Assembly (NCBI GenBank): GCA_947587115.1
Contig: CANPXY010000003.1
Location: 1 to 37,097, forward strand
Direction: 5' to 3'
DNA: 37,097 nucleotides
Source: an uncultured Bacilli bacterium
Lineage (GTDB): Bacteria > Bacillota_I > Bacilli_A > RF39 > UBA660
Made by a program: the position numbers and the translations under genes. Positions within the stretch are counted from its first letter, which is position 1. Every line of letters begins with the position of its first letter. The notes below the pieces were generated by a model that saw only the letters and a list, made by a program, of their open reading frames with translations, did not search any database and was not told the origin of the DNA. Shown here one piece after another: positions 1 to 37,097 of the stretch.

Positions 1-293
<293 letters not shown>

Positions 294-358
294 AAATAAT
301 TTTATTTAAGTTTGAATTAATTTGAATTTCCTAGCTACTCAAAATTGACGTTTTGCTC

Positions 359-373
359 AGTTTTCAAAGATCA
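359..373 (-). promoter_or_regulatory. rRNA leader boxA antitermination / processing-stem element
   Basis: Minus strand TGATCTTTGAAAACT, the typical Firmicutes rrn boxA, lies between the promoters and the 16S gene. Confidence 0.75.
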
Positions 374-400
374 TTGTGTCCATTTGCAAGTTGCCCTAAT

Positions 401-654
401 AATATACCAAACAACTGGCGTTTTGTCAATAACTTTTTTTACCTTTTTTAAGTAAATTTGTTTTTGACACTCTTTGGACATAATTTAACATCGGCTTTTT
501 GCTCGATGTGTTTCTAATATATCAAAGTATATTAGCGGTTGTCAAGTGATTTTTTGTGTTTTTTTGTCAATTTGTTTTTTATTTCATTTGACACCATTTC
601 ACATCTTTTGGTCGATGTGCAACTAATATATCAAACCCCCACCCTATTTGTCAA
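401..654 (-). promoter_or_regulatory. Three tandem sigma-A promoters of the rRNA operon
   Basis: TTGACA-17-TATATT (429-401), TTGACA-18-TATATT (545-516) and TTGACA-18-TATATT (654-625). The two distal ones have an extended TG and A-rich UP regions. Confidence 0.85.
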
Positions 655-801
655 TGCTTTTTTGTCGTTTTTTAGCAATATTTTTGTTTTTACCCTTTAC
701 ACCTTAATTTTATAGGGGTTTGTGGCAGTTACATCTTTATTATATGTGCGCTTTTCTAAAACTTTCCACTTTTTCAAATAAAGAAAAAACGACAATCGTC
801 G

Positions 802-1344
802 CTAGTTCAAAACCTCATTTTTGTACTCTTGATACATCTTGCAGTACTTTTCCACCACACCTGGCTGAAATGGAACTTCCTTCTTGCGTACCAAATCGAT
901 CAAATTAGTAAGTTCTTGTTTTAAGATGACATCAATTTCTTTAGAATAGTTCATAATATTTTTGTGGTACCGATATTCTCCACGATCTAGGACTTTAAAA
1001 GACCCATCCGGAAATACTCGTAAATCTAAATCATAATCGATATATTTGATCGTTCCATCCGCAATGACAAACGGAGAAGCCATATTACAATAATAGTAAA
1101 TACCATCTGGTTTATACTGTCCAATCACGTTATACCACTTGTTCTTATAAAAATACATCACTGCCGGCTCTTTCGTTCTCCATACTCTACCATCAGACTC
1201 GACCACTTTAGTTCGCTTGTTCCCGAAAATCAGATAGTCATCGTGGATCTCTAACAGGACCGCTTCATCCCATTCCCTGTGAATCTTTCCATTATGTTTA
1301 TAGCTATGAATCTTATAACGCTTTCCTAATTTTAATTCATTCAT
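802..1344 (-). CDS. ygaC: DUF402/YgaC family nucleoside tri/diphosphate phosphatase
   Basis: IHSYKHNGKIHREWD, YYCNMASP and IDYDLDLRVFPDG motifs; 180 aa. Confidence 0.85.
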   Translation of the reverse strand: MNELKLGKRYKIHSYKHNGKIHREWDEAVLLEIHDDYLIFGNKRTKVVESDGRVWRTKEPAVMYFYKNKWYNVIGQYKPDGIYYYCNMASPFVIADGTIKYIDYDLDLRVFPDGSFKVLDRGEYRYHKNIMNYSKEIDVILKQELTNLIDLVRKKEVPFQPGVVEKYCKMYQEYKNEVLN

Positions 1345-1411
1345 GTTATTACCCCGTCTCTACCGTCTATTATAACCTATCTCGCTTCCTTTTTCAAATC
1401 TTTTAAAGCAA

Positions 1412-1567
1412 TTATCGTTTATGTAATGCTTGGTAACCCATCATAACCAAGAATAATAGACCAAAAAACAATACAATCCACAATGCTGGATTATCATAAT
1501 GATCGAAAATCCAATTCTTGAACTGATTAGACCAATCGGTTAAGGTTGTCCATAGATCCAATAACAA
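1412..1567 (-). CDS. Small single-pass membrane protein (51 aa), hypothetical
   Basis: SD AGGAAGGTGA, then TTG at 1567. Sequence MLLDLWTTLTDWSNQFKNWIFDHYDNPALWIVLFFGLLFLVMMGYQALHKR with a C-terminal TM helix and basic tail. Confidence 0.65.
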   Translation of the reverse strand: MLLDLWTTLTDWSNQFKNWIFDHYDNPALWIVLFFGLLFLVMMGYQALHKR

Positions 1568-1726
1568 AGTGATCACCTTCCTATATTTAGTATAACATAG
1601 AAAAATCAAAAAGCGAGGATTTTATCTTCTATATTATATAGAAAGGGCTCGATTGACTTTCCTACCTAAAATCGATATACTAAAACTAGTATGAAGTAAA
1701 ATGAAAAACAGAAAGAAGGAATCGCC

Positions 1727-3022
1727 ATGCAATTTACTACCCTATCTCCCAAAGAATTTACGGCCTTTGCTGATCAACATCCGCAAATTACCTTTCATCA
1801 GACAACATCTTGGGCCAAGTTAAAGAAAACCAATCACTGGCAAGAACACTATGTGGGGGTAAAAGAAAAAAAACAAGTCATTGCCGCATCTCTTCTTTTA
1901 GAGAAAACAACTCCTCTTGGCAAAAGCATCTTCTATGCTCCTCGTGGCTTTTTAATCGACTATGAAAATATCGAACTTTTAACGTTCTTTACGAACGAAG
2001 TTAAAAAATACGTCCAAGACCATGGCGGCATGTTCTTAAAAATTGATCCTTATGTCAGTTATCAAGAACGAGATCAGTTGGGTAACATCGTAGAGAATGG
2101 AACCAATCATAAAGACGTCGTAGATCATCTCAAAAAATTAGGTTACCATCACATGGGCTTTACGATGCATCAAGAGACTTTACAGCCACGTTGGATGTTT
2201 GTTCTTCCTATAAAAAATCATACCTACGAAGAAATTGCCCAAAACTTCGATAGTAAAACCAAACGAATTTTAAAGAAGAACGCCAAAATGCAAATCCAAG
2301 TACGGGAACTTACGAAAGAAGAGATCCCTCTATATAAAGAAATCATGCAGTCCACCAGCAATCGTAGAGAGTTCATTGATCGTCCTCTTTCCTATTATGA
2401 AAACATGTGGAATACTTTCCATAAGGATGGACATCTCAAAATCATGGTAGCGGAACTCCATGTTAAAAAGTACATAGCATCCTTGAAAAAAGAAATCAAG
2501 GAATTAGAAGAAGAATATCATACGAGAGAAGAAAGAAAGAAAATAGAGACTGTCAATGAAGAAAAATATTTAGCTAAACAACGACAGACCGAAGAAAAAT
2601 TAGCCAAAGTGCAAGAACAACTCGCTGAGATGGAAGCACTAAAAAAGGAACATGGGGACATCATTCCGCTTGGTGGCATGCTCTTCCTACTCTACGGCTC
2701 TGAAATCGTCTTCTTGATGGGAGGCTCTCTTGAAGAATTTCTACATTTCCAATCTTCCTACTCGATTCATGAACACATGATTGAGTACGCCATTAAAAAT
2801 CATTATGAAGTCTATAACTTCTATGGAATTACCGGAATATTCGATGAAAGAAATCCGCTCTATGGAATCTACTTTGCAAAAAAAGGATTTGGTGGAAAAG
2901 TGGTCGAACTAGTAGGAGAGTTTGATCTCATTACGAATAAAGCATACTATTATTTATATAAAGTTGCCTTTAAACTGTATCATGGCAGCAAAAATTTACT
3001 ACACCACATAAAAAAGAGTTGA
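1727..3022 (+). CDS. FemABX/MurMN family peptidoglycan cross-bridge aminoacyltransferase
   Basis: FHQTTSWAKLK, YAPRGFLIDY, LKIDPY, an internal coiled coil, YNFYGITG and KKGFGG..VELVGEFD. Confidence 0.92.
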   Translation: MQFTTLSPKEFTAFADQHPQITFHQTTSWAKLKKTNHWQEHYVGVKEKKQVIAASLLLEKTTPLGKSIFYAPRGFLIDYENIELLTFFTNEVKKYVQDHGGMFLKIDPYVSYQERDQLGNIVENGTNHKDVVDHLKKLGYHHMGFTMHQETLQPRWMFVLPIKNHTYEEIAQNFDSKTKRILKKNAKMQIQVRELTKEEIPLYKEIMQSTSNRREFIDRPLSYYENMWNTFHKDGHLKIMVAELHVKKYIASLKKEIKELEEEYHTREERKKIETVNEEKYLAKQRQTEEKLAKVQEQLAEMEALKKEHGDIIPLGGMLFLLYGSEIVFLMGGSLEEFLHFQSSYSIHEHMIEYAIKNHYEVYNFYGITGIFDERNPLYGIYFAKKGFGGKVVELVGEFDLITNKAYYYLYKVAFKLYHGSKNLLHHIKKS

Positions 3023-3041
3023 CTGTATGTCAACCTTTTTA
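3010..3041. terminator. Bidirectional intrinsic terminator between the femABX and ABC-F genes
   Basis: AAAAAGAGTTGAC-TGTAT-GTCAACCTTTTT hairpin with A and T tracts on both sides. Confidence 0.75.
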
Positions 3042-3042
3042 T

Positions 3043-4764
3043 TTACACCTTGTTTTGTTCTTTAGCAGACAATTCGTAATATACCTCTAATAATGATTCG
3101 ATCTCCTCCGTAGTCTTTGTAGGATCTGCCATTTCAGATTCGATCTTTCGCATTTGATTTTGAATAGATAGCGGTTCATTCAAAGACTTTCCGTCATGAA
3201 CCATGCCATCTTGCTTCAAAGCATATTCCTGATAGCCATCTTCGACTCGTCTAATTGTACCATTTTGAAATACAAAAACTTTATTAGTGACTTTTGATAA
3301 TAAATATTTATCATGACTGGCCAAAAGAATCGCACCCGGAAATTGACACAATGCTTTTTCAAGTTCTATTTTATTTGCCAAGTCAAGATGATTGGTAGGT
3401 TCATCTAAAACTAATAAATTATAATCATCTAAAATAATTTGAACTAATTTTAGTCTCATTCGCTGACCCAAACTCAATGTTCCAATTTTATTATTAAACA
3501 AAGATCTTTGAAATCCCATGTTTACTAGATTACTAAAGAAAAACTGTCTTGTTGTAGCATCATACTGATTAGACATTTCAAATACCGTTTTCTGATCATC
3601 CAAATCAAAAACATCTTGGCTCATATAAGCCATTTTTAAAGATGGGGTTTTCCAAATCTCTCCAGAATCAGCTTGTTCCTCGTTCATAATCAGTTTTATC
3701 AATGTAGATTTACCGCTTCCATTAGGACCAACAAGGCCAATCTTTTCGTTACTATTTACTACTAAATTTACATCCGAAAAAATTTTATGACTATCAAAAG
3801 ATTTAGATAAATCGGTAATACGAATGAGACAGTTCGCTCCACTAGAAAAACCTTGAAATCCAAATTTAATTTCTTTTTCCTCAAGTGGCTTCTCAATAAA
3901 ATCTTTTTTCATTTGCTCAAGACGAGTTTTTTTACTTTCAGCACTTTTTCCAATCTTTGCTGCTTTTCTTTGTGCATTCGTCTTAACACCTTTAACCTTC
4001 GCATCAGAACGACTGCCTCCTTGTCTACCAGCATCTCGTTCGCCTTTTTCGGACCATTGTTTCAATTTGGTGATTTCTCTTTCAATTCGTTTTTCCTGTT
4101 TTTGCTCTTGCTCATAGCGCTCTTTGAGCGCCTCTTTCTCCTGCTCTTTTTGCTCTTGATAAGCATCATAATTTCCATAATAAATCTTCAATTTTGCATT
4201 TTCAACTTCAACAATTTTATTCACAGTTTGATTGAGAAAATAACGATCATGAGAAACTACCAATACAGTACCTTTATAGTCATTCAAACGATGGATTAAC
4301 CATTCTATGGATTCAATGTCCACATGATTTGTCGGTTCATCTAAAAGTAAGATACTAGGATTAGTTGCCAAAATAGACGATAAAGCAATTTTTGTTTTTT
4401 CGCCACCACTTAAATTTTTTAACCGCTCATTTGTAAACTCAATAGTACGATCTAATTTTAATTCACTATTTAATTTAAGAAAATCGGATATGTTACCTTT
4501 ATCCGCACTCATATCCATAAAATCTTCAAGTGAATACTCTGTAGCTTGTTTTAAATATCCAATGCTACAACCTTCAGCAATTTCAATTTTTCCGTTGTCT
4601 GCCGTTATGCTTCCCATAATCAACTTCATCAAAGTAGACTTACCAGAACCATTGGAACCAACAACACCAATTTTTTCTCCTGCATTCACATCCAATCGAA
4701 CCTTTTCTAAAACTACATGTTCGCCAAAATGTTTACTGACATCCCGAATCTTTATAATTGACAT
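3043..4764 (-). CDS. ABC-F ATPase, ribosome-protection (VmlR-like ARE-ABCF) candidate
   Basis: Two NBDs (GSNGSGKST, GPNGSGKST; LSGGE and LSLGQ; LDEPTNH twice), no TM segments, a long interdomain linker KLKQWSEK...KKTRLE resembling VmlR LASWSEK...KQKRLE, and a C-terminal helical extension. Confidence 0.85.
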   Translation of the reverse strand: MSIIKIRDVSKHFGEHVVLEKVRLDVNAGEKIGVVGSNGSGKSTLMKLIMGSITADNGKIEIAEGCSIGYLKQATEYSLEDFMDMSADKGNISDFLKLNSELKLDRTIEFTNERLKNLSGGEKTKIALSSILATNPSILLLDEPTNHVDIESIEWLIHRLNDYKGTVLVVSHDRYFLNQTVNKIVEVENAKLKIYYGNYDAYQEQKEQEKEALKERYEQEQKQEKRIEREITKLKQWSEKGERDAGRQGGSRSDAKVKGVKTNAQRKAAKIGKSAESKKTRLEQMKKDFIEKPLEEKEIKFGFQGFSSGANCLIRITDLSKSFDSHKIFSDVNLVVNSNEKIGLVGPNGSGKSTLIKLIMNEEQADSGEIWKTPSLKMAYMSQDVFDLDDQKTVFEMSNQYDATTRQFFFSNLVNMGFQRSLFNNKIGTLSLGQRMRLKLVQIILDDYNLLVLDEPTNHLDLANKIELEKALCQFPGAILLASHDKYLLSKVTNKVFVFQNGTIRRVEDGYQEYALKQDGMVHDGKSLNEPLSIQNQMRKIESEMADPTKTTEEIESLLEVYYELSAKEQNKV

Positions 4765-4931
4765 GAGATCACCCCCTATTTTGTATAAAATAAATAATAA
4801 TTGTTAAACAATGTTTCCTATTCCTAAACATAAAGAGCATATATTATGAAATATAGAATGATTTTGATATAAATAATTATAACACAACTCAAAAATTTAT
4901 TGATGATATTGTATGGAATTTGCTTTTCAAT

Positions 4932-4972
4932 ATAAAAAACCAGTTGAATATCGAACTCAACTAGGTTTTTAT
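4932..4972 (-). terminator. Intrinsic terminator downstream of murJ
   Basis: ATAAAAAACCAGTTGA-loop-TCAACTAGGTTTTTAT inverted repeat. Confidence 0.7.
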
Positions 4973-4999
4973 AATTACTTTTTTAGTGTCTCAACTTTA

Positions 5000-6658
5000 T
5001 TAATGAACTCTTTTCTTTTTGCCTAATTTTGCTTGAATTTCATTGATGGTCTTTTCTCCAAATACAGTCTGTACGGTCTTCGAACGGAAGGTTAAGAATA
5101 GATAGACGGCTGCTCCAATGACTGTATACATGATCACTATTGGAATATTCATAAGGCGGCTACTTGATACCGTTGGTAGAACATATTGTAATAGCAGAAT
5201 GACAATCGCCATAATCAGTGTAGATCCAAGGATGTTGACTCCCTGTTTGATCGTATTTTCATAATGAATGCCAAATTTCTTGTTGAGACAAACAAGACAG
5301 ATGATGAGCGACAACAAGTATCCTAAGATCGATGCGGTAATGGCTCCATAGTAAGCAGGCATTCCCATCTTATGAAAGCCATAGATCAAAGGTACGTTCA
5401 AGAGAATCTTCAAAATAAATCCTGAGAACAAACTGATAAATACCTCTTTATAATATTTTAAAACTTGAATAATCGTAATCGCTGCGGTAAACAAACATAA
5501 TATTAAAGCTACAAAGACAAAATAACAGAAGGTAGAAGCTCCATACTTGCTGGCACCATAGAAAATCATCCAAACAGGTTTTGCCAGTAAACTCAAACCG
5601 ACCGTCATCGGTACAGTAAGATAGAGTAAAATCTGGAATGTTTGATTGATCTTGTGATCGACATCTTTCTTATCGTTCGATACGAAACTAGCCGTCAAGT
5701 TTGGTACTAGGCTGACAATGACCCCAGTGCCAATAGAAGCAATAATCATGTTTAGTTTAAGACCCCATGTAGAGATTACACTCATGATACTTTCAGCATC
5801 CTGTACATTATATCCAACCCCATTGACCAAAGTCTTAACCAAGGTCACCATATCAACCGAATTATATAGCGTCTTAAAAATATCGATCATAATTAAAGGT
5901 AAAGCATACCAGAACAATTTTGTTAAGATGGTCTTATTGCTAATTTTAGGCTCTTTGACGCTCTCGCTCTTCTGTTCAAATTGGCTCTTGTTCTTAAATC
6001 GTTTATCGACCAAATATAAATAAGATACCAACGCTCCGACGGTAGCGCCAAAGACTGCGACTCCAACTGCCGTTGTAAGGGATAGATGGAATACATTTAA
6101 GGCTAGGAAACTACCAAAGATAATAATCACAACGCGAACGAGTTGTTCCAACACCTGACTAAAAGAAGTTGGAGCAATAAACTTATGTCCTTCAAAATAA
6201 CCACGATAGATACTTAAAATAGGTACGATGAGGACGGCAGAGGAAATCACGCGAATGACAAACGTGATCTGTCCAAGCGTATTGCCACCTTCAATATCAC
6301 CAATGATCAATTTGGCAATCGTGGGCGCAAAGACAATCAAGATGATAAAACAAAGTGCTCCCAAAATCATCGAAATGCGTTTGCCCATTTGAAAAGCTCG
6401 TTTTTTAGCGCTTTCATAACCAAGGGTATGATATTCACTGATCAATTTACTGATTGCCATCGGAATACCTGCCGAAGAAACACTCAAGAAAATCGAATAA
6501 ATATTGTAAGCATATCCGTACAACGCTCCACCCTTTTCACCAATAATTTGATAAAAAGGAATGACATATAAAATCCCGATAATCTTCGTCAAGACAATAC
6601 CTAAAGTAGCAATAAAAGCTCCTTGCATAAAGTTGTTTTTTTTCATCATTTTTTTCAC
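5000..6658 (-). CDS. murJ: MOP-family lipid II / polysaccharide flippase (YtgP/MurJ-like)
   Basis: KIIGILYVIPF, SSAGIPMAISK, RGYFEG and SQVLEQLVRV motifs; about 14 TM segments. Confidence 0.85.
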   Translation of the reverse strand: MKKMMKKNNFMQGAFIATLGIVLTKIIGILYVIPFYQIIGEKGGALYGYAYNIYSIFLSVSSAGIPMAISKLISEYHTLGYESAKKRAFQMGKRISMILGALCFIILIVFAPTIAKLIIGDIEGGNTLGQITFVIRVISSAVLIVPILSIYRGYFEGHKFIAPTSFSQVLEQLVRVVIIIFGSFLALNVFHLSLTTAVGVAVFGATVGALVSYLYLVDKRFKNKSQFEQKSESVKEPKISNKTILTKLFWYALPLIMIDIFKTLYNSVDMVTLVKTLVNGVGYNVQDAESIMSVISTWGLKLNMIIASIGTGVIVSLVPNLTASFVSNDKKDVDHKINQTFQILLYLTVPMTVGLSLLAKPVWMIFYGASKYGASTFCYFVFVALILCLFTAAITIIQVLKYYKEVFISLFSGFILKILLNVPLIYGFHKMGMPAYYGAITASILGYLLSLIICLVCLNKKFGIHYENTIKQGVNILGSTLIMAIVILLLQYVLPTVSSSRLMNIPIVIMYTVIGAAVYLFLTFRSKTVQTVFGEKTINEIQAKLGKKKRVH

Positions 6659-6727
6659 TTTGCCACTTCCTAACTTCTAATCTAAGTAAACTTATCATAT
6701 CACATTTTAGATAATTTTCAAACTACT

Positions 6728-6901
6728 CTATTTATGATAGATAATCATGGCTGAAAAACAATAGATCTGCTCTTCCGAAAAAACAGAGGTACTCACTTGA
6801 AACTTAATATCGATGACATCTCCTTCTATTTCATCTAAAAAATCATTCACACTCTTCTCTAAATCTTTTTCATGTGCTTCATCAATTACTTTTACTTTCA
6901 T
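6728..6901 (-). CDS. cse60: Sporulation protein Cse60 (DUF2758), 57 aa, missing from the ORF track
   Basis: Manual translation MKVKVIDEAHEKDLEKSVNDFLDEIEGDVIDIKFQVSTSVFSEEQIYCFSAMIIYHK matches the Cse60 signature HEKDL...IDIK...EQ.YCFSA.I.Y; SD GGTGA. Confidence 0.88.
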   Translation of the reverse strand: MKVKVIDEAHEKDLEKSVNDFLDEIEGDVIDIKFQVSTSVFSEEQIYCFSAMIIYHK

Positions 6902-6957
6902 ATCATCACCAAAATCACTATAACATGTTCCTACTACATATTATGTCAAAAAATGAA

Positions 6958-6979
6958 AAAAGGAAACCAAAGCTTCCTA
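6958..6979 (-). repeat. Left copy of a 22-bp direct repeat (terminator hairpin)
   Basis: aaaaggaaaccaaagcttccta, 21/22 identical to 9144-9165. Minus strand reads AGGAAGC-TTTG-GTTTCCT-TTTTT. Confidence 0.85.
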
Positions 6980-7012
6980 CTTATTAATGATACAAACGAG
7001 TGAACATTTAAA

Positions 7013-7819
7013 TTACTTGGATATACTGTTATCATCTATATTATGATTTGCCATTGTGTTTTCCGTCTGTTTATTTAAATCATCGGCCAACCCTCGTTTT
7101 CTTCGCTCTTGTTCTGCCACAATATCTGACATCAAATCTTGCCTCTTGCCATGCAAAAACCGTAAATCAGCATTTTCTTTTCTTAGTTGCTCATCAAAAT
7201 TAACTCCTCGGTTTTCTGCGTTTTGCTCAATTTGTTCATATTGTGTATCTGTCATTTTTCTAAAAGGTATCTGTTCCCCATTAGAAAGACTAACGTAGTA
7301 AGTATATATATATTGAATGTTTTGATTATACCGCTCATATTGTTCTTCTGTAATAGTACCAGAGGCTAATAATTGACCTAATTTTTCATGATAAGCATTT
7401 TCTTCTGTTTCCAATTGTTCTTCCGTTTTAAATGAAACTTCCGCACCATATTCATCAGCAAAAGTCATGCCTTCAGCAGTTATTTTACTTCCTAATACAC
7501 TTTCTAATTCTGATTTTTGTTGCAAAGCAGTTTCTCCCATTAATTTTTTAAACATTGGTTCTCTTCTAAGTTCAACTAATGCTCGTTTTTGTTCTGGTGA
7601 TAACTGAACTGAAGACATAAATTGCATAAAGTCTTCATCTGTTTGTCCAGTATAACCTAATATAGAATTAAATCTATGACCCAAACTGTCATATGCTTCT
7701 TTATTATATTCATGCCACCTTGTGTATTGCTTATCATCAGTCATTTGTGCAAATTCATGACGATATGCACTGTTAACCAATAAATATTCATAAATAATTT
7801 TTTTGTTTGCTTTTTCCAT
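7013..7819 (-). CDS. Hypothetical helical protein with a SHOCT-like motif
   Basis: SD AGGAGG; 268 aa; EKLGQLLASGTITEEQYERY resembles SHOCT. Confidence 0.75.
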   Translation of the reverse strand: MEKANKKIIYEYLLVNSAYRHEFAQMTDDKQYTRWHEYNKEAYDSLGHRFNSILGYTGQTDEDFMQFMSSVQLSPEQKRALVELRREPMFKKLMGETALQQKSELESVLGSKITAEGMTFADEYGAEVSFKTEEQLETEENAYHEKLGQLLASGTITEEQYERYNQNIQYIYTYYVSLSNGEQIPFRKMTDTQYEQIEQNAENRGVNFDEQLRKENADLRFLHGKRQDLMSDIVAEQERRKRGLADDLNKQTENTMANHNIDDNSISK

Positions 7820-7888
7820 ATATACCTCCTACAATAAACACATTTTACATTTAAATCTTTTTGTTATTCTCATATAAATTAGTTTTTA

Positions 7889-8431
7889 TTACTTAACTTT
7901 TTTAATATCATGGAGTATGCTCATTACTTCGTTATACACTTCTAACTCACTTTGATTGGTTTCAGCACCATTATATGGCGAAACAAAATCATCAATTTCT
8001 GATAAAACTAAATCTACATTATCTTTATTAACTCTGTCTTTAATGATTTTTAAACAAGTTTCCCTATAACCTCTAATAGCACAACCCGCTAAAGATTTAT
8101 AATAAGATTTATCTGGCAAGTCAGATTTTAAATAAAACTGCATGGCAATCTCATCGGTCATTGGTCTTGGATTTGTTAATATTATTTTATTACTTCGAAA
8201 TACTCCATGTGGAGCTGACTCGCTAGGACAATCCAGTATCTTCCGGAATTATTACATCATAAAGAGTATCTCCTCGAACTAACCATCTTAATATTTTATC
8301 TTCCGTACTAAAATTAAATCCTCCCATTTCTTTTGGATCAAAAGTATTAGGATTCCCAAGTATCTGCTACATTTACTTCATCAATCTTATAATTAAAATT
8401 AACCCCTTTATTTCCAAAAATATTTACTCAT
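7889..8431 (-). pseudogene. Frameshifted hypothetical gene; the 90-aa ORF is its C-terminal remnant
   Basis: SD AGAGG plus ATG at 8431. Protein-like segments MSKY / FGNKGVNFNYKIDEVNVADTW / NPNTFDPKEMGGFNFSTEDKILRWLVRGDTLYDVIIPEDT / DCPSESAPHGVFRSNKIILTNPRPMTDEIA... are joined by three frame breaks. Confidence 0.7.
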
Positions 8432-8441
8432 AAAATGCCTC

Positions 8442-9062
8442 TTATTTTATATTTTCAATGTTAGCTAAATTGTTATTATTATCAAATTCTAACTTAAACG
8501 TTTCGCAATAATTCCATTTACCATCAAAAAAGGTATTGCCTTTAAATTTATAACAATCATCATAATTAATTTCACACCAATTACCTAATAAAAAGGCAAA
8601 AGCAGTTGAGTGGCCAACAATTAATATTTTTTTATCTTTATATTCACCTAATAAATAATTTACAAAATTTAATAATCGTTCTCTAACTTCTTTTTGACTT
8701 TCCCCATTTCCAATTTTATAATTTTCATCTTTAAATTGATGGATCTCAAAATCTGGTGGGAATTCATTCCAAGAAGAAATGCCAAATTTTCTTTCTCCTA
8801 AATCACTTACCACATTGATTTCCAAATTATTTTTATCAGCTAAATATTTGGCAGTTTGTATAGTTCTCACATAATTTGAAGAAAACAAAATATCAGCATT
8901 GTCAAATTCCTCTTTGTTTAATTTTTCTTGGGCTATTTGTTCTCCTTCTATAGAAAGCGAAGATTTCTCATTTTGAATTTGCAAATTATCGTTATTAAAA
9001 TTATTATTAACTTTTATTGGTTTAGAGTGTCTAATTAAATAAATAGTTGTTATAGAATCCAC
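8442..9062 (-). CDS. Histidine phosphatase (phosphoglycerate mutase-like) family protein; start codon uncertain
   Basis: YLIRHS, SSNYVRTIQTA, LGER, GES...RER and LIVGHS motifs. Confidence 0.85.
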   Translation of the reverse strand: MDSITTIYLIRHSKPIKVNNNFNNDNLQIQNEKSSLSIEGEQIAQEKLNKEEFDNADILFSSNYVRTIQTAKYLADKNNLEINVVSDLGERKFGISSWNEFPPDFEIHQFKDENYKIGNGESQKEVRERLLNFVNYLLGEYKDKKILIVGHSTAFAFLLGNWCEINYDDCYKFKGNTFFDGKWNYCETFKLEFDNNNNLANIENIK

Positions 9063-9092
9063 CTCTTTTCAACAAACAATATTTTCATTAAT

Positions 9093-9125
9093 ATTATATA
9101 ATAACCCCCCCCCCCTTGCTGTCAA
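9093..9125 (-). promoter_or_regulatory. Sigma-A promoter with a G11 homopolymer in the spacer
   Basis: TTGACA(9125-9120)-GCAA-G11(9115-9105)-T-TATTAT (16-nt spacer); TATAAT lies further downstream at 21 nt. Confidence 0.7.
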
Positions 9126-9143
9126 GCGTTACTACCGGAACAT

Positions 9144-9165
9144 AAAAGGAAGCCAAAGCTTCCTA
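9144..9165 (-). terminator. leuS terminator overlapping the TAG stop; right copy of the direct repeat
   Basis: Minus strand TAGGAAGC-TTTG-GCTTCCTTTT. Confidence 0.85.
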
Positions 9166-11559
9166 TTTCACTACAATATTGACAATCTTTCCTTTGATGA
9201 CAATCACTTTGACGATCTCTTTGCCGTCAATGTGACGGATGACATTTTCACTCTTCATAGCTTTCTCTTTGATCAATTCTTCACTGTCATCATTGTGGAC
9301 TTTGATGGTAGCTCTTACTTTACCATTGACTTGAACAGCAATATCTTTTTCATCTTCTACTAATTGCCCCTCATCATAAGTTGGCCATGGCTCATAAGCA
9401 AGCGTCTCTTCATGTCCTAAAATTTGCCACATTTCTTCGCCGACATGAGGAGTGACACAGCTCATCATTTTAACAAAGCCTTCCGCATATGTTTTTGGAC
9501 ATTTGCCGACTTTGTAACATTCATTCACAAAGATCATCATTTGACTGATGGCCGTATTGAAACCAAGGTTTTCAAAATCTTCCGTGATCTTCTTCACCGT
9601 TTGATTGTAGATTTTATCAAGTGTACCATCGCTTTCTTCCGTCAAGTTGTCTAAATTCGTAAAGAATCGCCATACACGATCGATAAACTTCTTAGCTCCA
9701 TCAACTCCCGTAGGACTCCATGGCTTAGAAGCTTCGATAGGTCCCATAAACATCTCATATAGACGAAGGGTGTCAGCACCATATTCATCAGCAATATCTT
9801 TTGGATCGATGGCATACTCTGGATAACGTTTTCCCATCTTAATACCATTTTCTCCTAAAATCATTCCTTGATGGACAAGTCGTTTAAATGGCTCTTTGAC
9901 TGGAGACAATCCTTTATCGTAGAGATAACGATTCCAAATACGAGAATACATCAAATGCCCTACGGCATGTTCAGGTCCACCCATGTATAAATCAACTGGC
10001 AACCAGTGTTTAGCAAGTTCAGGATCACAGAACACTTTATCGTTGTTTGGATCAATATAACGGAAATAATACCAACTAGAGCCAGCACTACCAGGCATCG
10101 TCGAAGTTTCGCGCACGCCGTGACGGCCATCTTTCGTCGTATACTCTTTCCACTCTGTCGCATTTTCTAGTGGAGCCTTGCCAAGATGTCCTTTATAATC
10201 CTCTAACTCAGGTAAAACAAGAGGTAGTTCCTCATCACTGAGCGTTACATCCGTTCCATCATCTAAATGTACGATTGGTACAGGCTCTCCCCAATATCTT
10301 TGTCGAGCGAAGATCCATTCACGGAAGCGATAGTTCACTTTACGACTACCACAGTGATGCTCCTCTAACCAAGCAACCATTTTCTTGATGGCCTCTTCTT
10401 TGCCAAGTCCATTTAAAAATTCTGAATTGATATGAACACCGTCACCGGTATAGGCTTCTTGATCGATATTGCCTCCTTCCAATACTTGAATGATTGGAAT
10501 ATTAAACTTTTTCGCAAAGGCATAGTCTCTTTCATCGTGTGCAGGTACCGCCATAATGGCTCCAGTTCCATAACTTGCTAAAACATAGTCACTGATATAA
10601 ATAGGGATCTGTTCGTTATTGACAGGGTTGATCGCATAAGCACCGGTAAAGACACCAGTTTTATCTTTGTTGAGTTCGGTTCGCTCCAAATCGCTCTTAG
10701 AGGCACACATCTTTTTATACTCTTCCACTTCTTGTTGATGTTCTTCCGTCGTAATCTCATCGACATAAGCATGTTCAGGGGCAAGTACACAGTAAGTAGC
10801 TCCAAACAACGTGTCACAACGCGTCGTAAAGACCGTGAATTCTTTATCGTGCCCTGCAATTTTAAAGGTAACGTGGGCTCCTATAGACTTGCCGATCCAA
10901 TTTCGTTGCATCTCCTTGGTCGATTCTGGCCAATCGATTTCGTTAAGACCTTCCAAAAGTTTTTCAGCAAACGCCACTTGATCGATACAAAGCTGCTTCA
11001 TATTGCGTCTGATAACAGGATACCCACCACGCTCTGACTTACCGTCCACTACTTCATCATTAGAAAGTACCGTTCCAAGTTCAGGGCACCAGTTGACTGG
11101 CATATCGACATACTTGGCATAACCATCTTGATAGAGCTGTTTGAAAATCCACTGGGTCCACTTATAAAACTGAGGATCGCTCGTCGAAACCATTTTATCC
11201 CAGTCATAATCAAAACCAAGCGAGTTTAATTGTTCACTGAAATAGGCAATATTCTTTTCCGTAAATCCACTTGGATGATTTCCAGTCTGTACTGCATATT
11301 GTTCCGCAGGTAAACCAAAAGAGTCATAGCCCATTGGATGAAGAACATTATACCCCTGCATCCTTTTCATTCTCGATACAATATCAGTTGCTGTATATCC
11401 TTCGACGTGCCCCGCATGAAGTCCAACGCCAGATGGATAAGGAAACATATCTAAAACATAATACTTCGGCTTCGAAAAATCCCAAACATCCGTCTTGAAT
11501 GTCTGATGATCTTTCCAATATTTTTGCCACTTTTTTTCTATTTTCTTATAATTATACAT
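9163..11559 (-). CDS. leuS: Leucine--tRNA ligase
   Basis: MFPYPSG.GLHAGH (HIGH-like), [25 protein letters not shown] editing domain, RQRYWGEP and KMGKR (KMSKS-like). Confidence 0.98.
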
Positions 11560-11959
11560 CGAGTGTCATTCCTTTCTTACGATAATATAGTCCGATAAAA
11601 TGGTATGATAACACTAAAATCGGAATTAATAACACGAGCCCTACGACCAGTTGTAAACCAGTACTCTCAATAAAACTGACGATCGTCACTACCAAAGCAA
11701 GATCAAACGAAGTGACCACTCCCATGATTTGCAAGAATCTCCAATAAACGATCTTATTCATATCCAAGCGATACCGTAACACCATGTAATTGATCTCGAC
11801 AGGCAGCTTAGCTTCATCGACCTTCTTCTTTTTTTTAGCTTTTTGGGCCTTGCCCTTGCTTTTTCCCCTTATTTTATTGACCTCTTTGCGAATAGTAAAG
11901 ACATAATAGATCATATCGAAAAAAATAAAGGTTAATACAAACAAAATTACTTCTCTCAT
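11552..11959 (-). CDS. Hypothetical membrane protein (3 predicted TM segments), first gene of the T-box-leuS operon
   Basis: SD AGGAGG; its stop overlaps the leuS start by 8 nt; N-terminal TM, Lys-rich loop and two C-terminal TMs. Confidence 0.85.
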
Positions 11960-11974
11960 CGTTTCCTCCTATAT

Positions 11975-12170
11975 AAAAACGCCCTCATACATAAGGACGT
12001 CTTGCACGCGGTACCACCTTACTTCATAAGTATTACTTATGCGGCTTAAAGTTTTAACGGACTGCTCCATAATGCTTCAGGCAATCAAGTTCATAAGACA
12101 TCCTCCACTGTTTCCACCAACCACAGTGTCTCTATCGATCTCTGGCTTATTACTACTACTGCCAACATTT
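11975..12170 (-). ncRNA. T-box riboswitch (Leu)
   Basis: T-box AGGTGGTACCGCG (12019-12007); stem I with AGAGA and GGTGGAA motifs; specifier loop GAACUUGA (CUU or UUG, both Leu); terminator ACGTCCTTAT...ATGAGGGCGTTTTT. Confidence 0.95.
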
Positions 12171-12188
12171 CAACATAGTACTAGTATA

Positions 12189-14615
12189 TTAGATTTGTTC
12201 AATATATTCAAGTAATTTTAAAAATAATTTTATATGTGGTCTCGTAAGTCCCTGTCGTTTCAGTTTACGAATATTGATTCGCTTTCGGTTGATCGGTAGA
12301 TCGCTAAAGAGGACAGAGGCAATCTTTTCTTTGAGTGTCGTCTCAATTTGTAGATCCATCAAAATACTGTTGATATCTTCATTAATCAAACGAACTGCCT
12401 CGATTTCCACATTGGATCCAACACAGGTCACATCGAGCTTACCAATCGTTGGAATAGCAAAGACTTCAATTACAACATCGTTATCCTCTGAGTATACTTT
12501 GATATTTTTCATCAACTGCTCATTGCAAAGTACCTGCACTTGTCCGAACATTTTGGTATTCCGAAAACGCAATTTATAATCCCGCACACTAGGCAGAATT
12601 CCTTGTCGTCCTCCGATAGGTTCAATCACTACCTGATAACGATCCTTGGCATAAGTTGTTTGAATCGAAGTTTTGAAATAGGCTCCCTCTTGATATAGGG
12701 CACTCTCTCCATCATCTTCATAAAGTTCATAGCGACGATTGGCTCCAGGGAACAACATAATCTCGAGTGCTTTTGGATTTCCTTTCGCATTCCATTCCTT
12801 ATCATCCGCTAGCGGCAAAATAGCTCCAGCTGGTACAAAGACTGGATAATCCTCTTCTTTAAAGAAGGAGACATATTGATTGGGACCAGGGAATTTTTTA
12901 CCGGTCTTAAAATCGTACCATATACCATCAGGTACAAAGAAAGAATGAATCGTCCGATTCATTACCGGATCTTTTTTACTTAAAATTGGGCTGACAAACA
13001 TCTCGCTACCAAAAAAATACTGATTTTTAAAATGGTCATCATCATATACCCAAGGATACTGATAATAGAACGGTTGCAAGAGCGGTCTTCCGGTTTGATG
13101 ATAAGTATAAGCTTCGGTATAAAGATAAGGTAGAAGTCGATGACGAAGTTTTAAATAATCAAAAGCAATATGCTCGGTCTTGACATCCCACAACCAAGGT
13201 TCCCTCTTGTAATAATGTCCCTTTGCGGCATGAAAACGTAAGATAGGAGAAAATACCCCTAATTCGATATAACGAATATAAAGTTCACTTTCTTCGATGC
13301 CGCCGTAGTTTCCACCGATATCATGACTGATCCAAGAGACTCCGCTGTTAGAAGCCATGATGTTATATGTTGGCAACATCCGCAGTGTATCCCATCCTAC
13401 TTTGCTTTTTCCAGAATAAAGAATTGGATAACGATGCGGTGCCACTTTAGCGCCCCTTGATAGATACATGCTGCGTTTACTTTTAACGCGTCCCGAATCT
13501 AAATATTGATAATGATTCTGGGCCCAGAGAAAGAGCTCGTTTTCTTCATCATAATCATTCCAGAAAAAGTCCACGCCAAGTGTCTCTAATGGATGCAAGA
13601 AAAGCTTCATGTAGACATCTAAAAACTTCGGATTCAAAGGATCGAACAGAATAATCTTATCATTTGGAATTCCCAAATACTGACAAGCCATCGCATAGAA
13701 TTGCTCATATGGAAAAATTCCCTCTTTAGGATTGATCTTGAGTCCGACATGAATGTTCTTATCGTGCAGCATCTTGATTGTCGCGGATGGATTTGAAAAT
13801 AGCGACGGCTGAAAAGTAAAACCAGAAGATAGATCCTTCATATTTCCATACTCTTTAATGTGCCAATCATGATCTAGTAAAAGAACCGAAAGAGGAATCT
13901 GATTTTTTTCAAAATGTGCGATGAGATCCAAAAGCGTTCGCTCATCATATGAAGAATCTCGACACCACCAGTTTCCAAGTGCATAACGTGGAATCAACGG
14001 TGGAAATCCCGTCAAATGATAATAATCTTCTAACGCCATTTGAAAGTCATTTTGATAACAGAAAACATAAATATCGACGTTTCCCTTTGCCTTGGGACTT
14101 AAAGTTCCATCTTGCAAAATCCATTGATTGAAGCTATCATCGATGCTGGCAAAACCATCGATCGAATATAAGCCATGAGGAAAAGAATCTTTTTTATTTT
14201 TCGGCATATCAAAAGCAGTTCCTACCCCACCGTAATTTCGAACTTCAGGATGCCCATAATACCAAACTTTTTCTTGATCTTTGTCCGTAGTATTCAAAGT
14301 AATTTTCAAATACCTTTTAGGATCGAAAGAAGGTCCCTCAAAAGGCTGTTCTTTTTCATACTCTAATTTAAAATATTTTGTATTGATCTCTAAAAAACGT
14401 TCGTCTTCCTTTTTAGTAAATGGAGGAACTTCAAAATTGCGACAGTAGACAAGTTGCGAAGGTGCATCAAAAAATGTACCATTAGATGCGTATTCCAAAC
14501 GCACAAGTCGCTCTGTCAAAACCGTAATGCGATAGTGCTTTCCTTGGATCACGGCAGCCAAATTGGGTACTGCTTTTGTATAATCAACTTGAAATTGCGT
14601 ACCTAGTGGATACAT
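12189..14615 (-). CDS. Glycoside hydrolase family 31 protein (TIM barrel, DUF5110-like C-terminus); catalytic acid appears substituted
   Basis: LTGFPPLIPRYALGNWW, LLDHDWH, GVDFFWND, HRYP, SHDIGG, FSPILRFH, LRHRLLPYLY and LYEDDGES. Confidence 0.9.
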   Translation of the reverse strand: MYPLGTQFQVDYTKAVPNLAAVIQGKHYRITVLTERLVRLEYASNGTFFDAPSQLVYCRNFEVPPFTKKEDERFLEINTKYFKLEYEKEQPFEGPSFDPKRYLKITLNTTDKDQEKVWYYGHPEVRNYGGVGTAFDMPKNKKDSFPHGLYSIDGFASIDDSFNQWILQDGTLSPKAKGNVDIYVFCYQNDFQMALEDYYHLTGFPPLIPRYALGNWWCRDSSYDERTLLDLIAHFEKNQIPLSVLLLDHDWHIKEYGNMKDLSSGFTFQPSLFSNPSATIKMLHDKNIHVGLKINPKEGIFPYEQFYAMACQYLGIPNDKIILFDPLNPKFLDVYMKLFLHPLETLGVDFFWNDYDEENELFLWAQNHYQYLDSGRVKSKRSMYLSRGAKVAPHRYPILYSGKSKVGWDTLRMLPTYNIMASNSGVSWISHDIGGNYGGIEESELYIRYIELGVFSPILRFHAAKGHYYKREPWLWDVKTEHIAFDYLKLRHRLLPYLYTEAYTYHQTGRPLLQPFYYQYPWVYDDDHFKNQYFFGSEMFVSPILSKKDPVMNRTIHSFFVPDGIWYDFKTGKKFPGPNQYVSFFKEEDYPVFVPAGAILPLADDKEWNAKGNPKALEIMLFPGANRRYELYEDDGESALYQEGAYFKTSIQTTYAKDRYQVVIEPIGGRQGILPSVRDYKLRFRNTKMFGQVQVLCNEQLMKNIKVYSEDNDVVIEVFAIPTIGKLDVTCVGSNVEIEAVRLINEDINSILMDLQIETTLKEKIASVLFSDLPINRKRINIRKLKRQGLTRPHIKLFLKLLEYIEQI

Positions 14616-14743
14616 CCAATCACCTTCTTATTCTAGTTATAGAATATCATAAATTACTTATTTTTAAAAGTTTTTCTTCACAAAATAAGAACATTCTATG
14701 CAATTTTTTTAGAGCACAAAAAAAGACCTGAAGGTCTCATAAG

Positions 14744-15094
14744 TCATTTTTCTTTTTTTAACCAAGCCATAATCAGTTGCACGACATATGCCTGCTCTTC
14801 TTTCGATAAAGGCCGGTGTTCTGGAATATGATGCCATTTGGAAAGACAACCGCGACAACAAGTGGCTGTGGCATGCTGAGCAACAAAGACGGGGTGTCCA
14901 CGCATCGGCGTCTGCTTACCATCATTTTTGATGGGATCAGGTGCTAGCCGTTGGGCAATAAAATCGCATGCATGGCGTTCGATCGTGTCCCATCCTTTTT
15001 CATCGATATAAGATCGATCCCGATCTGTCAAGTGAAATCGACTTCGAAACTTCGAACGCGCCAAACGATCGAAGACAATCTCGAACTTTTCCAT
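14744..15094 (-). CDS. DUF4186 family protein
   Basis: LARSKFRSRFHL and NDGKQTPMRGHPVFVAQHATATCCRGCLSKWH. Confidence 0.9.
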   Translation of the reverse strand: MEKFEIVFDRLARSKFRSRFHLTDRDRSYIDEKGWDTIERHACDFIAQRLAPDPIKNDGKQTPMRGHPVFVAQHATATCCRGCLSKWHHIPEHRPLSKEEQAYVVQLIMAWLKKEK

Positions 15095-16393
15095 TTACAT
15101 ACTGACCTGACTGAACGTATTCCAAAGGTTTTGAAGAGGTGGGAATGCGAACAATTTTGCGATCAACTTTTCTCCCACTGCTTCAAGTTCTTCGTCACTG
15201 ACAGTACTATAATCCACACTATTAGAAAGATCTACTGAATCAAGATTTTCAATAGTCTGATAGTCAAGTGACCACGTAGTCTGAAGAAGTCCGTTGATAT
15301 TAAGCTCCATCGTTAAAGAATCGGTATCACTCGTCATTATTACCAAACTTCCAAGTTCCTGATCTAAAGCAGAAAGTTGCAAGTATAAATTGAATTGCTC
15401 CCCGGTGTTTTCATAGGTACCCATAAGATCGTACATTCCGCCGATACTACCAGAGATTTGATAATTCGTATCTTTATCCTTGACGAATTGAATTCTCAAT
15501 AAATCACTGCCATTTTCACTATATGAAACTGTGATATCGCCTTGATAATCGATCACTTGAATTTGTGTACCATCTTGTTCGATTGCTTGGCCCACAACGG
15601 TATTACTCTTAACATAAACTAGATAAGTAAACAAATCAGAATCTTCACTGGATGAGTTTTCATCCTCTATGAGGGCATCCAGTTGTTCTTTTGCATCTTG
15701 CGCATTGTCAACATTTAAAAGATTCACGACAATATCCATAGCCTTAGAATCCTTTTCGATCTTCTGGACTGTATCTTTTAAAATAGCCTTCATCATAGAA
15801 TTAGTAAAAGTTACAGAGATTCTTTTGACATCGAGCTCTTCACCAGCAATCGAAAGTGTAGAAGACTTTTCTTTTACGTTGGATTGATTCAAATGGTGTT
15901 CGACTTGTTTTAAAAAGATCTCTACTAAATATTTGATATGATCAATAGATTCTTCTGTAGCATCTTCTCCTAGATCAATCGGATTAGAATAGTAACGATC
16001 CATAATTTCTCGTAATTGATAATAGAGAATTTGATCTTTGAGATAAATGTTCATTCCCAAGTGCTCAGTATCATTACTTGTCAATGCCAAATCGATAAGA
16101 CTTTCATCCAGTTCTTGATCCGTCTGATATTTTAAAAGTAAACCGAACGGATCTACGCCAAGCGATGAGTCGAATGTAAGGGTTCCCTTCATTTGAATTT
16201 GATAACGATCATCTTCCTTAGAGGTAGCGTCGTCCACCCGAAATACATCCAATACTGTATTAGACATTTTTTGTAGAGTATCCACCAAAATCATCTTAGG
16301 ACGATTCATCATATAAAAGATGACGCCCGATACGATGCAAACAACTGCAATGGCGCTACAGATCAACGCAACCTTTCTAGTATTATTTTTCAT
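15095..16393 (-). CDS. Hypothetical N-terminally anchored extracellular protein
   Basis: Basic N-terminus plus TM helix and an acidic, beta-rich body; SD GGAGG; abuts the DUF4186 start. Confidence 0.8.
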   Translation of the reverse strand: MKNNTRKVALICSAIAVVCIVSGVIFYMMNRPKMILVDTLQKMSNTVLDVFRVDDATSKEDDRYQIQMKGTLTFDSSLGVDPFGLLLKYQTDQELDESLIDLALTSNDTEHLGMNIYLKDQILYYQLREIMDRYYSNPIDLGEDATEESIDHIKYLVEIFLKQVEHHLNQSNVKEKSSTLSIAGEELDVKRISVTFTNSMMKAILKDTVQKIEKDSKAMDIVVNLLNVDNAQDAKEQLDALIEDENSSSEDSDLFTYLVYVKSNTVVGQAIEQDGTQIQVIDYQGDITVSYSENGSDLLRIQFVKDKDTNYQISGSIGGMYDLMGTYENTGEQFNLYLQLSALDQELGSLVIMTSDTDSLTMELNINGLLQTTWSLDYQTIENLDSVDLSNSVDYSTVSDEELEAVGEKLIAKLFAFPPLQNLWNTFSQVSM

Positions 16394-16405
16394 TTTACAC
16401 CTCCA

Positions 16406-17533
16406 CTACCGATCTAAAAATCTCGCATAATACTCATCGTAAGTCAATTCACTATCGTAAACTTTTTTAGCAAGTTCTTTTCCAAGATAACGATAATGCC
16501 AAGATTCATATTTGTATCCAGTAACCTGCTCCTCACTCTTAGGGTAACGCATGACAAAACCAAATTTATAACTATTTTCAAGCATCCAATTATATTCTTT
16601 GGAATCAGCAAAGATTTTGCTATTTCCCGAAGCCACATCTAAGGCAAGTCCTGTCTGATGTTCGGAATAACCAGGCACAGCCACATAATTGTCAACATAT
16701 TTTTGGCCGTAAGTATTAAGATACAAATCATACGTATCTTGCTGATCTTGATAACTTCTATAAGCCGAGTTAGCAAGAATAGAATAACCTTCTTTTTCAG
16801 CTTCCGCCGCCATCTCTTCAAAAGCGATTACCGCTTCTTTAATCATGAATTGTTCATCGTCTACGGCATATTTTTCTTGAATCTTCATCAAATCCTTAGG
16901 CTCATAATCTTCTCCTAATTGATGGTACTTGTTGACGAGCATCGTCAAACTTTGCTCGGTAACTTTCTGAGCATCCTCATAATAAGGTTTATCAAGATTC
17001 AAATTGACGTAGGTAACGGTATCATCGTCATCTTCCCGCTCCTGCATCGAATACGCTACATAGCGGTCATAGTTGGCAAGCTTGGCATAATCAAACTGTA
17101 AAAAATCTAAGACATCTTCTTCTTTATCTCGCTTCGCAAAAGCACTTACTTCTTCGTTGTTGCCACGACTGACAATCGCGCTGATCTCTGGTGTCGTATA
17201 TTCTTTAGCGACCAAAAGATTGATATTCTTAATCAGATCTTTCTGTTCCTGATAGGGAACTTCTTGATAGATTTTCAAATTTTTTTCTTGGTAGTCCTTA
17301 CTTTGAAAAGCCGCATTTATAGTTTTGTTTTCTCCCACTTCATAGACATAAGATTGCTTGTGCTTTTTGAGAATGGTCTGGATCGCCGCCTTGTCATAGT
17401 GTAGCTTTCCAAGACGACTGCCATGATATAGACGATAGCCCACTGGTACAGAAATCAAAACGACAATCAAAATACCTAAAAACAATAATATTTTCGCACT
17501 TTTTTTCAATTTCTTCTTTTTTACCGTCGCCAT
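16406..17533 (-). CDS. M15B D-Ala-D-Ala / LD-carboxypeptidase (VanY/DacB/LdcB-like), membrane anchored
   Basis: SAYRSY, PGYSEHQTGLALD (SxHxxGxAxD) and YESWHYRY (ExxH). Confidence 0.92.
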   Translation of the reverse strand: MATVKKKKLKKSAKILLFLGILIVVLISVPVGYRLYHGSRLGKLHYDKAAIQTILKKHKQSYVYEVGENKTINAAFQSKDYQEKNLKIYQEVPYQEQKDLIKNINLLVAKEYTTPEISAIVSRGNNEEVSAFAKRDKEEDVLDFLQFDYAKLANYDRYVAYSMQEREDDDDTVTYVNLNLDKPYYEDAQKVTEQSLTMLVNKYHQLGEDYEPKDLMKIQEKYAVDDEQFMIKEAVIAFEEMAAEAEKEGYSILANSAYRSYQDQQDTYDLYLNTYGQKYVDNYVAVPGYSEHQTGLALDVASGNSKIFADSKEYNWMLENSYKFGFVMRYPKSEEQVTGYKYESWHYRYLGKELAKKVYDSELTYDEYYARFLDR

Positions 17534-17555
17534 AACTCCTCCTATGATCTAACAA

Positions 17556-17590
17556 TAGTATAACACGTATTCATAATTTATGTTATACTA
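17556..17590. promoter_or_regulatory. Back-to-back divergent extended -10 promoters
   Basis: Perfect 10-bp inverted repeat TAGTATAACA-N15-TGTTATACTA; each arm reads TGnTATACT toward its own gene. Confidence 0.6.
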
Positions 17591-17605
17591 ATTTTGGTGA
17601 TATTT

Positions 17606-18844
17606 ATGAAAACGGCCGTCGTCTTATCAGGTGGAGGAAGCAAAGGAAGTTATGAATTAGGGGTTTGGAAAGCCCTACGCCGTCTCCACATTCACTATGA
17701 CATCGTGACCGGCACTTCAGTAGGTGCCTTAAACGGGGCGATGATGGTACAAAAATCCTATCGAAAAGCCAAAAAATTGTGGTATAAACTCACTTTTAAC
17801 AATATATTCGATTCCAACTTGACAAAAGATGCAACCGAGATGGAACTGCTCAAAGACTATGGAAAAAGTTTTTTAAAAGATGGAGGAAAAGATGTTTCCA
17901 ATTTGGAAAAAATGTTAAGGAAAGCAATGAACTCTAAACGTTTTTTTGCAACACCGATTGATTTTGGACTTGTAACTTACAATACGACGACCAAAAAACC
18001 AGAACTGATCAAAAAACAAGATCTGACACCCCAGAACCTCATCCCTTATCTTATTGCTTCCAGTTCCTGCTTCCCCGCCTTTCAAAAAAAGACTATTGAA
18101 GGAAACGATTATATCGATGGTGGTTACTATGACGTTTTACCAATCAATCTTGCGATCGACTTAGGAGCAGAAAACATCATTGCGGTCGATTTAAAAGCTG
18201 TTGGCATACATCAAAAAATCAAAGATCCATCCATCCCAATTACCTATTTATCTCCACAAAATCAACTAGATTCTTTTCTTTACTTTGATAAAGAAGCAGC
18301 CCTTCATGGCAGTCGTTTAGGATATCTTGAAACGATGAAAACGTTTGGAAAACTAGAAGGAAAACGCTTTACTTTTCGTAAGGGGCAGATTCGAAAACTA
18401 AACGAACACTACGCACCTCTTGTGATTCAGGCAATCAAGCAAACAGTATCCCAAGAAAATTCAAAAGTTTTAGACCAAATTTTAAAAGTGGCACTCTATA
18501 CGAGAATAGAATCTCACCAAAAGAAAAATGCCGATCTTTTAGAAACCGTCGAACAGTTAGGACAAATTTTTGAAGTACCGGAGGAAAAAATTTATACCCT
18601 TCGCAAATTCAATCGCCAATTAAAAAACAGGATAAAAAAAGAACAGATGAAGGAATTTCAAGATGTAGAAGAACAACTAAAATTAAAGAAGATCAAGGAA
18701 TTATTAAACACCAAAAAAATCACGGTCTATCTCTATCACAAAATTAAAAGTCAAAAGACCGATCACGATCGAAGAAGATTGATGGAACTTTCTATTTTAA
18801 TGCCCCATGAATTTATCAAAGCCCTTTATTTATCGATCATCTAG
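17606..18844 (+). CDS. Patatin-like phospholipase
   Basis: LSGGGSKG, GTSVG and YIDGG motifs; ATG at 17606 after SD GGTGA. Confidence 0.92.
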   Translation: MKTAVVLSGGGSKGSYELGVWKALRRLHIHYDIVTGTSVGALNGAMMVQKSYRKAKKLWYKLTFNNIFDSNLTKDATEMELLKDYGKSFLKDGGKDVSNLEKMLRKAMNSKRFFATPIDFGLVTYNTTTKKPELIKKQDLTPQNLIPYLIASSSCFPAFQKKTIEGNDYIDGGYYDVLPINLAIDLGAENIIAVDLKAVGIHQKIKDPSIPITYLSPQNQLDSFLYFDKEAALHGSRLGYLETMKTFGKLEGKRFTFRKGQIRKLNEHYAPLVIQAIKQTVSQENSKVLDQILKVALYTRIESHQKKNADLLETVEQLGQIFEVPEEKIYTLRKFNRQLKNRIKKEQMKEFQDVEEQLKLKKIKELLNTKKITVYLYHKIKSQKTDHDRRRLMELSILMPHEFIKALYLSII

Positions 18845-18855
18845 AAGGAGGATGC

Positions 18856-19812
18856 ATGACAACCTTTTTATATAGCGACTCTAACAAACGGTATCACACA
18901 CTAGATTACTTTTATAAACATAAATTTCATTCTAAAGTGTTCAAAGTCAGTTTAAATGCTGGCTTTACCTGTCCCAACATCGATGGAACAAAAGGCTACG
19001 GAGGATGTATCTACTGTTCCAAACTAGGTAGTGGAGACTATGCTGGAGCGAAAGAAAAAAGTCTTACGACCCAATTTCAAGAAGTAAGAGATATGATTTT
19101 GAAAAAGTGGCCCCATAGTAAGTACATCGGTTACTTTCAAGCCAACACCAACACTTATGCACCACTTGCCGTCTTAAAAGAGAAATATGAGACCATCTTA
19201 AACCTCGATGACGTCATTGGACTCAATATTGCCACCCGGGCGGATGCAATTACAGATGAATGTTTAGATTATTTAGAAGAACTCTCGAAAAGAACATACT
19301 TGACGATCGAACTAGGACTACAGACCATCCACGAAAAGACGAGCCGGCTCATCAATCGCTGCCATACACTGGCGTGCTTTGAAGAAATGGTTTCCAAACT
19401 GAGAGCTAGAGATATCAATGTCGTCGTGCACATCATCAATGGGCTTCCCTATGAAAGCAAAGAAGAGATGCTAAAGACGGTCCAATATTTAAATCAACTG
19501 GATATTCAAGGAATCAAAATCCATATGTTACATATCTTAAAAGACACCACTTTAAATAATCTCTATCAAAAAGAACATTTTAAAGTGCTCTCCCGGGAAG
19601 AATACGTCGATATCGTCTGTGACCAACTAGAACTACTGCGCCCAGAGATCGTCATTCATCGCCTTACAGGAGATCCCAAAGTAGAAGACCTCGTCGAACC
19701 TGCATGGCTGATCAAAAAGTTTGGAGTCTTAAATGAAATTGATAAAGAACTGGCACGACGAGATAGTTATCAAGGAAAGAAAGCAAAGGAACTTGCATGT
19801 CATAAAACATAA
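18856..19812 (+). CDS. TIGR01212 (YhcC/YtqA) radical SAM protein
   Basis: GFTCPNIDGTKGYGGCIYC, YFQANTNTY, ELGLQT, GIKIHMLH and IHRLTGD. Confidence 0.93.
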   Translation: MTTFLYSDSNKRYHTLDYFYKHKFHSKVFKVSLNAGFTCPNIDGTKGYGGCIYCSKLGSGDYAGAKEKSLTTQFQEVRDMILKKWPHSKYIGYFQANTNTYAPLAVLKEKYETILNLDDVIGLNIATRADAITDECLDYLEELSKRTYLTIELGLQTIHEKTSRLINRCHTLACFEEMVSKLRARDINVVVHIINGLPYESKEEMLKTVQYLNQLDIQGIKIHMLHILKDTTLNNLYQKEHFKVLSREEYVDIVCDQLELLRPEIVIHRLTGDPKVEDLVEPAWLIKKFGVLNEIDKELARRDSYQGKKAKELACHKT

Positions 19813-19872
19813 CGAAACTTACCAGAAGCAACATCGACATTTTTATCAATAAAGTCAAAAGGAGTGAAGCAA

Positions 19873-20544
19873 ATGCGCAATCTAAAAGATGAACTGATAA
19901 ACCGCGAAATTGCCTATGACCAATTATTAGACAATGGCTTTGTTCAAGAAGGCGATCACTATTTTTTGAAAACCTTCATTGGAAACCAACACTTCCAAGT
20001 GATTATAGATTTTTCCAAAGATCAACAAACCTCAAAAGTGATCGATCTAGAGAGTGGCGAAGAATACATTTTGGTCGATATAAAAAATGCTTCTGGAAGT
20101 TTTGTGGAAACACTAAAAAACGAATACGAACAGTTATTACAAGAGGTCATGAATAAGTGTACAACCATGAATTCTTTTCAAAATAAACAGACGCACTTAG
20201 TCATTCAATATCTGAAAGATCACTACCAAGATGAACTAGAATACTTATGGGAAAAATTTCCCCAAGATGCCATTGTGCGAAACAAAAAAAATCAAAAATG
20301 GTATGGAGTCTTTATGACGGTCGCCGAAAATAAACTAGGTCTTCCTTCAGATAACATGACAGAAATTATAGATTTGCGATACGAAAAAGGCAAAACCGAC
20401 GAGATCGTCGATCATAAAAGCGTGTTTGCAGGCTACCACATGAACAAGAACAGTTGGATTACCGTAAAACTTGATAACAGCATGCCAATCGAAAAGATTT
20501 ATCGATTGATCGATCAAAGCTACGAGTTGTCACTCCATAAATAA
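19873..20544 (+). CDS. MmcQ/YjbR family DNA-binding protein
   Basis: EYLWEKFP..AIVR...KWY and AGYHMNKNSWITV...IDQSY; ATG at 19873 after SD GGAG. Confidence 0.88.
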   Translation: MRNLKDELINREIAYDQLLDNGFVQEGDHYFLKTFIGNQHFQVIIDFSKDQQTSKVIDLESGEEYILVDIKNASGSFVETLKNEYEQLLQEVMNKCTTMNSFQNKQTHLVIQYLKDHYQDELEYLWEKFPQDAIVRNKKNQKWYGVFMTVAENKLGLPSDNMTEIIDLRYEKGKTDEIVDHKSVFAGYHMNKNSWITVKLDNSMPIEKIYRLIDQSYELSLHK

Positions 20545-20547
20545 GAA

Positions 20548-20577
20548 GAAAAAAAACGTGTAACAAGACACGTTTTT
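20548..20577. terminator. Bidirectional terminator
   Basis: AAAAAAACGTGT-AACAAG-ACACGTTTTT between convergent genes. Confidence 0.75.
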
Positions 20578-21904
20578 ATTGATTGGCGACAATTTCTCCA
20601 TCCTCTAAAAAGGTGGTATTGATACTCCATGAAGTCATGTCCGAAAGAAGTTCAGTCTTTTCTTCATCGGTTACAACTTTGGTATAACAATCTTTCTGTA
20701 AAGCTGGAAGAAAGTAAAAAGTGCTGCTGCCATCATTTTTTAACTTCCATGTGATAATACCCGTATCAATCGTGTAATCATTGAAAATAAAGTTTCCCAA
20801 ATTGTAGGCGATCAACTTGCCATTATAAAACTCGACTCCTTGTAACACATGGGCATGCGTTCCAATGACCATATCGGCACCACTGTCAATATAGAGTCTT
20901 CCCGTCTCTTTTTGAACGTTTTCAAGATTGTGTGTATTCTCTGTTCCCCAGTGCACAAGTGCGACAACATAATCGCTCTGTTGCTTCGTTTGAGAAATTT
21001 TATTCGCAAAAGCTGTAGGATCATAACAACGAAAAACTCCACCTTCTGTTTCCGTAGCTTCTGGCGTCAAAATATATTTTTCTGCTCTGGTAGCATTTAG
21101 AAAAGCAATCTTATAACCATTTACAATCAAGTAATAAGGTTGCATTGCTTCTTCGATATTTACTCCCGCACCAATATAAGGAATAGAAGCACCCTTTAAC
21201 GTAGATAATGTATCATAGAAAGCATCCCTTCCAAAATCATAGACATGATTGTTCGCAAGCGTCACCAAATCGACCCCCATCTCATGGTAAATATCTACAT
21301 TCTTAGTCGCAGCTCGAAAGGTATATTGCTTCCCTGGCATCGCACTGCCACGATCACTAAAAGGAAATTCACTGTTCACGATCAAGAAGTCTTGCTCCCT
21401 CATATAAGAAAGTAGATCTTCTGACAAGATGCCTGTAATACCACCACGGCTTTTATAATAAGGCATAATATCCCAGTTATCAGCCAAAGAAACATCTCCT
21501 GCATAACCGATCTCTACTTCCTCTTGGGCCTTTCCGATCACTTGGACATCCGTCCGATTTTGATAGTTGTCTTGATAAAGATCTTGAAGGACAAAATAAG
21601 AGCTTCCTGTAACTTCATGCCAAAGTGCCCTCTGATAACGTTCTTCCTGCAAGGCAAGATCAATCTTTTGTAAAGCATCCGGATATTGTTGATCCACCCA
21701 ACGTAAGAAATCCGCATCGAACGATAAGTCGTTCTGATGTTCTAAAATCATCGCTACATAATCTACTTTTTCACTTTTGGTACTGGGCGTTTTAGAAGAA
21801 TGTTTGACATACTGCATTCCTACCATTCCACCAATTCCTAAAAGAAGAAGCAGAAAGACCACGATCACACTTTTCTTAAGCTTTTTTCGTTTCACATACC
21901 TCAC
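20576..21904 (-). CDS. CapA family metallophosphoesterase, membrane anchored
   Basis: AGDV, VNSE, LANNHVYDFG, VHWGTE, IGTHAHVLQG and YNLGNFIF. Confidence 0.92.
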   Translation of the reverse strand: MRYVKRKKLKKSVIVVFLLLLLGIGGMVGMQYVKHSSKTPSTKSEKVDYVAMILEHQNDLSFDADFLRWVDQQYPDALQKIDLALQEERYQRALWHEVTGSSYFVLQDLYQDNYQNRTDVQVIGKAQEEVEIGYAGDVSLADNWDIMPYYKSRGGITGILSEDLLSYMREQDFLIVNSEFPFSDRGSAMPGKQYTFRAATKNVDIYHEMGVDLVTLANNHVYDFGRDAFYDTLSTLKGASIPYIGAGVNIEEAMQPYYLIVNGYKIAFLNATRAEKYILTPEATETEGGVFRCYDPTAFANKISQTKQQSDYVVALVHWGTENTHNLENVQKETGRLYIDSGADMVIGTHAHVLQGVEFYNGKLIAYNLGNFIFNDYTIDTGIITWKLKNDGSSTFYFLPALQKDCYTKVVTDEEKTELLSDMTSWSINTTFLEDGEIVANQ

Positions 21905-21935
21905 TTACTTTCCTTCTTATTATATCATAACCATC

Positions 21936-21990
21936 AAAAAATCCCAAGAACACTTGGGATTTATACATCACAACATCAGTTGTGACATTA
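21936..21990 (-). ncRNA. Candidate ~55-nt two-hairpin small RNA
   Basis: TACAAT -10-like site, then hairpin ATGTCACAAC-TGAT-GTTGTGATGT, then terminator AAATCCCAAG-TGTT-CTTGGGATTTTTT. No minus-strand gene lies upstream to terminate. Confidence 0.35.
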
Positions 21991-22085
21991 TTAGATTGTA
22001 CCCAAAAAACAATTTTATACTATATTTTTTATTTTTTAATGCAAAAATTATTTCCTGTACGATCAATGTCAAAAGAGATAGAAAT

Positions 22086-22148
22086 TTAACAAATTACTGT
22101 CAACATGATATAATTTGTGTTGTAACAATGCAAAAAAGATATTATAAT
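22086..22148 (+). promoter_or_regulatory. Tandem sigma-A promoters
   Basis: TTAACA-17-TATAAT with extended TG (22086-22114) and TTGTAA-17-TATAAT (22120-22148). Confidence 0.6.
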
Positions 22149-22176
22149 TAATTTAAGAATAGAAAGCAGGGATAGA

Positions 22177-22911
22177 ATGAAGCCTAAAACGAGAATAATC
22201 ATTACCTCTTCTTTGACAATCTTAGGACTTGGCATGATCGGTACTGGCACATATATGGAACTCGCTTTACCAACATCTACTGCACTTTCCTATAACGAAA
22301 CCAAGAGAAATCCCGATATTCCAATCGAAGAAGATTTAGTGATTACTTTAAAAGAATTGCATCTTTCACTGAATGCTGCATTGAGCATGGATGTTCAAAG
22401 TTATATAAATGAGCCTGTAGCGAATCCTATTTTACAACAATTAGTTCTAGATACAAGCAAAGTGGACATGACGAAAGTAGGAAGTTACACTTATACAATC
22501 ACATATCAGAAAAAAGTATTTAAAGGTACAATTATCGTTGAAAAAAATACGCAAGAGCAACCACAACCAGAAACCCAAACTCTTGAAAAATTGACGCTCA
22601 AACAACTCTCATTAAAACTTCATGAATCATTACCTACAGATCTTGAAAGCTACATTGTCGAACCGTTGACCGATCAAATACGAAACCAAATTAAAATCGA
22701 CTTATCGAGTGTCAATGTTACAAAAGCAGGATCCTATCAATATACGATTACTTATAACAACACTGTCTATACTGGTACAATTACGATTGTTGAAGATCAA
22801 CCACCAGCAAGTCCAGAACCAGAAGAATCAAAATCTACGGATTCTGAAACAGACGATTCCAAAAAAGATGAAGAAGATGAAAAAAAAGAAGATCTCCCTC
22901 CTAGCGAGTGA
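22177..22911 (+). CDS. Surface protein with two tandem bacterial Ig-like repeats and an acidic tail
   Basis: N-terminal TM; repeats ...LDTSKVDMTKVGSYTYTITY..VFKGTIIVE and ...IDLSSVNVTKAGSYQYTITY..VYTGTITIVE. Confidence 0.8.
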   Translation: MKPKTRIIITSSLTILGLGMIGTGTYMELALPTSTALSYNETKRNPDIPIEEDLVITLKELHLSLNAALSMDVQSYINEPVANPILQQLVLDTSKVDMTKVGSYTYTITYQKKVFKGTIIVEKNTQEQPQPETQTLEKLTLKQLSLKLHESLPTDLESYIVEPLTDQIRNQIKIDLSSVNVTKAGSYQYTITYNNTVYTGTITIVEDQPPASPEPEESKSTDSETDDSKKDEEDEKKEDLPPSE

Positions 22912-22918
22912 GATCTTT

Positions 22919-23863
22919 TTATAACATATCTTTTTTCTTGAGAATATAGGCAACGAGCAAAGATAACATCACTGAAATCGATAATAATAAGAAGAATGAC
23001 ATTGGATTATACTTAAATGGTCCCAACGGAATATTCATTCCAAAGAACGAAGCCACCATCGTTGGAATGGAAAAGACGATGGTAATTCCGGCCAAGAATT
23101 TCATAGCTGTATTCAAATGATTAGAAATGATCGTCGCAAAAGTATCTGTCATTCCAGCTAAGATTTCTCGATATAAGTTCGAAATTTCAATTCCCTGATT
23201 ATTCTCTATGATCGCATCCTCTAAAAGTTCTTGATCTTCGACATAAAGATCGATGGTATTTCCCTTTAGAATCTTCTCTAAGACAATACCATTAGATTTT
23301 AAAGAGGTCGTAATATAAACCAAACTTTTTTGTAATCCGACCAATTTGACCAACTCATCATTTTTAGCACCCTTGATCATCAAGTCTTCTACTTTTTCCA
23401 TATGAGATTGAATTTCACTCAAATATTTAAGATACGATTTTGCAATACGATAGACGAGTTGAATCATAAACCGACTTTTTTTATAAGTATAAAAATCATT
23501 GACTTTTTGTTCTTTAAATTCATTTAATACCTCACTCTTTTTAAGAGACAAGGTGACAAAGTAGGAATCACGAACAAAGATAATGCATAAAGGGATTGTC
23601 TGAATAGAAGTAAATTGTTTGCGCTCGTGGAGATAGGGAACATTGACAATGAGCATCTTATGATTTTCTCCAACTTCTACTCTCGGCCTCTCATCTGCAT
23701 CAAGACCACTTTGCAAGAACTCTTTTGGGACATTCAACTGTTTGGAAAGATCATCTAATTCTTGCTCCGTAGGTGCAACGACATCGATCCAGCAACCAAC
23801 TTCGATAGCATCGATGGTCTCTAGTTCAAAAGTTTCTTGATTGGTTTTATAAATCTTCCACAT
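22919..23863 (-). CDS. corA: CorA family Mg2+ transporter
   Basis: WIDVVAPT, LDADERPR, NHLNTAMK.L and the FFGMN signature between two C-terminal TMs. Confidence 0.92.
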   Translation of the reverse strand: MWKIYKTNQETFELETIDAIEVGCWIDVVAPTEQELDDLSKQLNVPKEFLQSGLDADERPRVEVGENHKMLIVNVPYLHERKQFTSIQTIPLCIIFVRDSYFVTLSLKKSEVLNEFKEQKVNDFYTYKKSRFMIQLVYRIAKSYLKYLSEIQSHMEKVEDLMIKGAKNDELVKLVGLQKSLVYITTSLKSNGIVLEKILKGNTIDLYVEDQELLEDAIIENNQGIEISNLYREILAGMTDTFATIISNHLNTAMKFLAGITIVFSIPTMVASFFGMNIPLGPFKYNPMSFFLLLSISVMLSLLVAYILKKKDML

Positions 23864-23932
23864 ATACCACACACCTACCTATGATAACAGTATATTACAC
23901 ATCAAATTTTGTTGCAAGAGAAAAGAGAAAGT

Positions 23933-24979
23933 TTATTTTCTCTTATATTGATAACCACGTTCCTCTACCTTGGTAGTTGTCTCATTCGCTTTTAACATCT
24001 GCTTTTCAATGTACTCATCAACGGCTGTATAGTCTACTTCAGCACGAGAAGTAACAGAAGCACTTTTCTCTTTCGCCTTGGTAGAATCCTGATCGAGGTC
24101 TTCATGTTCAGGCAAAACTGGAGACTGAATTTTAGGTGGTTCCGTAGAAGGAGAAGGTTTGGTAAAATTATTGTTTTTAATCGCAACAGCTTCTGGAACC
24201 ATCATGCTGATTGCTGAACTCATCATGATCGGAGCAATCATGCTAGGGCCTAAAAGTAAGGATCCTAAAATGGTGACCCCAGCAGTTCCCAAAAGTTTAC
24301 AAATTTGTTTGTTCTTTTCCGTGGTAGGAAACAAATCGGGCAACATCATCGTGCCGATGGAAGCAAGAGCAATCGTACCTAGAGAAAGCAAACTAGCGCT
24401 GCCAAAGCCAAAAGCCAATGTAGCAATAGCCCCTGCTGACTGCAAAGCCATTTTCATCTTGGCTGGATAAGTAGGGCTCGTGGCTTCACCTCGCATAAAG
24501 GTGCGATAGTGTTGCTTGATTTTAGTAAAGAATGATGTTTTTTCTTGATCCTGATCCTCATTCTGATGTTCTTCCTGCTCTTGACGCTTTCCGTCCTCGT
24601 ACTTTTTCTTTGCCGTAAAAGCTCCTACAGCAAGATCACGAGCTCCGATGGTAAGTACCCATAGAGGCATTACCTTTTGGGCCATCAGTGTAAGAGCAAT
24701 TCCCCAGTTTTGTAATTTGTCCGCAATGGGATCAAGTGCTTGCCCCCATTTTGATTGCTGATGCAATACACGCGCTAAAGTACCATCGACAAAATCAGTA
24801 GCGGCCGTTAAAATGGCCCAACTAGGCAAAAACCAATTCCCAAGACCTACAGGATTGATGCCTTGACTAGCTAAAAATGTGATCAGACCTACCGAACTAG
24901 AAATGCGCAAGAGTGTAAAAGCATTCGGAACAGTCCAAAAACGATGCCAATATTTACTTTGCTCAACTTCGTTGTTCAC
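23933..24979 (-). CDS. CDP-alcohol phosphatidyltransferase (PgsA-like) with an insertion and a long C-terminal extension
   Basis: VPNAFTLLRI and TDFVDGTLARVLHQQSKWGQALDPIADK signature; 348 aa versus about 190 aa for typical PgsA. Confidence 0.85.
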   Translation of the reverse strand: MNNEVEQSKYWHRFWTVPNAFTLLRISSSVGLITFLASQGINPVGLGNWFLPSWAILTAATDFVDGTLARVLHQQSKWGQALDPIADKLQNWGIALTLMAQKVMPLWVLTIGARDLAVGAFTAKKKYEDGKRQEQEEHQNEDQDQEKTSFFTKIKQHYRTFMRGEATSPTYPAKMKMALQSAGAIATLAFGFGSASLLSLGTIALASIGTMMLPDLFPTTEKNKQICKLLGTAGVTILGSLLLGPSMIAPIMMSSAISMMVPEAVAIKNNNFTKPSPSTEPPKIQSPVLPEHEDLDQDSTKAKEKSASVTSRAEVDYTAVDEYIEKQMLKANETTTKVEERGYQYKRK

Positions 24980-25076
24980 ACTACCACCTCATCATTCTAA
25001 TTATAGTAACGACTTTGATGGAAAATGTCAAGTATTTCTATAAAGAACAAAGGTAAAAGGCCTTTTGATAAGGCCT

Positions 25077-25790
25077 TTATTCTAAAACATTAATCGCTGG
25101 TTCGTCACTGTTTTTTTCATAGATCGTCAACTTTTCATCCGCATCACAGATCACGAGCAATAGATCATCCAGTTGTTTATAACCATTGTTTTCTAATCGT
25201 TTCAATAACCACTTCTCATCTTTACCAATATTTTTCAAGTTTTCTTTCATCACTTTCCCATCGATGACAAGATTCGCACAGAGCCCTTTATAAGTCGTTT
25301 TGATTTTGAGATCGTTTGGAGTAAGAGGAGCATATTTACTCTTAGGTAAAAAACTCACTTGCCCATTGGCCTCCATAATCGCATATTCAATTTGACTCAA
25401 ATCAAAATAACCGCTGACACGACATTCTTCTAAAAAATCATTGATATCAAAGCGTACCTCTTTGAGCCCTTCCAACAACAGCTTGCCATTTTGAACCAGT
25501 AGAATCGGTGTACCTGTAATAAACCGACGCGCATGGATACTCTTACTCGTAATGTAAGATACTAAAATCGAACTGAACGCATAGACTGCCATAGCGATTA
25601 AGCCTCCCGCCAAAGAGACCTCTTTATTGACTGCCATCTCAGCCGCTAAATTACCAAGGGTAATCCCAATGATAAAATCAAAAATATTCAACTGACTAAT
25701 TTGCTTGCGACCAATTAATTTGGTAATCAAAAACAACATGATAATCGATACAACGGTCTCTAACAACAACATCCAAAGATCATTTTTCAT
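25077..25790 (-). CDS. DUF421/YetF family spore inner-membrane protein
   Basis: GRKQISQLNIFDFIIGITLG, GTPILLVQNGK, YAIMEANGQVS and LVIDGKV; ATG at 25790 after SD GGTGA. Confidence 0.9.
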   Translation of the reverse strand: MKNDLWMLLLETVVSIIMLFLITKLIGRKQISQLNIFDFIIGITLGNLAAEMAVNKEVSLAGGLIAMAVYAFSSILVSYITSKSIHARRFITGTPILLVQNGKLLLEGLKEVRFDINDFLEECRVSGYFDLSQIEYAIMEANGQVSFLPKSKYAPLTPNDLKIKTTYKGLCANLVIDGKVMKENLKNIGKDEKWLLKRLENNGYKQLDDLLLVICDADEKLTIYEKNSDEPAINVLE

Positions 25791-25804
25791 ATAATTCACC
25801 AATC

Positions 25805-25834
25805 ATAGTATGAAAAATAATCACAAAATTATAC
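25805..25834 (-). promoter_or_regulatory. Sporulation sigma (SigG-type, also SigE-compatible) promoter of the yetF-like gene
   Basis: GTATA-17nt-CATACTA directly upstream of the SD. Confidence 0.65.
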
Positions 25835-25837
25835 TTT

Positions 25838-27490
25838 TTAGAAAATACCGATAATATTTCCCTCTTCATCTAAATCAATTTGCTCATAATTTGGAACTTT
25901 AGGTAATCCTGGCATCGTCATAATGTTCCCCAACAAAACGGTGATAAATCCAGCTCCATGATAAAGATAGACATCTTTCACTGTAACCGTAAAATTCTGT
26001 GGTGCTCCAAGTTTTTTCGCATCATCAGAAAGAGAATACTGAGTCTTTGCTATACAGATCGGAAATTGATCAAGTTGCAAGGCTTCTAAAGCACGAATTT
26101 TTTCTTCCGCTGCCAAAGAATAATGAACCTCTTGGGCCCGATAGATTTCCTTGGCGATCTTTTCAATTTTATTCTTTATGGAGTCTTTTTCATCATAGAG
26201 CACTTGAAATTGAGTTTCTTCTTGGCACATGTCGATTACAGCCTTGGCCAAATCGATGGCTCCTACTCCACCCTGACTATAAGCATCGCTTACAACACAA
26301 GGAACTCCTACTTCCTTACAGTAATCCATGACAACTTGTATTTCAGCATCCGTATCGTTTTGATACTTATTCAAGCAGACAATCAATGGAACATGATACT
26401 TTTTCATGTTCTCGATATGCACTTTTAGATTTGGTAGACCATTTTTTACAGCCTCTACGTTCTCTTCTAAAATATGATCTTTTTCTACTCCCGCATTGTA
26501 CTTTAAGGCTTTAAGCGTTGCCACTAAAACTACCCCATTAGGAGTCAAATTGGCCTTGCGGCATTTGATATCAAAAAACTTTTCAGCACCCAAGTCTGCA
26601 CCGAATCCTGCTTCTGTAACGACGTAGTCCGCTAACGCCAATCCCATCTTGGTCGCAACGACACTGTTACAGCCGTGGGCAATATTGGCAAAAGGTCCTC
26701 CATGGATCAAAGTCGGCGTATGTTCTAAGGTCTGAACCAAATTCGGAGCAAAAGCATCCTTTAATAATACTGTAAGTGCTCCTTCAATTTTTAAATCGCG
26801 AGCATAGATCGGAGTCTGATCTTTCCGATAAGCAATGATGATAGAGCCTAAGCGATGTTTCAAATCTGTAAGCGTCGTAGCAAGGCAGAACAAAGCCATA
26901 ATCTCACTTGCCGCCGTAATCGTAAACTTTTCAGGACGCTCTTTCCCATTTGCAGAGCCACCCAAACCAATTTCTATTTCTCGTAGAGCTCGATCATTTA
27001 CGTCTAAACAACGATGAAACACGATTTGATCAGGATCGATTCCTAAGGCGTTTCCCTGTTGGATATGATTATCGATCGCCGCACATAATAAGTTATTACA
27101 AGAAGTGATCGCATGAAAATCTCCCGTAAAATGCAAATTGATCTCTTCCATCGGTACAACTTGAGAGCGCCCTCCTCCTGTTGCGCCGCCTTTCATACCA
27201 AATACAGGTCCCATGGATGGTTGCCGAAGAACTAATAAGACCTGCTCTTTTAAAGCATGAAGCGCATCGGCTAGACCGATACTGACGGTCGTCTTTCCTT
27301 CTCCATAGGGCGTCGGATTAATCGCCGTCACTAAGATTAATTTCCCCTTGGGCTGGACCTCTTTAGTCTTCAAAATCTTTGCTTTATATTTACCTAAATA
27401 GAGGACTTCATCATCTGAAAGTTTTAACTCATCAACAAGTGCTCTTATCTCTTTCATTTTACTAGCGCGAGCAATTTCTATATCTGTCAT
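25838..27490 (-). CDS. fhs: Formate--tetrahydrofolate ligase
   Basis: TAINPTPYGEGKTT, GMKGGATGGG, HGGPFANIAHG, TEAGFGADLGAEKF and IMTMPGLP. Confidence 0.97.
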   Translation of the reverse strand: MTDIEIARASKMKEIRALVDELKLSDDEVLYLGKYKAKILKTKEVQPKGKLILVTAINPTPYGEGKTTVSIGLADALHALKEQVLLVLRQPSMGPVFGMKGGATGGGRSQVVPMEEINLHFTGDFHAITSCNNLLCAAIDNHIQQGNALGIDPDQIVFHRCLDVNDRALREIEIGLGGSANGKERPEKFTITAASEIMALFCLATTLTDLKHRLGSIIIAYRKDQTPIYARDLKIEGALTVLLKDAFAPNLVQTLEHTPTLIHGGPFANIAHGCNSVVATKMGLALADYVVTEAGFGADLGAEKFFDIKCRKANLTPNGVVLVATLKALKYNAGVEKDHILEENVEAVKNGLPNLKVHIENMKKYHVPLIVCLNKYQNDTDAEIQVVMDYCKEVGVPCVVSDAYSQGGVGAIDLAKAVIDMCQEETQFQVLYDEKDSIKNKIEKIAKEIYRAQEVHYSLAAEEKIRALEALQLDQFPICIAKTQYSLSDDAKKLGAPQNFTVTVKDVYLYHGAGFITVLLGNIMTMPGLPKVPNYEQIDLDEEGNIIGIF

Positions 27491-27545
27491 ATTACCACCT
27501 CTGTTCCATTATACTACAAATTCTTATAAATTAGAAAAAGGAATG

Positions 27546-29393
27546 TTACTTCCTTTGATACCATATACGAAAACAATTTAAAATCGCTAGAACACTGACT
27601 CCAACATCTGCGAATATCGCCATCCACATTGCCGTAAGTCCAAAGAGTCCTAAAAGAAGAACCACTACTTTCATTCCGATAGCAAAGATGACATTTTCAA
27701 GCACAATGTGCTTGGTATATTGCGCAATATCAAGTGCTTCGGCAATCTTCGAAAGCTGATCGTTCATGATAACCATATCACTTGCTTCGATCGCGGCATC
27801 ACTTCCAATGCCACCCATCGAAATACCGACATCAGCGGCCATTAAAGCAGGACTATCATTCATCCCATCGCCAACAAAAGCCACCAAATTTTTAGTCTGA
27901 ACTTGCTCGATCATCGCTTGTAAGAACTGTACCTTATCTTGTGGAAGCAATTCAAAACGATAAGAAGAGATGGCCAACTTTTGGGCGACGTCACGAACGA
28001 TGGACTCTTTATCTCCAGATAGTACAATCGATTCGATATTCCGTCTTTCCAACTTTCCAATCAATTCTTTCGCATCGCTCCTTAATTCATCAGCAATAAC
28101 GAAGTAGCCCGCATATTGTTGATCCACCGCCATATAGAGTACCGTTCCAATGCGATCGACGGCGGGACAAGGAATATGATGTTTTGCCATAAGTCGCTGA
28201 TTCCCAATAAAGATCTCTTTTCCACAGTAGACGCCCTCGATACCATAACCACTCTTTTCTTTGGAACTTGTAAGATCTTTGGCTACCAACTTTTTACCAT
28301 AACGTTCTCTAATCGAAGTTGCAATAGGATGATTAGAATACATTTCAACATGGGCTGCATACTTTAATAGATCCGACTTGCGAAAGCCTTTGGCAGCTTC
28401 GATATCGACCACTTCAAAGGTCCCTTTGGTAAGCGTTCCCGTCTTATCAAATACAACGGTCCTTACTTTTAACAATTTCTCTATGGTGTCACTGCCCTTG
28501 ATCAAAATGCCCCTTTGAGAAGCCCTGCCAATTCCACAAAAGAAGCCAAGCGGAATCGATAAAACCAAAGCACATGGACAAGAGGCAACCAAAAAGATTA
28601 AAGCACGGTATACCCACGTAGCAAGAGGGGCATCAAAAAATAACGGTGGGACAATTCCAATGATTAGACCAAGCAGTACGACGATCGGTGTATAAATGCG
28701 CGCAAACTTGGTAATAAATCGTTCAGTTCCCGTTTTTCTCGACGCTGTATCCTCAATCAAATGCAATATTTTACTTACTGTGGATTCCTTCATCGACCGT
28801 TTTACTTCTAAACAAAGTTGCTGATTAAGAACCAGTCCTCCACTTAGAGCCATATCGCCAACATGAACCGATACTGGAAGAGATTCTCCGGTCAACATCA
28901 CATTATCGACGTAACCATCTTGATCGAGAACTTCCCCATCCAATGGAATAATTTCCCCCGGCTTCACAATAATATGTGCGCCAATTTGAACTTTGGCAAG
29001 TGGAATAGAGATCATTTCCTCTTTCTCCAGTACATGAGCGACTTCGCTTCGTTGATCCAAAAGAGACATCACTTTCTCTTTAGAGCGATCAATTCCTTGA
29101 TCCCCTAAATACTCGCCAATCTGATAGAACAACATTACAAATACTGCTTCCGGAAACTCCCCAATAATCAAAGCCCCAATCGTCGATAAGATCATCAAAA
29201 ATTTTTCATCAAAAATCGCATGTTTAGTAATATTGTGAAAAAAATCACGATACACATCATACCCGACCACCAAGTAAGCCAAGATGTAAAAAATAAGAGA
29301 CAATATAAAAATTTTATGAAAACAAAAGGCAAGCAAAAAGAACAAAATACTAACGACAATGTTTTGGAGTTCTCTATTCATTTTCAGTTTCAT
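27546..29393 (-). CDS. cadA: Heavy-metal (Zn/Cd/Co) P1B-type ATPase without an N-terminal HMA domain
   Basis: TGES, SCPCAL, FDKTGTLT, SNHP, GDGMNDSPAL and FADVG; ATG at 29393 after SD GAGGGG. Confidence 0.92.
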   Translation of the reverse strand: MKLKMNRELQNIVVSILFFLLAFCFHKIFILSLIFYILAYLVVGYDVYRDFFHNITKHAIFDEKFLMILSTIGALIIGEFPEAVFVMLFYQIGEYLGDQGIDRSKEKVMSLLDQRSEVAHVLEKEEMISIPLAKVQIGAHIIVKPGEIIPLDGEVLDQDGYVDNVMLTGESLPVSVHVGDMALSGGLVLNQQLCLEVKRSMKESTVSKILHLIEDTASRKTGTERFITKFARIYTPIVVLLGLIIGIVPPLFFDAPLATWVYRALIFLVASCPCALVLSIPLGFFCGIGRASQRGILIKGSDTIEKLLKVRTVVFDKTGTLTKGTFEVVDIEAAKGFRKSDLLKYAAHVEMYSNHPIATSIRERYGKKLVAKDLTSSKEKSGYGIEGVYCGKEIFIGNQRLMAKHHIPCPAVDRIGTVLYMAVDQQYAGYFVIADELRSDAKELIGKLERRNIESIVLSGDKESIVRDVAQKLAISSYRFELLPQDKVQFLQAMIEQVQTKNLVAFVGDGMNDSPALMAADVGISMGGIGSDAAIEASDMVIMNDQLSKIAEALDIAQYTKHIVLENVIFAIGMKVVVLLLGLFGLTAMWMAIFADVGVSVLAILNCFRIWYQRK

Positions 29394-29694
29394 TTTCTTC
29401 CCTCTTTTCACAAATATGATTTAATCCATACTCTAAAATAATAGAAATATGATGATCCGACAAGGTATAGTATACCTCTTTTCCTACTTTTGTAACCTTC
29501 ACTAGGTTCAGTTGTCGCAAAGTTCGAAGTTGATGCGAAATGGCCGATGGACTGACGCCGGTCAACTCCGCAATATCCCCAACACAGTAAGACTGATCAA
29601 TCAAAACAAATAAGATCTTTAATCTTGTCTCATCTGAAAAAACTTTATAAAACATCGCTAAATCAAAAAGTTGATCTTCTGGAATCTTTTTCAT
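29374..29694 (-). CDS. ArsR/SmtB family metal-sensing repressor (CzrA/SmtB-like, alpha5 site)
   Basis: SDETRLKIL, CVGDIA, SAISHQLRTL and alpha5 ligands D-x-H-x10-H-xx-E (DHHISIILEYGLNHICE). Confidence 0.92.
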   Translation of the reverse strand: MKKIPEDQLFDLAMFYKVFSDETRLKILFVLIDQSYCVGDIAELTGVSPSAISHQLRTLRQLNLVKVTKVGKEVYYTLSDHHISIILEYGLNHICEKREENETENE

Positions 29695-29707
29695 ACACCC
29701 TCCTACA

Positions 29708-29765
29708 AATGAACGATTATTCATATGTTCATATTTATTATATGCGAATTCGGAAAAAAGTTCAA
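29708..29765 (-). promoter_or_regulatory. Promoter and SmtB/CzrA-type operator
   Basis: TTGAAC-17-TATAAT (29765-29737), followed by ATGAACATATGAATAATCGTTCAT containing ATGAA-N6-TTCAT. Confidence 0.75.
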
Positions 29766-29936
29766 TAGGATTTAAACTTTTCTTTTAATAATTTAAAAAG
29801 AACCCTTTTTCCATTTTTTACTACTCCTTTTTTCAATTTACTATCTAAAATGCCCTCTAATTCTTCACATTGGAAACTTGTAACCGCGCAATTTCCGTGT
29901 TAGAGTGAACAAAAAAGAAAGAGAAAGAAGGATTTT

Positions 29937-31418
29937 ATGAAAAAACTATTATGCATTGCCCTATTATTAATAGGATTATGTCTCACACTTACCGAAGAGG
30001 TACAAGCGGAGAGTTTCTACGAAGGAAATTTCATCAGCAATACTTGGATGATTCGCCAAAAAGGAAATCGCAAGATCTGGCAAACTGCTCGTTTCCTACA
30101 TCGTTCAAGTGACGGGATGTTTGCCTATTGCACCGAGCCCTTTTCAATTATTGAAAGTGGTCAATACTACACAGAGCAGATCAATCCCGAGAGCATCTCA
30201 GCTGAAACTTGGGAACGTGTAGCGCTTATTGCCTATTATGGTTATGGCTATACGAATCATAGTGACGAAAAATGGTATCCGATCACACAAATTATGATTT
30301 GGAAGGCCATCGACCCTACCAGTGACTTTTACTTTACAGATTCTTTAAATGGCAACCGAATCTATATTTATGAAGCTGAAATGCAGGAGATCGAACAGCT
30401 CGTTCAACGACATTATCAAAAACCAAGCTTCGATAATACGACCATCACCATGGTCCTAGGAAGCGAAAGAAGCATCACGGATCAAAAAAATGTTCTAAAT
30501 ACATTCTCCATCAATGGCCAAACACAAGATGTCATCATCGATGGAAACGAACTCAAAATCAAAGCCCAACAGTTAGGAAAACAAGAAATTTTGTTGACAA
30601 AGCAGGAAAACAATTATCAAGTACCGCCCATTTTCTACTACAATGCGACGAACCAAAACTTAATGACGGCTGGATCCATTCCCAATTTAACTTCAAAATT
30701 GACGATCAATACCATTGAGACCAACGTTCACTTTCAAAAGATCGACAAAGATACCAAAAGCAAAGAAAACAGTGGACAAGCGCATCTAGAAGGAGCCATC
30801 TATCAAATCTATAATGCCGCAATGGAGCCGCTTTTGACTATCACGATCGATGAATATATGGAAGCGTACATTAAAAACTTAGACTTTGGAACTTACTACC
30901 TGCAAGAGCTGGCACCTGGGACCGGCTACTTACTGGACCAGAACATTTATGAGTTTATCGTCAGTGAAAAAGAGACCGAAGTTGAACTCATTTTAGAAAA
31001 TGAAGTAATCAAGAAGAAAATTGAAATCTATAAAAAATATGGCAATCCTTCCAGCAGCACAATGTTGCCCGAAGCAGGAATCATCTTTGAATTCTATGAT
31101 GAAGAAGGAAACTTCGTCACATCGATTACAACCGACAGTACTGGCTATGGAAGTACGATCCTGCCCTATGGAAAATATAAAGTAAAACAAAAGAATACTA
31201 CGGAAGGCTACCAAAAAGTAGAAGATTTTGAAATCATCGTCGATGAGACAGAAGAAGACACTTTCACTTATCACTTGGATAATCTTGCCATCCCTGTTCC
31301 CAATACTAGGGAAGAACAAAAAGAATACACCGTATGGCTTCCCTTTGTCATGTTAGGAAGTTTAGGTTTATATGTGGAAAAAACACAGTATCATCATAAG
31401 TATCCTCTTACTGTGTAG
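29937..31418 (+). CDS. Cys-Gln thioester-domain (TED) surface protein with SpaA-like Ig folds and a VPNT sorting motif
   Basis: Signal peptide; AYCTEP, TQIMIW and NQNLM; LEGAIYQIY..GTYYLQELAPGTGY and LPYGKYKVKQKNTTEGY repeats; IPVPNTR followed by a hydrophobic stretch. Confidence 0.8.
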   Translation: MKKLLCIALLLIGLCLTLTEEVQAESFYEGNFISNTWMIRQKGNRKIWQTARFLHRSSDGMFAYCTEPFSIIESGQYYTEQINPESISAETWERVALIAYYGYGYTNHSDEKWYPITQIMIWKAIDPTSDFYFTDSLNGNRIYIYEAEMQEIEQLVQRHYQKPSFDNTTITMVLGSERSITDQKNVLNTFSINGQTQDVIIDGNELKIKAQQLGKQEILLTKQENNYQVPPIFYYNATNQNLMTAGSIPNLTSKLTINTIETNVHFQKIDKDTKSKENSGQAHLEGAIYQIYNAAMEPLLTITIDEYMEAYIKNLDFGTYYLQELAPGTGYLLDQNIYEFIVSEKETEVELILENEVIKKKIEIYKKYGNPSSSTMLPEAGIIFEFYDEEGNFVTSITTDSTGYGSTILPYGKYKVKQKNTTEGYQKVEDFEIIVDETEEDTFTYHLDNLAIPVPNTREEQKEYTVWLPFVMLGSLGLYVEKTQYHHKYPLTV

Positions 31419-31911
31419 TTATCTTTTATTTTGTAACACCATCTATCAAAGTGTAACTAAAAAAGAAGCCATAAATCCACCAGTAAAAGAGGAACAGCAA
31501 GATTACTATGCATATTTAGAAATACCCAAGTTGAATCTAAAGCAAGAACTGTTCCCAAAAGAGGATACAAGAAACCAAGTAGATGAAAACGTCACCATTT
31601 TAGAGCCTTCCGAACTCCCCGATCAAGAGCACTCGATTTTAATTTTAGCAGCCCATTCGGGAACGGGAGCACATGCCTATTTTAACCAATTAGATCAACT
31701 CGATATCGATGATCGAATCATCGTTACTTATAAGCAAAAAGCCTATCAATATCAAATTACCAAGATATATGAAGAACGGAAAACAGGAACGATCCATATT
31801 CCCAAAGAAGAAAATCAAAACCAAATTATACTCACCACTTGCAGTCCAATAAACAACAATAAACAACTCATCATCAATGGGATTTTAATTCAAAAAGACA
31901 AGAGCATTTAA
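31372..31911 (+). CDS. Sortase
   Basis: N-terminal TM, LEIPKLNL, LAAHSG, F..LDQL..DD.I and LTTC; overlaps its putative substrate gene by 47 nt. Confidence 0.88.
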   Translation: MWKKHSIIISILLLCSYLLFCNTIYQSVTKKEAINPPVKEEQQDYYAYLEIPKLNLKQELFPKEDTRNQVDENVTILEPSELPDQEHSILILAAHSGTGAHAYFNQLDQLDIDDRIIVTYKQKAYQYQITKIYEERKTGTIHIPKEENQNQIILTTCSPINNNKQLIINGILIQKDKSI

Positions 31912-31963
31912 ATGTTCTTGTCTTTCTATAAATTTTGATAGCAAAAAAGCCTTAATAGGCTTT

Positions 31964-34060
31964 TTAATTGTTTATAAATAATTGTTCTCCCTTTAGATCC
32001 ACTTTGACCGTAGTGCCATATTGAATATGATCCATCAATAATTCTTTAGCCAACATACTTTCAATAGTTTTGCTGACAAAGCGTTTTAATGGTCGTGCAC
32101 CATAGTTCACATCATATCCGTTCTCTAAGATATAAGAACGTGCTTCTTTGGTAAGTTCAATATGAATGTCCTGATCAGCAAGACGACGTTCGATATCATG
32201 AATCAATTTATCTAAGATCTCGTTCATAACTTCTTTACTCAACGGATTAAAGAAGATAATTTCATCAATTCGGTTGATAAATTCTGGACGGAAAGTCATC
32301 TGTAATTCTTTCATAACCAAGTCCTTTTTTCCCTCTAAGATGTGTTCACTACCCAAGTTGGAAGTCATGATGATGATCGTATTCTTAAAGTCTACTGTGC
32401 GACCATTAGAATCGGTTATTCTACCATCATCAAGAATCTGTAACAACAAGTTTAACACTTCTGGATGCGCTTTTTCAATTTCGTCGAACAAGACAATACT
32501 GTACGGATTACGACGAACTGCTTCTGTAAGCTGTCCTCCCTCTTCATAACCTACATATCCTGGAGGAGATCCGATCAGGCGTGAGACACTAAATTTTTCC
32601 ATGTACTCACTCATATCGATTCGAACCATGTGTTTTTCATCGTCGAACAATTCATAAGCTAAACTGCGTGCGACTTCGGTTTTACCAACACCAGTAGGAC
32701 CCAAGAAGATAAAAGAACCAATAGGTCGATTCGGATCTTTGATACCACTACGAGATTTCATAATAGCATCGCTCACTAAGTGAAGTGCTTCCTTTTGGCC
32801 CATGACTCGTTTTGCCAAATTGTCTTCCAAATGCAAAAGCTTTTCACGTTCTCCACTCATCAATTTGCTAAGTGGAATATTCGTCCATTTCGAAATAATT
32901 TCCGCAATGGATTCTTCAGTAACTGCGTCACTCAATATTTTATTTTCGTCAATTTTCTTTAATTCCTCAAGTTCCTTTTCAAGTTTTGGAATATCTCCGT
33001 GACGAAGTTTGGCTGCTTTTTCCAAGTCGTAAACATTCTCTGCTTGCTCCAAATCAAAGCGAGCTCTTTCAATCTCTTGTTTCTTGTTCTTAATTTGATC
33101 ATTGACGGTCTTCTCTTTTTCCCAAGCAACCTTCAACGCTTTTTCTTGCTCTTTTAAACGCTCTAATTCCTCGTCGATCTCTTCCCTACGTTTCTTCGAT
33201 AATTGATCTGTTTCCTTTTTAATTGCCTGACGCTCGATCTCAAGTTGCATGATCTCTCTTGTAAGGGTATCAAGTTCATTTGGAACAGAATCCATCTGTA
33301 CTCGAATCGTTGCGCATGCTTCATCGACCAAGTCGATGGCTTTATCTGGCAAGAAACGATCGGTAATATAGCGATTGGACAAAGTAGCAGCCGCAATCAA
33401 CGCCTTATCGTGAATTGTTACACCATGATGAATCTCAAAACGTTCCTTTAGACCACGCAAAATCGTAATCGTATCCATGACCGTAGGTTCACTAACTTTA
33501 ATTTTTTGAAAGCGTCGCTCTAAGGCTCCATCTTTCTCAATATACTTACGATATTCGTTGAGAGTCGTTGCTCCAATAACATGAATTTCACCACGTGCCA
33601 ACATTGGCTTCAAAATGTTAGAGGTATCCATTGCACCCTCCATGTTGCCAGAGCCTACAATCGTATGAATTTCATCGATAAACATGATGATTTCGCCTTC
33701 GCTTTTCTTGATTTCGCTCAATACATTTTTAAGACGCTCTTCAAATTCACCACGATATTTAGCACCAGCAATCAAACTGGCCATATCCAATTCCCAGATG
33801 ACTTTATCTTTTAGACTGCTAGGAACATCCCCTTTGACAATACGAAGAGCCAATCCTTCCACGATCGCCGTTTTTCCAACACCTGGTTCTCCGATTAAAA
33901 CGGGGTTGTTCTTCGTCTTACGTGATAAGATACGCGTAATACTTCGAATCTCTTCATCACGGCCGATGACTGGGTCAATTTTACCGTTTTTCACAGCTTC
34001 ATTGATATTTCGACCATACTTTTCTAATACGTTTTCTTCTTGATTGTTTTCTTGATACAT
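31964..34060 (-). CDS. clpB: ClpB-type disaggregase lacking the N-terminal domain
   Basis: [28 protein letters not shown], an M-domain coiled coil, GPTGVGKT and GARPLKR; no IGF ClpP-binding loop. Confidence 0.9.
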
Positions 34061-34086
34061 AATATTCACCTCTTTATTCGAATTCT

Positions 34087-34127
34087 ATTATACTCAATTT
34101 TTAGCACTTGTCAATATAGAGTGCTAA
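34087..34127 (-). promoter_or_regulatory. CIRCE (HrcA operator) overlapping the clpB -35
   Basis: TTAGCACTT-N9-GAGTGCTAA at 34101-34127 (one mismatch to consensus); TTGACA(34114-34109)-16-TATAAT(34092-34087). Confidence 0.93.
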
Positions 34128-34163
34128 AAACAGACAAAAAAAGACAGTATCTTAAGATACTGC

Positions 34164-35465
34164 CTACTTATTCGCTAATATTTCGATTGCTTTTTGTAAT
34201 TGATTATCCATCTCATCCGTAGGATTTTCGTAATAGGCATCATCAAGTTCTACTTCCACGGTCGGCTTTACACCGACACCATCGATCCAGTTTCCCTTTG
34301 GAGTCAGCCATTTCTGGGTCGTATATTTGATAGTCGCACCGCTTTTAAGTTCAAATGCTTTTTGAACAGTGCCCTTTCCATAAGAAGTGATACCGATAAT
34401 TTCGGAACCTTTGATCTCGTTTAATGCTGAAGCTAATATTTCAGAAGCAGAAGCACTGGCATGATTGATCAAGACAGCGATCTCATAATCGCGTTGCTCC
34501 TTGGTCCAATCATAAGTTGGCTCTTTAATTCCTTTCGTCTCGATCTGATATAAGATATCACCTTTTTTAAGAATCATCGCCAACATTTCAGATACTTGCG
34601 TCAAATGTCCACCTGGATTATCACGCACATCGATGATCAATCGGTCAATAGACTCTTTCTCTAACTTTTCTAGTTCAGTTTTAAACTGTTTGGAAGTATT
34701 AGAGGCAAAGATATCAATATCTAAATAACCAATTTTTTGATTGTTTCTCTCAAAAACTTTGGAAGTAACAGAAGTAAGTTCTACTTTATCACGTACGACG
34801 ACAAAATCCAAAGTCTCTTCACCTCTAGTTACGGTGATCTTTACCGTCGTGCCTTTGGTACCCTTGATCAAAGCTGAGATATCACTCAAGGCTTTCCCTT
34901 GGATATCCGTTCCATCTACCTGTTGAATTATATCGCCTACTTGTATCCCCGCCTTGCCTGCTGGAGAACCGTCAAATAGATAACTGATTTTTACAGTATC
35001 ATTTAAAAGTGTCATCTCCGCACCAATGCCGACATAACTACCCTCAACCTGCTCATTGAACGCTTCGCTTTCAGCAGCATCCATATAGGTAGAATGTGAA
35101 TCATTCAAATATTCAATCATTCCTTTGATTCCGGCATTCAACAGTTCATCCTGATCTAGTTCAAGATAATAATTATCCAAAATATTGTGGTAAGTATCTA
35201 CAAATTCTTCAAGATCATCTGAAATCATCTCTAATCCCGTAGAACTTTTTTGTTTTTCCCTAGAATAAGTCACCGCACTTCCGATAAGGGCTCCAAATAA
35301 AATAGCAATAATCATGATGATAATGACCTCTAAGGTATTAAAGCCCGAACGCTTTTCAACGACGATTTCTCTTACATCATCAGGAACTTCCTCAACTTTT
35401 GAAGATGTTTTTTGACGTTTGGGTTTTACAGTTGTTTTTTTCGTGTTTTCCCCTTGATCTTTCAT
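34164..35465 (-). CDS. ctpA: S41 carboxy-terminal processing protease with PDZ domain
   Basis: YVGIG, SPAGKAGIQVGD, IDVRDNPGG, SASASEI, SYGKGTVQ and WLTPKG. Confidence 0.93.
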   Translation of the reverse strand: MKDQGENTKKTTVKPKRQKTSSKVEEVPDDVREIVVEKRSGFNTLEVIIIMIIAILFGALIGSAVTYSREKQKSSTGLEMISDDLEEFVDTYHNILDNYYLELDQDELLNAGIKGMIEYLNDSHSTYMDAAESEAFNEQVEGSYVGIGAEMTLLNDTVKISYLFDGSPAGKAGIQVGDIIQQVDGTDIQGKALSDISALIKGTKGTTVKITVTRGEETLDFVVVRDKVELTSVTSKVFERNNQKIGYLDIDIFASNTSKQFKTELEKLEKESIDRLIIDVRDNPGGHLTQVSEMLAMILKKGDILYQIETKGIKEPTYDWTKEQRDYEIAVLINHASASASEILASALNEIKGSEIIGITSYGKGTVQKAFELKSGATIKYTTQKWLTPKGNWIDGVGVKPTVEVELDDAYYENPTDEMDNQLQKAIEILANK

Positions 35466-35588
35466 TCTTCCACCTCGATTGTACTACATTATAATCATAT
35501 CATAAACCATCTTAAATTAGAAGAATAAAGTAACATTCTCGTCAAAATGACATGAAAAAAAGTGTCCAAAGACACTCTTATGTTCAGA

Positions 35589-35665
35589 TGGCGCCTCAAC
35601 TAGGACTTGAACCTAGGACCCCTTGATTAACAGTCAAGTGCTCTAACCAACTGAGCTATTAAGGC
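35589..35665 (-). tRNA. tRNA-Asn (GTT)
   Basis: GCCTTAATAGCTCAGTTGGTTAGAGCACTTGACTGTTAATCAAGGGGTCCTAGGTTCAAGTCCTAGTTGAGGCGCCA; 77-nt cloverleaf with encoded CCA; terminator near 35555-35578. Confidence 0.97.
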
Positions 35666-35690
35666 ATATCTCTAAAAAGAGATATTAGTA

Positions 35691-36236
35691 TTATTTCCCA
35701 AATCCATTGAAATATTCAGAAATGGCTGCTTTTCCTTCATAAACTTCAGCAACGGCCTTATTTGAAAATTTCAAGAGCGCTGCATCATGGAAACGCAAAT
35801 CCGCAGGCTTTTGAACCCACAAGTTACTTCCTTCATCTGTCACATACATTTGGTTGAGCGGATTGGCAAGGTCGACTCTATAATATTCTAAAGCTCCACT
35901 TTTAAGTTTATAAGAGTTTAACAACGTTGTATATAGTCCGGCATCGGTCTTTGTACTATCATAAAACAATACCAAATACTCTGTGGCATTTTGATGAAAA
36001 CTTTCGCCAACTAAAATCTCTTCATATTGAATTTCAGTTTCATTCTCTTCACTAGAATTACCACCAAATTTAATCTTGCCAGTTACAATCGCTGTAAATA
36101 AATATACAACTGCCAACACTACCAAAACAATAATAGCAATCTTGATAACACTACTCATTTCAGGATTGTATACAGCATCAATCTTTTGCTTGTTTTTAGG
36201 AATCGTTGTCTTCCGTTTGGTCTCTTTCTTTTTCAT
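35691..36236 (-). CDS. Hypothetical single-TM protein
   Basis: SD AGGTGGTGA, Lys-rich N-terminus, one TM helix and an extracellular domain. Confidence 0.8.
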   Translation of the reverse strand: MKKKETKRKTTIPKNKQKIDAVYNPEMSSVIKIAIIVLVVLAVVYLFTAIVTGKIKFGGNSSEENETEIQYEEILVGESFHQNATEYLVLFYDSTKTDAGLYTTLLNSYKLKSGALEYYRVDLANPLNQMYVTDEGSNLWVQKPADLRFHDAALLKFSNKAVAEVYEGKAAISEYFNGFGK

Positions 36237-36302
36237 AGTATTCACCACCTAATCAAAATTATAACATACCAAAGAAAAAAAATAAACACGTTTTAAACGT
36301 GC

Positions 36303-37022
36303 TTATTTCATCGTTGGAATGACACTGATCGATTGGGCAATTTCGATTAATTCGATCTGATCCATTACATCACTTACCAAGTAATATTCAATCCCATTCG
36401 AAGTCCAAGTCAACGAATTATCAGTAATTGCCCCAATGGTATCGATAAACATATAAGGTTCTCCATAAGTCGGAATCACAGTAAACTCATCTTCTTTCCC
36501 TGCCGTCTCTTCTACTAACAAGAACGGCTTTTCGCCATCAAAAGATAAGATCACTCGTTCCCCATTCGTCTTCTCTACTCGATTTTGATCCGTTAACTTT
36601 GTTCCCGTCGGTATATAAAGTGGGTAGATAATATCTTCGATACTTCCCGTCTCGATCACGTCTTCCACAATAACCGAAGATTTCATGATTTCATCTAACA
36701 CAAAATGTTGGTCATCAAAATTCGGTTTCATGTCAATACTAGTAAATATCATCTTCATCTGTGGAACATCATTGTCACTCAATACTTCTACGGTCTTAAA
36801 ATTCAAATTTTTATCCAATGTAATTGTCTGCTTTACCAATTTTCGATTATTTGGATAATTCACACTCGTCGTAAAAGTATAGCTCTTTCCATCATCTTTA
36901 AACGTTTTGTTATTATCATTTTTTATATCATTTAAAAGTGACTGCAAAAGATAAATTTGTGAATTGTTGTATGGCCAATCGCTTTGAAACTTGAAGCTCT
37001 TGTTCAAAGAAGGTGTAAGTAC
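36303..37022 (-). CDS. ydcC: C-terminal ~70% of sporulation lipoprotein YdcC/SsdC (MucB/RseB-LolA-like); N-terminus absent
   Basis: VLTPSLNKSFKFQSDWPYNNSQIYLLQSL matches B. subtilis YdcC VLTPSLNKSFRFQSDWPNNSSQVYLFESL (recalled). There is an in-frame TGA at 37031-37029 and no signal peptide or lipobox. Confidence 0.85.
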   Translation of the reverse strand, partial: VLTPSLNKSFKFQSDWPYNNSQIYLLQSLLNDIKNDNNKTFKDDGKSYTFTTSVNYPNNRKLVKQTITLDKNLNFKTVEVLSDNDVPQMKMIFTSIDMKPNFDDQHFVLDEIMKSSVIVEDVIETGSIEDIIYPLYIPTGTKLTDQNRVEKTNGERVILSFDGEKPFLLVEETAGKEDEFTVIPTYGEPYMFIDTIGAITDNSLTWTSNGIEYYLVSDVMDQIELIEIAQSISVIPTMK

Positions 37023-37097
37023 TATAACTCACCAAAGTTTTAAACTTTCTATCCTTATTTATATATAGTACCTTATTTTTTAATTATTTTTATTATC

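What the first reader, a model, noticed from the sequence alone, without database searches (positions are those of the whole stretch)
37005..37097. Sporulation gene ydcC/ssdC is broken at an inverted-repeat junction: candidate new skin-like developmentally excised element
Seen: homology to YdcC starts abruptly at (VI)VLTPSLNKSF. Three codons upstream of the GTA is an in-frame TGA, and the 75 nt up to the window edge are AT-rich with no resemblance to the expected QVILRNENG. The junction carries inverted arms TAAG-TACTATA (37016-37026) and TATAGTAC-CTTA (37064-37075) around a palindrome AAAGTTT-T-AAACTTT (37034-37048). The remaining 239 codons are intact, unlike a decaying pseudogene. Known: B. 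subtilis YdcC/SsdC is a mother-cell SigE lipoprotein with about 94 residues before this point. Mother-cell genes (sigK by skin, spsM by SPbeta, gerE, spoVFB) are the class that tolerates elements excised during sporulation. Inference: this is the att-like end of an intervening or invertible element that rebuilds ydcC during sporulation. Alternative: a naturally split gene with a TACTAT -10, SD GGTGAG and a non-canonical GTA/ATA start.
Basis: partly seen in the sequence, partly recalled or inferred. Interest (0 to 1): 0.8.

Follow-up and report, generated by a model that had tools for sequence, protein, structure and literature searches.

The report
Recombinase element splitting a sporulation lipoprotein gene
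The window ends just inside a small mobile DNA element that a serine recombinase has inserted at one exact spot in a spore-shape-type lipoprotein gene; related gut bacteria carry the same kind of element at the same spot, and it can be cut out cleanly, probably when the cell makes a spore.

Summary
The break is real. The window is a whole contig. Its last 75 nt are the right end (attR) of a large-serine-recombinase (LSR) element, inserted at a GT core (37021-37022) in a roughly 332-aa MucB/RseB-like lipoprotein gene of the SsdC/YdcC type.

- **Recurrence:** a search with the LSR gave 71 loci in uncultured gut Bacilli. 56 have the gene's 3' half just downstream of the LSR, and 26 hold both halves.
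- **Element:** 2.8-11.0 kb. Its ends are inverted repeats around the GT core.
- **Clean removal:** in-silico excision restores the reading frame in 16 of 16 complete loci.
- **Empty site:** an intact allele of the window's own species stands in another run.
- **Mobility:** LSRs 93-99.8% identical sit in hosts whose gene halves are 37-98% identical (median 54% for pairs of 90% or more), so the element moves between genera.
- **Sporulation link:** the 1.18-Mb host has Spo0A and SpoIVA. The target gene carries a sigma-E-like promoter motif.
- **Candidate directionality factor:** a conserved 33-52-aa protein upstream of the LSR is predicted to bind it.

Excision during sporulation is inferred, not shown. 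This is a new member of the skin/gin class. No earlier scan finding names this gene, though the scan holds many such elements in other sporulation genes.

The parts
36303..37022 (-). 3' part (239 codons plus stop) of a roughly 332-aa MucB/RseB-like, SsdC/YdcC-type lipoprotein gene. It lacks about the first 92 codons: signal peptide, lipobox and first beta-strands.
   Evidence: open frame. (62-81% identity to residues 92/101-end of full-length relatives). (a model of the full-length relative P0002 matches RseB/MucB over 309-323 columns, E about 1e-11).
37021..37022 (-). Crossover core dinucleotide (GT on the gene strand), shared by attB, attL and attR.
   Evidence: attB, attL and attR of same-genus genomes side by side. 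(GT at the attR junction in 19 of 19 loci with both junctions). (the intact allele in run X2 diverges from the window here).
37023..37048 (-). Element-side arm of attR, on the gene strand AAAGTTTAAAACTTTGGTGAGTTATA.
   Evidence: The same arm occurs in 49 relatives' attR. Its reverse complement occurs at attL (TATAACTCACCAAAGT...AACTTT), and the two arms co-vary between element lineages.
37049..37097 (-). Remainder of the element's right end up to the contig end.
   Evidence: frame. (the last ~70 nt of the window, up to the junction, are nearly identical to the element end in the same-genus genome G001, where a Bro-N-domain gene ends there). (contigs of runs X3 and X20 identical over 37009/37021-37097).

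Best explanation
Window 37021-37097 is the attR junction and the first 75 nt of a small integrative element of a few kb. It is inserted by a large serine recombinase (LSR) at a GT dinucleotide in the Val codon of the motif DGVYV|LTPS, in a MucB/RseB-like lipoprotein gene of the SsdC/YdcC type.

**Shown in relatives, not in the window.**
- The element carries a conserved two-gene module at or near its right end, on the gene's strand: a 33-52-aa acidic protein followed after about 10 nt by a 514-534-aa LSR.
- It also carries variable cargo with no phage structural genes.
- Its two ends are inverted repeats, so the excised circle would carry a roughly 54-bp palindromic attP.
- The target is itself an imperfect dyad (GATGGTGT..GT..ACACCATC).

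**Inferred mechanism.**
1. The LSR alone integrates the circle into the gene.
2. In the sporulating mother cell, the small protein acts as recombination directionality factor. It is made together with the LSR from a CATA-type (sigma-E-like) promoter, or in the minimal elements by read-through from the gene's own sigma-E-like promoter.
3. This switches the LSR to attL x attR excision. That rebuilds the gene in the mother cell, while the forespore chromosome keeps the element.

The element also moves horizontally between genera.

**Odds.** attR of an LSR element: about 0.95. Cleanly excisable and currently active: about 0.85. Excision timed to sporulation: about 0.55.
For: **Junction and element**
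- the same-genus genome G001 and the same-order genome G037 have the gene split at the same codon, with an LSR (PF00239 + PF07508 + PF13408) beside the 3' half. In G037 both halves and a 6.8-kb element lie on one contig.
- the last ~70 nt of the window, up to the junction, are nearly identical to G001's element end. attB, attL and attR share the GT core, and the element ends are perfect 16-nt inverted repeats.
- of 71 LSR loci (44-100% identity), 56 have the 3' half 29-3341 nt downstream on the same strand. 13 of the other 15 run out of contig within about 1.05 kb. 31 have the 5' half upstream, and 26 have both.
- tables of 49 attR and 26 attL junctions.
- 19 elements measure 2.8-11.0 kb. Joining at GT restores an open frame of about 332-397 aa in 16 of 16 loci where both halves are complete; 3 more are cut by contig ends.
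- all 46 3' halves found by motif in relatives end at a stop after 233-313 aa.

**Activity**
- in run X2 a 330-nt contig matches window 36825-37019 with 1 difference, then reads the codons for ILKNTDGVYV. This is the empty site in the same species.
- run X20 has the identical element end joined to a different host allele.
- 5 of 10 junction-type short database proteins are 98-100% identical to a full-length protein.
- LSR identity does not track host-gene identity (Spearman 0.14 over 861 pairs; LSR pairs of 93% identity or more sit in hosts 37-98% identical).

**Sporulation link**
- G000 has Spo0A_C (138 bits) and SpoIVA (718 bits).
- 9 of 10 family genomes (94-98% complete) that lack the gene also lack SpoIVA. 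5 of 5 genomes with the gene have it.
- a sigma-E-like motif (GAATATT-N13-CATATAAT type) is found in 16 of 36 distinct upstream regions of the gene. Shuffled sequences average 0.09, and there are 11 hits in the whole G000 genome. G000 spoIVA carries TCATATT-N13-CATAAAGT.
- the fold matches RseB/MucB, as published for SsdC (PMC7769602, passages read).
- spoIVA itself is split by a 2.6-kb element with the same small-protein + LSR module in G108, and at the same codon in G012.

**Directionality factor**
- the small ORF is present in 54 of 62 loci with enough upstream sequence.
- complex prediction scored 0.67 against a best control of 0.00. That mark was reached by 116 of 157 solved complexes and 2 of 215 mismatched pairs. 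Runs agree in at least 78% of contacts, and partner pLDDT is at least 59.
- contacts fall on LSR residues 375-406, 488-511 and 519-530. I place the first two stretches on the coiled coil (from the LSR domain layout, not from a model of this LSR); the last is the C-terminal end. PMC12286644 (passages read) describes known factors as binding at the DBD2-coiled-coil junction.
Against: - No experiment or read set here shows excision in sporulating cells. I saw no attP junction, and no attB beside attL/attR in one sample. Only assembled contigs were available.
- The element is highly mobile. Intact halves may therefore only reflect recent insertion, not selection for a restorable gene.
- Loss of ssdC in B. 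subtilis is mild: rounder spores and slower germination (PMC7769602). A simple knockout could be tolerated.
- The LSR's closest solved relative by sequence is TnpX of Tn4451. By my recollection TnpX excises and inserts without a directionality factor and without any link to sporulation.
- The promoter readings rest on sigma-E and sigma-K consensus sequences that I recalled. The strict sigma-E pattern matches 0 of 34 regions upstream of the small ORF; only a loose pattern matches, in 20 of 34. The second LSR clade and the spoIVA element lack the clade-A motif.
- The sequences compared are related by descent, so the counts overstate independence.
- Co-transcription of a directionality factor with the LSR would hinder integration after transfer, unless it is regulated in a way not seen here.
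- Orthology to B. subtilis SsdC was not tested directly. Pfam and NCBIfam gave only weak GerS/LolB-type hits.
- In the window itself the recombinase, the small ORF, attL and the 5' half are all absent.
Confidence: 0.6

Rival explanations
1. This is a plain integrative or transposon-like element of the Tn4451/TnpX type. It uses the conserved dyad in this gene as a landing site. The gene is simply knocked out while the element is resident. Excision is sporadic, serves only transfer, and has nothing to do with sporulation.
For: - The closest solved relative of the LSR by sequence is the TnpX catalytic domain (E 2e-26), with a weak DUF4368 tail.
- Horizontal spread between genera is strong.
- Presence/absence polymorphism occurs within species.
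- The B. subtilis ssdC mutant phenotype is mild (PMC7769602).
- The strict sigma-E pattern is absent upstream of the recombinase operon.
Against: - The site is a single, fixed one with a GT core, in 56 of 71 loci. By my recollection Tn4451 uses many GA-type sites.
- I saw no mobilisation gene in the minimal 2.8-3.6-kb elements I listed. I did not run a systematic family scan of that cargo.
- A sister element with the same module splits spoIVA. The host genome still encodes the rest of the programme, and by my recollection sporulation cannot proceed without spoIVA.
- The target gene co-occurs with spoIVA and has a sigma-E-like promoter.
- None of the 46 3' halves in relatives is decayed.
- A partner protein is predicted to bind at the place where directionality factors bind.
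Confidence: 0.3
2. This is an assembly artefact. The contig end is a chimeric join or a mis-binned fragment, and the gene is not really interrupted in this organism.
For: - The junction lies 75 nt from a contig end.
- The bin lacks the 5' half and the rest of the element.
- An intact allele of the species exists.
Against: - The identical junction sequence, 12 nt of gene plus 77 nt of element with 0 differences, is in an independent run of another study (X3, record 32).
- The same junction architecture occurs in 49 other assemblies.
- The junction falls exactly on the GT core, with the conserved recombinase arm.
Confidence: 0.03
3. This is a naturally split gene. The 3' part is expressed on its own from a TACTAT -10 and the GGTGAG ribosome-binding site, with a non-canonical start.
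For: - GGTGAG lies 6-7 nt before ATA GTA.
- Gene callers gave starts such as MCVIVLTPS in relatives.
Against: - The fragment would lack the signal peptide, the lipobox and the first four strands of the LolA-like barrel.
- GGTGAG is part of the arm whose reverse complement stands at attL.
- There is no ATG, GTG or TTG in frame in the window between the TGA and the junction.
- Intact alleles exist.
Confidence: 0.02
4. This is a prophage integrated in the gene, SPbeta-like.
For: - Phage integrase families (phrog_95) match the LSR, and phrog_15286 matches the Bro-N gene.
- Known sporulation-gene interruptions are often prophages.
Against: - Elements are 2.8-11.0 kb.
- 6 of 6 cargo ORFs of the G037 element have no PHROG hit.
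- I saw no capsid, tail or terminase genes in the elements listed.
Confidence: 0.05

Closest known systems
gin, the gerE-intervening element of Bacillus cereus ATCC 10987 (LSR GirC plus 6.5-kDa directionality factor GirX; PMC5595907, abstract and passages read)
   Same: - It is a non-phage element that interrupts the coding sequence of a mother-cell sporulation gene.
- An LSR and a very small accessory protein do the recombination.
- Its att sites have inverted arms around a central dinucleotide.
- It is nearly identical between strains, so it transfers horizontally by an unknown route.
   Different: - The target is an SsdC-type lipoprotein gene, not gerE.
- The hosts are uncultured gut Bacilli with roughly 1-Mb genomes.
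- The elements can be as small as 2.8 kb and carry one recombinase, not three.
- The small protein sits directly upstream of the LSR, apparently in one operon.
- Nothing here has been tested experimentally.
skinCd of Clostridioides difficile (LSR CD1231, directionality factor CD1234 of 72 aa under sigma-E/SpoIIID; PMC5025042, passages read)
   Same: [quoted passage not shown]
- The directionality factor is small and acidic, with a short leader behind a mother-cell-type promoter.
- Excision restores the frame.
   Different: - The target is sigK and the element has 19 genes.
- Its factor gene is separate from the LSR gene and separately regulated.
- That LSR is constitutively expressed, whereas here both genes seem co-transcribed.
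- The sequences are unrelated beyond the LSR family.
SPbeta in spsM and skin in sigK of Bacillus subtilis (SprA/SprB, SpoIVCA; PMC4191935 and PMC5499854: passages of the first read, search listing only for the second)
   Same: [quoted passage not shown] This is the concept proposed here.
   Different: Those are a 134-kb active prophage and a 48-kb defective one (sizes recalled). Here there are no phage genes and the size is 3-11 kb.
Tn4451/Tn4453 (TnpX) integrative mobilisable elements of clostridia
   Same: TnpX is the closest solved relative of the LSR catalytic domain. These are small non-phage elements that excise as circles.
   Different: By my recollection, TnpX works without a directionality factor, uses GA cores at many sites, and the element carries the TnpZ/RSA mobilisation functions. 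Here there is one fixed GT site inside one gene, and I saw no mobilisation gene in the minimal elements.
SsdC (YdcC) of Bacillus subtilis, a sigma-E-controlled MucB/RseB-like mother-cell protein that influences spore shape (PMC7769602, abstract and passages read)
   Same: - Size: 338 aa against 326-354 aa.
- An N-terminal membrane anchor.
- A two-domain RseB/MucB-like fold.
- A sigma-E-type promoter motif.
- Restriction to spore-formers.
- The paper reports homologues in 11 Erysipelotrichales as well as 97 Bacillales.
   Different: - I could not make a direct sequence comparison with the B. subtilis protein.
- The proteins here have a lipobox Cys. The 2020 paper predicts a transmembrane segment, while a 2026 lipoproteome paper (PMC13068155, passage read) calls SsdC a lipoprotein.

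Membership tests
Sporulation-gene intervening elements (skin / SPbeta / gin class) | Interrupts the coding sequence of a gene expressed in the sporulating mother cell | tested here: inconclusive
   The interruption is shown. That the gene is a mother-cell gene is inferred from:
- the RseB/MucB fold, like SsdC;
- a sigma-E-like motif in 16 of 36 upstream regions;
- co-occurrence with SpoIVA, 9 of 10 against 5 of 5.

There are no expression data, and no direct comparison with B. subtilis SsdC.
Sporulation-gene intervening elements (skin / SPbeta / gin class) | Element encodes a site-specific (large serine) recombinase next to one junction | tested here: met
   Met in relatives: 56 of 71 LSR loci have the 3' half 29-3341 nt downstream, with the expected domains. 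In the window the contig ends before the gene. The last ~70 nt of the window, up to the junction, are nearly identical to the right end of the same-genus element, which has the LSR.
Sporulation-gene intervening elements (skin / SPbeta / gin class) | Precise excision restores an intact reading frame | tested here: met
   In silico, 16 of 16 loci with both halves complete. An empty site of the window's species was seen in run X2.
Sporulation-gene intervening elements (skin / SPbeta / gin class) | Excision occurs during sporulation, in the mother cell only | not testable with these tools
   Only assembled contigs of public runs were available. The organism has not been cultured.
Sporulation-gene intervening elements (skin / SPbeta / gin class) | A directionality factor under sporulation control | tested here: inconclusive
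   - A conserved 33-52-aa ORF is present in 54 of 62 loci.
- Predicted binding scored 0.67 against a best control of 0.00. That mark was reached by 116 of 157 solved complexes and 2 of 215 mismatched pairs. Runs agree in at least 78% of contacts, and partner pLDDT is at least 59.
- A conserved CATATACAT-type motif lies upstream in clade A, but the strict sigma-E pattern matches 0 of 34 regions.
Large serine recombinase attachment sites | attP of about 50 bp with inverted-repeat arms around a non-palindromic central dinucleotide that is identical in attB, attL and attR | tested here: met
   The arms AAAGTTnnnnACTTTGGTGAGTTATA / TATAACTCACCAAAGTnnnnAACTTT flank GT. The arms co-vary across lineages. 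GT is present at all 19 junction pairs examined.
Large serine recombinases | N-terminal catalytic serine domain, recombinase domain, zinc-ribbon domain with coiled coil | tested here: met
   PF00239, PF07508 and PF13408 are present in both the G001 and G037 proteins. The YLRLSRED motif is invariant in 40 sequences.
SsdC/YdcC (MucB/RseB-like sporulation protein) | Sequence homology to Bacillus subtilis SsdC | not tested
   No tool gave me the B. subtilis sequence. The family model PF27667 (UCP033729), named for relatives, is not in the local library. The 'class' sample of genomes held none larger than 3.6 Mb.
SsdC/YdcC (MucB/RseB-like sporulation protein) | Two-domain RseB/MucB-like fold behind an N-terminal membrane anchor, about 338 aa | tested here: met
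   - Model: pLDDT 84.6, pTM 0.76.
- Best PDB matches are RseB (2v42, 2v43, 3m4w, 2p4b) and MucB (6in8, 6in9, 6jau), E about 1e-11 to 9e-10 over 309-323 columns.
- Their TM-scores are low (0.25-0.43), while LolA covers the N-terminal domain only.
- Signal peptide plus Cys are seen in relatives.
Tn4451/TnpX-type integrative mobilisable elements | Mobilisation protein and oriT on the element; many target sites with a GA core | tested here: not met
   There is one site with a GT core. The minimal elements hold only the small ORF, the LSR and one unrelated gene. I did not scan cargo systematically for relaxases.

The most novel reading that the evidence does not exclude
A family of 'mini-skin' elements, whose core is a new type of 33-52-aa directionality factor plus a TnpX-related serine recombinase, has colonised several mother-cell genes of uncultured gut spore-formers with roughly 1-Mb genomes. 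The SsdC-type gene is one target here, and spoIVA is another in sister genomes. The elements excise in the mother cell under sigma-E control, which restores the gene. Because the mother cell lyses, excision also releases circular copies. That release is their route of horizontal spread between genera, and would explain near-identical recombinases in hosts only 37-66% identical in the target gene.
Probability: 0.25. Interest if true: 0.75.

Novelty: new member of a known kind. Interest (0 to 1): 0.55.

Why it matters
- **A new target gene.** It adds an SsdC/YdcC-type gene to the short list of sporulation genes known to be split by excisable elements (sigK, spsM, spoVFB, spoVR, gerE, yabG). Searches of the paper library for ydcC or ssdC together with recombinase, intervening, prophage or skin terms found no report.
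- **A common phenomenon in unstudied hosts.** It is frequent in uncultured gut Bacilli with genomes near 1 Mb that still keep a sporulation programme. Three of the 34 family genomes that hold the gene are split at this codon, and about 10 of 120 database protein clusters begin at the junction.
- **Simple enough to test.** The elements are unusually small, with one recombinase and one candidate directionality factor. The roughly 54-bp attP and the attB are well defined. This makes them direct candidates for bench tests of directionality control and for use as recombinase/att pairs.
- **A practical point for annotators.** 'Truncated' LolA-like genes and contig breaks at this codon in metagenome bins are signatures of this element, not of gene decay.

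Tried and rejected
**5' half in the own genome.** tblastn with four full-length relatives found none. The best hit (C2:8735-8878) is the signal peptide of a thioredoxin-like lipoprotein. The upstream neighbours seen in G001 and G002 are also missing from the bin, so the absence says nothing.

**Rest of the element in the own genome.** Not found.
- A Bro-N homologue on C102 sits in a chromosomal context.
- The only full-length LSR (C76) is 38% identical and lies elsewhere.
- The far-end arm sequence occurs only at the window's junction (1 exact match; the 2-mismatch hits are no more numerous than the control).

**Family scans.** Pfam and NCBIfam scans of the 3' fragment gave nothing. For the full-length relative, Pfam gave 0 families and NCBIfam only weak GerS/LolB hits below cut-off. 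The small ORF has no Pfam family at E up to 10.

**Counting split genes in the family.** A search of 401 family genomes listed only the best 150 matches. Split cases could not be counted from it.

**Reaching Bacillus-size genomes.** The sample of 121 genomes from the 'class' held none above 3.6 Mb. PF27667 is not in the library.

**Validating the sigma-E pattern in G000.** The strict pattern gave 11 genome-wide hits. One lies upstream of a SpoVS-like ORF (named by eye) and one is close to spo0A. The rest were not informative and I did not annotate them.

**Sigma-factor consensus in print.** A paper search did not yield the letters, so the consensus used is recalled.

**Read evidence.**
- Run X1, the best holder, covers the gene at depth 2.4-4.4 only and shows no attB contig.
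- No joints were reported, because the stretch holds only one junction.
- Parts of the stretch without cover are not evidence of anything.
Full report
**What is in the window**

The window is the whole contig C3 of a 1.18-Mb, 108-contig, 36% G+C assembly. The assembly is 93% complete with 3% contamination.

On the minus strand, 36303-37022 is an open run of 239 codons plus a stop. Upstream of it the frame reads ...SLKLW*VIV|LTPSLNKSF.

A protein search found thousands of relatives. The nearest full-length ones are 326-354 aa and read ...NHEQIILKNxDGVYV|LTPSLNKSF at this point. tblastn of four of them against the genome matches only their residues from about 92/101 to the end, at 62-81% identity and without gaps.

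So about 92 codons are missing: the signal peptide, the lipobox and the first strands.

**The break is a recombinase junction that recurs in other genomes**

Among 61 related genomes, 42 hold the gene. In four of them it is split at the same residue:
- the window's genome;
- a same-genus genome, G001, with the halves on two contigs;
- G020;
- G037, a same-order genome from another family, with both halves on one contig, on the same strand, 6.8 kb apart.

A third same-genus genome, G002, has the gene intact.

In G037 and G001 a 530-534-aa protein with resolvase, recombinase and zinc-ribbon domains lies beside the 3' half, on the gene's strand. This is a large serine recombinase (LSR). The two LSRs are 52% identical.

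The junctions, side by side:

| Site | Source | Sequence |
|---|---|---|
| attB | G002 | GGAGTTTAT-GT-TTTGACACC |
| attL | G001 | GGTGTATAT-GT-TATAACTCACCAAAGTACGCAACTTT |
| attR | G001 and the window | AAAGTTTAAAACTTTGGTGAGTTATA-GT-(TTTA/ACTT)ACACC |

The two element ends are reverse complements of each other around a GT core. An excised circle would therefore carry a roughly 54-bp dyad-symmetric attP, which is the anatomy of LSR sites.

The last ~70 nt of the window, up to the junction, are nearly identical to G001's element end.

**How general is it**

A search of one genome per species with the two LSRs gave 71 loci with LSRs 44-100% identical. They come from uncultured gut Bacilli of rabbit, chicken, ruminant, human and other sources, according to the record titles.

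- 56 of 71 have the 3' half 29-3341 nt (median 833) downstream on the same strand.
- 13 of the other 15 run out of contig within about 1.05 kb.
- 31 have the 5' half upstream, and 26 have both halves.

Junction tables for 49 attR and 26 attL sites show three things. GT is invariant. The arms differ between element lineages but stay complementary to each other. The target is itself an imperfect dyad, GATGGTGT...GT...ACACCATC, encoded by D-G-V...T-P-S.

Nineteen elements could be measured and are 2.8-11.0 kb. Joining at GT restores an open frame of about 332-397 aa in 16 of 16 loci where both halves are complete. Three more are cut by contig ends. Two of the 16 needed a TTG start, which I checked by eye. 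All 46 3' halves found by motif in relatives run to a normal stop.

**The element is active and moves between hosts**

- LSR identity does not follow host-gene identity. Spearman's rho is 0.14 over 861 pairs. LSR pairs of 93-99.8% identity sit in hosts whose 3' halves are 37-98% identical (median 54% for pairs of 90% or more). Hosts 87-88% identical can carry LSRs only 74% identical.
- Five of ten database proteins that start at the junction are 98-100% identical to a full-length protein.
- Public contigs laid on the window gave three results:
  - Run X2 holds a 330-nt contig that matches 36825-37019 with one difference and then reads the codons of ILKNTDGVYV. This is the uninterrupted allele of the same species.
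  - Run X3 holds the window's junction exactly (37009-37097, 0 differences).
  - Run X20 holds the identical element end joined to a different host allele.
- In the best holder, X1, a contig of a very similar element end (3 differences in 71 nt) starts exactly at 37021. Its depth is 9.8, against 2.4-4.4 for the gene. I read this as several copies or hosts of the element in one sample, which would explain why the assembly stops 75 nt past the junction. This is inference.

**What the element carries**

I saw no phage structural genes. All 6 cargo ORFs of the G037 element lack a PHROG hit and have at most one weak Pfam hit.

The constant part is a two-gene module. A 33-52-aa acidic ORF (clade A consensus YKVNNIF..G.T.NELIS.FLLSFLD) ends 1-99 nt, mostly 9-12 nt, before the LSR start. 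It is found in 54 of 62 loci with enough upstream sequence, in both LSR clades. It has no Pfam family.

The smallest elements (2.8-3.6 kb) hold this module plus one gene. In the window's lineage a Bro-N-domain gene lies between the LSR and attR. The window's last 18 nt are the end of such an ORF.

A complex prediction of the LSR's last 400 residues with the small protein supports binding:
- The score was 0.67 against a best control of 0.00.
- That mark was reached by 116 of 157 solved complexes and 2 of 215 mismatched pairs. The counts hold only roughly, because my own alignments were used.
- The runs agree in at least 78% of contacts, and the partner's pLDDT is at least 59.
- The contacts are a beta-strand pairing with the LSR's C-terminal strand (519-530), plus residues 375-406 and 488-511. 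I place these two stretches on the coiled coil from the LSR domain layout, not from a model of this LSR.

PMC12286644 (passages read) reports that known directionality factors bind at the junction of the second DNA-binding domain and the coiled coil. This is a prediction, not a measurement.

**Is the target a sporulation gene, and is the host a spore-former**

- G000 has Spo0A_C (138 bits) and SpoIVA (718 bits), both over their cut-offs. The B. subtilis control rings for both.
- Of ten family genomes (94-98% complete) in which the gene was not found, nine also lack SpoIVA. Five of five with the gene have it. The sample is small and the genomes are kin.
- A model of the full-length relative (pLDDT 84.6) matches E. 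coli RseB and P. aeruginosa MucB best over its whole length. E is about 1e-11 to 9e-10 over 309-323 columns. TM-scores are low at 0.25-0.43, which I attribute to domain orientation. LolA matches only the N-terminal domain.
- SsdC is published as a 338-aa, sigma-E-controlled, MucB/RseB-like mother-cell protein with homologues in Bacillales and Erysipelotrichales (PMC7769602, passages read).
- Upstream of the gene, distinct sequences from many genera share TTATTCATGAATATT-N13-CCATATAAT about 25-30 nt before the start. A strict sigma-E-type pattern matches 16 of 36 distinct regions. Shuffled sequences average 0.09, and there are 11 matches in all of G000. G000's spoIVA has TCATATT-N13-CATAAAGT. 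The consensus I used is recalled, not taken from a call.
- I could not compare the protein with B. subtilis SsdC itself.

**Timing of excision**

This is the open step.

*For sporulation timing:*
- Upstream of the small ORF, clade A elements share ...TTTTACAAAATAATTAcaatgttaggaCATATACATTTATAGAGGTG..ATG. This has a CATA-type -10 box, 13 nt after AAATAAT, and a very short leader.
- In the minimal elements the module begins only 60-90 nt after attL, on the gene's strand. The gene's own promoter could therefore read into it.
- In sister genomes spoIVA is split at the TPW codon by a 2.6-kb element with the same small-ORF + LSR module (G108). It is split at the same codon in G012.

*Against:*
- The strict sigma-E pattern matches 0 of 34 regions upstream of the small ORF. 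A loose pattern matches 20 of 34, against 0.9 in shuffles.
- Clade B and the spoIVA element have other upstream sequences.
- The LSR's nearest solved relative is TnpX.
- The element's mobility means intact halves could be merely young.

*My odds:* sporulation-timed excision 0.55. A plain mobile insertion with sporadic excision 0.3.

**Comparison with what is known, and novelty**

The closest systems are:
- gin in gerE (GirC/GirX);
- skinCd (CD1231/CD1234);
- skin and SPbeta of B. subtilis;
- Tn4451/TnpX, for the enzyme.

This is a new member of the class of sporulation-gene intervening elements. It has a new target gene and a new host group, and it is unusually small.

I found no paper linking ydcC or ssdC to a recombinase or an intervening element. 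Searches returned search listings only. Searches found 3 + 3 papers holding both terms, none relevant by title. Supplements of the Abe and Suzuki papers, which may list further target genes, were not read.

Earlier notes of this scan describe many such elements in other sporulation genes (spoIIID, spoIVA, spoVD, spoVE, cwlD and others). None names this gene.

**Verdict**

- Interest is moderate. This is a well-supported new target in a known class. It comes with a testable candidate directionality factor, and with evidence that such elements are common and mobile in tiny-genome gut spore-formers.

Noticed in passing
L098 (G108:C2:71800-77200) 833-4949; L099/L100 (G012): spoIVA is split at the Trp codon of ...VRTP|WYDE... 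by a 2.6-kb element. The element holds a Fic-domain-like gene (named by eye), a 39-aa small ORF of the same family, and a 514-aa LSR. It has a direct repeat ACTCCCTG at both junctions and inverted arms. G012 has spoIVA split at the same codon across two contig ends. G000's own spoIVA is intact.
   Followed up: partly
G000:C76:2420-3961 (- strand): The window's genome holds a second large serine recombinase (514 aa). It is 36-38% identical to the ssdC-type LSRs and, by eye, closer to the spoIVA-type one. It lies next to a 774-aa surface-protein-like ORF and a 195-aa fragment of a substrate-binding protein gene. I did not determine what it interrupts, if anything.
   Followed up: no
G000 as a whole (C19:15970-16281 Spo0A_C; C36:2233-3705 SpoIVA): A genome of only about 1.2 Mb keeps Spo0A and SpoIVA. 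Within its family, genomes without the SsdC-like gene mostly lack SpoIVA too (9 of 10). Sporulation therefore seems to have been lost repeatedly in this lineage.
   Followed up: partly
L015 4710-5901 and L016 1043-1457 (G001) versus G000:C1:13953-16514: In G001 the stretch between attL and the LSR holds PnuC-like, histidine-phosphatase and CutA genes. Their homologues (78-80% DNA identity) lie in G000 in an ordinary chromosomal region between dnaG/rpoD-like genes and an RNase J-like gene (those names by eye). Cargo capture, a rearrangement or a mis-join in the bin could each explain it. It remains unexplained.
   Followed up: partly
G000:C102:1011-1877; L015 290-583: There are paralogues of the element's Bro-N-domain gene. 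One full copy (289 aa, 71% DNA identity) sits in a chromosomal context in G000. A 97-aa fragment lies directly downstream of the split gene in G001.
   Followed up: no
window 37064-37071 with 37019-37026; same place in L034-L037, L064, L068: An ACTATA box about 30 nt inside the element's right end pairs with TATAGT at the junction. It is kept in several clade-A elements, although it has no counterpart at the attL end. Its function is unknown; it could be an outer recombinase contact or a -10-like box.
   Followed up: no
G182:C24:17474-18199 and G182:C54:19-324: A further family genome has the same gene split at the same residue, across two contigs.
   Followed up: no
window 31964-35465 (- strand): Downstream of the split gene lie a 185-aa membrane protein, an S41/CtpA-like peptidase (433 aa) and a ClpB-like ATPase (701 aa). 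These names are by eye from the translations. Most of this neighbourhood (the membrane-protein and peptidase genes) is shared with the intact locus of G002.
   Followed up: no
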